A program made the translations under genes and the position numbers. DNA of 45,038 nt from Planctomycetota bacterium. GTDB lineage: Bacteria; Planctomycetota; Phycisphaerae; FEN-1346. The stretch lies in assembly GCA_016782785.1 (NCBI GenBank), contig JADHXV010000001.1, positions 1-45,038 of the forward strand, read 5' to 3'. Of this stretch, positions 1 through 45,038 are shown one piece after another; positions within the stretch are counted from its first letter, which is position 1; each line of letters begins with the position of its first letter. Under the pieces are notes generated by a model. It worked only from the letters and a program-made list of their open reading frames with translations. It was not told the origin of the DNA and made no database searches.

Positions 1-93
1 CGGGCGGGCGCCAAGGCCGGCAACAAGGGCGCCGACGCCGCCGCCAGCGCCATCGAAATGGCCAACCTCCTGGATCAACTGCCCCGGAAGTAG
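1..93 (+). CDS. ribH: 3' end of 6,7-dimethyl-8-ribityllumazine synthase (partial; start lies outside the window)
   Basis: Frame 1 reads ...AGNKGADAAASAIEMANLLDQLPRK and stops at TAG 91-93. This resembles the C-terminal helix of lumazine synthase. ribH immediately upstream of nusB is a common conserved pair. Only 30 codons are visible. Confidence 0.5.
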   Translation, partial: RAGAKAGNKGADAAASAIEMANLLDQLPRK

Positions 94-216
94 GCAAGGT
101 ACACAGACAGGGGCCCGAGGCGAACCCGGCGGACTGTCCGGCGCCCGCACGGCAGCGGCGCGGCGGTCGTGGCCCGGCGCCTTGGGCTCGCGATGTCTTT
201 GGCGGGTCGTTACCCC

Positions 217-756
217 ATGAAGCGACGTGAGCGGGCACGCCGGATGGCCCTTCAGGCTCTGTATCAACTGGACGTGCGGGGCGAGGAGTTCGGGCCCGAG
301 GCGGTCCAGTTCCTCCGCGACAGCACGCGCGACCCGGAGGTGTACTTCTTTGCGCGCCGGCTGGCCGAGGGCGCCTGGGCGTGGCGGCGCGAGGCCGACC
401 TCCTCATCGAAGAGGCCGCCGAACACTGGCGCATCCACCGCATGGCCCCGGTGGACCGGAACATCATCCGCCTGGCCACGTGGGAAATGTGCCGGGCCGA
501 CGATATCCCCGAGCGCGTGGCCATCGATCAGGCCATCGAAATGGCCAAGGAGTTCAGCGCAGCCGAGGCCCCGGGGTTCGTCAACGGCGTGCTGGACCGC
601 GTCCTTCGGCTGGCCCGCGAGCAGGGCCTGGTGGCCGAGGAAGAAGCGGCCGATGCCGAGGAGGCAGCGGACGGGCAGGGCGACGAGGCGGCCGCTGGAA
701 CAGACGAGGGGGCCGCCGACGCCGAGGAGGCGGGACAAGGGCAGGACGGCGTTTAG
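217..756 (+). CDS. nusB: Transcription antitermination factor NusB with an acidic Ala/Glu/Asp/Gly-rich C-terminal tail
   Basis: MKRRERARRMALQALYQLDVRG... is a typical NusB N-terminus, and DRNIIRLATWEM and AIDQAIEMAKEF motifs are present. ATG 217 was chosen within ORF 169..756; ATG 193 and GTG 169 are alternatives. Confidence 0.9.
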   Translation: MKRRERARRMALQALYQLDVRGEEFGPEAVQFLRDSTRDPEVYFFARRLAEGAWAWRREADLLIEEAAEHWRIHRMAPVDRNIIRLATWEMCRADDIPERVAIDQAIEMAKEFSAAEAPGFVNGVLDRVLRLAREQGLVAEEEAADAEEAADGQGDEAAAGTDEGAADAEEAGQGQDGV

Positions 757-781
757 TACGCCAACGTGACAAGGGCGATTT

Positions 782-809
782 GCGCGGCGGGTCTCCGCAC
801 CCACCGCGC
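782..809. repeat. REP-B palindrome copy 1 (gcgcggcgggtctccgcacccaccgcgc)
   Basis: One mismatch to the reverse complement of the 28-nt element at 6485-6512 and 37608-37635. It has 10-bp GC-rich arms around an 8-nt loop. Confidence 0.8.
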
Positions 810-831
810 AACAATCGGTGTTCTTTTGGCG

Positions 832-853
832 GCGCGGCCCGAACGGGCCGCGC
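832..853. repeat. REP-F hairpin copy 1 (gcgcggccc-gaac-gggccgcgc)
   Basis: Perfect 9-bp stem. The same stem with a different loop (gcat) recurs at 4531-4552. In both places a REP-A element follows 11-20 nt later. Confidence 0.75.
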
Positions 854-864
854 GGAAGGGGAAA

Positions 865-909
865 GATGTCATTCTGAGTAGGCCCGAAGGGCCGACGAAG
901 AATCTCGCC
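865..909 (+). repeat. REP-A element copy 1 (gatgtcattctgag - hairpin - gaagaatctcgcc)
   Basis: The conserved flanks are shared with 4573-4615 (same orientation) and 39650-39692 (inverted). The internal hairpin is ggccc-gaa-gggcc. Confidence 0.8.
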
Positions 910-939
910 TTTCTTTCCTGAGCACACGGAGCAGGCGGC

Positions 940-1863
940 ATGGTGTTGAAGAAGTGGCTGGGCAAACTCTCGTCGGGTCTGGCGAAGACGCGGTCGCGGC
1001 TGGCCGACGGCATGCGCGACCTTTTTCGCGTCGGCCGCAAGGTCGATGCGGCGTTTCTGGAGGAACTCGAGGAAACGCTCATCCTGGGCGACGTGGGCGT
1101 GGCCACCACCCAGCGGATCATCGAAGACCTGAAGGCCCGCTACCGCGACCGCGAGATCACCGCCGCCGACGATCTGCTCGGCATCATCAAGCGCGACCTC
1201 AAGGAAGGCCTGGGCGACGCCGACCGGTCGCTGCACACCAACCCCGACGGTCCCACGGTGGTGATGGTGGCGGGCGTCAACGGCAGCGGCAAGACGACGG
1301 CGGTGGCCCGGCTGGCGCGGATGCTCATGGGCCAGGGCCGCTCGGTCCTCCTGGCCGCGTGCGACACGTTCCGGGCCGCGGCCCACGAGCAACTCGGCAT
1401 CTGGAGCGACCGCGTCGGCGCCGACATGGTCCATCATCAGATGGGGGCCGACCCGGCGGCGGTGGCGTACGACGCGGCGGAGGCGGCCGTCTCGCGCGGC
1501 ATCGACTTCCTGCTGGTCGACACCGCCGGCCGCCTGCACACGCAGGACCACCTGATGCGGGAACTCTCGAAGATCCGCAACGTCCTGGCCAAGAAGGTGC
1601 CGGGCGCCCCGCACGAGGTCCTGCTGGTGCTCGACGCCACGACCGGCCAGAATGCCATCGCCCAGGCCAAGCAGTTCCGCGAGGCCACCGACGTGACGGG
1701 CGTGTTCCTGGCGAAACTGGACGGCACGGCCAAGGGGGGCATCGTGCTGGCCATCCGGAAGGAACTGGGCATCCCCGTCAAGTTCGTCGGCATCGGCGAG
1801 GGGCCGGACGACATTGCCCCCTTCGACCCCGACACGTTCGTCGAGGCGCTGTTCGGGGCTTGA
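940..1863 (+). CDS. ftsY: Signal recognition particle receptor FtsY (NG domain with a short N-terminus)
   Basis: GVNGSGKTTAVARLA (GTPase G1), DTAGRLHTQ (G3), LAKLDGTAKGG (G4-like) and a C-terminal GIGEGPDDIAPFDPDTFVEALF. The last 50 nt (1807-1856) are duplicated at 3762-3811. Confidence 0.95.
   Translation: MVLKKWLGKLSSGLAKTRSRLADGMRDLFRVGRKVDAAFLEELEETLILGDVGVATTQRIIEDLKARYRDREITAADDLLGIIKRDLKEGLGDADRSLHTNPDGPTVVMVAGVNGSGKTTAVARLARMLMGQGRSVLLAACDTFRAAAHEQLGIWSDRVGADMVHHQMGADPAAVAYDAAEAAVSRGIDFLLVDTAGRLHTQDHLMRELSKIRNVLAKKVPGAPHEVLLVLDATTGQNAIAQAKQFREATDVTGVFLAKLDGTAKGGIVLAIRKELGIPVKFVGIGEGPDDIAPFDPDTFVEALFGA
1807..1856 (+). repeat. Direct repeat, left copy (inside the ftsY 3' end)
   Basis: gacgacattgcccccttcgaccccgacacgttcgtcgaggcgctgttcgg is 49/50 identical to 3762-3811. 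The single difference is a synonymous att/atc change. Confidence 0.95.
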
Positions 1864-1936
1864 AGCCAACAGCTCTGTTGCTGTAGGCTGGCGTAGTGCT
1901 ATCATGGTGTGCGGACATTGTGCTTGGAGCCTGCGC

Positions 1937-3148
1937 GTGATCCCTCACATTCGCGAGGTCCGTATCAGGAACTACAAGAGCGTTGACCAGGCGGCGGTGT
2001 CTCTTGAGCCGTTTACGCTGCTTGTTGGTCCGAACGGTTCAGGGAAAAGCAACTTCATTGATTGCCTTGCCTTCGTGCAGGAGTGTCTGGCCGAGTCTAT
2101 CGAATTGGCTTTCAAGAACCGAGGTGGCATCAACGCAGTGCGCCGCAAGTCCGGCGGACATCCCACGCACATCGGCATCGGGCTGAGCCTGTGCTTGCAC
2201 GACGGCGGAACGGCTGACTACGGGTTCGAGATCGCGGCTGAGAAGGCCGGTGGCTTCCGCGTTGCGCGCGAGTCATGCCGCAGGCGTCCATTCATGGGGC
2301 CAGAGGCGGGCTTTGAGGTTGTCGACGGAGAGTTCATCAAGGAGATTGCTGGCATACGACCTAAGGTCTCGCCTGATCGCCTTGCCTTGTTTGCGGCATC
2401 CGCGACCGAGGAGTTCAGGCCGGTTTTTGACTTCCTCACCTCAATGCGCGTCTACTCGGTGGCTCCTGAACGGCTCCGCGAACTGCAGGATCCTGATCCC
2501 GGCGTATACCTTAAGCGTGATGGAAGCAACGCCGCCGCTGTACTCAAGCAAGTGAAGCAGGCAGGTGGAGGAAACGACAGGTACGCGCGGCTTTGTCGGC
2601 TACTTTCTAAGGTCGTGAGGGGCCTAAGCTGCGTTGAGTACCGACCCGTCGGCCAAAAGGAGACGCTTCAGTTCAGGCAGGATGTGGGCCTAGCCCACCC
2701 CTGGCGCTTCGATGCCCTCAACATGTCAGATGGTACTCTTCGCGCTCTGGGGCTGCTGCTGGCCGTTTACCAGGTCGGAAAGGCTTCAGTTGTGGCAGTC
2801 GAGGAGCCCGAGGCTACCGTGCATCCTGCGGTGATGGACGTGATCGTGGACGTACTCCTTGACGCCTCGAATGACCGTCAGGTGCTGGTAACCACCCATA
2901 GCCCCGACATCCTGGAGCACAAGGGGATCCGCGACAGCCAGATAAGAGTGGTAACACTTGATCAGAACCGGACCCTGATTTGCCCTCTGTCCGAGGCCAG
3001 TCGAGAAGCCGTGCGGAGTAAATTGTACACGCTGGGCGAATTGCTGAGGTCTGACGAACTCTCCGCGGACGTCAAGGCCGCCAAGAGGGCTGCTTCGGAG
3101 TTCAGCCTGTTTGACTCTGCCAAGGATCCATTCCAGACGCCGCAATGA
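1937..3148 (+). CDS. ABC-type ATPase of the AAA15/AAA21 (OLD/RecF-like) kind
   Basis: IREVRIRNYKSV N-terminus, Walker A GPNGSGKSN (2027-2053), signature-like MSDGTLRALGLL, Walker B/D-loop VVAVEEPEATVHP (from 2789) and H-loop VTTHSPDIL. The GTG 1937 start is favoured: GGAG lies 8 nt upstream, and a TTGCTG-16-TATCAT promoter-like motif at 1877-1904 would overlap the alternative ATG 1904. The ORF track starts it at 1814, inside ftsY. Confidence 0.85.
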   Translation: MIPHIREVRIRNYKSVDQAAVSLEPFTLLVGPNGSGKSNFIDCLAFVQECLAESIELAFKNRGGINAVRRKSGGHPTHIGIGLSLCLHDGGTADYGFEIAAEKAGGFRVARESCRRRPFMGPEAGFEVVDGEFIKEIAGIRPKVSPDRLALFAASATEEFRPVFDFLTSMRVYSVAPERLRELQDPDPGVYLKRDGSNAAAVLKQVKQAGGGNDRYARLCRLLSKVVRGLSCVEYRPVGQKETLQFRQDVGLAHPWRFDALNMSDGTLRALGLLLAVYQVGKASVVAVEEPEATVHPAVMDVIVDVLLDASNDRQVLVTTHSPDILEHKGIRDSQIRVVTLDQNRTLICPLSEASREAVRSKLYTLGELLRSDELSADVKAAKRAASEFSLFDSAKDPFQTPQ

Positions 3149-3753
3149 CCGCCTCAATCGCCACTATTGTGGAGGGCCAGTCAGAGGTCCAGAGCGTGCC
3201 GGTCCTCTTGCGCCGTATCCTCTCCGAGTGCTTGGGCGCTTCCGGTGTTGATGTGGTTCGGCCCTTCCGGGTTCCACGCACCAAGATCGCAAGGGAACGC
3301 GAACTGGAGCGGGCGGTAAAGCAGACGCTGAGAGACAGGCCCAACGTTGAGGCCATACTGGTACTGCTGGATGCCGACGACGACGATCCCGCCGCCTTCG
3401 GACTGGCGCTTGCCGAGCGGGCGCAACAGGTGAGCGCCAAACCGGTGGCCGTGGTTCTGGCGACGAGAGAACTCGAGGCCTGGTTCCTGGGGGCCAAACG
3501 CTCTCTCAGGGGGGTCAGAGGCATTCGCGATGACGCCGAGCCGCCACCCAACCCAGAGGGTATGCGGGGAGCCAAAGAGTCGCTCTCCCGCAATATGACC
3601 GGTCGGCGGTATCTTGAGGTAGATGATCAGCCTGCACTGGCCGGTAGAATGGACCTTGAGGCGGCGAAGGCAGCCTGTCCGTCGTTCGCCAGACTTGTGC
3701 GGGAGGTGACGCGCCTCGTGGCATGCATTCCGTCCTCTCTGCGCGGTGGATGA
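3145..3753 (+). CDS. DUF4276-type small protein with a Toprim-like acidic motif pattern
   Basis: IVEGQSE (3166-3186), LLDADDDD (3364-3387) and ELEAWFL (3469-3489); 202 aa. Its ATG overlaps the TGA of the upstream ATPase (ATGA at 3145-3148), implying translational coupling. The family assignment is from motif memory and has not been searched. Confidence 0.7.
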   Translation: MTASIATIVEGQSEVQSVPVLLRRILSECLGASGVDVVRPFRVPRTKIARERELERAVKQTLRDRPNVEAILVLLDADDDDPAAFGLALAERAQQVSAKPVAVVLATRELEAWFLGAKRSLRGVRGIRDDAEPPPNPEGMRGAKESLSRNMTGRRYLEVDDQPALAGRMDLEAAKAACPSFARLVREVTRLVACIPSSLRGG

Positions 3754-3761
3754 GAGGCGCC

Positions 3762-3811
3762 GACGACATCGCCCCCTTCGACCCCGACACGTTCGTCGAG
3801 GCGCTGTTCGG
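3762..3811 (+). repeat. Direct repeat, right copy
   Basis: 49/50 identical to 1807-1856. It begins 8 nt after the stop of the DUF4276-type gene. Confidence 0.95.
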
Positions 3812-3827
3812 ATCCGGCGAGGAATAA
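3762..3827 (+). pseudogene. Orphan duplicate of the ftsY 3' end (DDIAPFDPDTFVEALFGSGEE*)
   Basis: It reads in frame as the last FtsY residues plus a different tail (GSGEE, TAA at 3825-3827), with no upstream coding continuation. This is probably the original ftsY terminus displaced by the insertion. Confidence 0.7.
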
Positions 3828-3981
3828 GGCGGGGCACGGGCTCGGCGCGGCCGGTGTATATGCCTTAAGGCTTGACGCGGGCGCCTCTGGAGCCTAAAAG
3901 AGATGAAGGCCGGCGACGGCCGCTTCGCCGCGTGCCCGGCCATTGGTCATTGCACCCCGAAGGACCACGAGAGGAGAACCT

Positions 3982-4473
3982 ATGAGCACGGCACAGGACA
4001 AGAAGAAGGTCATCGAACTGCTGAACCAGGGCCGGGCGGCTGAACTGACGGCCATCATGCAGTACATGGCCCAGCACTACGAACTCGATGACGCCGACTA
4101 CGGCAAACTCGCCAAGATCATGAAGACCATCGGCATCCAGGAGATGAACCACGCCGAGCAACTCGCCGAACGGATCCTGTACCTCGGCGGCACGCCGACG
4201 TCGGAGCCGGACGGCAAGGTCACCAAGGGCCAGGACATCGCCGCCATGCTCAAGCGCGACATCGGCCTGGAGACGGGGGCCGTCGAGATGTACAACGCCT
4301 CCGCCATGGGCTGCGCCAAGGCCGGCGACCACACGTCCAAGCAACTGTTTCAGGACCTCCTGCAGGACGAGGAGGAACACCTGGGCCAGTTCCAGAACAT
4401 CCAGGACCACGTCGCCAAACTGGGCGACGCATACCTGGCCACGCTCGTCGGCGATCAGGGCGGCGAGGCGTAG
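3982..4473 (+). CDS. bfr: Bacterioferritin / ferritin-like di-iron protein
   Basis: LNQGRAAELTAIMQYMAQHY, IQEMNHAEQLAERILYLGGTP and LLQDEEEHL give the Bfr-type E/ExxH ligand pattern. RBS gaggagaa lies 5 nt before ATG 3982. Confidence 0.85.
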   Translation: MSTAQDKKKVIELLNQGRAAELTAIMQYMAQHYELDDADYGKLAKIMKTIGIQEMNHAEQLAERILYLGGTPTSEPDGKVTKGQDIAAMLKRDIGLETGAVEMYNASAMGCAKAGDHTSKQLFQDLLQDEEEHLGQFQNIQDHVAKLGDAYLATLVGDQGGEA

Positions 4474-4482
4474 GCGGCAACC

Positions 4483-4506
4483 TCCCTCTCCCTCGACGGG
4501 AGAGGG
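4483..4506 (+). terminator. Hairpin tccctctccc-tcgac-gggagaggg just after bfr (possible terminator or repeat module)
   Basis: A 9-bp stem begins 10 nt after the bfr stop and is followed only by tt, so there is no real U-tract. The sequence type (ccctctccc...gggagagggttggggtgaggg) looks like a common GC-rich repeat module. Confidence 0.35.
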
Positions 4507-4530
4507 TTGGGGTGAGGGCGAGAACACACC

Positions 4531-4552
4531 GCGCGGCCCGCATGGGCCGCGC
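4531..4552. repeat. REP-F hairpin copy 2 (gcgcggccc-gcat-gggccgcgc)
   Basis: The stem is identical to 832-853 and the loop differs. Confidence 0.75.
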
Positions 4553-4572
4553 CGAACCGCGGTTTTCCCCGC

Positions 4573-4615
4573 GATGTCATTCTGAGGGTCGCCTTGCGAC
4601 CCGAAGAATCTCGCC
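4573..4615 (+). repeat. REP-A element copy 2
   Basis: gatgtcattctgag-ggtcgccttgcgaccc-gaagaatctcgcc. The flanks are identical to 865-909. The internal hairpin has a different sequence but is still self-complementary (ggtcgc/gcgacc). Confidence 0.8.
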
Positions 4616-4756
4616 GTTGCCGTTTGTGGAGCAGCCCGCACGGGCCGAGCCACGCCGAGAAGCAAGGCGCTTCGTGCGCGTCCCGTCCGGTTGCGTCGTT
4701 CCCCGCGGGGCGATATACTGCCTCCACCACCCGCATCCCTCGAGGGCGAGCGCGCC

Positions 4757-5206
4757 ATGATTATCTCCGACCTCCAGGCCATTGACGGCCGACGCTACCC
4801 CGCCCGGCGACGCACCCAGAACCTCGTCGGCGGCCCCGCCCCCATCCAGTGCCGCAACTTCTCGATGGGCTACGTCACCCTCGACCCCGACGGCGGCCAG
4901 GTGCCCTGGCACAACCAGGAGAGCGAAGAGGTGTACTTCGTCGTCACCGGCACGTGTGAAATGTGCCTAGGCGACGAGCGGCGGACCATCCACGGCGGCC
5001 AGGCCGTCTACGTCCCGCCGGGCGTGTACCACCAGATCACGAACATCGGCCCCGGCCCGGCCGTCTTCCTGTACGTCTACGGACCGGCCGGCGACGTGGC
5101 CCACTGGCGACAGGAACTGGCCGGCACGCTGCCGAAGGCGGGCGTCGACGTTCCGCCGCTGCCCCACGGCGCCCGGCCCCAGTGCACCGACGCGCCGGAG
5201 GCGTAG
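4757..5206 (+). CDS. Cupin domain protein
   Basis: [53 protein letters not shown] is a classic two-motif cupin barrel. The start was set at ATG 4757 (MIISDL). Confidence 0.75.
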
Positions 5207-5229
5207 ACATCGAATCCCTCGGCATTATC

Positions 5230-6363
5230 ATGAACGGCGTCACGGGCCGCATGGGCACGAACCAGCACCTGGTCCGCTCGATCCTGGCCATCCGCGACGA
5301 GGGCGGCGTCCGGACCGCCGACGGCCGGACCATACTGCCCGAGCCCGTTCTCGTCGGCCGCAACCCGGAGAAGTTGAAGGCTCTGGATGCCGAGTACGGC
5401 CCGCTGCGCTGGACCACGGACCTCGATGCCGCGCTGGCCGACGCGTCGCTGCCGGTCTACTTCGATTCACTCTCCACGTCGCTCAGGCCGGCGTGCGTGC
5501 GCAAGGCCATCGCGGCCGGCAAACACGTCTACTGCGAGAAGCCGACTGCCACCACCAGCGACGAGGCGTACGCCCTGTACGCGCTGGCCCGCGACGCCGG
5601 CGTCAAGCACGGCGTGGTGCAGGACAAACTCTGGCTGCCGGGCCTCGTGAAACTCAAGCGCCTGATCGACGGCGGTTTCTTCGGCCGCATCCTCTCGGTT
5701 CGCGGCGAGTTCGGGTACTGGGTGTTCACGGGCGACGCCCCGGCCCGGCCGCCGCAGCGGCCGTCGTGGAACTACCGGGCGGAGGAGGGCGGCAGCCTTC
5801 TCGTCGACATGTTCTGCCACTGGCGGTACGTCTTCGACAACCTCTTCGGGCCCGTCCGGTCGGTGGCGTGCCTAGGGACCACGCACATCCCCGAGCGGTG
5901 CGACGAGGCCGGCCGCCCGTACGCCTGCACCGCCGACGATGCCGCCTACGCCATCTTCGAGGTGGGCGACGACGGCGTCGTGGTCCAGATGAACTCCTCG
6001 TGGTGCACCCGCGTCCGGCGCGACGACCTGCTTGTGCTCCAGGTGGACGGGACGCAGGGCTCGGCCGTGGCGGGCCTCCGCGACTGCCGCATCCAGACGC
6101 TCGCCGACACGCCCCGGCCCGTGTGGAACCCCGACGTGCCCAACCCCGTCGATTTCTGGGAAGGGTGGGACCTGGTCGACACCGACGCGGCGTACGAGAA
6201 CGCGTTCAAGGCCCAGTGGGAGTTGTTCCTCCGGCACGTGGCGGCCGACGAGCCGTTTCCGTGGACGCTGCTGGAGGGGGCCAAGGGCGTCCAACTGGCC
6301 GAGGTCGGCCGGCAGGCCTGGCACGAGCGGCGATGGCTGGACGTGCCCGACCTCGCGCCGTAG
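5230..6363 (+). CDS. Gfo/Idh/MocA-family NAD(P)-dependent oxidoreductase
   Basis: (LGII)[14 protein letters not shown] Rossmann start, [10 protein letters not shown] motif and a C-terminal alpha/beta domain. The upstream part of ORF 4963..6363 is an Arg/Pro-rich out-of-frame overlap with the cupin gene. ATG 5230 is the first plausible start, although it truncates beta-1 slightly. Confidence 0.8.
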
Positions 6364-6427
6364 AATGCGGGCAAGACGGCTGTGTGGCCCGGCCGGGTTG
6401 TCCGGCCGCGAGGCGCGCGGCAATTCG

Positions 6428-6459
6428 CATTTAGCCGCCGGACTTGTCCGGCGCGTGTT
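6428..6459 (+). repeat. REP-C element copy 1 (catttagccgccggacttgtccggcgcgtgtt)
   Basis: 32/32 identical to 39498-39529, in the same orientation. It contains the hairpin gccggac-tt-gtccggc. Confidence 0.9.
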
Positions 6460-6484
6460 ATTGGCATGACGCGCCCCGCAAGGC

Positions 6485-6512
6485 GCGCGGCGGGTGCGGA
6501 GACCCGCCGCGC
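6485..6512. repeat. REP-B palindrome copy 2 (gcgcggcgggtgcggagacccgccgcgc)
   Basis: 28/28 identical to 37608-37635, and inverted relative to 782-809. Confidence 0.85.
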
Positions 6513-6559
6513 GGTATGCAACGCTCGCAGGCAGAACGTTCGATCCAAGGAGGCCGACC

Positions 6560-8122
6560 ATGTCCGCACACGACCACGCCGGACCGGATGCGTCCCATTT
6601 GCACTGTTGCTGCGGCGGCGAGCGAGGCGACCCCGGCGGTGTGTCTCGCCGCGCGTTCCTGCAGGCCACCGGCGTGGCGTTCACGGCGGCCGCCCTGGCT
6701 GGCTGCGCCTACGAGGCCGTCCGCAGCGCCGTCCCGCTGGAGGACGCGGCGCCGCCGCGCAAGCCCCTCATCGTCAAGCCCGTCTTCGCCTATGCCACGT
6801 ATAAGCCCAGGCCGAAGACCAGCTGGCGGTCGTGGGGCGGCATCCAGACGCAGGCGGACGCCGACGCCGAGGTCCAGCGCATCCAGGCGGAACTCGCCCA
6901 ACTCCAGGCCCAGGCCGACTTCCCCGTCCAGTTTCTGCCGGTCGCGCCCGTCCGGAACCCCAACGAATTCAAGGCCGTCGCCGACCTCGACCAAGCCGAC
7001 GCCCTTATCGTCTACGCGGCCGGCGGCCCGCAGAGCACGTTCGACGCCGTCGTCGCGACCGGCAAGCACGTCATCTTCTTCGTCCGCCACCGGTCGGGGC
7101 CGGTGTACCTGTGGTACGAGATCATCTCGCCGCGCTACCTCCGCCAGCACACCGACACGCTGTCGGTCAAGGGCGTGGACTTTACCGACGTGGTCGTGGA
7201 CTCGCAGGACGACATCGCCTGGCGGCTGCGGTCGCTCTCGGGCCTGAAGAATACGCTCGGCTCCAGCATCGTCTGCATCGGCGGACCGGGCGGCTGGTCC
7301 ACGCCCGCGGCCCCGGACCTGACCAAGGCCAAGTGGAAGATGGACCTCCAGACCGTCACGTACAAGGAACTGGGTGAACTCATCAAGCAGGCCCGGGCCG
7401 ACGAGGCCGCCCTGAAGCGCGCCCGCGACCGCGCCGCCGCCTACCTGGCCGACCCGGCCGTCTCGCTCGAAACCAAGCCCGAGTACATCGAGCGGTGCTT
7501 CATGCTCGACGACATTTTCCGCGGCCTGATGGCCAAGGCCGGCACCAAGGCCATCACCGTCCATAACTGCATGGGCACCATCATGGGCGTGTCCGACACC
7601 ACGGCCTGCATGACGCTCTCGACGCTGAACGACGCGGGGTACCTGGCGTTCTGCGAGTCGGACTTCGTGGTCATTCCGGCGGGCGTCCTGATGGCCAACA
7701 TCACCAACCAGCCGGTGTTCCTGAACGACCCCACGTACCCGCACCACGGCATCACCACGCTGGCTCACTGCACGGCCCCGCGGCGGATGGACGGCAAGAA
7801 CCTGGAACCCGTTCGCCTCGTCACCCACTTCGAGTCCGACTTCGGGGCCGCCCCGAAGGTCGAGATGCACAAGGGCCAGGTCATCACGAACGTGCTGCCG
7901 GACTTCAAGGCCGAACGCTGGGTCGGCCTGAAGGCCAAGATCATCGACGCCCCGTTCCTGCCCATCTGCCGGAGCCAGATTGACATCGCCTACGGGGTTG
8001 ACGACGACCTCGTGGCCGAACGCATGCCGGGCTTCCACTGGATGACCGTCTACGGCGACTGGCGGCGCGAGATCGGCTACGCCCTGAAGAAGATTCCCAT
8101 CACGTGGGAGGACCTGGGGTGA
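6560..8122 (+). CDS. Tat-signal (probable lipoprotein) protein, possibly sugar-isomerase-like; function unknown
   Basis: RBS aaggagg precedes ATG 6560. The N-terminus is MSAHDHAGPDASHLHCCCGGERGDPGGVSRRAFLQATGVAFTAAALAGC, giving a twin-arginine motif plus an LAGC lipobox. The C-terminal half (AFCESDF, LAHCTAP) is reminiscent of the fucose/arabinose isomerase fold, but that is a weak impression. Confidence 0.65.
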   Translation: MSAHDHAGPDASHLHCCCGGERGDPGGVSRRAFLQATGVAFTAAALAGCAYEAVRSAVPLEDAAPPRKPLIVKPVFAYATYKPRPKTSWRSWGGIQTQADADAEVQRIQAELAQLQAQADFPVQFLPVAPVRNPNEFKAVADLDQADALIVYAAGGPQSTFDAVVATGKHVIFFVRHRSGPVYLWYEIISPRYLRQHTDTLSVKGVDFTDVVVDSQDDIAWRLRSLSGLKNTLGSSIVCIGGPGGWSTPAAPDLTKAKWKMDLQTVTYKELGELIKQARADEAALKRARDRAAAYLADPAVSLETKPEYIERCFMLDDIFRGLMAKAGTKAITVHNCMGTIMGVSDTTACMTLSTLNDAGYLAFCESDFVVIPAGVLMANITNQPVFLNDPTYPHHGITTLAHCTAPRRMDGKNLEPVRLVTHFESDFGAAPKVEMHKGQVITNVLPDFKAERWVGLKAKIIDAPFLPICRSQIDIAYGVDDDLVAERMPGFHWMTVYGDWRREIGYALKKIPITWEDLG

Positions 8123-8655
8123 GCACCGCCAGCCGGGAAAAGGAGCGTGACGTGATCAGCCGGGTGGCGCGCGCCGTTGCGTTCGCCGCGGCGCTGGCCG
8201 GCCTGGCCCTCGCGGCCGCCGGCTGCCAGGCCTGGTTCGACCCGTTCCTGGATGTGCCGGAATGGAAGACGGTCCGTTACGGTGACGAGGACCCGGCTTC
8301 GCCCATCAAGGGCGTGACGCGCATGACGCCCGTCCAGGAGTGCGAGTACAGCCACTACGTGCGGGCGATGAGCGGCGGCCTGGTGGTGGCCCGCGAGGTC
8401 CGCGGCGACTGGATCTACTACGCCGTGACCCGCCGGCAGTTCGTCCAGTTGCCGCCCGACGCCGAAGGCCAACAGCCTCGCGTGGTCCAGGCCGTCGTCG
8501 TCGAACGCTGCAAGGCGAAACAGCCGCCGGTGCCGCCGCCCGTCCCGCCGTACGAGATGCCCGAACGCCCGCCGTCCGGCACCGTCCCGACGGTCGACAA
8601 GAAGCAGAGGGAGAAGGTCCTCAAGAACATCGAGCGGAACCTGCCCACGCCGTAG
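8119..8655 (+). CDS. Lipoprotein, Pro-rich C-terminus, function unknown
   Basis: AFAAALAGLALAAAGC is a signal peptide plus lipobox. GTG 8119 overlaps the upstream stop (GTGA). GTG 8104 is the alternative start. Confidence 0.55.
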   Translation: MSTASREKERDVISRVARAVAFAAALAGLALAAAGCQAWFDPFLDVPEWKTVRYGDEDPASPIKGVTRMTPVQECEYSHYVRAMSGGLVVAREVRGDWIYYAVTRRQFVQLPPDAEGQQPRVVQAVVVERCKAKQPPVPPPVPPYEMPERPPSGTVPTVDKKQREKVLKNIERNLPTP

Positions 8656-8730
8656 GCGTCGAAGAGGTACGGCCGGGACCCGCTGCGGCGCGTGGGCGGC
8701 CGGTCCACGAGCGCATCCGAAAGGCACGCC

Positions 8731-10032
8731 ATGCCACGCCTGAGTAGCCGAGCGCCGGCCGTCGCGCCGCCGGCACCGCTGCGATCGGTTGTCCTCCCGG
8801 CGGCCGCGCTGCTCGCGGCCCTGCTGACGGTGGCGACGCCGGCCCGCGGGGCCGAGGCCCCCGCCTGGCCCATAAGCCGCGAAGGCGACCTGTGGGTCGT
8901 CCAGACGCCCCACTACACCTTCAAGAGCGATCATAACCCCGACACGATCCAGACCCTCGCCAGCCAGCAGGAGGCCCTGTTCCGCGAACTGTACCAGCGG
9001 ATGTCCAAGACCAAGCCGGTCGCCGAGGTCCGCCGCATGCTCATCTTCGTCTTTCAGACCGAGGAGGTCTACAAGAAGGCCATGGGCAAGGCCGCCGACG
9101 GCTCCAAGGGCCTGTACACCGGCAAGGCCATCGGGGGCTGGGGCGACGACATCGACAAACTCCTCGCCACCTATCGGCACGAGGGCGCCCACCAGTTCGT
9201 GGACCAGTTCATCGGCTCGAAGTGCCCGGTGTGGCTCAACGAGGGGCTGGCGGTCTACTACGAGCACGCCAGGTTCGAAAACGGCCAACTCAAGACCGGC
9301 CAGGTGCCCGATTACTACGCCTCGCTCCTGCGCCAGGCCGCCGAAGGCAACACCCTCATCCCCGTCAAGGACATGCTGGCGATAACGAGCGAGGCGTGGG
9401 CCGCCGCCGTCACCGGCAAGGCCACCCAGACCAGCCTCCAGTACGCCGAGGCCTGGTCCATGGTCCATTTCCTGGAGTACGGCGACGGGGGCAAGTACCG
9501 GACGCCGTTCATGCAGTACCTCTACTTCCTGGCCCGCGGGACGCACCAGGACGCCTGGCGGCGGACCTTCGGGGCCAACCTGGCCGGCTTCGAAACGCGG
9601 TGGCGGGCCTACATCCAGGACCTGAAGCCGGGGACGGTCCTGCCGTGCCGGCAGAAGATGGACCTTCTGGCCCGGTGGATTCTCCAATTTCACCCGAAGC
9701 ACCCGGAGTATTTCAAAGATATCGAAACGTTCCGCGAGGCCGCCGTCGGCGGCGCCTTCGGCCACTGGAAACTGCCGGCCTTCCAGGGCCTGGAGGCCGT
9801 CGAGATCCGCGAGCCCGAGGCCATACGCGACCTCTTCCGATGCCCGGACGACCCGTCCCCCGGCGAGGCGCCCAGTTACGAACTGGTCACGGTCAAGGAA
9901 GGCGAGCCGCCTATCCTCCGCTGCACGCACCACGCCGGCTACATCTTCGAGACCGTGTACGAGAAGAACCCGGAGAAGAACGAGATCGGCATCCGCATCG
10001 TCACGAAACCCGCCCCGCCGGGCGGCCGCTGA
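8731..10032 (+). CDS. Secreted DUF1570-type putative metallopeptidase-like protein
   Basis: A signal peptide ends ATPARGAEA. HEGAHQF followed by WLNEGLAVYYE gives an HExxH...E-like arrangement typical of the DUF1570 / MA-clan-like family. Start is ATG 8731. Confidence 0.7.
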   Translation: MPRLSSRAPAVAPPAPLRSVVLPAAALLAALLTVATPARGAEAPAWPISREGDLWVVQTPHYTFKSDHNPDTIQTLASQQEALFRELYQRMSKTKPVAEVRRMLIFVFQTEEVYKKAMGKAADGSKGLYTGKAIGGWGDDIDKLLATYRHEGAHQFVDQFIGSKCPVWLNEGLAVYYEHARFENGQLKTGQVPDYYASLLRQAAEGNTLIPVKDMLAITSEAWAAAVTGKATQTSLQYAEAWSMVHFLEYGDGGKYRTPFMQYLYFLARGTHQDAWRRTFGANLAGFETRWRAYIQDLKPGTVLPCRQKMDLLARWILQFHPKHPEYFKDIETFREAAVGGAFGHWKLPAFQGLEAVEIREPEAIRDLFRCPDDPSPGEAPSYELVTVKEGEPPILRCTHHAGYIFETVYEKNPEKNEIGIRIVTKPAPPGGR

Positions 10033-10098
10033 CGGTTTGCGCGATGGAACCCGGCCCGCCGGCCCCCGCGCCGGTCGCGGCCACGTGGAGCATCACCC

Positions 10099-10554
10099 AT
10101 GATCGACGGCGTTCGCGTCACGCCCCTCAGGCCCATCTCGGACGAGCGCGGCCGGCTGATGGAACTCTTCCGCTCCGACGAGCCCGACTTCGAGAAGTTC
10201 GGCCAGGTGTACCTGACCACGGCCTACCCGGGCGTGGTCAAGGCCTGGCACTATCACAAGAAGCAGACCGACAACTTCGTCTGCATCCGGGGCATGATGA
10301 AGGTGGCCCTGTACGACCCGCGCGACGGCTCGCCCACGCAGGGCGAGGTCAACGAGTTCTTCCTGGGCGTGTGGAACCCGATTCGCCTCCGCATCCCGCC
10401 GGGCGTTTATCACGGCTTCAAGTGCATTTCGACCGGCGAGGCGATGATTATCAACACGCCCACCGAGCCGTACAGTCGGCAGCAGCCCGACGAGTACCGC
10501 CTGCCGGCCCACACCGACGAGATTCCGTACGATTGGTCGCGACAGGACCGGTAG
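10099..10554 (+). CDS. dTDP-4-dehydrorhamnose 3,5-epimerase-like cupin (short RmlC-like form)
   Basis: PLRPISDERGRLMELFR, QVYLTTAYPGVVKAWHYHKKQTD and RIPPGVYHGF are RmlC-family signature regions. Confidence 0.8.
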   Translation: MIDGVRVTPLRPISDERGRLMELFRSDEPDFEKFGQVYLTTAYPGVVKAWHYHKKQTDNFVCIRGMMKVALYDPRDGSPTQGEVNEFFLGVWNPIRLRIPPGVYHGFKCISTGEAMIINTPTEPYSRQQPDEYRLPAHTDEIPYDWSRQDR

Positions 10555-10562
10555 GGCGGCCG

Positions 10563-10604
10563 AATGTCAAATGTCAAATGGTAAATGTTAAATGGACAAT
10601 GACC
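10563..10604 (+). repeat. Six tandem 7-bp units AATGNNN (aatgtca aatgtca aatggta aatgtta aatggac aatgacc)
   Basis: An AT-rich heptamer array in a roughly 70% GC genome, lying 19 nt upstream of the 10623 start codon. A related three-unit array in inverted orientation sits at 39559-39579. Confidence 0.85.
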
Positions 10605-10622
10605 TGGGAGGGGAGGGCGGTT

Positions 10623-12071
10623 ATGGTTCGCGCCATCGTCCGTTGTGCACTCGTGTGGTCTGTCGCGCTAGCCGCCGGAGCGGCCCTGGCGGCGGAACCC
10701 GCACCTTCCGCCGAGCCTGCCGAGCCCGCCCGGCCGCGCGACATCAGCGGCGTCTTTCCTGACCTTGCCGTCCGCACGCCCGACGTGCCCGGCAGCGAGA
10801 GCGGCATCGGGGCGCTGATGCCCTGGGCCGACCGCCTCTGGATGGTCACCTACGTGGCCCACATCAAGGGCGAGGGCACGGGCCTCTTCGAGATCACGCC
10901 CGATTTCCGCCGCATCAAGCGGCCGGAGAGTGTCGTCGGCACGTATGCCAACCGCATGATCCACGTGCCGTCGAAGCAGTGCATCATCGGGCCGCACTTC
11001 ATCGACGTGGAGCGCAACGTCCGCACGTGCGACGGCGTCAAGGGCCACCGCCTGACCGCCACCATGACTCACCTCACCGAGCCCGACAAGATGGTCTACT
11101 TTCTCACCATGGAAGGCCTGCTGTTCGAGGTGGACGTGAAGTCGCTCGAGGCCCGCCAGGTCGCGGACGTGAAGAAGGAACTGGGCATCGAGGGCAAGTG
11201 CCATTTCAAGGGCGGCTTCACGGGGGCCGGACGCGTCGTCGTCGCCAACAACTCGTACGACGAGCAGGACGTCCTCGGCAAACGCCACGACGGCCGGCTG
11301 GCCGAGTGGGATGGAAAGAAATGGACCATCCTCGAGCGCACCGCCTTCTGCGAGGTCATGGGCAACGGCCGCGTCATCTTCGCCACCGGCTGGGACGGGG
11401 CCTCGGTCATCCTCAAGATGTTCGCCAACGGCCGGTGGACCACCTACCGCCTGCCCAAGGCCAGCCACGCGTACGACCACGCGTGGTTCACCGAGTGGCC
11501 GCGGATTCGCGAGGTGGAAACCGAGCGGTATCTGATGCACATGCACGGCATGTTCTACGAACTCTCGACGCTGGCCTACGAGGGTTGGCCGTGGGCCCTG
11601 AGACCCATCGCCACGCACCTGCGGATCATCCCGGACTTCTGCTCGTGGCGCGGCCTGACGGTCCTGGCGGGCGACGAGGCCACCGCCGTCGGCGGGAACC
11701 TCTGGGCCGGCCAGCCCCAGTCCAACCTCGTCTTCCTCAAGACCGACGATCTGTGGCGCTTCGGCAAGCCGAAGGGTTTCGGTGGCGTGTGGCGCCAGAG
11801 CCAGGTCAAGGCCGACACGCCCTCCGACCCCTACCTCATGACCGGCTTCGACAAGAAGTGCCTCCACCTGGCGCACGAGGCCGACCGCCAGGTCACCTTC
11901 ACGGTCGAGGTGGACTTCATCGGCAACGGCTCGTGGAAGCCGTACGGCAAGATCACTGTCCCGCCGAAGGGATATGAGCACCACGAGTTTCCCGCCGGTT
12001 TCGGCGCTCACTGGGTCCGCGTGACGTCCGACGCCGAGTGCACCGCCACGGCGTGGTTCACGTACGACTGA
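10623..12071 (+). CDS. Secreted protein of unknown function
   Basis: MVRAIVRCALVWSVALAAGAALAAEP is a signal peptide, followed by a long, compositionally normal ORF. The first 467 codons of track ORF 9222..12071 are an out-of-frame overlap with two real genes and were trimmed. Confidence 0.65.
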   Translation: MVRAIVRCALVWSVALAAGAALAAEPAPSAEPAEPARPRDISGVFPDLAVRTPDVPGSESGIGALMPWADRLWMVTYVAHIKGEGTGLFEITPDFRRIKRPESVVGTYANRMIHVPSKQCIIGPHFIDVERNVRTCDGVKGHRLTATMTHLTEPDKMVYFLTMEGLLFEVDVKSLEARQVADVKKELGIEGKCHFKGGFTGAGRVVVANNSYDEQDVLGKRHDGRLAEWDGKKWTILERTAFCEVMGNGRVIFATGWDGASVILKMFANGRWTTYRLPKASHAYDHAWFTEWPRIREVETERYLMHMHGMFYELSTLAYEGWPWALRPIATHLRIIPDFCSWRGLTVLAGDEATAVGGNLWAGQPQSNLVFLKTDDLWRFGKPKGFGGVWRQSQVKADTPSDPYLMTGFDKKCLHLAHEADRQVTFTVEVDFIGNGSWKPYGKITVPPKGYEHHEFPAGFGAHWVRVTSDAECTATAWFTYD

Positions 12072-12109
12072 GTCACCCTGATTCCGGGGGGCAGGGGGTG
12101 AAGGTTACG

Positions 12110-12138
12110 GCGCGGCGGGTGTCCGCACCCGCCGTGCG
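12110..12138. repeat. REP-B-like hairpin variant (ggcgggtg-tccg-cacccgcc)
   Basis: It is related to the REP-B core (gggtgtccgcaccc versus gggtctccgcaccc). It lies between two + strand genes and could act as a terminator. Confidence 0.55.
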
Positions 12139-12156
12139 TGCACATGGGAGACATGA

Positions 12157-13128
12157 ATGGGCGAACCGCTGATGCTTGCCACCTGGACGACCGGCCAGGC
12201 CGCCAACGCGGCCGGATGGCCGCACCTTGTTGCCCCGGACGGCGGGGCGATCGACGCCGTCGAGCACGCCTGCCGCAACGCCGAGGCCGACCCGCAGAAC
12301 ATGACCGTCGGCTACGGCGGCCGGCCGGACGCCGCCGGCGAGGTCACGCTCGACGCCTCCATCATGGTCTCGCCCGCGCGGTGCGGGTCGGTGTGTTTCG
12401 TCCGGCGGTTCATGCACCCGGTGTCCATTGCCCGCCTTGTCATGGACCGGTCGCCGCACGTCCTGCTGGCCGGCGACGGGGCCGAACGCTTCGCCCTCGC
12501 GCACGGCCTGGAACCGGCGGACCTCCTGACCAACGCTGCCCGCCAGGCTTGGCAGGCGTGGCTCGCCACGCGCGGGGCCGCGGCGGTCGGCACGCCGCAA
12601 GCGAATATTGAGGAGGCCCCAGCCGCGGCCGCACCGGCCGCTGAAGCCGCCCACGTCGTCGAGGCCGCCGAGGCCGCCGAGGCCGCCGAGGCCGACCACG
12701 ACACTATCGGCGTCCTGGCCCGCGACGCCGGCGGCCGACTGGCCGGCGCCTGTTCGACCAGCGGCATGGCGTTCAATGCTCCCGGCCGGGTGGGCGACTC
12801 GCCCATCATCGGTCACGGGCTGTACGTCGACCCGGACCGCGGCGCGGCCGTTGCCACCGGTCACGGCGAACTCGTCATGGGCGTGTGCGGGACGTTCCTG
12901 GCGGTCGAGCGGATGGGGCAGGGGGCGTCGCCGGCCGAGGCCGCCGCCGAGGTCGTCCGCCGCATCGCCGACGCCTACGACCTGGCGGAGAACGACCAGG
13001 TGGGAATCATCACGCTTGCGCCCGACGGCGCGTGGTCCAGCGCCGCCCTTCGCCGCGGGTTCCGCGTGGCCGTCCGCACGCCCGACCGCGACGAACTCGC
13101 GGAGCCGCACACCGTCCTGCTGACGTGA
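12157..13128 (+). CDS. Ntn-hydrolase of the isoaspartyl peptidase / (glycosyl)asparaginase family
   Basis: TVGYGGRPDAAGEVTLDASIM, then the DHD-TIGVLARD autoprocessing site with a Thr nucleophile (act at 12703-12705), then GRVGDSPIIGHGLY and ATGHGELVM. Confidence 0.85.
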   Translation: MGEPLMLATWTTGQAANAAGWPHLVAPDGGAIDAVEHACRNAEADPQNMTVGYGGRPDAAGEVTLDASIMVSPARCGSVCFVRRFMHPVSIARLVMDRSPHVLLAGDGAERFALAHGLEPADLLTNAARQAWQAWLATRGAAAVGTPQANIEEAPAAAAPAAEAAHVVEAAEAAEAAEADHDTIGVLARDAGGRLAGACSTSGMAFNAPGRVGDSPIIGHGLYVDPDRGAAVATGHGELVMGVCGTFLAVERMGQGASPAEAAAEVVRRIADAYDLAENDQVGIITLAPDGAWSSAALRRGFRVAVRTPDRDELAEPHTVLLT

Positions 13129-13248
13129 TACCTGCAGGCCGGGGCACAGCCGCGGTAGTGTGTCCCCCCCGGCCCGTACGGGCCGGGCCACACAGTGCAT
13201 TTCCGGGACGTCGTTCCGGCCTACACATCCACCGCGCCCGCCGGACGG

Positions 13249-14703
13249 TCAGCCGAGGGCCTCGACGACCACCTCGCGCATCCGCTCGACGGGGGCCGGC
13301 CGGCCCGTCCACAACTCGAACTGCTCCACCGCCTGCCGCACGAAGTGTTCCAGACCCGAGATGGTCCGGCACCCGGCCCGCCGGGCCTCAACAAGGAGCC
13401 GCGTCTGGCGCGGGTTGTACACGGCGTCGTAGACCACGAGCGCTTCGCGCAGCGCCGCGGCCGGCACGGGCGTGGCGTCGGTGTGCGGGTGCATGCCCAC
13501 GGGCGAGCAGTTGAGGAGAATATCGCACGGCCGGCCGGCGACGGCGTCGGTCGGGCACGTGTCGGCGCCGATTTCCTTGGCCAGGGCGTCGGCCCGGTCG
13601 GCGTCGACGTCGGCAAGAGTCACGCGGGCGCCGCGCTCCGTGAGGGCAAAGGCCATGGCGCGGCCCACGCCGCCCGCTCCCAGGATCAGGCCCCGCTTGC
13701 CGGCCAGCCACCCTTCGCCCACGACGGCCTCGATCGATGCCGCCCCCGCCGTCCAGTCGGTGTTCGTGGCGAAGAGCGTGCCGTCGTCGCGCAGGTGGAG
13801 CGTGTTGACGGCCCCGATGCGCCGGGCCACCGGCTCGATCTCGTCGGCCGCGGCCATCACGGCCTGCTTGTGCGGAATCGTCACGCTGTAGCCGGCGAAG
13901 GCGAACTCGCGCATCGCACGGACGAACGCCGCCGGGTCGTCCTCGACCCACAGCGGGAGGTACACCGCGTCGTAGCCGATTTCGGCAAAGGCCGCGTTGT
14001 GGATGCGCGGGCTCAGGCTGTGCCCGACGGGGTCGGCCAGCACGCCGAACACCTCGGTCGCGGGGCCGATGGCGTCGTAACGGTACAGGCGGCGCATCTG
14101 GCGGGCCGTGACCTGCCCGGGGGCCGATTCGTGGCCGGTCTCGGGCGACGCGTACGTCAGGACGGCCCCGAACTTCGGGGCCAGGATTCGCGTCAGCACG
14201 CCCCGCTCGCCCATCGCCAGGGCGATTGTCGGAACCGTGGCGTCGCGCAGCAGGCGCAGCACCGGCACCGTGTCGAGGATGTGCCGGGCCAGGGTCGCGA
14301 CCTTCACGGTGCCCGCGCCGCGTGCGGCCAGGCGGGTGTAGATGGTGTCCAGATCGTCTGGCGTTTCGGCGAAGTTGTGGTAACTGGCGATGACTTTGGC
14401 GGGCGGCACGTCGCCGAGCGCGTCGAGCGCGTCGTGCTCGACGTCGATGAACCGGGCGCCCAACCGGACGGCCCGGCGAAGGACGTCGAGGCGCTCGCGC
14501 TCGGGGCCCTCATAGAAGCCCCCCTCGCGCGTGGGCCGATACGTGACGATGACAGGGCAGGGCGGATGGTCGAGCAGGCGGTCCAGGTCGAACCCCCGCA
14601 TGGCGTCGAGCCGCAGTTCGGCCAGGTCGGCCGTTTCGGCGGCCTCGGCCAGGGCCCGCAGCGCCTCGTCGGTGGTCTCGGGCGTCAGGCTGACGCAGAG
14701 CAT
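13249..14703 (-). CDS. aroDE: Bifunctional 3-dehydroquinate dehydratase (type I) / shikimate 5-dehydrogenase
   Basis: The N-terminal half (LAELRLD, VIVTYRPTREGG, IASYHNF) is AroD type I. The C-terminal half (YSVTIPHK, GAVNTL, NTDW, LGAGGVGRA, YNP) is AroE. It is a single uninterrupted 484-aa ORF. Confidence 0.9.
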   Translation of the reverse strand: MLCVSLTPETTDEALRALAEAAETADLAELRLDAMRGFDLDRLLDHPPCPVIVTYRPTREGGFYEGPERERLDVLRRAVRLGARFIDVEHDALDALGDVPPAKVIASYHNFAETPDDLDTIYTRLAARGAGTVKVATLARHILDTVPVLRLLRDATVPTIALAMGERGVLTRILAPKFGAVLTYASPETGHESAPGQVTARQMRRLYRYDAIGPATEVFGVLADPVGHSLSPRIHNAAFAEIGYDAVYLPLWVEDDPAAFVRAMREFAFAGYSVTIPHKQAVMAAADEIEPVARRIGAVNTLHLRDDGTLFATNTDWTAGAASIEAVVGEGWLAGKRGLILGAGGVGRAMAFALTERGARVTLADVDADRADALAKEIGADTCPTDAVAGRPCDILLNCSPVGMHPHTDATPVPAAALREALVVYDAVYNPRQTRLLVEARRAGCRTISGLEHFVRQAVEQFELWTGRPAPVERMREVVVEALG

Positions 14704-14823
14704 GGGCGTCTCCGCGAGTCGGCCGGCCGGGGCCTCGCGGCGCGGGCGGGGCGTCGGCGGGCCGCGGCAGAAAACAGGCCGGCAGCGCGATGATATCCCG
14801 TGCTGCCGGCCGGAGGCGCGGGC

Positions 14824-15099
14824 CTACGCCGAAGCGGCTTCGGCCTCGGCCAGGCGTTTCTGCATGCGGCTGATGTGGCGTGCCGCGGCGTTGCGGTGGA
14901 TCGGGCCGTTGTTGGCGGCCCGGTGCAACAGGCGTTCGACCACGCAGAAACGGTCTCGGGCGGTCGACACGTCTTTGGCGTCGACGGCGTCAAGGAACCG
15001 TTTGTGGGCGGTCCGGATGCGGCTCTTGGTCGTGCGGTTATGCTGGCGGCGGCGCAGGTTCTGGCGCGTGCGTTTTTTCGCGGACAACGAGTGTGGCAT
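14824..15099 (-). CDS. rpsT: 30S ribosomal protein S20
   Basis: MPHSLSAKKRTRQNLRRRQHNRTTKSRIRTAHKRF is the canonical S20 N-terminus; 91 aa. Confidence 0.95.
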   Translation of the reverse strand: MPHSLSAKKRTRQNLRRRQHNRTTKSRIRTAHKRFLDAVDAKDVSTARDRFCVVERLLHRAANNGPIHRNAAARHISRMQKRLAEAEAASA

Positions 15100-15130
15100 G
15101 CGGGTCCGTCTCCTTCCCTGGCGTGGGCGG

Positions 15131-16738
15131 CTACTCGGCGGATGTGTCGGCCTCGCCGCCCTCGGCGGTCTTTCGTTCTTTCTGCTGGCGGCGGAGTTCC
15201 TCCAGCCGCTTCGCCACGTCCTGGTACTGGTAGTCCTGCTGGACGATCACACTGTACCACTCGATGGCTTCGTCGTTCTTGTCCTGGATCTCGAACGTGC
15301 GGGCCAGGTTGTACCGCAGTTCCTTGCCGAGCGGGTCGTCCGAGAGTTCGTACTGCTTGATGGCGCTTTCGAACTGGCCCTCGGCCTCGCGGTGCAGTTT
15401 CTTGTCGAAGAAGCACTTGCCCAGCATGTTGAGCGACTGGATGCGCCGTTTGGGGTCGCGCGTGGTGGTCTGGAACGAGACGATGGCCTCGTCATGCGAT
15501 TTCTGCCGGAACTGCCTCATGCCCAGTTCGAAGCGGATGCCCATGTCGGTGGGGTACTGGGCCTGGCGTTCCTGGTAGATGGCCAGTTCGAACTCGTCGC
15601 GTTTGGCGATGACCTGCTGGCGTTTGGCCTTGACGTCCTGTCGGTCGGGCTCGGCCTCGAGTTGCTCGTTGATTTCGCGCAAGGTGCGGCGGAACTCGGC
15701 CATGCGGATGTCGTCCTGCCGCATCTTGTAGCGGTATTCCTTGGTCTGCTCCAGGGCCTGCTGGAGCACTTGCATGGCCTCGTCGATGTGACCTCGGCGG
15801 GCCTCGCAGTCGGCCAGGGCCTCCATCTTGATGGGGTTCTGGGGGTCTTCTTCCAGGTTGGCCTTGAGTTTCTCGAACAGGGCGTCGAGTTGTTCGCGGG
15901 TCCGGACCACCTTCTGGGTGGCGGAGGCCGACGCCTGGGCCCGGTCGCGGATCATATCGTGGAAGTCGCCAACCTCCTCCAGTTTGCCCTTGTCGATGCT
16001 CGCCCGGGCCGACAGGTCGCGGGCGTGCTTGTCGAGCGACCGGTCCGAGGGGTCGATCTTGACGGCCTGCGACAGGGCGTCGACCGCGTCCTGGAAGCGT
16101 TCCCGCTGCTCGTACAGGTCGGCCAGGGTCGTGAAGACCTGCTTCTGCGGCTTCTTGCTGCGGAGGGTCTCCTCGGCGGCGATCTCGCCGAACCAGAGGG
16201 CCACGTCGGTGTAATCGAGCCGGCGGGCCACCTGCATCAACTGCATCATGAGGGTGACGTTCCGGGGGTCGCGGGCCAGGGCGGCCTCCAGGGCCAGCAT
16301 CTGGTCCTTGTGCCGGCCGAGCATCTGCGCGAACGCCCCTTTGGCCTGTCCGAACAGCGCCCCCAGCCCGCCGCCCTTGCCCTGGTTGCGGCGTCTCAGG
16401 GCGCAGTCACGAAGGCCGCGGTGGCCCTTCTCGATGTCCAGGGGATTGTAGCGGAGGCCTTCCAGGTACAGATGGATCGCGTAGTCGAAGTTGTTGCGGA
16501 TGGTGGCCTGTTTGGCCCGCTCAAAGCAGTTGTCGGCCATCTGGCGGGCATCGGGCGTAATCTGATCGGCCGGCAGGAGCGCCTCGGCGCCTTCGGGTGC
16601 CTCGCCCTCGGGGCCCTGGGCGTCCGGATTGGTGCTGTCGGGTTCCGACACGGTGACCGCCTCCTCGGGATATCGCCCCTGAGGTCGGCCCGAGAGCGCA
16701 GACGGCCGACCTCCGCGGAAGAACTCCAGTTTACCCAT
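15131..16738 (-). CDS. TPR repeat protein
   Basis: Multiple 34-aa TPR-like units (AIHLYLEGLRYNP, AVDALSQAVKIDP, AIEWYSVIVQQDYQY). ATG 16738 is preferred over the TTG at 16759. Confidence 0.8.
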   Translation of the reverse strand: MGKLEFFRGGRPSALSGRPQGRYPEEAVTVSEPDSTNPDAQGPEGEAPEGAEALLPADQITPDARQMADNCFERAKQATIRNNFDYAIHLYLEGLRYNPLDIEKGHRGLRDCALRRRNQGKGGGLGALFGQAKGAFAQMLGRHKDQMLALEAALARDPRNVTLMMQLMQVARRLDYTDVALWFGEIAAEETLRSKKPQKQVFTTLADLYEQRERFQDAVDALSQAVKIDPSDRSLDKHARDLSARASIDKGKLEEVGDFHDMIRDRAQASASATQKVVRTREQLDALFEKLKANLEEDPQNPIKMEALADCEARRGHIDEAMQVLQQALEQTKEYRYKMRQDDIRMAEFRRTLREINEQLEAEPDRQDVKAKRQQVIAKRDEFELAIYQERQAQYPTDMGIRFELGMRQFRQKSHDEAIVSFQTTTRDPKRRIQSLNMLGKCFFDKKLHREAEGQFESAIKQYELSDDPLGKELRYNLARTFEIQDKNDEAIEWYSVIVQQDYQYQDVAKRLEELRRQQKERKTAEGGEADTSAE

Positions 16739-16854
16739 TGCCCAAGAGGTGTCAACCAAAATCGGTTCTGGCCTTGTGGCTCGGCATGGCCGCGCCTATA
16801 ATACACGATTATAGCAGGGCGGCGGTGCAGGGTGCCGCTGCCGGGAGGTCCAAC

Positions 16855-17379
16855 ATGGGGTTGCATCTCTATCCCGACCCCGTTCTGCGCAAGCCGACCG
16901 AGGCGGTGACGGCGTTTGACGACCACCTGGCGGACTTGGCCCGCCGGATGGTCGAGACGATGCACGCCAACAACGGCCTCGGCCTGGCCGGGCCGCAGGT
17001 CGGCGTGGGGCGGAGCATCGTCATCGTGTCGCACGACGGCCGGCCGGGCGCCGAGGTCGTCATGGTCAACCCCGAGATCGTGGAGAGCGACGGGACGCAG
17101 GTAAGCGAGGAGGGGTGTTTGAGTTTCCCGGCCATCTTCGTCAAGATCCGCCGGTTCGAGCGCATCCGCGTCCGGTACCAGGACGTGACGGGCCAGCGCA
17201 GCGAGATCGAGGCCGAGGGTCTCTTTTCCCGGGCCATCCAGCACGAGTGCGATCATCTCCAGGGCCGCCTGCTCGTCGACCGCATGTCGGCCGTCCAGCG
17301 GATGGCCCAGAGGCGCCGGCTCCGCGAACTGAAGGACCGGTATCAACGTCAGGAAGCCGGCGCCGAGGCCGTCCGCTGA
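16855..17379 (+). CDS. def: Peptide deformylase
   Basis: GLGLAGPQVG, EGCLSFP and QHECDHLQG are the three PDF motifs. RBS gggagg precedes ATG 16855. Confidence 0.95.
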   Translation: MGLHLYPDPVLRKPTEAVTAFDDHLADLARRMVETMHANNGLGLAGPQVGVGRSIVIVSHDGRPGAEVVMVNPEIVESDGTQVSEEGCLSFPAIFVKIRRFERIRVRYQDVTGQRSEIEAEGLFSRAIQHECDHLQGRLLVDRMSAVQRMAQRRRLRELKDRYQRQEAGAEAVR

Positions 17380-17405
17380 CGCCCGCGCCCGGCCGGGTAT
17401 CCTCC

Positions 17406-18392
17406 ATGCGCATCATCTTTGCCGGGTCAGGAACGTTCGGCTTACCGAGCCTCCAGGCGTTGGTGGACGGCGGCCAGGAGGTGGTGCTGATCGTGATGCA
17501 GCCGGATCGTCCCGCCGGCCGCGGGCGGACGGTCCACATGGGCCCCATCAAACGATTTGCGCGGGTGCGCAACATCCCCTTTTTGCAGCCCGAGAACGTG
17601 AACACGCCCGCGCCGATCCGCCGCCTGCGCGAGGCCCGGCCGGATCTGCTCCTGGTGATCGCCTACGGCCAGAAGATTGGCCCCGAACTCCTGGCGCTGC
17701 CGCGCCACGGGGCCGTCAACCTGCACGGGTCGCTCTTGCCGAAGTACCGCGGGGCCGGCCCCATCAACTGGGCCATCATCGAGGGCGAAACCGAGACCGG
17801 CCTGTCGGTCATCCAGATGACTGAGCAGATGGACGCCGGCGATATCCTCGGCCAGCGCCCGACCCACATCGGCCCCGACGAAACGGCCGGCGACCTGCAC
17901 GACCGGCTGGCCGACCTGGGCGCTCGGCTGGTGACCGAGGTGGTCCGCGATATCGCCCTCGATGAACTCCATCCGCGCCGGCAGAACGAGACGCAGGTGA
18001 CGTTGGCGCCCCGGCTGAAGAAGTCCGACGGCCGGGTCGACTGGGCGGAGCCCGCCCAGCAGGTGCACAACCACATCCGCGGCGTGACGCCGTGGCCGGG
18101 GACGTTCAGTTTCCTGCCCACCGGCCGCAACAAGGCCTCGCTGCGGGTGGTGATCGACCGGGCGGCCGTCTCGCCCGCCTCGTCGGCAGGTAAGGCCGCG
18201 CCGGGCGAGGTCCTGGCCGCCGGCACCGACGGCATCGACGTGGCGTGCCGGCGCGGCGCGGTCCGCATCCTGGAACTGACGCCCGCCGGCAAGCGGCGCA
18301 TGGCCGCCGCCGACTTCGTCCACGGACACGCCCTGGAGCCGGGCGACCGGTTCCTCGGCAAGCAGGAGACCGCCGGTGCCCGAGGCGCTTGA
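17406..18392 (+). CDS. fmt: Methionyl-tRNA formyltransferase
   Basis: MRIIFAGSGTFGLPSL, NLHGSLLPKYRGAGPINWAI and the position after def. Confidence 0.95.
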   Translation: MRIIFAGSGTFGLPSLQALVDGGQEVVLIVMQPDRPAGRGRTVHMGPIKRFARVRNIPFLQPENVNTPAPIRRLREARPDLLLVIAYGQKIGPELLALPRHGAVNLHGSLLPKYRGAGPINWAIIEGETETGLSVIQMTEQMDAGDILGQRPTHIGPDETAGDLHDRLADLGARLVTEVVRDIALDELHPRRQNETQVTLAPRLKKSDGRVDWAEPAQQVHNHIRGVTPWPGTFSFLPTGRNKASLRVVIDRAAVSPASSAGKAAPGEVLAAGTDGIDVACRRGAVRILELTPAGKRRMAAADFVHGHALEPGDRFLGKQETAGARGA

Positions 18393-18822
18393 CAGGGCCG
18401 TGGTGGCGCTCGCCAACTTCTCCACACGCCTGCGCCGGACGCGGTGCCGGCCCGAGGAGGTGCTGGTCCTCTTTGCCAGTTGCCTTCAGCGGTCGGACTG
18501 CGACCGCAGGCTGGACGAGGACCTGACCAACTGCGCCCGCTGCGGCCGGTGCGCCGTGGCCGCGTTCCTCGACCTGTCGGAGAAGTACGGCGTCCGGGTG
18601 TACCGGGCGACGGGCGGGCGCCGGGCGGCGGCGCGGGCCCGCGCGCCGGCCATCAAGGCGATCGTGGCCGTCGCGTGCCGCAAGGAACTGCGCGAGGGCG
18701 TGTTCGCCTGCCTCCCCAAGGCCGTCCTGGCCCGGACCATCGCCTGGCCGTGCGGTCCCTGCAAGGACACGACCGTCGAGATGGACCGCGTGGAAGAGGC
18801 GGTCCGGTGGCTCCTGCGATGA
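18376..18822 (+). CDS. DUF116-type Cys-rich protein (conserved fmt-rsmB linker gene)
   Basis: It contains CARCGRC and WPCGPC cysteine motifs. RBS aggag precedes GTG 18376. It overlaps the fmt end by 17 nt, and its stop overlaps the rsmB ATG (ATGA at 18819). Confidence 0.65.
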   Translation: MPEALDRAVVALANFSTRLRRTRCRPEEVLVLFASCLQRSDCDRRLDEDLTNCARCGRCAVAAFLDLSEKYGVRVYRATGGRRAAARARAPAIKAIVAVACRKELREGVFACLPKAVLARTIAWPCGPCKDTTVEMDRVEEAVRWLLR

Positions 18823-20213
18823 CGCGGCCGCCGACGGCGCGGTCGGCGGCGCTCGAGGCCCTGGACCGCCTCGAACGCCGCGAAGGCTTTCTTCGCGATC
18901 ACCTCCACGACATTTTCGCGCACGCCGACCTCGACCCGCGCGACCGCGCCCTGGCCCTTCAACTGGCCACCGGCGTGGTCCGGCACCGGCGGGTGCTCCG
19001 GCTGCTGGTCAGCCACCTGCGCGGGCCGGGGCGACGCACGGGGGCCATTCAGCCGCCGCTTCGACGTATCCTGGAACTCGGGGCGTATCAACTCCTCTTT
19101 CTGGACCGCGTGCCCGCCTACGCCGCCGTCAACGAGGCCGTCCAGGCGGCCCGCGAGATGGCCCGGGGACGCCAGGCCGAGCGGGCAGCGGGTTTCATCA
19201 ACGGCATGCTCCGCGGCCTCGGGCGGCTGATTGCCGGCCGCGAGCCCGCCGGCCGGCCGGCTCCCGACGCCGTGCCGCACCCCGACGGTGGCGTCGTCCG
19301 CCTGGCCGAAGCCGTCCTGCCGCGGCCCGAAGGCGGCCGGGCCGTCTTCCTCGCCACGGCCTACTCGTACCCCGATTGGCTCGTCGAGCGGTGGGTAGAT
19401 GCGTATGGCGAAGAGGCCGAGGTCGTCTGCCGTTGGCAGAACCGCCGGCCGCACACCTTCGCGCGGGTTAACCTCATGCGGCACACGGCCGAGGCGCTGC
19501 TGGCGACGCTCCGGCAGGAGGCGCCGGACGTGGCGCCCGGCCCCGAGCCGGGAACGCTGGACGTCTCGGCTCTTTCCATCGAACGGCTCGAGGCCCTGGC
19601 CGAGGCCGGGGACCTGACCGTCCAGGACCCGTCGGCGATGGCCGCCGTGGCGGCCCTTGCTCCGCAGGCCGGCGAGACGGTGCTGGACCTGTGTGCGTCG
19701 CCCGGTACGAAGACCACGCAGATCGTCGAGGCGATGGGCGGCGAAGGCCGGGTCGTCGCCTGCGACCGGAACGAGGAGAAACTGGAGCCGGTGCGGCGGA
19801 CGGTGGCGTCGCGCGGCATCCGGTGCGTGACGGTCTGCCTGTCGGATGACGCGGCCGGCCACGCTCCGGCCGGCGGCTTCGACGCCGTCCTGGTCGATAC
19901 GCCGTGCTCGAACACCGGCGTCCTGGCCCGGCGGGTCGAGGCTCGCTGGCGGGCCCGGCCGGACGATGTGGCCGACTTGGCGGCCATCCAGCGCGGCCTG
20001 CTGGAGCGCGCCATCGGCCTTGTGCGACCGGGCGGCCGGCTGGTCTATTCCACGTGCAGCCTCCTGCCCGAGGAGAACGACGCCCTCGTCGCCACCTTCC
20101 TGAAGGGCCGTAGCGGCTGGGAGCTGGCCCGGCGGGACCTTGTTCTGCCCGGCCCCGACCGCGACGGGGCGTTCTGCGCGCGCCTGAACCGCGTCGAGGC
20201 GGGGACAGCGTAG
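18819..20213 (+). CDS. rsmB: 16S rRNA (cytosine967-C5)-methyltransferase RsmB/Sun
   Basis: An N-terminal NusB-like domain (AALEALDRLERREGF), SAM-binding motifs DLCASPGTKT and DAVLVDTPCSNTGV, and the catalytic YSTCS. Confidence 0.9.
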   Translation: MTRPPTARSAALEALDRLERREGFLRDHLHDIFAHADLDPRDRALALQLATGVVRHRRVLRLLVSHLRGPGRRTGAIQPPLRRILELGAYQLLFLDRVPAYAAVNEAVQAAREMARGRQAERAAGFINGMLRGLGRLIAGREPAGRPAPDAVPHPDGGVVRLAEAVLPRPEGGRAVFLATAYSYPDWLVERWVDAYGEEAEVVCRWQNRRPHTFARVNLMRHTAEALLATLRQEAPDVAPGPEPGTLDVSALSIERLEALAEAGDLTVQDPSAMAAVAALAPQAGETVLDLCASPGTKTTQIVEAMGGEGRVVACDRNEEKLEPVRRTVASRGIRCVTVCLSDDAAGHAPAGGFDAVLVDTPCSNTGVLARRVEARWRARPDDVADLAAIQRGLLERAIGLVRPGGRLVYSTCSLLPEENDALVATFLKGRSGWELARRDLVLPGPDRDGAFCARLNRVEAGTA

Positions 20214-20229
20214 GCCGCGGCGCGCCGCG
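20209..20229 (+). repeat. 21-bp direct repeat, left copy (cgtaggccgcggcgcgccgcg); includes the rsmB stop codon
   Basis: Identical 21-mer at 21532-21552. The two copies bracket the tandem repeats plus the CDF transporter gene. Confidence 0.8.
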
Positions 20230-20467
20230 GCGCAACCCGAGCCCGCTGCGTGAGCAGCGGGGTACGTTCAATCCGCAGCGTGATGATGGCCTCGCCATGC
20301 CAGCGTACCCGCGACCTTACGGTCGCGGCTCGAACAGGCTGCGGGCCGGGCTCGCGCCGCGGCACAACCCGAGCCCGCTGCGTGAGCAGCGGGGTACGTT
20401 CGATCCGCAGCGTGATGATGGCCTCGCCATGCCAGCGTACCCGCGACCTTACGGTCGCGGCTCGAAG
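20222..20467 (+). repeat. Tandem duplication: two roughly 115-bp units with a 132-bp period
   Basis: Unit 1 is 20222-20336 and unit 2 is 20354-20467; I saw only two substitutions between them. Each unit carries the hairpins cccgctgcgtgagcagcggg and cccgcgaccttacggtcgcgg. An inverted, diverged partial copy lies at 24078-24160. Confidence 0.9.
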
Positions 20468-20536
20468 AGGCGACCCGCCGCGCGAGCGCCCCGGATTTAC
20501 GTAGACCTTCCCGCGCCCCGCAGCCACAATGACGCC

Positions 20537-21496
20537 ATGACCGCGTCAACCCACAGCCAGGACGGGTACCGGATGGTCGCCTGGGGCGGCTGGGTCGGCA
20601 TCGCCGGCAACCTGACCCTCGGCGCAGCCAAGTTGACCGGCGGCATCCTGGGCACCAGCCAGGCCCTCGTGGCCGACGCCGTCGATACCCTCGGCGACGC
20701 GGTCACCAGCATCGTTGTCGTCCTGGGGGCGTGGCGCGCCCGCCGGCCGGCCGACGAGCGCCACCCCTATGGCCACGGGAAGGCCGAGGTCCTGGCCGGC
20801 CGAACCATCGCCGTCATCATCATGGCCGTGGGCGTGATCTTCGGCTACCGGGCCGTGACGAAGATCCTGAGCCCCGAGACGCTTTCGCCGCCGGCCCTCT
20901 GGACGATCTGGCTCGCCGTTGCCAGCATCGTCGTCAAGGAGGCGATGGCCCGGTACAAGATGCACCTGGGCCGCAAGATTCACAGCGAAAGCCTCATCGC
21001 CGATGCCCTCAACCATCGCAGCGATGTTTTCACGAGCATGCTGGCGGCAGCGGGCATCACGGCGGCGGTATACCTGGGGCCGGAGTGGCGGTTCCTGGAC
21101 GCCGCCGCCGCCGTCATCATCTGCCTCATCATCTTCGGCGTGGGGGTGACGGTATTCCGGCGGACGGGCTCGGCCCTGATGGATGAGGCCGTCGACGGTT
21201 CCACGCTGGCGACCATCCGCAAGGCCGCCACGGGCGTCGAGGGCGTCCGGGGCACCGAGAAACTCTTCACCCGCCGCAGCGGCCTCGAGACCCACGTGGA
21301 ACTGCACGTGGAGGTCGACGGGCACATGACGGTCGGCGACGCCCACGACATCGCCACCCGCGTCAGCCAGGCCATCCGCGACGCCGTCCCCGCCGCCACG
21401 CACGTCACCGTCCACATCGAGCCGCACGAGCTGGAAGGCGAGGGATTGCGGGAGCAGGACGTCAAGGGATCAAGGGAACCGGGGAGCCAGGTGTAG
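20537..21496 (+). CDS. Cation diffusion facilitator (CDF) family divalent-metal efflux transporter
   Basis: ALVADAVDTLGDAVTS (TM2 HD/DD site), HPYGHGKAE, ADALNHRSDVFTS (TM5) and a C-terminal cytoplasmic domain (HVELHVEVDGHMTVGDAHDIA). Confidence 0.9.
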   Translation: MTASTHSQDGYRMVAWGGWVGIAGNLTLGAAKLTGGILGTSQALVADAVDTLGDAVTSIVVVLGAWRARRPADERHPYGHGKAEVLAGRTIAVIIMAVGVIFGYRAVTKILSPETLSPPALWTIWLAVASIVVKEAMARYKMHLGRKIHSESLIADALNHRSDVFTSMLAAAGITAAVYLGPEWRFLDAAAAVIICLIIFGVGVTVFRRTGSALMDEAVDGSTLATIRKAATGVEGVRGTEKLFTRRSGLETHVELHVEVDGHMTVGDAHDIATRVSQAIRDAVPAATHVTVHIEPHELEGEGLREQDVKGSREPGSQV

Positions 21497-21531
21497 GCCG
21501 GGACGAAGTCCCGGCGAATTGGGATAGTAGA

Positions 21532-21552
21532 CGTAGGCCGCGGCGCGCCGCG
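21532..21552 (+). repeat. 21-bp direct repeat, right copy
   Basis: Identical to 20209-20229. It is preceded by the hairpin gccggga-cgaa-gtcccggc (21497-21516) after the CDF stop. Confidence 0.8.
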
Positions 21553-21561
21553 ACCGACGCC

Positions 21562-22752
21562 TTACTTCATCTCCTGCAACCGATACGCCGGCGTCCCCAG
21601 GCCGATCTTCTCCATCTGCTGAATCTGCACGTACGGGTCTTTGCCGTGGATGCGTTCGAACAGGTGCCGCCCCTCGACCAGCGGGCGGTCGGGCGGCAGG
21701 CTGCCGGGCAGGGGCTCGCCGTCGCGCGTCAGGTCCAGGGCGGCGTTGTCGATGGCCACGATGTCCTCGCCCGCCAGGATGCCCACGTCGGGCACGAGCG
21801 ACGGCGTCGAGAACCCCCAGCAGTCGCAATACGGCGTAATCTGCGTCAGGAACGTGATGTGGACGACCCGGGCGGGGTCGAACGTCTTAAGGACCTCCCG
21901 GGCCGCCAGGGCCAGGCCGTGCTGGAACGGCACGAAGCCGCCGCCCACGATCCGGATCGCCTCCTGGGGGCACGCCAGGACGCAGTGCCGGCAGTAGACG
22001 CAGTGATGGTAGAAGATCTCCAGGCGGTCGCGCTCCTTGTTCCATCGGGCGGCGCCGCGCTGGCACTCGCGGACGCACCGTTTGCACTTGGTGCATCGCG
22101 ACTCGTCGTACACCAGGCCGCCTTCGAGGTGATGCAGGTGGCCGCGGGTCGTCTCCGTCACGCAGCCCATGGCCAGGTTCTTGCACGCGGCCCCGTAGGC
22201 GCAGTCGCCGTGGCCCTTGAAGTGGCTGAGGTTGACAAGGGCGTCGGCCGTCTCGATGGCGCCGACCACCTCCACGGTCTTGAGCGACTTGTAGCGGACC
22301 TTGTGCGGATAGAAGTGGGCGTCGTCGATGCCGCCGGCCGGCACGATGGGGACGCCCAGCACCTCCTCGGTGTAGCCGCGGCCTTTGGCGCCCTCGACGG
22401 TGAGCGACCCGTCGGTCACGAAGACGCGGCGGGCGCCGGCGTCCCTGATTTTCTGGATGAGCATCCGGACGAACACCGGGTGGATGGTGGTGTACCCGAT
22501 GCTGTCGTGGCCGCCGCCCAGGTGCATCTTGACGGCGACGGTGGCGTCGCGCGAGATGCGGCGAAGGGGGAGGCGCTTAAGCATCCGCTCGAACTTGGCG
22601 GGGAGCGTGGCGTCGGCCTCCAGCCGCTCAATGGCCGCCGAGGCGAAAAGGATGCAGGCGGCCTTGGTCGAACCGTCTCGCGCGGCCGACCCGCCCGTCT
22701 TGGTCGAACCGCCTTGCTTGGCGGGCTTCCTGGTCTTGCGCGTCTTGGGCAT
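21562..22752 (-). CDS. DUF362-type protein with an inserted 2x[4Fe-4S] ferredoxin motif
   Basis: VAVKMHLGGG...RRVFVTDGS is DUF362-like. CTKCKRCVRECQ and CVYCRHCVLACP are two CxxCxxCxxxC(P) clusters. ATG 22752 has a ggagaa RBS; ATG 22809 is the alternative. Confidence 0.8.
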   Translation of the reverse strand: MPKTRKTRKPAKQGGSTKTGGSAARDGSTKAACILFASAAIERLEADATLPAKFERMLKRLPLRRISRDATVAVKMHLGGGHDSIGYTTIHPVFVRMLIQKIRDAGARRVFVTDGSLTVEGAKGRGYTEEVLGVPIVPAGGIDDAHFYPHKVRYKSLKTVEVVGAIETADALVNLSHFKGHGDCAYGAACKNLAMGCVTETTRGHLHHLEGGLVYDESRCTKCKRCVRECQRGAARWNKERDRLEIFYHHCVYCRHCVLACPQEAIRIVGGGFVPFQHGLALAAREVLKTFDPARVVHITFLTQITPYCDCWGFSTPSLVPDVGILAGEDIVAIDNAALDLTRDGEPLPGSLPPDRPLVEGRHLFERIHGKDPYVQIQQMEKIGLGTPAYRLQEMK

Positions 22753-22816
22753 CGGCTTCTCCGGGTGCTGAGGCGAGAGTCCGCTCGGATAACAATACGC
22801 GGTAGGCATGGGCAGT

Positions 22817-23008
22817 TCAAGCCGCGGGCGGATCGATAGTGGGGCACGGCAGGCGCGAAACGGGTTCCTGAACGGCCGGCGGATCGGCCGCGGGCCCGGG
22901 CACGTCCCCGTCCAGCCGCGACCACTGGTAGACTGCGAACGCCGCCATGGCTGCCAGAGAGATCAGCAGGAGCGCGAAGAACAGCCAGTGTTTCGTTGCA
23001 GGACGCAT
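22817..23008 (-). CDS. Possible small single-pass membrane protein (63 aa)
   Basis: MRPATKHWLFFALLLISLAAMAAFAVYQW is a hydrophobic helix. It is co-oriented with and directly upstream of the DUF362 gene. It is only the 3' part of a long ORF that is otherwise antisense to surE. Confidence 0.35.
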   Translation of the reverse strand: MRPATKHWLFFALLLISLAAMAAFAVYQWSRLDGDVPGPAADPPAVQEPVSRLPCPTIDPPAA

Positions 23009-23170
23009 GGCGGCACCGCTACGGCATAGGCCGGTCGACCGGCCCGGACCGCCTGCTATCGTAGCCCGGGCCGACAGATTCCGCAACGTTTCGCGCCGTG
23101 TGTTTGACTCGGCGGGCGCCTGTGCTACCATACCTACAGGCGCTGCGCGCCGGCCCGCCGCAGGGGCGAA

Positions 23171-23206
23171 GGGCGCTGTTCGAGCCCGCCGCGGAAGCGG
23201 CGGGAG
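23171..23206 (+). repeat. REP-D-type element (gcgctgttcgagcc + hairpin cgccgcggaagcggcgg)
   Basis: The leader gcgctgttcgagcc is shared with 24078-24091 and 30888-30901. Here it is followed by a different self-complementary stem. Confidence 0.65.
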
Positions 23207-23251
23207 ACGTACACACTGACGTGGCAGTATCACCAGGCAGAGAGGAGCCGC

Positions 23252-24010
23252 ATGCGCATCCTTGTGACCAACGACGACGGCATCATGGCGCCGGGCCTGC
23301 TGGCCCTTCGGCGGGCCTTGGCGGACCTGGGCGAGGCCATCGTCGTCGCGCCCACCATGCCGCAGTCGGCCGTCGGGCACAGCATCACGCTGACGGACCC
23401 GATTCGCGTCCACCGCGTGGACCTGGGCGACGGCCTGGTGGGCCACGGCGTGGAGGGCAGCCCGGCCGACTGCGTTAAACTGGCCGTCCTCGAACTGCTC
23501 GACGAACCGGTGGACCTCGTGGCCAGCGGCGTCAACCTGGGGGCGAACGTCGGCATCAACGTCCTGTACTCCGGGACGGTGGCGGCCGCGGTCGAGGGGG
23601 CGTTCTTCGGCGTGCCGTCGGTCGCCGTCAGCATCGAGGACACCGACGCCCCCGATTACGACGGGGCGGCCCGCATCGCCCGCCGCCTCATCGACCAGTG
23701 GTTTGGCCGCAACGGCCGCGAAGCCATGCTCCTGAACGTCAACGTGCCGGACCTCTCGGCCGGGCCGCCGAAGGGCGTCCGCGTGGTCGGCCAGAGTCTG
23801 AAGGGCTGGCGCGAGGGGTGGGAACGGCGGAGCGATCCCCGCGGCCGCACGTACTACTGGATGGTCGGCGGCCCGGAACGCGAGGACCACGGGACGGATT
23901 CCGACACCGCCGCCCTGGCCGAGCGGTACGTCACCGTGACGCCGCTACGGTTCGACCTGACGGACCACGCGCGCCTGGGCGACGTGGCGGCGTGGGGCCT
24001 TCGCCTGTGA
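23252..24010 (+). CDS. surE: 5'/3'-nucleotidase SurE
   Basis: MRILVTNDDGIMAPGL, SGVNLGANVG and YSGTVAAAVEG are canonical SurE motifs. Confidence 0.95.
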   Translation: MRILVTNDDGIMAPGLLALRRALADLGEAIVVAPTMPQSAVGHSITLTDPIRVHRVDLGDGLVGHGVEGSPADCVKLAVLELLDEPVDLVASGVNLGANVGINVLYSGTVAAAVEGAFFGVPSVAVSIEDTDAPDYDGAARIARRLIDQWFGRNGREAMLLNVNVPDLSAGPPKGVRVVGQSLKGWREGWERRSDPRGRTYYWMVGGPEREDHGTDSDTAALAERYVTVTPLRFDLTDHARLGDVAAWGLRL

Positions 24011-24077
24011 GCCGGCTGGCTGCGGGCCTCGCTCGTGCCGCCACCGTAAGGCCGCGGCAGGTCAGAGCCGGCGGGAG

Positions 24078-24160
24078 GCGCTGTTCGAGCCGCGACCGTG
24101 AGGTCGCGGGTAGGTTGGCATGGGGCGGGATCATCGCGCGCCGGATCGGACGTACCCCGC
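24078..24160 (-). repeat. Inverted diverged copy of the 3' part of the 20.2-kb tandem unit (REP-D)
   Basis: tgttcgagccgcgaccgtgaggtcgcgggtaggttggcatgg... matches the reverse complement of ...gccatgccagcgtacccgcgaccttacggtcgcggctcgaaca, and the match continues more weakly to gtacccc. Confidence 0.75.
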
Positions 24161-24163
24161 AAC

Positions 24164-24217
24164 GGCGAGATTTCTCCGCTCGGCCTTGCTGCGCAAGGCC
24201 TCGGTCGAAATGACATG
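24164..24217 (-). repeat. REP-A variant (catgtcatttcgaccgag - hairpin ggccttgc/gcaaggcc - ccgagcggagaaatctcgcc)
   Basis: The same variant occurs at 30971-31031. It shares the tgtcatt...aatctcgc frame of REP-A. Confidence 0.75.
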
Positions 24218-24285
24218 TCTGCCGTGGACGCTGGGCGAACCCTCGGTGGACATGACACGCGCGCACACGGCTCGGCCGCGCCAGG

Positions 24286-24876
24286 TCAGGGCCGCCGGCC
24301 CGGCAGGAGCCGGGCGGCTTCCTGGGGCAGCATCTCCCGCGGATGGGTGGCCCGGGCGGACCGCAGCCGCCACTTGCCGTCGGCGTCCGGGCCGAACACG
24401 CCTTCCCACGTGATCCGCTCGTACTGCTTCTCGATTGTCAGCGGTGTGCCCGGCGCAGGGCGGAAGCGGTAGGTCTGCGTCACGACGGCGTCGGTGTCGC
24501 CGATGGCGAGCTGAGGCGCCTCGGCGGAAGCCCGGACGTACTCGAGGCCCCGTCGGACCAGGTTGGCCAAGCCGTCCTTGTCGAGCGAGTCGCTCTTGTA
24601 CGCCGGCGAGATGCAGGCGATGAACGCTTCGGCCCGGCCCGCGTCGACGGCGCGGTCCATGACGTCGAGCGTGCGGACGAGCCGCTCGCGGTCCGTCTCG
24701 ACGGTGTACGCCAGGACGCCGACGAGCAGTCCGGCGGCGACGCAGACGACGGCGGCGAGGCGGCATCCGGACGCCCCGCGCCGGCGCCAGATCGTCCCGC
24801 ACACGACCGTGGCGATGGCGAGCGCAACGAGCAGGGTGGTCGGGTTCTCGAAGACGAGATGGCGGAGCAGGTCCAT
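24286..24876 (-). CDS. Membrane-anchored protein of unknown function
   Basis: Two N-terminal hydrophobic helices (TTLLVALAIATVVCGTIW and LAAVVCVAAGLLVGVLAY) precede a soluble domain of about 130 aa. ATG 24876 was chosen. Confidence 0.55.
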   Translation of the reverse strand: MDLLRHLVFENPTTLLVALAIATVVCGTIWRRRGASGCRLAAVVCVAAGLLVGVLAYTVETDRERLVRTLDVMDRAVDAGRAEAFIACISPAYKSDSLDKDGLANLVRRGLEYVRASAEAPQLAIGDTDAVVTQTYRFRPAPGTPLTIEKQYERITWEGVFGPDADGKWRLRSARATHPREMLPQEAARLLPGRRP

Positions 24877-24964
24877 GGCGGCCCCCCCTGGCTGCACGGC
24901 TCAACATCAATGATACGAGAAGCAGGCGGGGCGCGTCATCGAAAAACTGGAGTCGTGCGGCGCG

Positions 24965-24997
24965 CAAAAGGGGAGGCGGGGGTGAGGTCCCCGCCTC
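24965..24997 (-). terminator. Probable intrinsic terminator downstream of rpoD
   Basis: On the minus strand, gaggcgggg-acctcac-ccccgcctc (9-bp stem) is followed by cccttttg. A second hairpin, ggcaaagg...cctttgcc, lies at 25004-25027. The site is about 100 nt after the rpoD stop. Confidence 0.5.
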
Positions 24998-25096
24998 GGG
25001 TCGGCAAAGGGGCAGTGCGCCTTTGCCGGGACTCGTGTTGTCTACTCGCGGCCGGCCGCGCGGCGCTGGTTCTGCCGTGCCGCCGCCCTTGCGCGG

Positions 25097-26842
25097 TCAG
25101 AAGAACGACGGCCGGGTCTCGTGCCGCCGCTGCTCCAGGAACCCCTCGAGTTTCCGGCTGCGGACAGGGTGCTGGAGTTTGCGGATGGCCTTGGCCTCGA
25201 TCTGCCGGACGCGTTCGCGCGTGACGCGGAAGATGCGGCCGACCTCCTCCAGCGTGTACGTCTGCCCGTCGCCGATGCCGTACCGGAGTTTGATGATCTC
25301 GCGTTCGCGGTACGTGAGGGTCTTAAGGACATGGTCGATTTTCGATTTCAGCATTTCCTGGGTGGCGGCCGTGACGGGCGACTCGGCGGTGTCGTCCTCG
25401 ATGAAGTCGCCGAAGTACGAGTCCTCGCTTTCGCCCACGGGCCGGTCCAGGCTGATGGGGTGCCGGCTGATCTTCATGACGCGGCGGACCTCGGCCAGTG
25501 GCAGGTTGGCCCCGGAGGCCAGTTCCTCGAGCGTGGGTTCGCGGCCGACCTCCTGGAGAAACTGCTTTGAGATATTCCGCAGTTTCGACATCGTCTCGAT
25601 CATATGGACCGGGATGCGGATGGTCCGGGCCTGGTCGGCGATGGCCCGCGTAATGGCCTGGCGAATCCACCACGTGGCGTAGGTCGAGAACTTGTAGCCG
25701 CGGCGGTACTCGTACTTGTCGACCGCCCGCATCAGGCCGGTGTTGCCCTCCTGGATGAGGTCCAGGAACGAGAGGCCGCGGTTGCGGTATTTCTTGGCGA
25801 TCGAGACCACCAGGCGCAGGTTCCCGCCGGAGAGTTTGCGTTTGGCCTCTTCGTACTCGCCGAAGCACTGCTGGATGCGCGCGACGCGCTTGGCGAGTTC
25901 GTCGACGCTTTCGCCGCTCAGGCGTTCGAACCCGGCGAGTTCCTCGCGCAGGGCGGCGGCCTCGGCGGCATCCTCGGCGCTCGCGCCGATTTCGTCGAGC
26001 CGGCGCGCAATCTCCTGCTCCTTGAGGTGGATGCCGATCAGTTTCTTCATGACGCCCTGGACCTTCGAGGTCCGAAGGCTGAGTTCCTCGAGCAGGTGGA
26101 CGCATTTCTGCCGGCGAGCCCGCATCTGCCGGCGCAGCGCCTCGGCCTCGTTGTTCGACGGGCGCCCGTCAACCAGCCGGTCGTAGTCGCCGCGGTTGGC
26201 CCGGAGCAGACTCTCGGCCGTGTCGAGGTTCTCGGGCGACCGCTTGATGATGGTGTTCTTGGCCAGGTTCTCCGAGATGCAGATCTTCATCGTGCGGTCG
26301 AACGGCAACTCGCCGGACTCCACCTGGCGCAGAATCTGGACGGCGCCGGCGATGGCCTCGTCGCTGGCCAGGACCTTCCGGCGGAACTGCTTCCGCGTCA
26401 GTTCGATGCGCTTGGCCAGAAAAATCTCCTCGTCGCGCGACAGCAGCGGAATCTCGCCCATCTGCGTCAGGTACATCCGGACGGGGTCGTCGATGCGCTT
26501 TTGCGTTTCGGCGTCGGTGGGGCCGGCCACACGGGCGGCGCGCTGGGCGGGCCCGGCGGATTCCCATTCGCTGTCCGACTCGCCCCGACGCGGCCGCTCG
26601 CGCCCGTCGCGCAGGGCCACCTCGTTCTCGTCCAGCAGTTCCACGCCCATCTCGTCCAGTTGCATGAGGATGCGGTCCAGGCGGTCGGGGCTGACCAGGT
26701 CGTCCGGCAGGCTGTCGTTCATCTCTTCGTAGGTCAGGTACCCGCGCTCTTTGCCCCGCTGCATCAGATCCTGGATCTGCTGCTCGGCGTTGATCCTGGC
26801 TTTGTGCTTGGTGTTGGCCATTGTGTCCTCGGGCGTCTCCAT
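25097..26842 (-). CDS. rpoD: RNA polymerase primary sigma factor (sigma-70)
   Basis: Region 1.1 ([14 protein letters not shown]), region 2 ([41 protein letters not shown]), region 3, and region 4 ([27 protein letters not shown]). The alternative start ATG 26821 (MANTK) has the better RBS. Confidence 0.95.
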
Positions 26843-26887
26843 CCCGGCGTCGGGTGACGTGGGTTTCCGGGCGTTCAGCCTCGCCTT

Positions 26888-28777
26888 CTATGCCTGTCCG
26901 GAGTCGCCGGACATCCGCTTCCGGGCCGCCGGCGTCGTAAAAGCTTGTTTCTTGGCTTCGTTGCCGCGAGCCTCGGCGAACTCCTTCAGCGCCTTGTTCG
27001 GGTCGGCGCCGCCTTGGGTCGGGGCCTGGCCACGGGCCTGGCGACGGGCCTCCAGCAGCGCCTCCTCTTCGATCTTCTTGAAATCCCTCAGGGCCTCCTC
27101 GAGCAGGTGCTCGATCGGGCCGGGACCGGTGTCCGCCGGGTTCCTGACTGTTTCCATCGCTTGGCCTTGCTCGAACAACTCCACCGCCAGACTCGCGTCG
27201 GCCGGGTCCTCCATGCCGCGCACGAGGCCCGCCACGTCGGCGTCGCCGGCCGACGGGCTCGACCGGATCGCCTCGTACAGGCGCCGGAAGGCCGGCGTCT
27301 CGATGCGTTCCGGCGGCACGCGGTCCAGCACGTCCTCGATGGCCGACGGCCGGCACACCAGCGCCGTCAGCAGTTTCCGTTCGGCGACCCACTGCCGGCC
27401 GCGATGGGCCGCGTCGGGCAGGTTCCGGCCGACCTCGGTGCCGGCGGCTGACCGGCCTGCCGGCCGCCGCAGCCGGCGGAACTCGGCCCGCAGGGTCGCC
27501 TCCGGGATGCCGAGCGTCCGGCTCATGTGCCCCAGGATGAGGTCGCGCTGGAGCCTCAGGTCCTGCTGCGCCAGGGCAGGGGCCTTCAGGACGCTTTCGA
27601 GCATCGCCCGAAGGGCCCGCTCGCGGGCCGCCGGGTTCGTGGCCGCGTCCAGGTCCTGCTGGACGAGGTCCCACTTGTACTTGAAGGCGTCGGCGGCCCC
27701 GGCCAGGCACTGCCGGAAGCCGTCGGCCCCGTGGAGCGTGCAGAAGTCGCACGGGTCCTTGCCTTCAGGCACGACGGCCACGAGGATACGGACGTCGTGG
27801 GCGAGGAAAAGTTCCATCGCCCGGTCGGCCGCCCGCCGGCCCGCCAGGTCGCTGTCGAAGACCACGACGACCTCGTCGGCGTAGCGTTTCAGGGCCTGGA
27901 TGTGGTCGTCGGTCAGGGCCGTGCCGAGCGTTGCCACGCACGTCCTGACGCCTGACTGCCACGGGGTAATCACGTCGAAATACCCTTCGACGACGACCGC
28001 CCGTCGGTCCGCCTCGATGGCCTCCCGCGCCTGCGGCAGACCGTAAAGGGCCTCCTTCTTGTGAAAGAGCGGCGTTTCCGGCGAGTTCAGGTACTTAGGC
28101 TCCTCGTCGCCCAGGACCCGCCCGCCGAACCCGATCGGCCGGTTCAACGCGTCGAAGATCGGGAAGATTGCCCGTCCCCGGAACCGGTCGTAGTAGCCTG
28201 TGCCGTCGTTTCGCGGAATGACGAGCCCGGCCTGTTCGAGCATGTCCAGGCCGATGCCGTCCCGAGCGCCGGCGCGAATCAGGTTGTCCCAGCCTTCGGG
28301 CGCGAAACCGAGGCCGAACGCCTTGATCGTTTCGTCCGCCAGGCCGCGTTGCTTCAGGTACTCGCGGCCGGGCGTGCCGAGCGTCGGATGCGCCAAGCCG
28401 GCCTGGAACCGTTCCTGGGCCCAGGTCAGGACGTCGCGCAGCCGGCGTCGGCCTTGCGTCTTCCGGCGGGCGTCGGGATCCTCCCGCAGTTCTATACCCG
28501 CCCGCTCGGCCAATATTCGCACGGCCTCGGGGAACGTGATGCTCTCCTTGGCCATCACGAAGTTAAACACACTGCCGCCACGCCCGCACCCGAAGCACTT
28601 GAAAATCTGCTTCGCGGGGCTGACGGTAAACGAGGGCGTCTTCTCGGCGTGGAAGGGGCACAGCGCCACATAGTCCTTTCCCGCCCTCTTGAGCGGGAAG
28701 TACCCCGACACCACCTCTACGATGTCGTTGGCGCGTGCAACTTCGTCTAGAATGTCGTTCGAGAAGAGTCCCGGCAA
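26888..28777 (-). CDS. dnaG: DNA primase
   Basis: Zinc ribbon CPFHAEKTPSFTVSPAKQIFKCFGCG, then the RNA-polymerase core, then Toprim (VVVEGYFDV...VVFDSDLAGRRA). The only start consistent with the conserved N-terminus is TTG at 28777. Confidence 0.93.
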   Translation of the reverse strand: MPGLFSNDILDEVARANDIVEVVSGYFPLKRAGKDYVALCPFHAEKTPSFTVSPAKQIFKCFGCGRGGSVFNFVMAKESITFPEAVRILAERAGIELREDPDARRKTQGRRRLRDVLTWAQERFQAGLAHPTLGTPGREYLKQRGLADETIKAFGLGFAPEGWDNLIRAGARDGIGLDMLEQAGLVIPRNDGTGYYDRFRGRAIFPIFDALNRPIGFGGRVLGDEEPKYLNSPETPLFHKKEALYGLPQAREAIEADRRAVVVEGYFDVITPWQSGVRTCVATLGTALTDDHIQALKRYADEVVVVFDSDLAGRRAADRAMELFLAHDVRILVAVVPEGKDPCDFCTLHGADGFRQCLAGAADAFKYKWDLVQQDLDAATNPAARERALRAMLESVLKAPALAQQDLRLQRDLILGHMSRTLGIPEATLRAEFRRLRRPAGRSAAGTEVGRNLPDAAHRGRQWVAERKLLTALVCRPSAIEDVLDRVPPERIETPAFRRLYEAIRSSPSAGDADVAGLVRGMEDPADASLAVELFEQGQAMETVRNPADTGPGPIEHLLEEALRDFKKIEEEALLEARRQARGQAPTQGGADPNKALKEFAEARGNEAKKQAFTTPAARKRMSGDSGQA

Positions 28778-28850
28778 CGCACCCGCCCAGCAGCCCCCTC
28801 ACTCTGGTTCACATCCTCTGCCGGGGGCCTAGCCCCCCGCGAATCGTGTA

Positions 28851-28879
28851 AGTATACTTGACGGCAGGCCCTAAGTCAA
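28851..28879 (-). promoter_or_regulatory. Sigma-70-like promoter upstream of dnaG (TTGACT-17-TATACT)
   Basis: The reverse complement of 28851-28879 reads ttgact tagggcctgccgtcaag tatact. It lies about 75 nt upstream of the dnaG start in a locally AT-richer gap. Confidence 0.5.
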
Positions 28880-29109
28880 GTCTTAGCGTCACGTTTGGCC
28901 GAATCCGAGGATATTCAAGGCAACAGCCGTATACCTTCGTGTTCACGGGGAGGCCGATTCGGCTCCGGTCCCAATAAACGCGGCAGGCCGGTCGAGGTTT
29001 CGCTGAAAATAGAGCTTCTCCAGGTTCCCTGGCATCCCTGCCTTGACAAAGTCGCCGTCCGACCGGCTCCACGACCCTCGCCATCGGCCCGGCCATGGCG
29101 CCCAAGGCA

Positions 29110-29138
29110 TTGACCCGCCCCCGGCCGGCCACTATCAT
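29110..29138 (+). promoter_or_regulatory. Sigma-70-like promoter upstream of glyQS (TTGACC-17-TATCAT)
   Basis: ttgacc cgcccccggccggccac tatcat. The -10 element ends 38 nt before ATG 29177. Confidence 0.5.
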
Positions 29139-29176
29139 GGCCCGCTCGAACGCACAAAGAAGGGGCGGAAACCACC

Positions 29177-30883
29177 ATGGCCAACGATACCGACCTCATG
29201 GAGAAAATCGTCGCCTTGGCGAAACGGCGGGGGTTCATCTTCCCATCCAGCGAGATCTACGGCGGCATCAACGGCTTCTGGGACTACGGCCCCCTGGGCG
29301 TGGAACTGAAGCGGAACATCAAGGACGCCTGGTGGCACGACGTGGTCCGCTGCCCGCCCGCCGGCCCCGACGGCCGGCCCATCGAAATGGTCGGCCTGGA
29401 CTGCTCCATCATCATGAACCCGAAGGTGTGGGAGGCCAGCGGGCACCTTTCTGGTTTCACTGATCCGATGCGCAAGTGTCCTGGTTGCGGTCACTTTGTT
29501 CGCGCGGACCACCTTTGGGACGAACTGGCGACGGCGTCGGTGTGGGTGGACTCGCTGCTTCAGGAGTTCACCGTTGTCACCGGCGAGATTGATACGCCGC
29601 GTCTGCTGAAGTGGGCAAGGGGCAAGGGGAAACGAGTTGCTCCGAACTTGGCGCTTGTTCGTAATCCGGAAGTCACGCTCTCGTGGCTTGCCACACGCGT
29701 CAACGGGCAACCGGACGCGCCGCCGGACCTGACGGAACTCACACGGTATGTGGCGACCGAGCAGCTGCACCAGACGGGCCTGCAAGAGCCCTGTCCGCGG
29801 TGTGGCGCCCCGCTGGATGAACCATCTCAGGTTAGACTCATGTTCGAGTCTTGGGCCGGGATTGTGCAGGATGAGAGCCACAAGGTCTACCTCCGCCCCG
29901 AGACCGCCCAGGGCATCTTCTGCAACTTCAAGAACGTCCTCGACACGCAGCGCTTAAAAATGCCCTTCGGCATCGCCCAACTCGGCAAGGCGTTTCGCAA
30001 CGAGATCAACCCGCGCAACTACACGTTCCGCAGCCGCGAGTTCGAGCAGATGGAGATCGAGTTCTTCTGCCATCCCGACGAGGCCGACGCGTGGTACACG
30101 TACTGGCGCGACGCCCGGTACCGCTGGTACGTCGAGCACGGCCTGAAGAGCGACCGCCTGCGCCTCCGCGACCACGCCGAGGACGAACTGGCCCATTACG
30201 CCCGGTCCTGCGCCGACATCGAGTACGCCTTCCCGTTCGGCGTCTCGGAACTTGAGGGCGTCGCCAACCGGACGGACTTCGACCTGAAGGCCCACGAGAC
30301 ACATTCCGGCCGCGACATGACGTACTTCGACGAAGAGGCGTGGCAGCGCGACGCGCAGAACTTCACGCCCGAGCACTTCGGCGGCGATAAGAAGGCCGCC
30401 AAGGAGGCCGCCGACAATGCGAAGAAGGGTATGCCGTACCGCTTCACCCCGTACGTCATCGAGCCGTCGGGCGGCGTCGACCGGGCCGCGCTCGCGTTCC
30501 TGTGCGAGGCGTACGATGAGGACGAGGCCCCCGACGAAAAGGGCAACCCGCAAGGGCGGACGGTCCTCCGATTCCACCCGCGCCTGGCGCCCGTGAAGGT
30601 GGCCATCTTCCCGCTCGTCAAGAAGGACGGCATGCCCGAGAAGGCCCATGCCATTTACGAGGCGTGTCGCGAACATATGAGCGCCTTTTATGACGAGAAG
30701 AGCGCTGTCGGCCGCCGGTACCGCCGGCAGGACGAGGCCGGCACGCCGTTCTGTGTGACCGTGGACGGCCAGACGAACGAGGACGGGACGGTCACGGTCC
30801 GCGACCGCGACACGATGGAGCAGGTCCGCGTGCCGAGCGAAGGCGTGGTGACCTGGCTCCGAGACAGGCTTGGGCGGGTGTAG
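29177..30883 (+). CDS. glyQS: Glycine--tRNA ligase (homodimeric class II type)
   Basis: IVALAKRRGFIFPSSEIYGGINGFWDYGPLGVELKRNIK, motif 2 YLRPETAQGIFCNF...GKAFRNEI, motif 3 region IEPSGGVDR and a C-terminal anticodon-binding domain. A long insertion is bounded by CPGCG (29477-) and CPRCG (29792-). Confidence 0.95.
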   Translation: MANDTDLMEKIVALAKRRGFIFPSSEIYGGINGFWDYGPLGVELKRNIKDAWWHDVVRCPPAGPDGRPIEMVGLDCSIIMNPKVWEASGHLSGFTDPMRKCPGCGHFVRADHLWDELATASVWVDSLLQEFTVVTGEIDTPRLLKWARGKGKRVAPNLALVRNPEVTLSWLATRVNGQPDAPPDLTELTRYVATEQLHQTGLQEPCPRCGAPLDEPSQVRLMFESWAGIVQDESHKVYLRPETAQGIFCNFKNVLDTQRLKMPFGIAQLGKAFRNEINPRNYTFRSREFEQMEIEFFCHPDEADAWYTYWRDARYRWYVEHGLKSDRLRLRDHAEDELAHYARSCADIEYAFPFGVSELEGVANRTDFDLKAHETHSGRDMTYFDEEAWQRDAQNFTPEHFGGDKKAAKEAADNAKKGMPYRFTPYVIEPSGGVDRAALAFLCEAYDEDEAPDEKGNPQGRTVLRFHPRLAPVKVAIFPLVKKDGMPEKAHAIYEACREHMSAFYDEKSAVGRRYRRQDEAGTPFCVTVDGQTNEDGTVTVRDRDTMEQVRVPSEGVVTWLRDRLGRV

Positions 30884-30885
30884 CG

Positions 30886-31031
30886 CGCCGCGCTGTTCGA
30901 GCCGCGACGGCCATGTCATTCCGAGCGAGCGAAGCGAGTCGAGGAATCTCGCTGTTCATGCTGGGCGAACAGCGAGATTTCTCCGCTCGGGCCTGGGCCT
31001 GTCGGCCTCGGCCCTCGGTCGAAATGACAAT
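30886..31031. repeat. Composite repeat block: REP-D leader (30888-30901), degenerate REP-A (30913-30953, +) and REP-A variant (30971-31031, inverted)
   Basis: cgctgttcgagccgcgac; then atgtcattccgag...gaggaatctcgct; then agcgagatttctccgctcgg...tcggtcgaaatgacaatg. The two REP-A-type units face each other. Confidence 0.75.
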
Positions 31032-31268
31032 GTTCCGCAGCGGTGGCTCGGCGGCGGCTCGGCGGCTCGCCAAAGACCGTCCGATAAACACATCCCGCCC
31101 AGCGTTTTTGTCTGAAGACCCTTCCCGCACGAGGCCGATGTTACACGCAGAGGCGCGGGGGGTATGTTCGTGACGCCGCCTGGCCCTGAGTGCCGCTTCG
31201 TGCGCGGCTTGTACGGGCCGCGCGGGAAACTCGTGGAGCCTCCGCCACTGCCGAGGGAGTCTGCCTCC

Positions 31269-32057
31269 GTGAACCGTGCAACGTTCGCCGCCCGGTTCCT
31301 GGTGCTGTCCGCCGTATTCGCGATGGCGGCCGCGGCCGGGTGTGACCGGAGCGGCCAGGCCGACCGGGCCGTGTTCGACTCCGGCTACGCCGCGCTCGAG
31401 GCCGGCCAGTGGGACCAGGCCGTCAAGGACTTCAGCCGGTACCTCCGCATGGACCCCGACTCGCCGAACCGCGGCGAGGTGTACTATTACCGCGGGCAGG
31501 CGCTCGTGCATCTGAAGCGTCCGGACGAGGCCAAAGCCGACTTCCTCCGGGCCATCGGCGCCGGGGTCCATGAGCCTGTCGACCAGTACGCCCGCATCGC
31601 GCTCGGCAACCTGTATTACGAAGAGGCGAACGACGTCGAGGCCATCAAGCAGTACGCCGCCGTCCTCAAGAACCCGCACAGTGAGGTGCCGGTGCCGCTG
31701 GTCCTCCTGAGGACTGGCGTGGCGCTTCAGCGGCTGGGCAAGTGGGACACGGGGAAGCGGTACCTGGAGTACCTGGTCGCGCATTACCCGAAGACGGCGG
31801 TGGCCGGGCAGGCCGCGCGGTATCTTCAGGCCGATGCGTTCAGCGTGCAGACGGGGGCGTTTTCGTCGCGGACGACGGCCGCCACGCAGGCCCGGCAGGT
31901 CCAGCAGGCCGGCTTCGCGGCTCAACTGGCCCCGGTGAGCGGCAACGGCCGCCCGCTGACGGCCGTGCAGGTCGGCCGCGCACGCACCTACGCCGAAGCC
32001 TCTGTTCTGGCGAACCGCCTTCGCAGCGCAGGGTTCGATACGCTCATTGTGCCGTAG
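31269..32057 (+). CDS. Lipoprotein with TPR repeats and a C-terminal SPOR (peptidoglycan-binding) domain
   Basis: VNRATFAARFLVLSAVFAMAAAAGC is a signal peptide plus lipobox. TPR-like units follow. The C-terminus FSVQTGAFSSRTTAATQARQVQQAGFAA...VQVGRARTYAEASVLANRLRSAGFDTLIV is SPOR-like. GTG 31269 was chosen; the track ORF starts at 31164. Confidence 0.7.
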   Translation: MNRATFAARFLVLSAVFAMAAAAGCDRSGQADRAVFDSGYAALEAGQWDQAVKDFSRYLRMDPDSPNRGEVYYYRGQALVHLKRPDEAKADFLRAIGAGVHEPVDQYARIALGNLYYEEANDVEAIKQYAAVLKNPHSEVPVPLVLLRTGVALQRLGKWDTGKRYLEYLVAHYPKTAVAGQAARYLQADAFSVQTGAFSSRTTAATQARQVQQAGFAAQLAPVSGNGRPLTAVQVGRARTYAEASVLANRLRSAGFDTLIVP

Positions 32058-32077
32058 CGGGGCCGGTGGTCCGAACC

Positions 32078-33085
32078 ATGATCCGATCCGAGGCCAAACG
32101 CCGACACGATTACCGCAAGGAGGCCCGTCTGCGCGACCTCGTGCAGGCCGAGCCCGGCCGGGCCCAGGGCTACAGCCGTCTGGCGGCGTGGTTGGCGCGG
32201 ACCGGTCGCCCCGGCCAGGCCCTGGACGTGCTCCGCCGCGGGCTGGCGGTGGCGGACCGTCCGGCCGACCTGGACCACCTGATGGGCCTGATGCTGTGCA
32301 GCGCGGGGACGTGGGAGTCGGGCGTGCGGCATCTGGAGCGGGCGGTCGCGCGCGAGCCCGCGCGGTTCGCGTTCGTGCGCGACCTGGCGCTGGCCCGGGC
32401 GGCCGCCGGTCGCACCGCGGCCTCGGTCGAGACGCTCCGCGACGCGGTCCGCCTGGCGGGTCCGCAGGGTCGGCGCCTGGTGTGGCTGCTGCGTCTGGCG
32501 GAGCGGGCGGTGAGGGAGTCGGGGGGCCGGCCGGCACGGCGTCCGCCGCCGCCGTCGCGCGAGGAGGCGGCCGTCGAGCAGATCGTCGCCCGCGAGCCCG
32601 AGGTGGCCGGGGCGCTGATTCCACGAAAAGGCGCGCCGGGCACGCTTCGGCGCGAGGTGCTGCGTGCGGCCCGGCGGGCGCTGGCCGGCCTTCTGGCCGA
32701 GCGCCCCGCCCATGCCGACCTCTACTTCAGCCTGGGGCTGGTGGCCGAGGAACTGGGCGAAGTGGACCGGGCCATCGACGCCGCCGAGAAAGCCATCGCC
32801 TTGAATCCGACGTATGTGGAAGCGTGCCTGCTGGCGGTCCGGATGTACCGGAAGTCGGGCCGGGCCGAGCGGGCCGAGGACCGGTGCCGCGCGGCGGCAG
32901 ACCTGAGGCCGGACTGGGCGGACGTGCACGTCTCCCTGGGCCGAATCCTGCACGAGCAGGGCCGGCCGGACGAGGCCGCCGTGGCGTATCGCCGGGCCCT
33001 GGACCTGGGGGCCGACAGCGACGAGGCCCGCCGCGGCGTCGAGGCGGTGGCGTCGGCCGCCCGGCCGGAAGGAGGGGGCGCGTGA
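32078..33085 (+). CDS. TPR repeat protein
   Basis: Repeated A-rich 34-aa helical-pair units (ALDVLRRGLAVADRP, AIDAAEKAIALNPTYVEA, AAVAYRRALDLGAD). Start is ATG 32078. Confidence 0.7.
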   Translation: MIRSEAKRRHDYRKEARLRDLVQAEPGRAQGYSRLAAWLARTGRPGQALDVLRRGLAVADRPADLDHLMGLMLCSAGTWESGVRHLERAVAREPARFAFVRDLALARAAAGRTAASVETLRDAVRLAGPQGRRLVWLLRLAERAVRESGGRPARRPPPPSREEAAVEQIVAREPEVAGALIPRKGAPGTLRREVLRAARRALAGLLAERPAHADLYFSLGLVAEELGEVDRAIDAAEKAIALNPTYVEACLLAVRMYRKSGRAERAEDRCRAAADLRPDWADVHVSLGRILHEQGRPDEAAVAYRRALDLGADSDEARRGVEAVASAARPEGGGA

Positions 33086-34782
33086 GTTACCTCCTCCGGC
33101 TCCTCGGTCGCGGCCTGACGGGCGAGTTCACCGGGTACCTGAGCAAGTTCCTGCGGTCGCCCGGCGACGGGCCGCTGGAGGCGATCCAGGCTCAGGTCGA
33201 CGAGCATCCGCGCCGGCCCGACCTGCTGCTGGCGCTCGGGCTGAAACAGATGGAACTCGGCCGCTTGACGGCGGCGAGGCAGGCGCTGGAGCGGGCCATT
33301 CGGCTCGACGCGAACCTGGAAGATGCCCGCGTCGCCCTGGCGGCCGTCATGACCGACCTGGGCGACGCCGCCGGCGCCGTGAAAGTCCTGGCGGAGGCCG
33401 CCGGCCTCGCCACCCATCCCGCCACCGTCCAGTACGTCATCGGGCAGATTCAGGAGCGCCGGGGCGACCCGGATGCGGCCGCCGAGGCGTATCGGTCGGC
33501 CCTGGCGGCCGAGGCGAACCACGTGGCGGCCCGGCAGCGGCTGGCGGCCCTGGAGGTCGTCACGGGAAACATCGACGCCGCCGCCCATCACTACGCGGTG
33601 CTCAAGCGCCTGGAGCCGGAGGATTTCGAGACGCGCTTGAACCTGGCCTCGCTGCACGCGCGCCGCGGCGACACCGAGGCTGCCGTCCGCGAGTACCAGG
33701 ACGCCATCATCATCGAGCCCGACAACTGGGAGGCCCGCAGCCGACTGGCCGACTGCCTGGAAGACGAGGGCATGACCGACGAGGCGCTGGCAGAGGTCCG
33801 GCGCATCCTCGACGCTCACCCCGATTACCCGGACATGCACTTCCGGGCGGCCCGCCTGCTGGTGGTGGCCGGAGACCTCCAGGCGGCCGACCATCACCTG
33901 GAGCAGGCCCTGGTGCTGAACCCGCGTTACCTCGACGCGCTGGTGCTTCGCGGCCAGGTGCTGGTGGAACTCGGCCGCAGCGACGAGGCCGTCGGGCACC
34001 TGGAGCGGGCCATCCGCATCAACGACGGGTACCTGGAGGCGTACGTCGGCCTGTCGGTGGCGTACCGCCAGATGGGCCGCCAGCGCGAGGCCGACGAGGT
34101 TGTCGAGATGGCGTGCGAGATTGCGCCGGGCTCGGAGCGCCTGTACCAGGCGATGTCGCACGTGCTCGTGCGGACGGCTCTGGCGGCGGCGCTGGGGCAG
34201 GCCCTGGACGTGCCGGCCGCTCGTTTGGAGCCGGTCGTCGAAGACCTGCGGCCGGAGGAGGTGCTCCAGGCGGAACTTCGCGCCCACGGCGACGCGGTCC
34301 ACCAGCACCCGGATTTCCCGGACTATCGGTACCGCTACGGGTTGCTCCTGAAGAGCGCCGGGCGGTGCGATGATGCGATGGAGCAGTTCCGCGCCGCAGT
34401 GGGGCTCAACCCGACGTACGTGCGGGCCCTGGTCAAACTGGGCCTGACGGCGTGGGAACTGGGCCGCTTGGACGAGGCCGCCGAATCCCTCCAGCAGGCC
34501 ATCCACATCGAACCGGAGTACGTTGACCTGCACTATCGACTGGGCCTCGTGTACGCCGACCGGGGCCTGTGGCCGATGGCGGTCGAACAATACCGCAAGG
34601 CCCTTGCGCGCAAGCGGGACGAAGAGGCCGTCGAGGCCAGCCTGGCGCTGGCGCTCGAGAACATGGGCCTCGTGGGCGAGGACGGTCCGGAGTTCGAGGA
34701 ATCGGCGGCCGCCGGGGTGGCGGCGGCGTCTCCGTCCGGGGAGCCGGGCGAGGCGCCCGCCGCCGACGGCGGGGTGGCTTGA
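33082..34782 (+). CDS. TPR repeat protein (about 566 aa)
   Basis: At least 10 TPR-like units (ALERAIRLDANLEDA, EYQDAIIIEPDNWEA, HLEQALVLNPRYLDA, SLQQAIHIEPEYVDL). GTG 33082 overlaps the upstream stop (GTGA). Confidence 0.75.
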   Translation: MSYLLRLLGRGLTGEFTGYLSKFLRSPGDGPLEAIQAQVDEHPRRPDLLLALGLKQMELGRLTAARQALERAIRLDANLEDARVALAAVMTDLGDAAGAVKVLAEAAGLATHPATVQYVIGQIQERRGDPDAAAEAYRSALAAEANHVAARQRLAALEVVTGNIDAAAHHYAVLKRLEPEDFETRLNLASLHARRGDTEAAVREYQDAIIIEPDNWEARSRLADCLEDEGMTDEALAEVRRILDAHPDYPDMHFRAARLLVVAGDLQAADHHLEQALVLNPRYLDALVLRGQVLVELGRSDEAVGHLERAIRINDGYLEAYVGLSVAYRQMGRQREADEVVEMACEIAPGSERLYQAMSHVLVRTALAAALGQALDVPAARLEPVVEDLRPEEVLQAELRAHGDAVHQHPDFPDYRYRYGLLLKSAGRCDDAMEQFRAAVGLNPTYVRALVKLGLTAWELGRLDEAAESLQQAIHIEPEYVDLHYRLGLVYADRGLWPMAVEQYRKALARKRDEEAVEASLALALENMGLVGEDGPEFEESAAAGVAAASPSGEPGEAPAADGGVA

Positions 34783-34846
34783 CACGCCGTGCTTACCTGT
34801 TTCTAATAGGTTATCGGCTACCCAGGCCCGACGCGACGCGGGCGGC

Positions 34847-36742
34847 ATGTCGCACCGACCCGGAGACACACGCCACCCGATGGCCCTCCGAACCACGTCA
34901 CCCCATGTGCCGCAGACCTTGCTCGAACGCGCCCGCCCGTACCTGGTGACGGCGCTGCTGCCGATCATCATCCTGGCGGCCGGGAGCCTGGTCCTGGAAT
35001 ACGGGTTCCGGGTGCCGCCCGAGGGCCGCGAGGTGCTCCACTGGATCGAGTGGGTGGCCCTGGCGGCCATGCTCGCCGACCCGGTGGTGCGGCTGGCCCT
35101 GGCGCGGGACCGGCTCCAGGTGCTGAAGTACCGCTGGTTCGAGTTCTCTCTGGCGGGCGCCTTCCTGGTGTTCCTGGGGGTCATGCATTGGAGCGAGACG
35201 CCTGAGCGTGCCGTCTGGCTGCTTCGAGGCGTGCACGTGACCATTGTGCTGAGCATCGTGGCGCGGCTGGTGGAGTTGCACCAGTTCCTGGCGATGATGA
35301 AGGTCCGGCCGGCCCTGCTGATCGTGGGGTCGTTCCTGACGGTCATCAGCATCGGGGCCGGCCTTCTGCTGCTGCCGGCCTCCACGGCGCCCGGCGAGCC
35401 GGCCACCACCTTCACCGATGCCGTGTTCACGGCCACCAGCGCCGTGTGCGTGACGGGGCTGGTTGTGGTCGACACGGGGACGCACTGGTCGCGCTTCGGG
35501 CAGTACGTGATCCTGGCGCTCATTCAACTGGGCGGCCTGGGCCTGATGACGTATGCATCTGTGTTTGCCTTGTTCATGTGGCGGGGCATGCGCATCCGCG
35601 AGGCGCTGGTGCTGCGGGAGGTGTTCACGCACGACCTGCGGGCCGAGATCGCCCGCCTGACGAAGTTCATCCTGCTGACGACCCTGGCCGCCGAGGCCGT
35701 CGGGGCGCTGCTGCTGTTCAACCTCTGGGACCACACGGCCGCGGGCGGGCCGGTGCCCTTGGGCGAGCGCGTCTTCTACAGCGTCTTCCACAGCATCTCG
35801 GCGTTCTGCAATGCAGGCTTCTGCATGTATGCGGACAGCCTCATCACGTACCGGTCGACGTGGCAGGTGAACCTGCTGTTCCCGGTGCTGATTATTTCGG
35901 GCGGCATCGGGTTTGCCGTCCTCTTCAATCTGGCGCGAATGGTGCGGCACAGGGTGCTCGGGCGGCGAGGGACGCCCCTGGTGAAGCGGCGCATGACGCT
36001 CCAGGCGAAACTGGCGGTCACGATGACGGTCGTCCTGCTCGTCGGCGGGACGGTGGTGGCCCTATCGCTCGAGACGCTCCACGGCCACGAAGAGGGCTGG
36101 CGCCGGACGGCGGTCGCGCCGGACGAGCCGCCGCCCCCGGCCGCGCACGAGTCGCCCCTGGGCGCCGGGTGGCTCGAGCGGGCCAGCGGCGCGTGGTTCC
36201 TGGCGACCACGGCGCGCACCGCCGGGTTCAACACGACCGACACGACGCAGTTGGCCCCCCCCGCGAAGTTCCTGACGGTGGTGCTGATGTTCATCGGCGC
36301 GTCGCCCGGGTCGACGGGCGGCGGCATCAAGACCGTGACCGTGGCGGTGGTGCTGTGCGGCGTGTGGGCGGCCTTGCGGGGACGCGGGTCGGTCCAGGTG
36401 TTCAAGCGGCAGATTCCGCCCGATACGGTCCGCCGGGCGCTGGCGATCCTGGCGGTCGGCGTGGCGTGGGTGGCGATGACCACGACCGCGCTGGCGGCCT
36501 GGGGCGTCCGCGACGGCGCCGACTTTGCCTTCCTCGACGCCCTGTTCGAGACGCAGTCGGCCTTCGCCACGGTCGGGCTCTCGACCGGCCTGACGCCGCT
36601 GCTGAACACGTTCGGCCGGCTGCTCTTGTGCGCGGCGATGTTCGTCGGCCGCATCGGCCTGCTGACCTTGTTCGTGGCGATGCAGTTCAGGATGCACCCG
36701 GTGCGGTACGAGTACGCCAGGGAAAATGTGGCGATATCGTAA
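34847..36742 (+). CDS. trkH: TrkH/KtrB-family K+ transporter membrane subunit with an N-terminal extension of about 150 aa and 4 TM helices
   Basis: Pore-loop motifs TATSAVCVTGL, SAFCNAGF, TARTAGFNT and SAFATVGLSTG, one per MPM repeat. The first roughly 150 aa contain four extra hydrophobic helices. Confidence 0.85.
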   Translation: MSHRPGDTRHPMALRTTSPHVPQTLLERARPYLVTALLPIIILAAGSLVLEYGFRVPPEGREVLHWIEWVALAAMLADPVVRLALARDRLQVLKYRWFEFSLAGAFLVFLGVMHWSETPERAVWLLRGVHVTIVLSIVARLVELHQFLAMMKVRPALLIVGSFLTVISIGAGLLLLPASTAPGEPATTFTDAVFTATSAVCVTGLVVVDTGTHWSRFGQYVILALIQLGGLGLMTYASVFALFMWRGMRIREALVLREVFTHDLRAEIARLTKFILLTTLAAEAVGALLLFNLWDHTAAGGPVPLGERVFYSVFHSISAFCNAGFCMYADSLITYRSTWQVNLLFPVLIISGGIGFAVLFNLARMVRHRVLGRRGTPLVKRRMTLQAKLAVTMTVVLLVGGTVVALSLETLHGHEEGWRRTAVAPDEPPPPAAHESPLGAGWLERASGAWFLATTARTAGFNTTDTTQLAPPAKFLTVVLMFIGASPGSTGGGIKTVTVAVVLCGVWAALRGRGSVQVFKRQIPPDTVRRALAILAVGVAWVAMTTTALAAWGVRDGADFAFLDALFETQSAFATVGLSTGLTPLLNTFGRLLLCAAMFVGRIGLLTLFVAMQFRMHPVRYEYARENVAIS

Positions 36743-36826
36743 GGCTGGAACCACAATGACGAATGACGGAGGGAGCGGACCGGCGGTCAGGATGGGCGAT
36801 GCGCCGGCCGACGGGAGGGCGGACAG

Positions 36827-37528
36827 ATGAAACGATTTCTCGTTATCGGCCTTGGGCGGTTCGGACGCCGTCTGGCCCAGGCGCTGACGAAGGCGGGCCA
36901 GGAGGTCATCGCCGTCGACGTTGATCAGGACCTCGTCGAACGCATGCGCGACGAGGTGGCGCTGGCCGTTCGACTCGACGCCACCGAGGCCGAGCCCCTC
37001 CAGAGCCAGGACTTCGGCGACGTCGACGCCGCCATCGTCTCCATTGGCGAGGACTTCGAGGCCAACGTCCTGGCCACCACCACCCTCAAGGCCATGGGCG
37101 TGCCGCGCGTCATCAGCCGGGCCTCCACGGAAATCCAGCGGCGCATCCTGACGAGCGTCGGCGCCGACGACGTCATCCTGCCGGAAGAGGAAGTGGCCGA
37201 CCGCCTCGCCAGCCAACTCGTCAACCCGAACATCGTCGAGGCCCTGACGCTGTCCGAGGGCCACAGCCTTGTCCAGATTAAGGCTCCCAAGGCCTGGCAC
37301 GACAAGACGCTGGGCGACATCGACCTCAGGCGCAAGTACGAGGTGAACCTGGTGGCCATCCGTCGGCCGGTCGAGCCGTCGGAGAAGGAAGGCGGCAAGA
37401 GTGGTTCCAAGGCCTCGCCGCCCGAGGAGCAGGTCCTGGACCTGCCTATGGCCCACACCCTCATCCGAGAGGGCGATATCCTCGTCCTGGTCGGCGAGAC
37501 CGAGAGCCTCCAGAACCTGCCGGCCTGA
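36827..37528 (+). CDS. trkA: TrkA/KtrA-type RCK regulatory subunit (TrkA-N + TrkA-C)
   Basis: MKRFLVIGLGRFGRRLAQAL Rossmann GxGxxG and a C-terminal TrkA-C region (GDILVLVGETESL). Confidence 0.9.
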   Translation: MKRFLVIGLGRFGRRLAQALTKAGQEVIAVDVDQDLVERMRDEVALAVRLDATEAEPLQSQDFGDVDAAIVSIGEDFEANVLATTTLKAMGVPRVISRASTEIQRRILTSVGADDVILPEEEVADRLASQLVNPNIVEALTLSEGHSLVQIKAPKAWHDKTLGDIDLRRKYEVNLVAIRRPVEPSEKEGGKSGSKASPPEEQVLDLPMAHTLIREGDILVLVGETESLQNLPA

Positions 37529-37555
37529 ACGAAGCGGGTTGCGTTGGCGCGCCTT

Positions 37556-37635
37556 CCGCGCGGTGGGTCTCCGTACCCACCGCGCGGTGCGGGGATGATG
37601 GTGCTAGTGCGCGGCGGGTGCGGAGACCCGCCGCG
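37556..37635. repeat. Inverted pair of REP-B palindromes (37556-37585 and 37608-37635) between convergent trkA and rpiB
   Basis: cgcgcggtgggtctccgtacccaccgcgcg, then 22 nt, then gcgcggcgggtgcggagacccgccgcgc. The second is identical to 6485-6512. This is likely a bidirectional terminator or REP site. Confidence 0.8.
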
Positions 37636-37651
37636 CGAAAATGAATGGCCG

Positions 37652-38173
37652 TTACGTCGCCGGCTTGCGGGCGGCGCGTTCCTGGCGGCGCTTGCGGACC
37701 TTCTCGGCGGCGGCCTCGTCCACCTGGGTGCAGAGGTGCCGTTCGGCGGCCATCATTTTCTTGACCCGGCGGGCATGCCGGCCGGCGTCGAACGGGGCCT
37801 GAAGCCACACGTCGATCATCCGCCGCATCAGTTCCTCGCCCAGGAGGTCCGCCGGCAGCGAGAGGATGTTGGCGTCGTTGTGGCGTCGGCTCATTTCGGC
37901 GGTCAGTTCGTCATGGCAGAGCGCGGCCCGAATGCCCGCCACCTTGTTCGCCACGATTGTCATGCCGATGCCCGACCCGCACAGCAGAATGCCCCGGTCC
38001 GCCTGGCCGCGCGTCACCCTCAGGCAGACCGGCACGGCAAAGTCGGGGTAGTCGCACGCCCGGTCGGAAATGCAGCCGCAGTCGATCACGCCGTGGCCCA
38101 GGCCCGCCAGAAAATCCTTCAGGCGTTCCTTGATATGATAGCCCCGATGATCTGCGCCGAGCGCGATCTTCAT
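37652..38173 (-). CDS. rpiB: Ribose-5-phosphate isomerase B (RpiB/LacAB family) with a basic C-terminal tail
   Basis: MKIALGADHRGY, ILLCGSGIGMTIVANK and RRHNDANILSL. Its ATG overlaps the upstream gene stop (ATGA on the minus strand at 38173). Confidence 0.9.
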   Translation of the reverse strand: MKIALGADHRGYHIKERLKDFLAGLGHGVIDCGCISDRACDYPDFAVPVCLRVTRGQADRGILLCGSGIGMTIVANKVAGIRAALCHDELTAEMSRRHNDANILSLPADLLGEELMRRMIDVWLQAPFDAGRHARRVKKMMAAERHLCTQVDEAAAEKVRKRRQERAARKPAT

Positions 38174-39288
38174 CACATGACCTCCCGCAGGCGTTCCGCC
38201 AGGGCCTCCTCCAGGCGGCGGGCGCAGGCCCGGTACGTGTCAAGGCTGCCGCCGATCGGGTCAGCGACGTCGTCGCCCGACGGGTCGACCAGGGCGACGC
38301 GGTCGGCGGCCTCGGGTGCCAATCGCTCGGTCTCGCGCTGGTGCCCCCGCGTCATTACCCAAATATAGTCGGCGGCGCGAAGCGCGTCAACGGTCATCGG
38401 CTGCGACCGGTGGCCGCGGATGTCGATGCCGCGCTCAGCCATCGCCTGGACGGCATGGGCGCTGGCGCCCGACCCTCTCACGGCGCCCGTGCCGGCGCTC
38501 GTCACGTCGATGCCGCGGTCCGTCATGTCCTGGACCCGGCACCCGAGCCGCTCGGCCAGCAGGTGCCGGGCCAGCCCCGCTGCCATCGGGCTCCGGCACA
38601 GGTTCCCCGTGCAGATGAACACGATCGACGTCCGCACCAGCCGGTCGATCCGGTGGGCGGTGACATAACCCTCGCGCAGGACCTCGTGCCGGCCGTCCGC
38701 GTGGACCCGGACGACGGTCGACGCCTCCGCGAACCGTGCGGGGCCGGCGTCGACGACGAGCGGCACGCGGCCCCGGAGGTCCGCCAAGGCGTCGGCGGCG
38801 GTCCGCGGCGGAGGATGACCGCGCACGTTCGCGCTCGTGGCCACCACCGGCACGCCGGCCGACCGCAGAATGGCCGTCGCCACCGCATGGTCCGGGCACC
38901 GGAGTCCCACCGTGCCGTCCTGGTACACCGCCTCTTCGACCAGGTTCGCCGGAGCGTCGCGCGTGGGCCGGCGGTCCGGGACGACGAGCGTCAGCGGCCC
39001 CGGCCAGACCTTGCGCACGAGCCGCGCGGCCGGGGCCGGGAGCGGCCCGGCGTAGGTCTCGGCCTCCGCCGGGTCGGCCAGGTGGAGCGTGAACGGCTTG
39101 CCGGGCCCGCGGTCCTTCAGGCGGCTGAGGGCGTCGATCGCTTCGGCATGGACGGCGCTTGCGCCCAGGCCGTAGACCGTCTCGGTCGGAAACACCAGAA
39201 GCCGGCCGTCCGCGAGGGCGGCGCCCGCCTCGGCAATCAGGGCGGCGTCCGACACGGGATCCGTGATGACGACCGTCCGGGTGTCCAT
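38173..39288 (-). CDS. Fusion protein: Sua5/YciO/YrdC/YwlC-type threonylcarbamoyl-AMP synthase domain + low-molecular-weight phosphotyrosine/arginine phosphatase domain
   Basis: The N-terminal part has LVFPTETVYGLGA, GKPFTLH and TSAN (YrdC fold). From about aa 219 (38173-38634), IVFICTGNLCRSPMAAG gives the CX5R(S) P-loop and VADPIGG the general-acid DP. It is a single 371-aa ORF. Confidence 0.85.
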   Translation of the reverse strand: MDTRTVVITDPVSDAALIAEAGAALADGRLLVFPTETVYGLGASAVHAEAIDALSRLKDRGPGKPFTLHLADPAEAETYAGPLPAPAARLVRKVWPGPLTLVVPDRRPTRDAPANLVEEAVYQDGTVGLRCPDHAVATAILRSAGVPVVATSANVRGHPPPRTAADALADLRGRVPLVVDAGPARFAEASTVVRVHADGRHEVLREGYVTAHRIDRLVRTSIVFICTGNLCRSPMAAGLARHLLAERLGCRVQDMTDRGIDVTSAGTGAVRGSGASAHAVQAMAERGIDIRGHRSQPMTVDALRAADYIWVMTRGHQRETERLAPEAADRVALVDPSGDDVADPIGGSLDTYRACARRLEEALAERLREVM

Positions 39289-39443
39289 CGGTCAGATTGG
39301 CCTCTTCGTAAGGCGCCCGGAGATGCCCAGCCCTGCCCGTTGCGATTAGACCGCTCCGCGAGGGCCAAGTCAAGGACCGGACGAAGTGGCACCGGCGCGC
39401 GCCGTCCGAGCCGCGACCGTGAGGGAGCGGGCACGGGCGAAAT

Positions 39444-39478
39444 CGGAAAGCGGAAAGCGGAAACCGGAAAGCGGAAGC
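39444..39478 (+). repeat. Five tandem 7-bp units (cggaaag cggaaag cggaaac cggaaag cggaagc)
   Basis: Read directly from the sequence, inside the 39289-39771 repeat mosaic. Confidence 0.85.
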
Positions 39479-39497
39479 ACGACAACAACGGCAACCA

Positions 39498-39529
39498 CAT
39501 TTAGCCGCCGGACTTGTCCGGCGCGTGTT
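39498..39529 (+). repeat. REP-C element copy 2
   Basis: 32/32 identical to 6428-6459. Confidence 0.9.
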
Positions 39530-39558
39530 GCTGCCCACGGGCCGAAGGCCTGCTTGGG

Positions 39559-39579
39559 CATTGAGCATTGGACATTGGG
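39559..39579 (-). repeat. Three tandem 7-bp units (cattgag cattgga cattggg), the inverted AATGNNN family
   Basis: The reverse complement gives (ccc)aatg (tcc)aatg (ctc)aatg, matching the AATG-phased heptamers at 10563-10604. Confidence 0.7.
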
Positions 39580-39649
39580 CGGCGGGGCTGGCATGCCGAG
39601 AGGTGTCAGGCACCTTTTCAAACAGCCAAAAAAATGCCAGACACCGAAC

Positions 39650-39692
39650 GGCGAGATTCTTCGTCGCCCTTCGGGCTCCTCAGAATGACAAT
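39650..39692 (-). repeat. REP-A element copy 3 (inverted)
   Basis: The reverse complement reads cattgtcattctgag-gagcccgaagggcgac-gaagaatctcgcc. Confidence 0.8.
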
Positions 39693-39704
39693 GCGCGCGG
39701 AGAA

Positions 39705-39749
39705 GCGCGGCAGGCGCGGCAGGCCCGGCAGGCGCGGCAAGCGCAAGGA
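39705..39749 (+). repeat. Five tandem 9-bp units (gcgcggcag gcgcggcag gcccggcag gcgcggcaa gcgcaagga)
   Basis: Read directly from the sequence. It lies just downstream (in transcription terms) of the stop of the HD-GYP response-regulator gene. Confidence 0.8.
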
Positions 39750-39771
39750 AGCACGCCGTGAGCCCGGCCGC

Positions 39772-41409
39772 TCAACGGTGGCTGTGGCGAATCTCGGCCA
39801 GCACGCCGACCGGAATGCACAGGAAGGCCTCGGCGGCGGCGGGGTCGAACTGCTGGCCGGCCAACCGCCGGATCTGCTCGCGGGCCTGGTCGATGTCCAG
39901 CGCGTCGCGGTACGGCCGGGGGCTGGTCATGGCGTCGAAGGCATCGGCGACGGCCAGGATGCGGGCCACCCGCGGAATCTCCTCGCCCGCCTTCATGCTC
40001 GGGTACCCCGTGCCGTCGTACGACTCGTGATGGGTCCGGATGATGTCGCCGACCTCGCCGAAGAAGTCGAGCGGTTTCAGGAAGTCGGCCGCCATGCCGG
40101 GATGCCGGCGGACCAGGTCCCACTGAAGATCGTTCAACGGGCCGGGATGGTTGACCACCGAGTCGGGCATGCCCAGCCGGCCGATGTCGTGCAGGCGGGT
40201 GGCGATCTGAAGCGCCCCGATTTGCGCCTGCGCCAACTCCAGCGCCGCGCCGATAGGCATGGCGTACGCCAGCACCCGGGCCGAATGGCCTTTCAGGTAC
40301 TCTTCGCGGCGTTCGACGCAGTCGGCAATGGCCTCGAGGGACGCGTAAATCTGGCACCGCTGCCGGTGATGCGCCTTGGCTGTCCGGATGGCCGGGGCCA
40401 TGATCCGGGCGAGGTCGGCCACGGTCTTGACGTCGCCGGCGGCGAAGGCCCCGTCCTCCTCGGCGCGCTCCAGCACCACCGCGCCGACCGTCAGGCCCTG
40501 GAGAGGCACCGGGACGACCAGCAGCCGGCCGTCGCGCCACAACTCGCGTTCCTGGTCGTCCAGCAGGTTGCTTTCGCCGATGCATTCGACGTGGACGGCC
40601 TTGCCGGTCTGAGCGGCCCGGCACATGACGCCGGCCGAGATGGGCTCGCGGAGCCACGAAAGGGCGGGGGCGTCGTCGCTGTCGGGCCGGGCCCGGACCA
40701 TCAGGCCGATGGCCTGCTCGGTCGGTTCGTACAGGGCGACCGTACAGGTGCGGCACGGCACGCGGTCGCCGACCAGTTCGGCGCACAGGCCGAGCAGGTC
40801 TTCCAGTTCGATGATGCCCATGAGCGTCTGGGCCACGTCGGCGCGGGTGGCCAGTTCGTCCAGTTGACGGGCCATGCGGCGGGCCGAGAGGACGAGGTCG
40901 TGGCTGGCGATGTCAAGTTTCTGCTGCACCTGGGCGTTGGCGGTTTCGAGTTGCGTCTTCGCCTGCGCCAGTTCCGCGAACCGCGTGTCGCGCTCGTCCA
41001 TCTGCCGGTGCGCCGCCAGGGCGCGGCCGACGGCTGCCTTCATCGCCTTGAGGTCGAACGGTTTCTCGAGGAAATCGTCGAAGCCGCGGCGAAGCGCCTC
41101 GCCCGAGTTCGCCACCGTGCCGCAACCGGTGATTGCAATCAGCGCCAGGTGCTCGTTGGCCGACCGGGCCTGTTCGGCCAGGTTCAGGCCGTCGACGTCG
41201 GGCATGACGAGGTCGGTGATGAGGCAGTCGAAAGCCGCCTCGCTCAGCCGCTCGAGCGCCCGCGACGAGTCGGCCTCGGCCTCGGCGTACCACGACGGTT
41301 CGGCGCCCTGGAGGGCCTCGGCGATGAGGGCGGCGATCTCGGGCTCGTCGTCCACGACCAGGATGCGGATCTCTTGCTGGGCCTCGAGCACGTCGGCAAC
41401 TGGACTCAT
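39772..41409 (-). CDS. Response regulator with REC - coiled coil - GAF - HD-GYP (putative c-di-GMP phosphodiesterase) architecture
   Basis: IRILVVDDEPEIAALI...DCLITDLVMPDVDG (REC), a central GAF-like region, then HD-GYP motifs (HSARV, RLHDIGRL, HHESYDGTGYP). Confidence 0.85.
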   Translation of the reverse strand: MSPVADVLEAQQEIRILVVDDEPEIAALIAEALQGAEPSWYAEAEADSSRALERLSEAAFDCLITDLVMPDVDGLNLAEQARSANEHLALIAITGCGTVANSGEALRRGFDDFLEKPFDLKAMKAAVGRALAAHRQMDERDTRFAELAQAKTQLETANAQVQQKLDIASHDLVLSARRMARQLDELATRADVAQTLMGIIELEDLLGLCAELVGDRVPCRTCTVALYEPTEQAIGLMVRARPDSDDAPALSWLREPISAGVMCRAAQTGKAVHVECIGESNLLDDQERELWRDGRLLVVPVPLQGLTVGAVVLERAEEDGAFAAGDVKTVADLARIMAPAIRTAKAHHRQRCQIYASLEAIADCVERREEYLKGHSARVLAYAMPIGAALELAQAQIGALQIATRLHDIGRLGMPDSVVNHPGPLNDLQWDLVRRHPGMAADFLKPLDFFGEVGDIIRTHHESYDGTGYPSMKAGEEIPRVARILAVADAFDAMTSPRPYRDALDIDQAREQIRRLAGQQFDPAAAEAFLCIPVGVLAEIRHSHR

Positions 41410-41630
41410 CGGTTCCCTTTCCCCTTCGTCGCGACCGGGTACGTTAAGGGGGCCGGCCGACGGCTGCGGGTCGACCGGCCCCCGTCGTTGGTAAGGTCAC
41501 GGCAAGGGCTAGCCGCGAGAGCGAGGGGGGAGGGAGAAGGCATCGCACCTCGCCGTGACCGTTCGTCTATCGGAATGTCGGCCCATAACGGCGACGGCCG
41601 ACAGGCTTCCGGGTCGTCTCCTTCTTCGCG

Positions 41631-43919
41631 TTACGAGGGCTCGTTTTCAGGGGCGTCGGACGACGGTTCGTCCGATGCCGATGCGTCGTCGGCGGGCACC
41701 TGCCCCTCGGCCGCCGGGAACGTGATGCGGACGCGCGTGCCCCGGCCGGGCGACGATTCCAGCGCCATCTGCCCGCCGTTGGCCTGGACCGCGCGGTACG
41801 CCTTCGGCAGGCCCAGGCCCCGCCGCCGGCCGGCCTCGTACCCGCTGTAGAACGGGTCGAAGGCCCGGGACCGGATCTCGGGGGCCATGCCGGGACCGTC
41901 ATCGGTGACGACGAATCGGGCGGCCGCCCGGCTCGGCAGGACCTCGACGCGGACGGCCACGTTGCCGCCGCCTGCCTGGCTGCACGCCTGGACGCCGTTG
42001 CGGACGACCTCGGCCAGCGCCGCGGCGACCTGATCGCGGTCGACGCAAATGGCCGGCGCGTCGTCGGGCCCCTCGGCTGCGACGCGGACGCCTGCGGCTT
42101 CGGCGGCCGGTGCCTCGGCCTCGGCCGTCGCATGCGCCAGCGCGACCGGGTCGACCAGCGTCGGCCGGGGCAGGGGCGGTCGGGCGAACGTCTTGAGTTC
42201 GGCGAGGATGTCGCTGATGCGATGGGCCTGCTGGATGAGCGTGTCGAAGGTCTTGCGGCGGCCGGGGTCCTGCTCGTCGGCAGCGAATTGCTGGAGTCGG
42301 CCGCTGATGACCGCCAGCGGGTTGTTGATTTCGTGGGCGGCGCCGGTCGCCATCTCGCTCAGCGACGCCACGTTCTCCTGCTGGAGCGAGGCGCGGTGGG
42401 CCGATTCGAGCCGGCGGTTGGCGTCGGCCAGTTCTTCCGACAGGGCCACCAGGTCGGCCTCGGCCTGGGCCCGCTTCAGGGCGGTGCCGGCGATGCCGGC
42501 CAGGTCGGCCGCGTGGTCCGACGCTTCGGGTCCGAGCGGCTCGTCGGCGTCAGGCCGGGCGAACACGATGCCGCCCACGCGCTGCTCGCCGACCGTCATC
42601 GCCACCGTGTAGAACGGTCCCGGTCCGAGGGTCGGCCCTTGCCGCTCGAACAGCCAGTTCTCCATCTGTTCGGCGCGGACCGGCCGGTCGCTGCGGAGGG
42701 TCTCGGAGGTCGGCTCGAGGTTGACGAACGAGCCGAGGTCGTAAAGGAAATGGTCCTCGACGCCGGCGTCGGGGGTGTAGCGGACGCCCTCGACGTACCC
42801 GCCCTCGCGGGCCAGCAGGTACGGGACGACGACGCGGCAGCCGAGGCCGCCGGCCGCCGCCGCCGCGATGCGCTCCATGACCTCGCGGGGTCGGGCCACG
42901 GCCGCCAGGTCGGCGCTCAGGGCGATCAGGTGGTGGGCGTGGGCGGCCTCGGCCTGGGCCCGGCGCGTCGCGCGCTGCCGGTCCCGGTGCAACCGGCCCA
43001 GCCGCGCGTTCGCGGACACGTACACGGTGCGCATCTGCTCGCTGGTCGGGTCGGCGTCGAAGCCGACCGGCCCCGTGATCAACTCGATGGCCCGGGCGAT
43101 CTGCCGGCCGATATGCTCGGCCTGAACGCCGGAAAGACCGAGCGTCTCGGCCACCTCGGCGGGGTTCTCGGCCACCTGCTCGCTGGCGTACGTGCCGAAG
43201 CCGTGCTGGCGGGCCAGCAGATCGGCCAGGCGGACCACCTGGGCCAGCGTCCCGACGCCCGGCCGCGAGCCTTCCGGCACCTGGGCCTGGTGATGCAGCC
43301 AGATGACGTTCTGGAAGACTTCCGCGAACCCCCATCGCTGGGCCAACCGCTTGCCGAGGATCGCGTGGTCGACGCCCAGGAGGTCGCGTTCGGCCTCCAG
43401 GAGGTCGCCGCCGCCGGCCTCGACGCGCTCAAGCACCTGGGCGTAGGCCCGCGGCATGAGGAGGCGCATGGCAATCTGGCCCAGGTCGTGGAGCAGGCCG
43501 GCCATGAGCGCCGTTTCGGGCGACACGGTCCCAAGGCGTGTGGCGGTGACCTGGGCCGCCATGGCCACGGCCAACGTGTGTCGCCACAGCGCCCGCAGGT
43601 GAACCTGGTCGAGAAGGTCGCGCTGGACCGCCTGCGTGTTGAGCATCTCGGCCGCCAGCACCTCCAGCGGGACCGCCTCGAAGACGCGGTCGATGCTCGT
43701 GAGGTCGTCGGCCGGATGGCCGAGGTCGATGGCCAGTTTCAACGCCTTGGCGGCCAGGGCGGGGTCCACCTCGACGGCCATCTGGAGGTCGCGCCGGTTC
43801 GGACGGTCGTTCGTCACAACCGACAGCACATGGCAGGCCAGGCCGGGCAGCGTGGGGACCTGGTCCAGGTCCTCCAGCAGCATCTCGATCTTGCGACGCC
43901 TCAGCCCGACAGCCGGCAT
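41631..43919 (-). CDS. Sensor histidine kinase with an N-terminal HDOD domain, central GAF-like region, HisKA and HATPase_c
   Basis: HDOD (LPTLPGLACHVLSVV, GLLHDLGQIAM, DHAILGKRLAQRWGF), H-box GAAHEINNPLAVISG, N/G boxes (VRNGVQA, DDGPGM, GLGL). No clear TM helices, so it is probably cytoplasmic. Confidence 0.85.
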   Translation of the reverse strand: MPAVGLRRRKIEMLLEDLDQVPTLPGLACHVLSVVTNDRPNRRDLQMAVEVDPALAAKALKLAIDLGHPADDLTSIDRVFEAVPLEVLAAEMLNTQAVQRDLLDQVHLRALWRHTLAVAMAAQVTATRLGTVSPETALMAGLLHDLGQIAMRLLMPRAYAQVLERVEAGGGDLLEAERDLLGVDHAILGKRLAQRWGFAEVFQNVIWLHHQAQVPEGSRPGVGTLAQVVRLADLLARQHGFGTYASEQVAENPAEVAETLGLSGVQAEHIGRQIARAIELITGPVGFDADPTSEQMRTVYVSANARLGRLHRDRQRATRRAQAEAAHAHHLIALSADLAAVARPREVMERIAAAAAGGLGCRVVVPYLLAREGGYVEGVRYTPDAGVEDHFLYDLGSFVNLEPTSETLRSDRPVRAEQMENWLFERQGPTLGPGPFYTVAMTVGEQRVGGIVFARPDADEPLGPEASDHAADLAGIAGTALKRAQAEADLVALSEELADANRRLESAHRASLQQENVASLSEMATGAAHEINNPLAVISGRLQQFAADEQDPGRRKTFDTLIQQAHRISDILAELKTFARPPLPRPTLVDPVALAHATAEAEAPAAEAAGVRVAAEGPDDAPAICVDRDQVAAALAEVVRNGVQACSQAGGGNVAVRVEVLPSRAAARFVVTDDGPGMAPEIRSRAFDPFYSGYEAGRRRGLGLPKAYRAVQANGGQMALESSPGRGTRVRITFPAAEGQVPADDASASDEPSSDAPENEPS

Positions 43920-43940
43920 GGCTCGGTCCCGCCCAGGAGG

Positions 43941-44504
43941 CTACAGTTTCAGGAGTTCGGCGATCTTGGCGACGAGTTCGTCAATCTGGAACGGCTTGTG
44001 CAGGAAGGCGTCAACGCCCATCTTCTCTATCTTGGCGCGCTCGCTCTCATCGATGTGGGCGCTGATGAGGATGATTCGGGTGTCTTCGAGGCTCGGGTTG
44101 CTGCGAATGGTCTTGCAGACGACGTCGGCGTTGACGTCGGGCAGCATGTAGTCGAGGACGATGACGTCAGGGCGGAACTGCTGCGTCAGGAGCCCGGCAT
44201 CGTAGCCGGTGGTGGCGGTCTTGACCTCGAACCGGCCGTCGCGCTCCAGGACGTCGACCAGCAGTTCAACAATCGGCACCTCGTCATCAACAACCAGGAC
44301 TTTCTCCTTGTCGGAATCGAGGTTGGTGAGCGGGATGCTGTTTCCCTTCATGAACTTGATGAGGCTTTCCCTGGGAATCCGGCGGAACCGGGACCCCGGG
44401 ACGTAGAAGCCGTCGAGTTTGCCGGCGTCGAAACAACGGATGATGGTCTGCTGGCTGACGCGGCAAACTTTGGCGGCTTCGCCGGTAGAATAGACGTCTT
44501 TCAT
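43941..44504 (-). CDS. DNA-binding response regulator with an N-terminal excisionase/MerR-type HTH and a C-terminal REC domain
   Basis: YSTGEAAKVCRVSQQTIIRCFDAGKL...RRIPRESLIKFM is an HTH_17-like domain. VLVVDDEVPIVELL...DVIVLDYMLPDVNA...DAFLHKPF is the receiver. Confidence 0.8.
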   Translation of the reverse strand: MKDVYSTGEAAKVCRVSQQTIIRCFDAGKLDGFYVPGSRFRRIPRESLIKFMKGNSIPLTNLDSDKEKVLVVDDEVPIVELLVDVLERDGRFEVKTATTGYDAGLLTQQFRPDVIVLDYMLPDVNADVVCKTIRSNPSLEDTRIILISAHIDESERAKIEKMGVDAFLHKPFQIDELVAKIAELLKL

Positions 44505-44578
44505 AGCGGGTTCCCTCGCTCAGTGCCCTCGCGTTCGACCCGGCTTTCCTAAACTTGCCCATCTCCCCCAGATTCACA

Positions 44579-44607
44579 ATTATCTATCGGCCCCTGCGGT
44601 TTGTCAA
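44579..44607 (-). promoter_or_regulatory. Sigma-70-like promoter upstream of the HTH-REC gene (TTGACA-17-GATAAT)
   Basis: The reverse complement of 44579-44607 is ttgaca aaccgcaggggccgata gataat. It lies about 75 nt upstream of ATG 44504. Confidence 0.45.
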
Positions 44608-44852
44608 CTTCAAGTTTTCGATTTGGGAAAGTGGTAAGACAGGGGAGGGTGAGCGAGAGCGTCCGATAACCGTTTTGGCACCGCCACGTTCATGGTGATG
44701 GGCTTCGGGCTACCGCTGAAATCACACGAAGGGCAAGGGGGCAGCGCAGGCGGTCTGACACCGACCGGGAAAACGCGCCTTCCAGAGCGCGCGAATGCGG
44801 CTTGGACGCTGTTCGGAGGGCTCCGCAAGGGCTGGGGATGCCGGGAATTCGC

Positions 44853-44880
44853 TTGACAAGGCGCGATGGCGAGATAGAAT
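44853..44880 (+). promoter_or_regulatory. Sigma-70-like promoter (TTGACA-16-TAGAAT) followed by a two-hairpin leader
   Basis: ttgaca aggcgcgatggcgaga tagaat. The downstream hairpins are gctgacgac-g-gtcgtcagc and atccggg-aaat-cccggat, before ATG 44965. Confidence 0.45.
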
Positions 44881-44964
44881 CATGGTAATTGCTGACGACG
44901 GTCGTCAGCGAAAGGTCATCCGGGAAATCCCGGATTGTTGATTCGTCTGTTGGGGGGACTAAAC

Positions 44965-45038
44965 ATGCAACTCATCCGCTCCATGTGGTTTGTGTCATCT
45001 GTTCTCGTTGTGGCCTTAGTCAGTCCAACACTCGGGGA
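44965..45038 (+). CDS. 5' end of a secreted or membrane protein (partial; runs off the window)
   Basis: MQLIRSMWFVSSVLVVALVSPTLG looks like a signal peptide. A promoter-like motif lies upstream. Only 24 codons are visible, in a lower-GC region. Confidence 0.3.
   Translation, partial: MQLIRSMWFVSSVLVVALVSPTLG

Follow-up and report, generated by a model that had tools for sequence, protein, structure and literature searches.

Small accessory cassettes that carry no gene for their own movement raise the question of how they reach their chromosomal sites, and we addressed it for a two-gene cassette lying at the 3' end of ftsY in a Planctomycetota bacterium. Throughout, the window is the whole 45,038-nt stretch of DNA that was analysed. 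The functional copy of ftsY, encoding the SRP receptor, occupies positions 940 to 1863 of the + strand (Pfam SRP54, 1e-73, plus SRP54_N), and the same 307-amino-acid FtsY protein is called on contigs L007 and L008. A repeat search identified a left, attL-like repeat in its tail codons (1807 to 1856, + strand, DDIAPFDPDTFVEALFG) and a right, attR-like repeat in an orphan ftsY tail (3762 to 3811, + strand). Together they form a direct repeat identical at 49 of 50 positions, the sole mismatch being T at 1815 against C at 3770, a synonymous change between the Ile codons ATT and ATC. The functional protein ends in ...FVEALFGA*, and translation of the downstream copy gives DDIAPFDPDTFVEALFGSGEE*, the stop lying at 3825 to 3827. 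Such a duplication, with a synonymous change and an orphan ftsY tail, had been described in the initial annotation and was confirmed by this analysis. With up to three mismatches allowed, the 50-nt repeat occurs only twice in the window, and two matches were obtained in 0 of 100 shuffles; BLAST stretched the repeat, with one gap, to 1798-1856 and 3754-3811. At the ftsY locus, the repeat breaks metagenome assemblies. The worry that the arrangement could be an assembly artefact was answered by independent assemblies crossing the junctions (L002, covering 1802-7162; L001, 1-3816; the NCBI contig L008, 350-2011; and L014, 3699-5255).

We then resolved which bases came from the host and which from the inserted module. 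The left repeat is of host type up to the T at 1815, and the 41-nt block that follows (1816 to 1856) is identical to the right copy; the upstream GGGGCCG and T1815 are host specific, both being present also in the empty-site contig L011. Positions 1857 to 1863 (+ strand; ..G/GCTTGA, read as Ala-stop) constitute a module-borne replacement for the end of ftsY that is identical in the other host species, the last codons of the functional gene (..FGA*) thus coming from the inserted module, and TTCGGGGCTTGAAGCCAACAG at the left junction is common to the window and to contigs L103/L111 of another species. The junction from cassette to orphan, GGTGG(A/G)TGAGAGGCGCCGACGACATC, is likewise identical in the window and L103/L111, and the orphan of the window therefore begins with imported, non-host sequence. 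This imported 5' extension, GAGGCGCC (3754 to 3761, + strand), was delimited by comparing the junction with that of L103/L111 and mimics the ..E-G-A.. type of ftsY of other species, not the host's own GAGGGGCCG. The right repeat is of module type at least to the C at 3770, positions 3771 to 3811 being identical to the left copy, and is followed by the displaced native ftsY end (3812 to 3827, + strand, ..SGEE*), which runs on into the native spacer between ftsY and bfr, as in L011. The bfr gene (3982 to 4473, + strand), encoding a ferritin/bacterioferritin-like protein (Pfam Ferritin, 5.9e-28), is the native downstream neighbour of ftsY, the two being adjacent in L026 and L011. The element is flanked by direct repeats and itself supplies the 3' end of its target gene; the repeats, together with a polymorphic empty site, support the earlier proposal of a derived insertion with att-like repeats in which the element restores the end of ftsY.

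The interval between the repeats (1857-3761, 1905 bp) comprises a 73-nt leader, gene 1 (1937-3148) and gene 2 (3145-3753), whose stop falls 8 nt short of the right repeat, and no spare coding space is left. Gene 1, hecA (+ strand), encodes HEC-01A, an ABC-type ATPase with an AAA_21/AAA_15/SMC_N head (PADLOC PDLC04178, E=4.9e-129; Pfam), and its product has sequence matches in the PDB to the OLD, PtuA and AriA ATPases. Gene 2, hecB (+ strand), encodes HEC-01B, a DUF4276 protein (PADLOC PDLC04196, E=3e-65; Pfam DUF4276, 6.7e-19) and predicted nuclease, the family having been assigned to the TOPRIM superfamily (PMC12065111; bioRxiv 10.1101/2024.01.29.577857). The start of hecB overlaps the stop of hecA (ATGA, a 4-nt overlap), and HEC-01A and HEC-01B lie side by side, the arrangement by which PADLOC calls HEC-01. 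The strong profile matches and the overlapping two-gene operon liken the pair to PADLOC HEC-01, of the OLD/PARIS/Gabija class (ABC ATPase plus TOPRIM), and on these sequence grounds the cassette is a candidate anti-phage defence module; in the one published test, anti-phage activity of HEC-01 was undetected with the coliphages tried (bioRxiv 10.1101/2024.01.29.577857).

The leader (1864 to 1936, + strand) forms the left end of the discrete module, as judged by its alignment with the leaders of L103, L024, L109, L112-L114 and L108, and contains a promoter-like motif, TTGC..(16 nt)..TATCAT, conserved among the aligned leaders. Because a strict sigma-70 scan did not call this motif, we infer rather than conclude that the module is expressed from its own promoter in the leader. 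GC content is about 0.55 to 0.65 within the cassette against about 0.69 to 0.76 in ftsY, and GC3 is 0.69 and 0.70 in the cassette genes against 0.87 to 0.93 in their neighbours, which bears out the lower GC noted initially; across all four hosts examined, GC3 is 0.63 to 0.70 in the cassette and 0.81 to 0.96 in the host. Flanking repeats as a general property of HEC-01 cassettes were rejected, about 20 HEC-01 relatives not at ftsY lacking such a repeat, with L119 as the exception. In L119, the cassette lies between two copies of a whole 70-amino-acid gene, a situation different from that of the ftsY tails.

An empty site, with ftsY ending in GSGEE* and followed by the bfr upstream region, had been predicted and was found in the same population on contig L011 (ERZ24794671, coverage 11.6). 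Here, window positions 1802 to 1856 are joined directly to 3812 onward, and on this contig ..ALFGSGEE* leads into the same spacer and bfr. Coverage was 3.4 for the cassette contig L004 and 13.2 for the upstream contig L019, and a similar split was seen in ERZ24794679 (5.7 for the cassette, 18.8 to 21.4 for the flanks). The cassette is present in only some cells of the population, and the insertion is shown to be both derived and polymorphic. Carriers are 0 to 1 SNP apart over the 1.9 kb of the cassette, the flanks being more diverse, and this near absence of diversity points to a recent single origin.

The close relatives L025 and L026 carry no HEC-01 cassette; bfr directly follows ftsY in L026, and about 0.95 kb of unrelated sequence precedes bfr in L025. 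Another species, represented by L103, L104 and L111, shares 84% (FtsY) and 65% (NusB) amino acid identity and 83.3% nucleotide identity in the ftsY body with the window, and its gene downstream of the locus is a ~1,900-amino-acid (truncated) ORF instead of bfr. In this species, the cassette is 95.2% identical to that of the window at the nucleotide level, gap-free, with the same left (..TTCGGGGCTTGAAGCCAACAG) and right (TGAGAGGCGCCGACGACATC) junctions, and the orphan's 3' part (..TFIEALFA*) belongs to that host. At the level of sequence, the module and both its junctions are thus shown to be shared between species, and the cassette is a horizontally acquired, real mobile module. Vertical inheritance from a common ancestor was rejected, since the divergence of hecA does not track that of FtsY, L103 being a clear outlier. 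In L111, attL is a mosaic of module-type and orphan-type bases, which fits gene conversion between the two tail copies. A second HEC-01 lineage forms the type-II modules of L114 and L160, which have a common junction (..TCTGCCA/CCCTTCGACCCCGACAC) and differ in their orphan ends and downstream genes (FGGGA* then cupin in L114, ALFA* then bfr in L160); these modules are an independent replicate of the ftsY-tail pattern in two further hosts.

Beyond HEC-01, insertion at the ftsY tail recurs across Phycisphaerae, with several unrelated modules that lack a recombinase. This recurrence, like the imported start of the right-hand copy, had escaped the initial annotation. Other cargo found between orphan ftsY tails in Sedimentisphaerales genomes includes a transglutaminase-like gene, glycosidases and a two-component system, and the combination of a retained 5' anchor, a new 3' end with foreign genes and a downstream orphan occurs in the window, L103, L114, L160, L031 and L071. 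In all of them the orphan starts -38 to -73 nt from the ftsY stop, mostly at 55 to 65 nt, and for independent cargo three or four of the left boundaries fall close together at -62 to -65, which hints at a site-specific break or crossover at the first formation of each module. The two HEC-01 lineages have different boundaries, -64 and -55, and modules with different cargo have no conserved sequence in common left of the orphan. Over 893 kb, about 22 short direct repeats were counted, of which six are ftsY tails; among them no duplication of another gene's end was evident. In L071, where the cargo lies on the opposite strand, the two tails are only 87% identical, with identical runs of at most 13 nt and all differences synonymous (8/8); homologous recombination within the tail cannot account for this event. 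Restriction sites (GGCGCC, GAAGAC) were rejected as the cause of the boundary, their positions, compared by eye only, not fitting. A cDNA- or retro-transfer initiated by transcription starting internally, at the orphan boundary, is unlikely given the opposite-strand cargo of L071.

The search for a mobility enzyme bore out the statement that the cassette carries no mobility gene, Pfam showing only AAA_21/AAA_15/SMC_N and DUF4276. No integrase, resolvase or transposase was detected by Pfam in the cassette or among 30 genes of the 45-kb window, and phmmer with XerD, lambda-Int and resolvase probes (of which XerD and resolvase were validated and lambda-Int was not) gave no match in 1.23 Mb of related loci. 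About 100 related loci, with about 30 downstream genes inspected in relatives, contained no integrase-bearing element at ftsY, and no integrase was found in any ftsY-tail insert. Among viral contigs, none carried the ftsY tail or a close hecA, and no integrase using the same site was found; a phage or plasmid carrier was rejected, plasmid matches being at most 30% identical. The pattern of a circular or tandem (attP) junction had 0 matches in JGI metagenome contigs, and none of the 6 carrier contigs was permuted. Neither dyad symmetry nor a hairpin was found in the ftsY tail. A dif/Xer (IMEX) origin was rejected, there being no dif-like dyad and no strand switch in wider windows or in the upstream contig; the local cumulative GC skew peaks near 3.9 kb. 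An integron- or attC-like folded site was also dismissed, with fold z-scores of -0.3 to -1.9, not different from shuffles, and no integrase nearby.

The explanation that we favour, giving it about an even chance, is that the module was inserted by host homologous recombination through short ftsY-tail homology arms, with displacement of the 3' end ("C-terminal" displacement), RecA-type recombination being the probable agent. The incoming unit would measure 1955 bp and consist of a replacement ftsY tail (GA*), the promoter-bearing leader, the HEC-01 operon and the 5' part of a second ftsY tail. Both of its ends are homologous to the highly conserved last 50 to 60 nt of ftsY, and any related genome could therefore receive it in its ftsY tail, irrespective of the sequence downstream. 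Both exchange points would fall inside the 41-nt block of perfect identity (1816-1856 and 3771-3811), and the product would read host ftsY, module tail GA*, cassette, imported tail start, native tail end SGEE* and bfr. Linear DNA may have entered by a double crossover or by synthesis-dependent strand annealing (SDSA), or a circularised copy by a single crossover of the Campbell type, and the same repeats would permit precise loss of the module. We count in favour of homologous recombination the coexisting empty and occupied alleles, the near uniformity of the cassette among carriers, the interspecies junctions, the type-II replicate, the L111 mosaic, the lack of an integrase and of recombinase-type site features, and the published precedents. 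Against it, stretches of 36 to 46 identical nt are near the lower limit for RecA-dependent exchange, and repeated success across species is therefore notable. The clustered orphan boundaries and the L071 tails also count against homologous recombination, and a purely generic process should hit other conserved genes too, yet the tail duplications are ftsY specific. Moreover, only two or three transfers were mapped, and their crossover point could be a fixed one within GCCCCCTTCGACCCCGACAC.

That specificity is also what a site-specific enzyme would produce. In one such account, which we regard as rather doubtful, the module is an integrase-less islet mobilised in trans (CIME-like or satellite-like), a host- or helper-encoded tyrosine or serine recombinase using a core site in the ftsY tail to excise and integrate whatever DNA is flanked by a pair of such sites. 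The layout is classic for att sites, with a restored 3' end, flanking direct repeats and a precise empty site, and there are known examples of small islands that have att repeats and lack an integrase (PMC3191183). A single fixed core at positions 10-29 of the 50-mer would agree with the mapped exchange intervals, and in both L103 and L031 the repeat copies match over exactly 36 nt in their 5' part and then diverge. The clustering of orphan left boundaries agrees with such a recombinase, but the sequences to their left are unrelated among modules and the boundaries of the HEC-01 lineages differ (-64 versus -55). Nor did the about 100 loci, the 1.23 Mb, the phage contigs or the JGI metagenome contigs yield an integrase-bearing element at ftsY, a recombinase, an ftsY tail or a circular junction, respectively, and the tail has no dyad-symmetric core or structure. 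Clustered orphan starts with arbitrary sequence on their left would equally follow from nuclease-triggered homing, in which a site-specific double-strand break in the empty ftsY tail is repaired by copying a module-bearing template. The cutters would be the HNH-AP2 homing-endonuclease-like genes of the hotspot or, conceivably, the module's own TOPRIM protein; with a template lacking downstream homology, illegitimate end joining would create an orphan starting at the cut, and later repair would be fully homologous. Homing would account for the ftsY specificity, the variety of cargo (including opposite-strand genes) and the lack of a recombinase, and HNH_3+AP2 genes do occur within 6 kb downstream of ftsY in 5/80 loci, directly adjoining its stop in L035 and L079. 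Cutting of ftsY by these nucleases is nevertheless purely putative, neither the window nor L103 contains an HNH-AP2 gene, the boundaries are not identical (-38 to -73), and in the window the change from host to module sequence is found no less than 17 nt right of the common boundary; we therefore consider homing, in both of these forms, unlikely.

Least credible, and in our view highly improbable, is that the cassette is what erosion in situ has left of a larger island with an integrase, or that an ancient local duplication was passed down vertically. In favour of this view, many related lineages have HEC-01 cassettes of a single clade behind ftsY, in some cases with no orphan (L024, L109, L113), and the association with the locus is therefore old. 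Against such an origin stand the empty allele in the same population, an orphan beginning with non-host sequence common to another species, cassettes 95% identical between species whose ftsY is 83% identical, the almost complete lack of cassette diversity among carriers and the low GC3 in all four hosts. The eroded island, an option raised in the initial annotation, is unlikely also because the same compact module with identical junctions is present in L103/L111 and no integrase-bearing element was seen in the related loci. Turning to the locus as a whole, we tentatively suggest that in the Phycisphaerae the final ~60 nt of ftsY may serve as a dedicated safe-harbour insertion site for arbitrary cargo (defence genes, glycosidases, two-component systems), with a mechanism not yet described, either homing across species by bilateral tail mimicry of modules without an enzyme of their own or cutting by an unrecognised host or helper nuclease or recombinase at a fixed point ~62 to 65 nt before the stop.

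Several known systems resemble this arrangement in part. Minimal mobile elements of Neisseria are strain-specific genes between conserved genes, swapped by flanking homologous recombination; like the module, they are small accessory cassettes without mobility genes in a variable slot beside a conserved gene, with presence/absence polymorphism within species. They need both flanking genes to be conserved, whereas here the downstream gene varies (bfr, cupin, ~1,900-amino-acid ORF) and the homology on the right is provided by a partial ftsY tail within the module. The CIMEs of Streptococcus are integrase-less, att-flanked islets mobilised in trans. The microcin H47 island is another such islet (PMC3191183). 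Both share with our module the flanking direct att-like repeats, the lack of an internal recombination module, the precise empty site and the 3' end of a conserved gene as target; unlike for CIMEs, no cognate integrase-bearing element was found at the same site, and the repeats have no recognisable recombinase core.

A further parallel comes from the effector-immunity loci of Rhs, CDI and T6SS, in which C-terminal (3'-end) displacement has been proposed to occur by homology-facilitated illegitimate recombination (HFIR; PMC5361080 and work cited there). There too, the incoming DNA matches the constant 5' portion of a gene and introduces another 3' end together with the genes behind it. The former 3' end then lies downstream as an orphan that retains a small stretch of constant sequence; no recombinase takes part, and arrays can accumulate (compare L053 and L092). 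In contrast to those loci, the anchor here is an essential housekeeping gene of which only the last 13 to 22 codons are swapped, with the protein almost unchanged, the cargo is unrelated to the function of the anchor gene, and the module retains homology at both ends and inserts anew in other species. In experiments with E. coli lacZ, circular DNA carrying a truncated segment, and hence homologous on one side only, integrates by a single crossover, and a portion of the homologous locus is duplicated (PMC3240628). As here, the heterologous DNA comes to lie between direct copies of that portion, and the end of the homologous piece on the incoming DNA sets the boundary, but the experimental duplications are 109 to 950 bp long, compared with 40 to 65 bp here, and the present case is natural, with inter-species spread and clustered boundaries. 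The initial view that the insertion is unusual and its mechanism possibly undescribed was only partly right, since the architecture matches a known, little-documented process, the displacement of a 3' end through one-sided or short-arm homologous recombination (PMC5361080, PMC3240628).

Many defence systems and other accessory genes reside in tiny chromosomal islets without mobility genes. The ftsY module is a concrete and replicated natural example of such an islet; it brings along short arms homologous to the 3' end of an essential, highly conserved gene, segregates in a wild population and has crossed species boundaries with its junctions intact. It makes testable the question of whether arms of 40 to 60 nt and RecA are sufficient or a hidden enzyme specific for the ftsY tail is at work, and it identifies the 3' end of ftsY as a hotspot that deserves a check when Planctomycetota genomes are annotated.

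The 3' end of ftsY (940-1863; SRP54 domains; C-terminus ..FVEALFGA*) is duplicated in the window as a 50-nt direct repeat (1807-1856 and 3762-3811). The duplicated ftsY tail reported in the initial annotation was confirmed, its identity of 49/50 being well above chance, and BLAST lengthened the repeat to 1798-1856 and 3754-3811, one gap included. The second copy reads in frame as DDIAPFDPDTFVEALFGSGEE*. The 1905 bp between the copies comprise two overlapping genes, hecA and hecB, preceded by a 73-nt leader; on entering this cassette GC falls from ~0.70 to ~0.59, and GC3 is 0.69-0.70 for the cassette versus 0.87-0.93 outside. An assembly artefact was ruled out as the source of the arrangement, since several independent assemblies span the junctions.

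The first gene matched PADLOC HEC-01A (E=4.9e-129; Pfam AAA_21/AAA_15/SMC_N) and the second HEC-01B (E=3e-65; Pfam DUF4276, a predicted nuclease of the TOPRIM superfamily [PMC12065111]). HEC-01 is a "Hma-embedded candidate" system pairing an ABC ATPase with a TOPRIM protein, for which no protection was seen with the coliphages assayed (bioRxiv 10.1101/2024.01.29.577857). In its general layout, it is akin to OLD, PARIS, and Gabija. Neither cassette protein resembles a recombinase.

The empty site that had been foreseen, with ftsY running into the upstream region of its native neighbor bfr, was found on the metagenomic contig L011 (ERZ24794671). This contig begins with window 1802-1856, including the host-specific GGCCG and T1815, joined straight to 3812 onward, and reads PDDIAPFDPDTFVEALFGSGEE* followed by the bfr spacer. 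Exact-protein look-up placed the locus in several metagenomes, where the repeats break every assembly. Coverage of the upstream, cassette, and empty/downstream contigs was 13.2, 3.4, and 11.6 in ERZ24794671 and 18.8, 5.7, and 21.4 in ERZ24794679, which fits a mixed population with the cassette in about one-quarter of the cells. In ERZ24794672, where upstream region and cassette share one contig (54.7; empty/downstream contig, 56.2), nearly all cells carry it. In all carriers, the left copy has T and the right copy C. Their cassettes differ by 0 to 1 SNP while the flanks vary more, a pattern that indicates a single recent acquisition.

The nearest relative of hecA (P0001, 96% amino acid identity) lies on contigs L103 to L107 and L111 of a second species, in the order ribH, arabinofuranosidase, nusB, ftsY, hecA, hecB, and a ~1,900-aa ORF running off the contig. 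FtsY and NusB are there 84 and 65% identical to the window proteins; at the DNA level, the cassette is 95.2% identical, gapless, and the ftsY body 83.3%. The tail is duplicated in L103 as well (52/56 identical). Alignments showed the left junction ..ACGTTCGTCGAGGCGCTGTTCGGGGCTTGAAGCCAACAG in both species, so that it is module-borne, and the passage from the hecB stop into the displaced, orphan tail, GGTGG(A/G)TGAGAGGCGCCGACGACATCGCCCCCTTCGACCCCGACAC, is likewise common to both. Beyond this point, the orphan takes the end of its own host, ..GTTCGTC..GGATCCGGCGAGGAATAA in the window and ..CTTCATC..TTCGCTTGA in L103. Since the window's own ftsY has GAGGGGCCGGACGACATT instead of GAGGCGCCGACGACATC, the first part of the orphan was brought in with the cassette. 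Hence, the left exchange point lies beyond 1815 and the right one beyond 3770, each of them within the 41-nt identical block. The left copy in L111 is a mosaic, which suggests gene conversion between the two tails.

The window's orphan tail (3750-3827) is also an intact 25-aa ORF (MRGADDIAPFDPDTFVEALFGSGEE*) whose ATG overlaps the hecB stop (ATGA); L103 has GTG there, and the type-II modules, a second HEC-01 lineage on L114 and L160, have an in-frame ATG six codons ahead of the orphan. Translation of this ORF might yield a mimic of the FtsY C-terminus, or its presence may be fortuitous. Further small insertions interrupt this conserved string of genes: the L103 arabinofuranosidase (alpha-L type, 791-2506), which separates ribH from nusB, and a HicA/HicB toxin-antitoxin pair between trmO and ribH in L109 (3018-3430). 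A motif akin to a family of short GC-rich palindromic/REP-like intergenic repeats in the window (e.g., GCGCGGCGGGTCTCCGCACCCACCGCGC and GATGTCATTCTGAG..GAAGAATCTCGCC; 782-809/6485-6512, 830-857/4529-4556, 865-910/4573-4615, 37608-37640, and 39489-39529) follows the L103 orphan. Elsewhere in the window, the best ORF at 10668-12011 (-), of 447 aa, has a GC3 of 0.63 versus ~0.9 in its neighbors and matches no Pfam family; it represents either a further foreign gene or, in a lower-GC segment, a miscalled frame.

L114 and L160 replicate the module pattern with this other lineage. Their HEC-01 is 72 to 74% identical, and they share their own right junction, ..TCTGCCA|CCCTTCGACCCCGACAC, an orphan beginning 55 nt before the ftsY stop (-55), and the module tail ..FGGGEA*. 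Orphan ends and downstream genes are host specific, FGGGA* then a cupin gene in one versus ALFA* then bfr in the other. More generally, hecA relatives at least 68% identical and with readable flanks all immediately follow ftsY on contigs of related planctomycetes, L108 excepted, and those at most 66% identical are located elsewhere. The ftsY-linked genes group essentially as one clade in a neighbor-joining tree, which makes the link to this locus old, with exchange between lineages coming later. Some members of this set (L024, L109, and L113) have no orphan, which would be expected had both flanks been homologous at the time of transfer. L108 carries a HEC-01 of the ftsY-linked clade (6097-7896; 75% amino acid identity) away from ftsY, with the same leader start (GAAGTTTTGTTGCC) and without a flanking repeat; the cassette thus acts as a discrete unit elsewhere too. 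Three contigs from three samples (L157, L158, and L159) with a 75%-identical ftsY-linked HEC-01 all stop exactly 150 nt into hecB, pointing to strain-level variation within this cassette. L119, from an unrelated genome of ~57% GC, has a 56%-identical HEC-01 cassette flanked by two copies (608-820 and ~2779-2968; 85 to 87% identical) of a whole 70-aa gene plus its upstream region.

Orphan ftsY tails also bracket cargo other than HEC-01 in Sedimentisphaerales genomes: a transglutaminase-like gene (L031 and L053), a pair of glycoside hydrolases encoded on the opposite strand (L071), a PepSY/response-regulator/kinase set (L092 and L055), and smaller inserts (L065 and L076). The slot between ftsY and its usual neighbor, pyrophosphate-dependent phosphofructokinase (named by inspection), is highly variable. 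Differences between paired tails in L031 and L071 are almost all synonymous, so both tails evolved as working ftsY ends in separate lineages and were joined later. HNH_3+AP2 (homing-endonuclease-like) genes occur no more than 6 kb downstream of ftsY in 5/80 related loci (L035 6985-7626 [-], L079 5180-5755 [-], L031 9655-10224 [-], L070, and L077), two of them adjoining the ftsY stop directly. In L069 (~6890-6970), the very end of ftsY (GTCGAAGCTCTATTTAATTGATTT) is duplicated over 21 to 25 nt around a 25-nt insert, possibly the footprint of an event at this hotspot or a minimal instance of one.

As initially claimed, the cassette has no mobility gene: neither it nor 30 window genes nor the inspected ftsY neighbors yielded an integrase, resolvase, or transposase, and phmmer probes for XerD and resolvase (both validated) and lambda-Int (not validated) had no match across the 1.23 Mb of all fetched DNA. 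No viral contig bore the ftsY tail or a close hecA, no plasmid carried a close relative, and the predicted circle junction ..GGTGGATGAGAGGCGCCGACGACATC[..]TTCGGGGCTTGAAGCC gave no hit in assembled JGI contigs. The ftsY tail has no significant fold, and the site no terminus-like skew switch.

Reading the arrangement as an insertion was right, and the finding is real; that it is what remains of an eroded island, also considered initially, is unlikely. The data show a module homologous to the ftsY tail on both sides, which has made its way into at least four different hosts through exchanges inside the tail. The simplest agent would be general homologous recombination. With linear DNA, this could proceed by SDSA or a double crossover; with a circular copy, it could be a single crossover, an event known to duplicate the homologous segment (PMC3240628). 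Loss would follow the same route reversed. In its overall logic, this equals 3'-end displacement, a process put forward for Rhs, CDI, and T6SS loci (PMC5361080). Most probably, a known process operates here in a short-arm, homology-guided version, and the mechanism is not a new category.

Four points nevertheless speak against a process that is purely generic. Within 893 kb, such duplications were seen at ftsY only; for independent cargo, the orphan starts all lie between -38 and -73 and cluster at -62 to -65 for three or four; the tails joined in L071 are too unlike each other to have recombined by homology within the tail; and the identity blocks are short (36 to 46 nt). A trans-acting recombinase or a break made by a nuclease may therefore have contributed, particularly at the first formation of each module, and HNH-AP2 genes do occur in the ftsY slot (5/80 loci). 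Under the preferred homology-guided reading, the ftsY specificity and the clustered boundaries are a genuine unexplained residue, which keeps a more novel reading alive.

Follow-up and report, generated by a model that had tools for sequence, protein, structure and literature searches.

The two genes at positions 1937-3753 belong, by their sequence, to HEC-01, a catalogued two-gene candidate anti-phage system, and they sit in a 1955-bp, integrase-less cassette bounded by the duplicated 3' end of the essential gene ftsY. We refer to the whole 45,038-nucleotide stretch of DNA analysed as the window. Our best overall explanation, to which we assign a probability of about 0.62, is that an HEC-01 pair acting as ATPase sensor and nuclease effector was gained horizontally as a cassette in ftsY. 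The pairing of an ABC ATPase with a nuclease-like protein is already catalogued as HEC-01, and the pair itself adds little novelty; the less ordinary part is the repeat-bounded, integrase-less ftsY cassette and its presence or absence within a population.

The locus is a clean natural example, with exact boundaries and an empty site in both the closest relative and the same population, and it illustrates how a small defence module can spread, and be lost again, with no mobility genes of its own. The HEC-01 family already has HMMs and two phage assays, to which this locus adds one more member, from an uncultured planctomycete. The repeat-flanked layout has so far been found in 17 of 100 cassettes and at at least seven target genes; if general, it would offer one mechanistic account of defence genes 'embedded' without an integrase, and an easy sequence signature by which to search for such cassettes.

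The gene pair and its assignment

HEC-01, or Hma-embedded candidate 01, was described in 2024 as an ABC ATPase plus TOPRIM system first found inside Hma systems; HEC-01B retains the metal-binding site seen in the OLD Toprim of B. pseudomallei, and the first representative assayed protected against no phage (Payne et al., bioRxiv 10.1101/2024.01.29.577857). In 2026, one representative was reported to guard E. coli B from at least one of T4, T5, and T7 (PMC12881386). The representatives assayed come from other organisms, with a mixed outcome (bioRxiv 10.1101/2024.01.29.577857; PMC12881386).

Both genes of the pair receive full-length PADLOC calls. The HEC-01A model (PADLOC-DB v2, PDLC04178) matches gene 1 with an E-value of 4.9e-129 and 428.9 bits, residues 3-389 of 403 aligning to model positions 7-391 of 399. 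The HEC-01B model (PDLC04196) matches gene 2 (E 3e-65, 217.9 bits; residues 1-193 to positions 1-193 of 197), which adjoins gene 1 on the same strand with a 4-nt overlap. An earlier note, made from the sequence alone, gave every coordinate and motif of the two genes, and their ATGA overlap, correctly (Table 1). It also took the pair to be uncharacterised, a claim that fails because a known tool, PADLOC, already names the pair, which the note itself had listed as grounds for dropping it. Its suggestion of a 'third way' of combining the two activities is likewise anticipated by HEC-01, and by MADS3-4 and AbiL: the PARIS paper in Nature already named MADS3-4 (DUF4276) and AbiL among the ABC-ATPase plus TOPRIM systems.

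Table 1. Features of the cassette and its target gene in the window.
Feature	Position	Strand	Basis
ftsY (SRP receptor), 3' end is the cassette recipient	940..1863	+	Pfam, NCBI name
Left 50-nt repeat copy, in-frame end of ftsY, host type (T at repeat position 9)	1807..1856	+	repeat search
Cassette leader	1857..1936	+	sequence
Gene 1, HEC-01A, 403-aa ABC ATPase of the OLD/PtuA/AriA class	1937..3148	+	PADLOC, Pfam, hhalign, AF2/Foldseek
Walker A GPNGSGKSN	2027-2053	+	gene 1 sequence
Signature MSDGTLR	2723-2743	+	gene 1 sequence
Walker B/D-loop, VVAVEEPE from 2789	2789-2812	+	gene 1 sequence
H-loop TTHSP	2891-2905	+	gene 1 sequence
Gene 2, HEC-01B, 202-aa DUF4276 protein, putative Toprim-like metal-dependent nuclease	3145..3753	+	PADLOC, Pfam, AF2
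IVEGQSE (E10 at 3172-3174)	3166-3186	+	gene 2 sequence
LLDADDDD (D76-D80 at 3370-3384)	3364-3387	+	gene 2 sequence
ELEAWFL (E109/E111 at 3469-3477)	3469-3489	+	gene 2 sequence
Right 50-nt repeat copy, donor type (C at position 9)	3762..3811	+	identical to L018 left copy
Displaced native ftsY tail ATCCGGCGAGGAATAA (SGEE*), non-coding remnant	3812..3827	+	sequence; L009

Gene 1 encodes an ABC ATPase of the OLD class, with a full motif set and an ABC fold akin to OLD, PtuA, and SMC heads. Its start is the GTG at 1937, which lies 7 nt behind a GGAG and yields the conserved N-terminus M-I-P, and it stops at 3148; its product has no nuclease domain. Pfam recognizes AAA_21 (E 6.6e-28, 99.1 bits, cut-off 27) and AAA_15 (E 2.3e-20, 74 bits, cut-off 32.1). 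Residue conservation was scored over 47 homologues of gene 1 and 49 of gene 2, with 55-96% identity. In the gene 1 set, conservation is complete or at least 90% at G31-x-N33-G34-x-G36-K37-S38, M263-SDGTLR269, E289-E290-P291-E292, and T319/H321/S322. In hhalign, the profile of gene 1 finds the ATPase domain of P2 Old (probability 95.6%, E 1.2e-8), and the AF2 model (pLDDT 89.5) has PtuA, SMC, Rad50, and OLD as its top Foldseek matches at E 1e-11 to 1e-13 (PtuA, E 8e-14; OLD 6p74, E 1.2e-11). Pfam, PADLOC, and the conserved motifs all bear out the earlier description of an ABC/AAA15-type ATPase without a fused nuclease.

Gene 2 begins at the ATG at 3145, within the ATGA overlap at 3145-3148, ends at 3753, and encodes a DUF4276 protein (Pfam, E 6.7e-19), a family placed in the Toprim superfamily by the Menshen paper. 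Its acidic residues form a Glu...DxD...ExE set in which E10, D76, D80, E109, and E111 are invariant across the 49 sequences and D78 and D79 at least 90% conserved; the E...DxD residues singled out in the earlier note are thus conserved beyond chance. In the AF2 model (pLDDT 93.7), the order is strand-Glu-helix ... strand-DxD-helix-strand, with E10 after strand 4-9 and D76-A-D78-D-D80 after strand 68-76; this puts the conserved Glu behind strand 1 and the DxD behind strand 3, the Toprim-type placement. In BFVD, an RloB-like protein is the top structural match (E 6.4e-4, TM 0.52), and weak matches to DnaG and topoisomerase come next. Among sequence models, OLD-like_TOPRIM reaches gene 2 below threshold (Pfam, E 0.11), as do RloB and DUF3226 for the gene 2 family (RloB in 4 of 49 members, best E 0.042).

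Foldseek against the PDB returned no OLD, AriB, GajA, or RNase M5 among the top 50 matches of the gene 2 model; those found were generic three-layer alpha/beta proteins such as lumazine synthase and PurE, with lumazine synthases at the top (E ~1e-3, TM <0.5). The family profile gave nothing below E 0.69 against PDB sequences, and PHROGs gave no match for gene 2. Comparisons in hhalign with P2 Old and with the DnaG Toprim encoded in the window gave probabilities below 1% and aligned only the correct motif strands, IVEGQSE pairing (not significantly) with LVEGKTE of the P2 Old Toprim. Of the Toprim-like fold that had been proposed for gene 2, the residues and the strand order therefore stand, whereas the comparisons with the PDB, P2 Old, and DnaG did not reach significance. 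The fit of conserved residues and secondary-structure order hints that the protein may adopt a Toprim fold, and we tentatively regard it as a small DUF4276 member of the Toprim superfamily, an assignment taken from the literature, with a putative catalytic role.

The two genes travel together, as had been anticipated. Where upstream sequence was available, a co-oriented gene 1 homologue immediately precedes the gene 2 homologue in 79 of 80 genome loci and 72 of 74 metagenome loci, and ~150 of 154 checkable loci, from many phyla, carry both genes. The 4-nt overlap recurs in 57 of 151 related loci, and genes 1 and 2 are translationally coupled. This solitary two-gene arrangement is kept across many phyla with its motifs intact, while carriage on plasmids or phages is rare (three Streptomyces megaplasmids and one phage contig, 35-40% identity). 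The picture of typical defence-island cargo was not observed for this subfamily: among the 82 immediate neighbours of 41 related loci no defence-island context was found, defence genes adjoining only ~2-4 of the 41, and the cassette stands alone among housekeeping genes in the window and in most relatives. The window holds no methylase, helicase, or other defence gene, all its other genes having housekeeping domains. Nor is there an integrase, transposase, or tRNA in its 45 kb, or an integrase among the commonest neighbour families of the 41 related loci.

The ftsY cassette, its boundaries and its relatives

FtsY of the window ends in ...ALFGA* (307 aa) rather than the native ...ALFGSGEE* (310 aa, the length found in the closest relatives). 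The protein is identical to P0241, named FtsY by NCBI, and Pfam SRP54_N/SRP54 are recorded on the identical ftsY gene in another locus (L001). The two copies of the 50-nt repeat (family D1) are 49/50 identical and spaced 1955 bp apart. The left copy is identical to that of an empty-site allele (L009), and the right copy shows 0/50 mismatches to the left, ftsY copy of a relative (L018); just before it, at 3755-3761, lie the donor-type ftsY bases AGGCGCC. The leader opens with an imported ftsY tail, GGCTTGA (stop at 1861-1863), followed by 73 nt of intergenic sequence, and is the same in the cassettes of L016, L018, and L104. In L009, the native tail directly follows the repeat, and a further relative (L184) has the equivalent single-copy arrangement; in the window, that tail is displaced beyond the right copy, with a ferritin-like gene at 3982-4473 lying farther on. 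A scan of 1700-4100, leader included, found no sigma-70 promoter consensus and one terminator candidate, at chance level; the cassette may be transcribed by read-through from ftsY.

A foreign insertion among core genes is strongly supported, in agreement with the lower GC remarked on in the earlier note. GC is 0.607 in the cassette against 0.693 in the rest of the window, and GC3 is 0.686 for gene 1 and 0.700 for gene 2 against 0.900 +/- 0.026 (minimum 0.847) for 16 host genes. The site is empty in the closest relative and also in L009, a contig from the same population. Coverage in two samples is 3.4 and 5.7 for the contig with the cassette against 11.6 and 21.4 for the flanks; only some cells of the natural population carry the cassette. 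Gene 1 is 96% nucleotide-identical between genomes whose ftsY genes are 82-85% identical, and the cassette has been exchanged horizontally between lineages. A recombination breakpoint falls inside gene 2, the putative nuclease gene.

The layout recurs elsewhere. At six or more further targets, two-gene cassettes lie between direct repeats of 26-128 nt that copy the 3' end of a co-directional host gene, again without an integrase, transposase, or tRNA in the vicinity. These targets include an acyl-CoA dehydrogenase, a GlgX-like gene, an FA hydroxylase, a fumarase-like lyase, and two unknown ORFs. Such repeats flank 17 of 100 cassettes, compared with 2 of 132 shifted controls; the other 83% of related cassettes have none, and in L188 the cassette follows an intact ftsY, likewise without a repeat. 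The right repeat begins 1-62 nt past the gene 2 stop in independent events (1-8 nt in the ftsY group), and no conserved terminal sequences are common to independent insertions. In L018, all five differences between left and right copies fall on one side of the repeat.

Proposed working, route of arrival and alternatives

Starting from what was observed here (family identity, conserved catalytic residues, co-occurrence, foreign origin, repeats, and empty and filled alleles), the life of the module can be sketched in three steps, the first two by analogy with PARIS, OLD, Gabija, and AbiL. (i) Sensing: an oligomer of the ATPase would act as sensor and regulator, keeping the nuclease inactive until a phage cue or a change in ATP turnover. 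(ii) Cutting: the DUF4276 protein would then cleave nucleic acid, DNA or tRNA, through a Glu...DxD...ExE metal site, and this cutting would halt the infection. (iii) Arrival: the module would have been gained horizontally as the 1955-bp cassette, inserting into the final codons of ftsY; a single crossover of that gene with a circular form of the cassette is the most probable route. This ~2-kb circle, which we infer, would have borne a ~57-nt ftsY 3' fragment together with the donor's ftsY tail. Integration would leave the 50-nt direct repeat, and recombination between the two copies could delete the cassette again.

The single crossover is favoured because the differences between repeat copies show the fitting pattern. 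The right repeat and the bases preceding it are donor-type and the L018 differences are one-sided; a crossover of this kind requires no element-encoded enzyme. The circle junction that this route predicts (end of gene 2, repeat, leader) was absent from 189 loci and from IMG/VR. For the window copy, a simple staggered-cut target-site duplication was rejected because the right copy and the preceding 7 nt are donor-type, not recipient-type. Cassette boundaries set by transcript ends, as in RNA-mediated copying, were dropped because a right repeat 1-8 nt past the stop in the ftsY group leaves no room for a terminator. More generally, such cassettes may be non-autonomous ~2-kb circles that carry a borrowed homology arm from a gene's 3' end and move among related genomes through the homologous recombination of their hosts, a proposition we hold at slightly under even odds; it is considerably more likely than an autonomous two-gene element.

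An autonomous element would be a selfish mobile unit whose own Toprim-like nuclease and ATPase insert the cassette by nicking host genes at their 3' ends, with defence secondary. We consider this very unlikely, and grant equally little to the idea that this HEC-01 subfamily is a recombinase-free two-gene transposable unit, doubling as a defence system and producing the 26-128-nt target duplications. Integrase-less two-gene cassettes with 3'-end repeats at six or more further targets, the excess of repeats over shifted controls, the right repeat lying so close behind gene 2 in independent events, and presence or absence within a population with exchange between lineages would all suit such a unit. 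However, one HEC-01 member protected E. coli from phage (PMC12881386). The donor-type right copy of the window, with its 7 preceding nucleotides, is no simple recipient duplication, and one-sided differences like the five of L018 are the outcome expected when an incoming homologous fragment recombines by a single crossover. Most cassettes, L188 behind its intact ftsY among them, lack a repeat altogether, and independent insertions lack shared termini.

Also unlikely, if less so, is that the cassette is a passive passenger, a cis-mobilisable element that relies on a site-specific recombinase from another locus acting in trans, the 50-nt repeats being attL and attR. Integrase-mediated islands at tRNA genes, icd, and fda leave direct repeats of the target gene's 3' end, so the repeats have the form of a classical integrase footprint, and the hybrid copies fit attB x attP as well as homologous recombination. 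Yet no integrase occurs in the 45-kb contig or among the commonest neighbour families of the 41 related loci, the at least seven unrelated target sequences would need equally many helper specificities, and repeat length varies from 26 to 128 nt.

Two further alternatives concern the function of the pair. That it is an orphaned piece of a larger system, either MADS (Mad3-Mad4) or Hma, and functionless alone, is highly improbable. HEC-01 was indeed discovered embedded in Hma (bioRxiv 10.1101/2024.01.29.577857), Mad4 is a DUF4276 protein and Mad3 a related ATPase, and the NCBIfam MAD3 model matches gene 1 weakly. But that match scores 111.9 bits against a cut-off of 420, PADLOC mad3 reaches 82 bits where HEC-01A reaches 429, no mad4 model matches gene 2 at E up to 1, the window has no methylase, helicase, or other defence gene, and the solitary pair keeps its motifs across many phyla. 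A housekeeping role in DNA repair or recombination, of the SbcCD, RecF, or RecN kind, is scarcely credible: SMC_N, RecF, Rad50, and SbcC-like models do match gene 1 at the Walker A and signature regions, but neither the closest relative nor part of the same population has the pair, which shows foreign codon usage and a history of horizontal exchange and finds its best full-length matches in defence families. A horizontally acquired HEC-01 sensor-effector pair remains the reading we prefer.

Comparison with known systems

Set against HEC-01 itself, the pair matches in both components and in their order, an ABC ATPase and then a small TOPRIM-like protein. Unlike HEC-01 as described, the window copy stands alone in a planctomycete MAG, within the 3' end of ftsY, with no Hma or defence locus around it. 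Flanking direct repeats and presence or absence in a population are features of the window cassette that are absent from that description (bioRxiv 10.1101/2024.01.29.577857), and neither it nor a limited literature search yielded a mention of an ftsY-repeat boundary of an HEC-01 cassette.

Among fused systems, the ATPase domain of class 1 OLD (P2 Old) and GajA is homologous to gene 1 over its whole length, but these proteins join ATPase and Toprim in one polypeptide, whereas in the window the two parts are separate genes and the putative nuclease is of another Toprim family. AbiL, like the window pair, consists of two genes, an ATPase (AbiLi) and a Toprim-superfamily protein (AbiLii, RloB-like). 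AbiLi matches gene 1 at 1.6e-28, and the best structural match of gene 2 is RloB-like; however, gene 2 reaches RloB only below threshold, and no AbiLii model match was returned. In MADS, Mad4 is a DUF4276 protein and Mad3 an AAA_15/21 ATPase, and loss of any of mad2-4, mad3 and mad4 included, cut growth under phage. Mad3 and Mad4 are, however, accessory parts of an eight-gene methylation-based system, while the window has no methylase, none of the mandatory Mad6-8, and no other mad gene, and NCBIfam NF047739 stays far below its cut-off (111.9 against 420 bits).

The architecture of the insertion has its own precedents. Campbell-type insertion in the 3' end of a gene leaves duplicated ends, as with e14 and phage 21 in icd, and integrase-less cis-mobilisable elements are found beside ICEs. 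Here, too, repeats of the target's 3' end flank the cassette, ftsY remains functional with an imported tail, and the native tail now lies beyond the insert. The cassette differs in comprising two genes in 1955 bp with no recombinase, and in a layout that recurs at many unrelated targets.

PARIS differs in its components. Gene 2 is a DUF4276 protein with no DUF4435/AriB match (Pfam and PADLOC, E up to 1) and, at 202 aa, is much smaller than AriB (given as 35 kDa). The AriA models score 75.8 and 98.8 bits on gene 1, in generic AAA_15/AAA_21 regions, against 428.9 for HEC-01A, and AriA from the PDB matches gene 1 at E 1.6e-4 over residues 263-331 only (~70). PARIS nonetheless shares the split design of an AAA_15/21 ABC ATPase without a nuclease and a separate Toprim-superfamily effector, and it is the best-understood model for the working of such a pair.

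A repeat-bracketed cassette at the 3' end of ftsY

Two genes on the forward strand, encoding a 403-aa ABC ATPase (gene 1, HEC-01A) and a 202-aa DUF4276 protein (gene 2, HEC-01B), form with their leader a 1955-bp cassette inserted at the 3' end of ftsY. The cassette is bracketed exactly by a 50-nt direct repeat that corresponds to the ftsY 3' end. The left copy runs on into GGCTTGA, and FtsY therefore now ends in ALFGA*, while the right copy is followed by the native tail, SGEE*. In the closest relative, whose FtsY is 91% identical, the order is nusB–ftsY (310 aa)–ferritin; the segment occurs there once, and the cassette is absent. The earlier note had described a foreign insertion of lower GC, and composition bears this out: the cassette has a GC content of 0.607 versus 0.693 in the rest of the window, and a GC3 of 0.69–0.70 versus 0.900 ± 0.026 in host genes. 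Its coordinates were likewise all found to be correct by ORF listing and direct reading of positions 1780–4000. Alternative starts for gene 1 (TTG 1814, ATG 1904) reach into the ftsY stop region, and the chosen GTG yields M-I-P, as in homologue N-termini.

Coordinates of the cassette, its motifs, and related insertions in other loci (prefix L, fetched genome or metagenome loci)
Feature	Position	Strand	Details
50-nt direct repeat	1807-1856 and 3762-3811		49/50 identical, 1955 bp apart
Gene 1	1937-3148	+	GTG start; GGAG 7 nt upstream of start
Gene 1 Walker A	2027-2053		GPNGSGKSN
Gene 1 signature	2723-2743		MSDGTLR
Gene 1 Walker B	from 2789		VVAVEEPE
Gene 1 H-loop	2891-2905		TTHSP
Gene 2	3145-3753	+	ATG start within ATGA 3145-3148
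Gene 2 motif	3166-3186		IVEGQSE
Gene 2 motif	3364-3387		LLDADDDD
Gene 2 motif	3469-3489		ELEAWFL
Displaced native ftsY tail	3812-3827		SGEE*
dnaG-rpoD pair	26888-28777 and 25097-26842	-	DnaG with canonical Toprim domain
Acyl-CoA dehydrogenase target	L032:4552-4643/6635-6726; L117:2044-2148/4126-4230		Repeat 89-105 nt; also L130, probably L120
GlgX-like target	L077:4622-4664/6612-6654		Repeat 43 nt, 100% identical
Fatty-acid hydroxylase target	L116:1201-1254/3209-3262		Repeat 54 nt
Fumarase-like lyase target	L156:2059-2101/4510-4552
Unknown ORF target	L133:1386-1513/3563-3690		Also L128
Unknown ORF target	L144:2168-2233/4155-4220
Divergent variant, ftsY-ferritin site	L188:5001-7810; L024:3792-6606; L025:1739-4553

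Metagenome contigs encoding proteins identical to those of the window end at the repeats (L003, L004, L005, L007, L009). In two samples, cassette-only contigs had coverages of 3.4 and 5.7 versus 11.6 and 21.4 for contigs of the flanks, i.e., about 27–30%; in a third sample, cassette and flanks were both covered at about 55, i.e., about 100%. One contig, L009 (positions 1–80), passes from left-flank bases through the repeat, in its left-copy variant, directly into the native tail, and is an empty-site allele. Because of the coverage gap and this empty-site allele, we conclude that only some members of the natural population carry the cassette.

Homologue-bearing contigs of about 1.9–2.3 kb, which is the length of the cassette, are apparently in excess across the family: by hand count, the gene 2 table has 18 contigs in this bin versus 7 and 9 in the adjoining ones. 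The excess suggests frequent breaks of assembly graphs at cassette boundaries family-wide, owing either to the repeats or to population members without the cassette.

The other genes in the window are housekeeping genes, namely nusB, ftsY, and those for ferritin-like, cupin, GFO/IDH oxidoreductase, and asparaginase proteins, aroDE, rpoD, dnaG, a class II tRNA synthetase, rsmB, surE, trkHA, tsaC, and two-component proteins. Besides the cassette, the 45,038 bp, a whole contig of a 'Planctomycetes bacterium' MAG, contained neither a tRNA nor an integrase, transposase, or defence gene. Similarly, 41 related cassettes mostly have metabolic genes next to them, with defence neighbours at about 2–4 of these loci (HmaA/HmaC at only one) and mobility families absent from the commonest neighbour matches. 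HEC-01 homologues are rare on plasmids and phages. A GFO/IDH/MocA oxidoreductase gene downstream of a Bryobacteraceae cassette (L077:6712–7863) is a clear homologue of the gene at 5230–6363, which lies some 1.5 kb past the window cassette; coincidence or co-transfer of flanking DNA may account for this.

Recurrence at other genes and exchange between lineages

Long direct repeats surround 17 of 100 testable cassettes versus 2 of 132 shifted pseudo-cassette controls. Away from ftsY, in other phyla, the repeats span 43–128 nt and the left copy consists of the 3' end of a host gene that runs in the same direction (Table). The host stop codon lies 3–8 nt past the repeat in four targets. The right copy begins 1–62 nt past the gene 2 stop in most targets, the exceptions being L026, L118, L128, and L156, where it lies 122–433 nt downstream. 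About 3 kb past the cassette of a Poribacteria contig (L086), a control position has a 314-nt direct repeat, 83% identical, which is an unrelated duplication.

Relatives L016, L018/L104, L021/L105 (Planctomycetes bacterium SM23_25), and L112 also have this cassette behind ftsY, there with a repeat of 46–70 nt. Compared with the window, nucleotide identity is 82% for ftsY, 96.5% for gene 1, and 93% for gene 2 in L018, and 85%, 96%, and 85%, respectively, in L016. In L021, ftsY is 84% and gene 1 66% identical, and gene 2 is a mosaic: its 3' half (window 3300–3700 versus L021:5300–5746) is 98% identical, against just 60–70% for gene 1 and the 5' part of gene 2. Since the identities of ftsY, gene 1, and gene 2 disagree, the cassette has recently moved between lineages and recombines internally.

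The repeat copies bear on the route of entry. In the window, the right copy does not differ from the ftsY copy of L018 and has the L018-type bases AGGCGCC before it, while the variant in the left copy is that of the host, found in the empty allele too. The five differences between the left and right copies of L018 are all confined to the 3' half of the repeat. A single crossover of ftsY with an incoming copy, circular (or tandem), would be expected to leave this pattern; such a copy would have carried the two genes and their leader as well as a ~57-nt ftsY 3' fragment and the ftsY tail of the donor. We infer the circular intermediate from this pattern; the predicted circle junction (GGTGGATGAGAGGCGCC + repeat + GGCTTGAAGCC) was not found among 189 fetched loci and IMG/VR. 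A divergent HEC-01 variant (gene 1 69–74% and gene 2 61–67% identical to the window) occupies the same ftsY–ferritin site in L188, L024, and L025, with no repeat detectable around it and, in L188, an intact FtsY of 310 aa. In its behaviour, the site is a hotspot for cassettes of this family.

Repeats or duplications go unmentioned in the HEC-01 preprint (bioRxiv 10.1101/2024.01.29.577857), and a limited literature search found no account of a repeat-flanked layout for defence cassettes. What the locus adds, with its HEC-01 classification unchanged, is a clean insertion structure, an integrase-less repeat-flanked cassette found in part of a population only, and the recurrence of this structure at other genes.

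The operon and its two proteins

The pairing put forward in the earlier note recurs widely. In 79 of 80 genome loci, the gene 2 homologue is immediately preceded on its own strand by a gene 1 homologue, the sole exception being a locus without upstream sequence; this also applies to 72 of 74 metagenome loci having upstream sequence. By genome record titles, the pair occurs in Planctomycetota, Chloroflexota, Acidobacteriota, Actinomycetota, Desulfobacterota, Nitrospirota, Gemmatimonadota, Poribacteria, and others. The two genes overlap by 4 nt in 57 of 151 loci (ATGA in 49), the remaining junctions being mostly within a few nt. Gene 1 and gene 2 are a conserved operon.

The expected Pfam families were recovered for gene 1 (AAA_21, 6.6e-28; AAA_15, 2.3e-20) and gene 2 (DUF4276, 6.7e-19). 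Across 47 gene 1 homologues (63–96% identity), residues of the Walker A, signature, Walker B/D-loop, and H-loop motifs are either invariant or kept in at least 90%. The AlphaFold model (pLDDT 89.5) resembles PtuA of Septu and retron systems (E about 1e-13), SMC and Rad50 heads, and Thermus OLD (1.2e-11), all at a TM of about 0.45–0.5. The whole ATPase domain of P2 Old aligns with the gene 1 family profile (probability 95.6%, E 1.2e-8); sequence matches in the PDB (OLD, retron ATPase, PtuA, AriA, GajA) are all weak and limited to motif regions.

For gene 2, E10, D76, D80, E109, E111, and W113 are invariant, and D78 and D79 at least 90% kept, in 49 homologues (55–90% identity). In the structure model (pLDDT 93.7), E10 directly follows the first strand, DADDDD follows strand 68–76, and RELEAW comes after strand 101–106; as modelled, this is the Toprim order. 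In BFVD, the best-matching structure is that of an RloB-like protein (E 6.4e-4, TM 0.52), with weak matches to DnaG primase and topoisomerases behind it; against PDB structures, the top matches are unrelated three-layer folds, and a PDB sequence search gave no match. OLD-like_TOPRIM matches gene 2 at E 0.11 only (residues 7–39), and sub-threshold matches among the 49 members include DUF3226 (13), RloB (4), and OLD-like_TOPRIM (4). In hhalign comparisons with P2 Old and the Toprim domain of the window DnaG (Toprim_2, 3.3e-22), probabilities were negligible, and only the Glu strand (IVEGQSE/LVEGKTE) and the DxD strand aligned. Because these fold tests are only partly supportive, we regard the assignment of gene 2 as a putative Toprim-like metal-dependent nuclease, based on residues, secondary-structure order, and the literature, as supported, not proven.

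Relation to known ATPase–Toprim systems

The pair had been put forward as a candidate uncharacterised module, which PADLOC-DB v2 contradicts: gene 1 matches HEC-01A (PDLC04178, 4.9e-129) and gene 2 HEC-01B (PDLC04196, 3e-65), both end-to-end, with AriA, AbiLi, mad3, Old, and GajA models far weaker and confined to generic ATPase regions. Payne et al. defined HEC-01 by the association of an ABC ATPase with a TOPRIM protein and stated that HEC-01B has a metal-binding site in common with B. pseudomallei OLD; their representative gave no protection from any phage that they tested (bioRxiv 10.1101/2024.01.29.577857). In cold-seep prokaryotes, HEC-01 is among the most abundant system types, and a representative from that study was reported to protect E. 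coli B from at least one of the phages T4, T5, and T7 (2026 Nature Communications, PMC12881386). The claimed novelty therefore falls, as the pairing was already on record as a named candidate system that had been assayed; the earlier interpretation is partly supported, right in its biology and wrong in its novelty. The function is most likely that of an ATPase-controlled Toprim-like nuclease in phage or MGE defence, with a mechanism proposed by analogy.

MADS is distinct by score, gene 1 reaching 111.9 bits on the NCBIfam MAD3 equivalog against a cut-off of 420; in that system, loss of any of mad2–4 leads to less growth under phage. DUF4276 and RloB have been assigned to the Toprim superfamily, Mad4 being a DUF4276 protein (Menshen paper, PMC12065111), and 'AbiL and MADS3-4' are counted with the ABC-ATPase and TOPRIM systems (PARIS paper, PMC11464382). 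Thus, a third way of combining the two activities is apt as a description of this pair, but not as a novelty.
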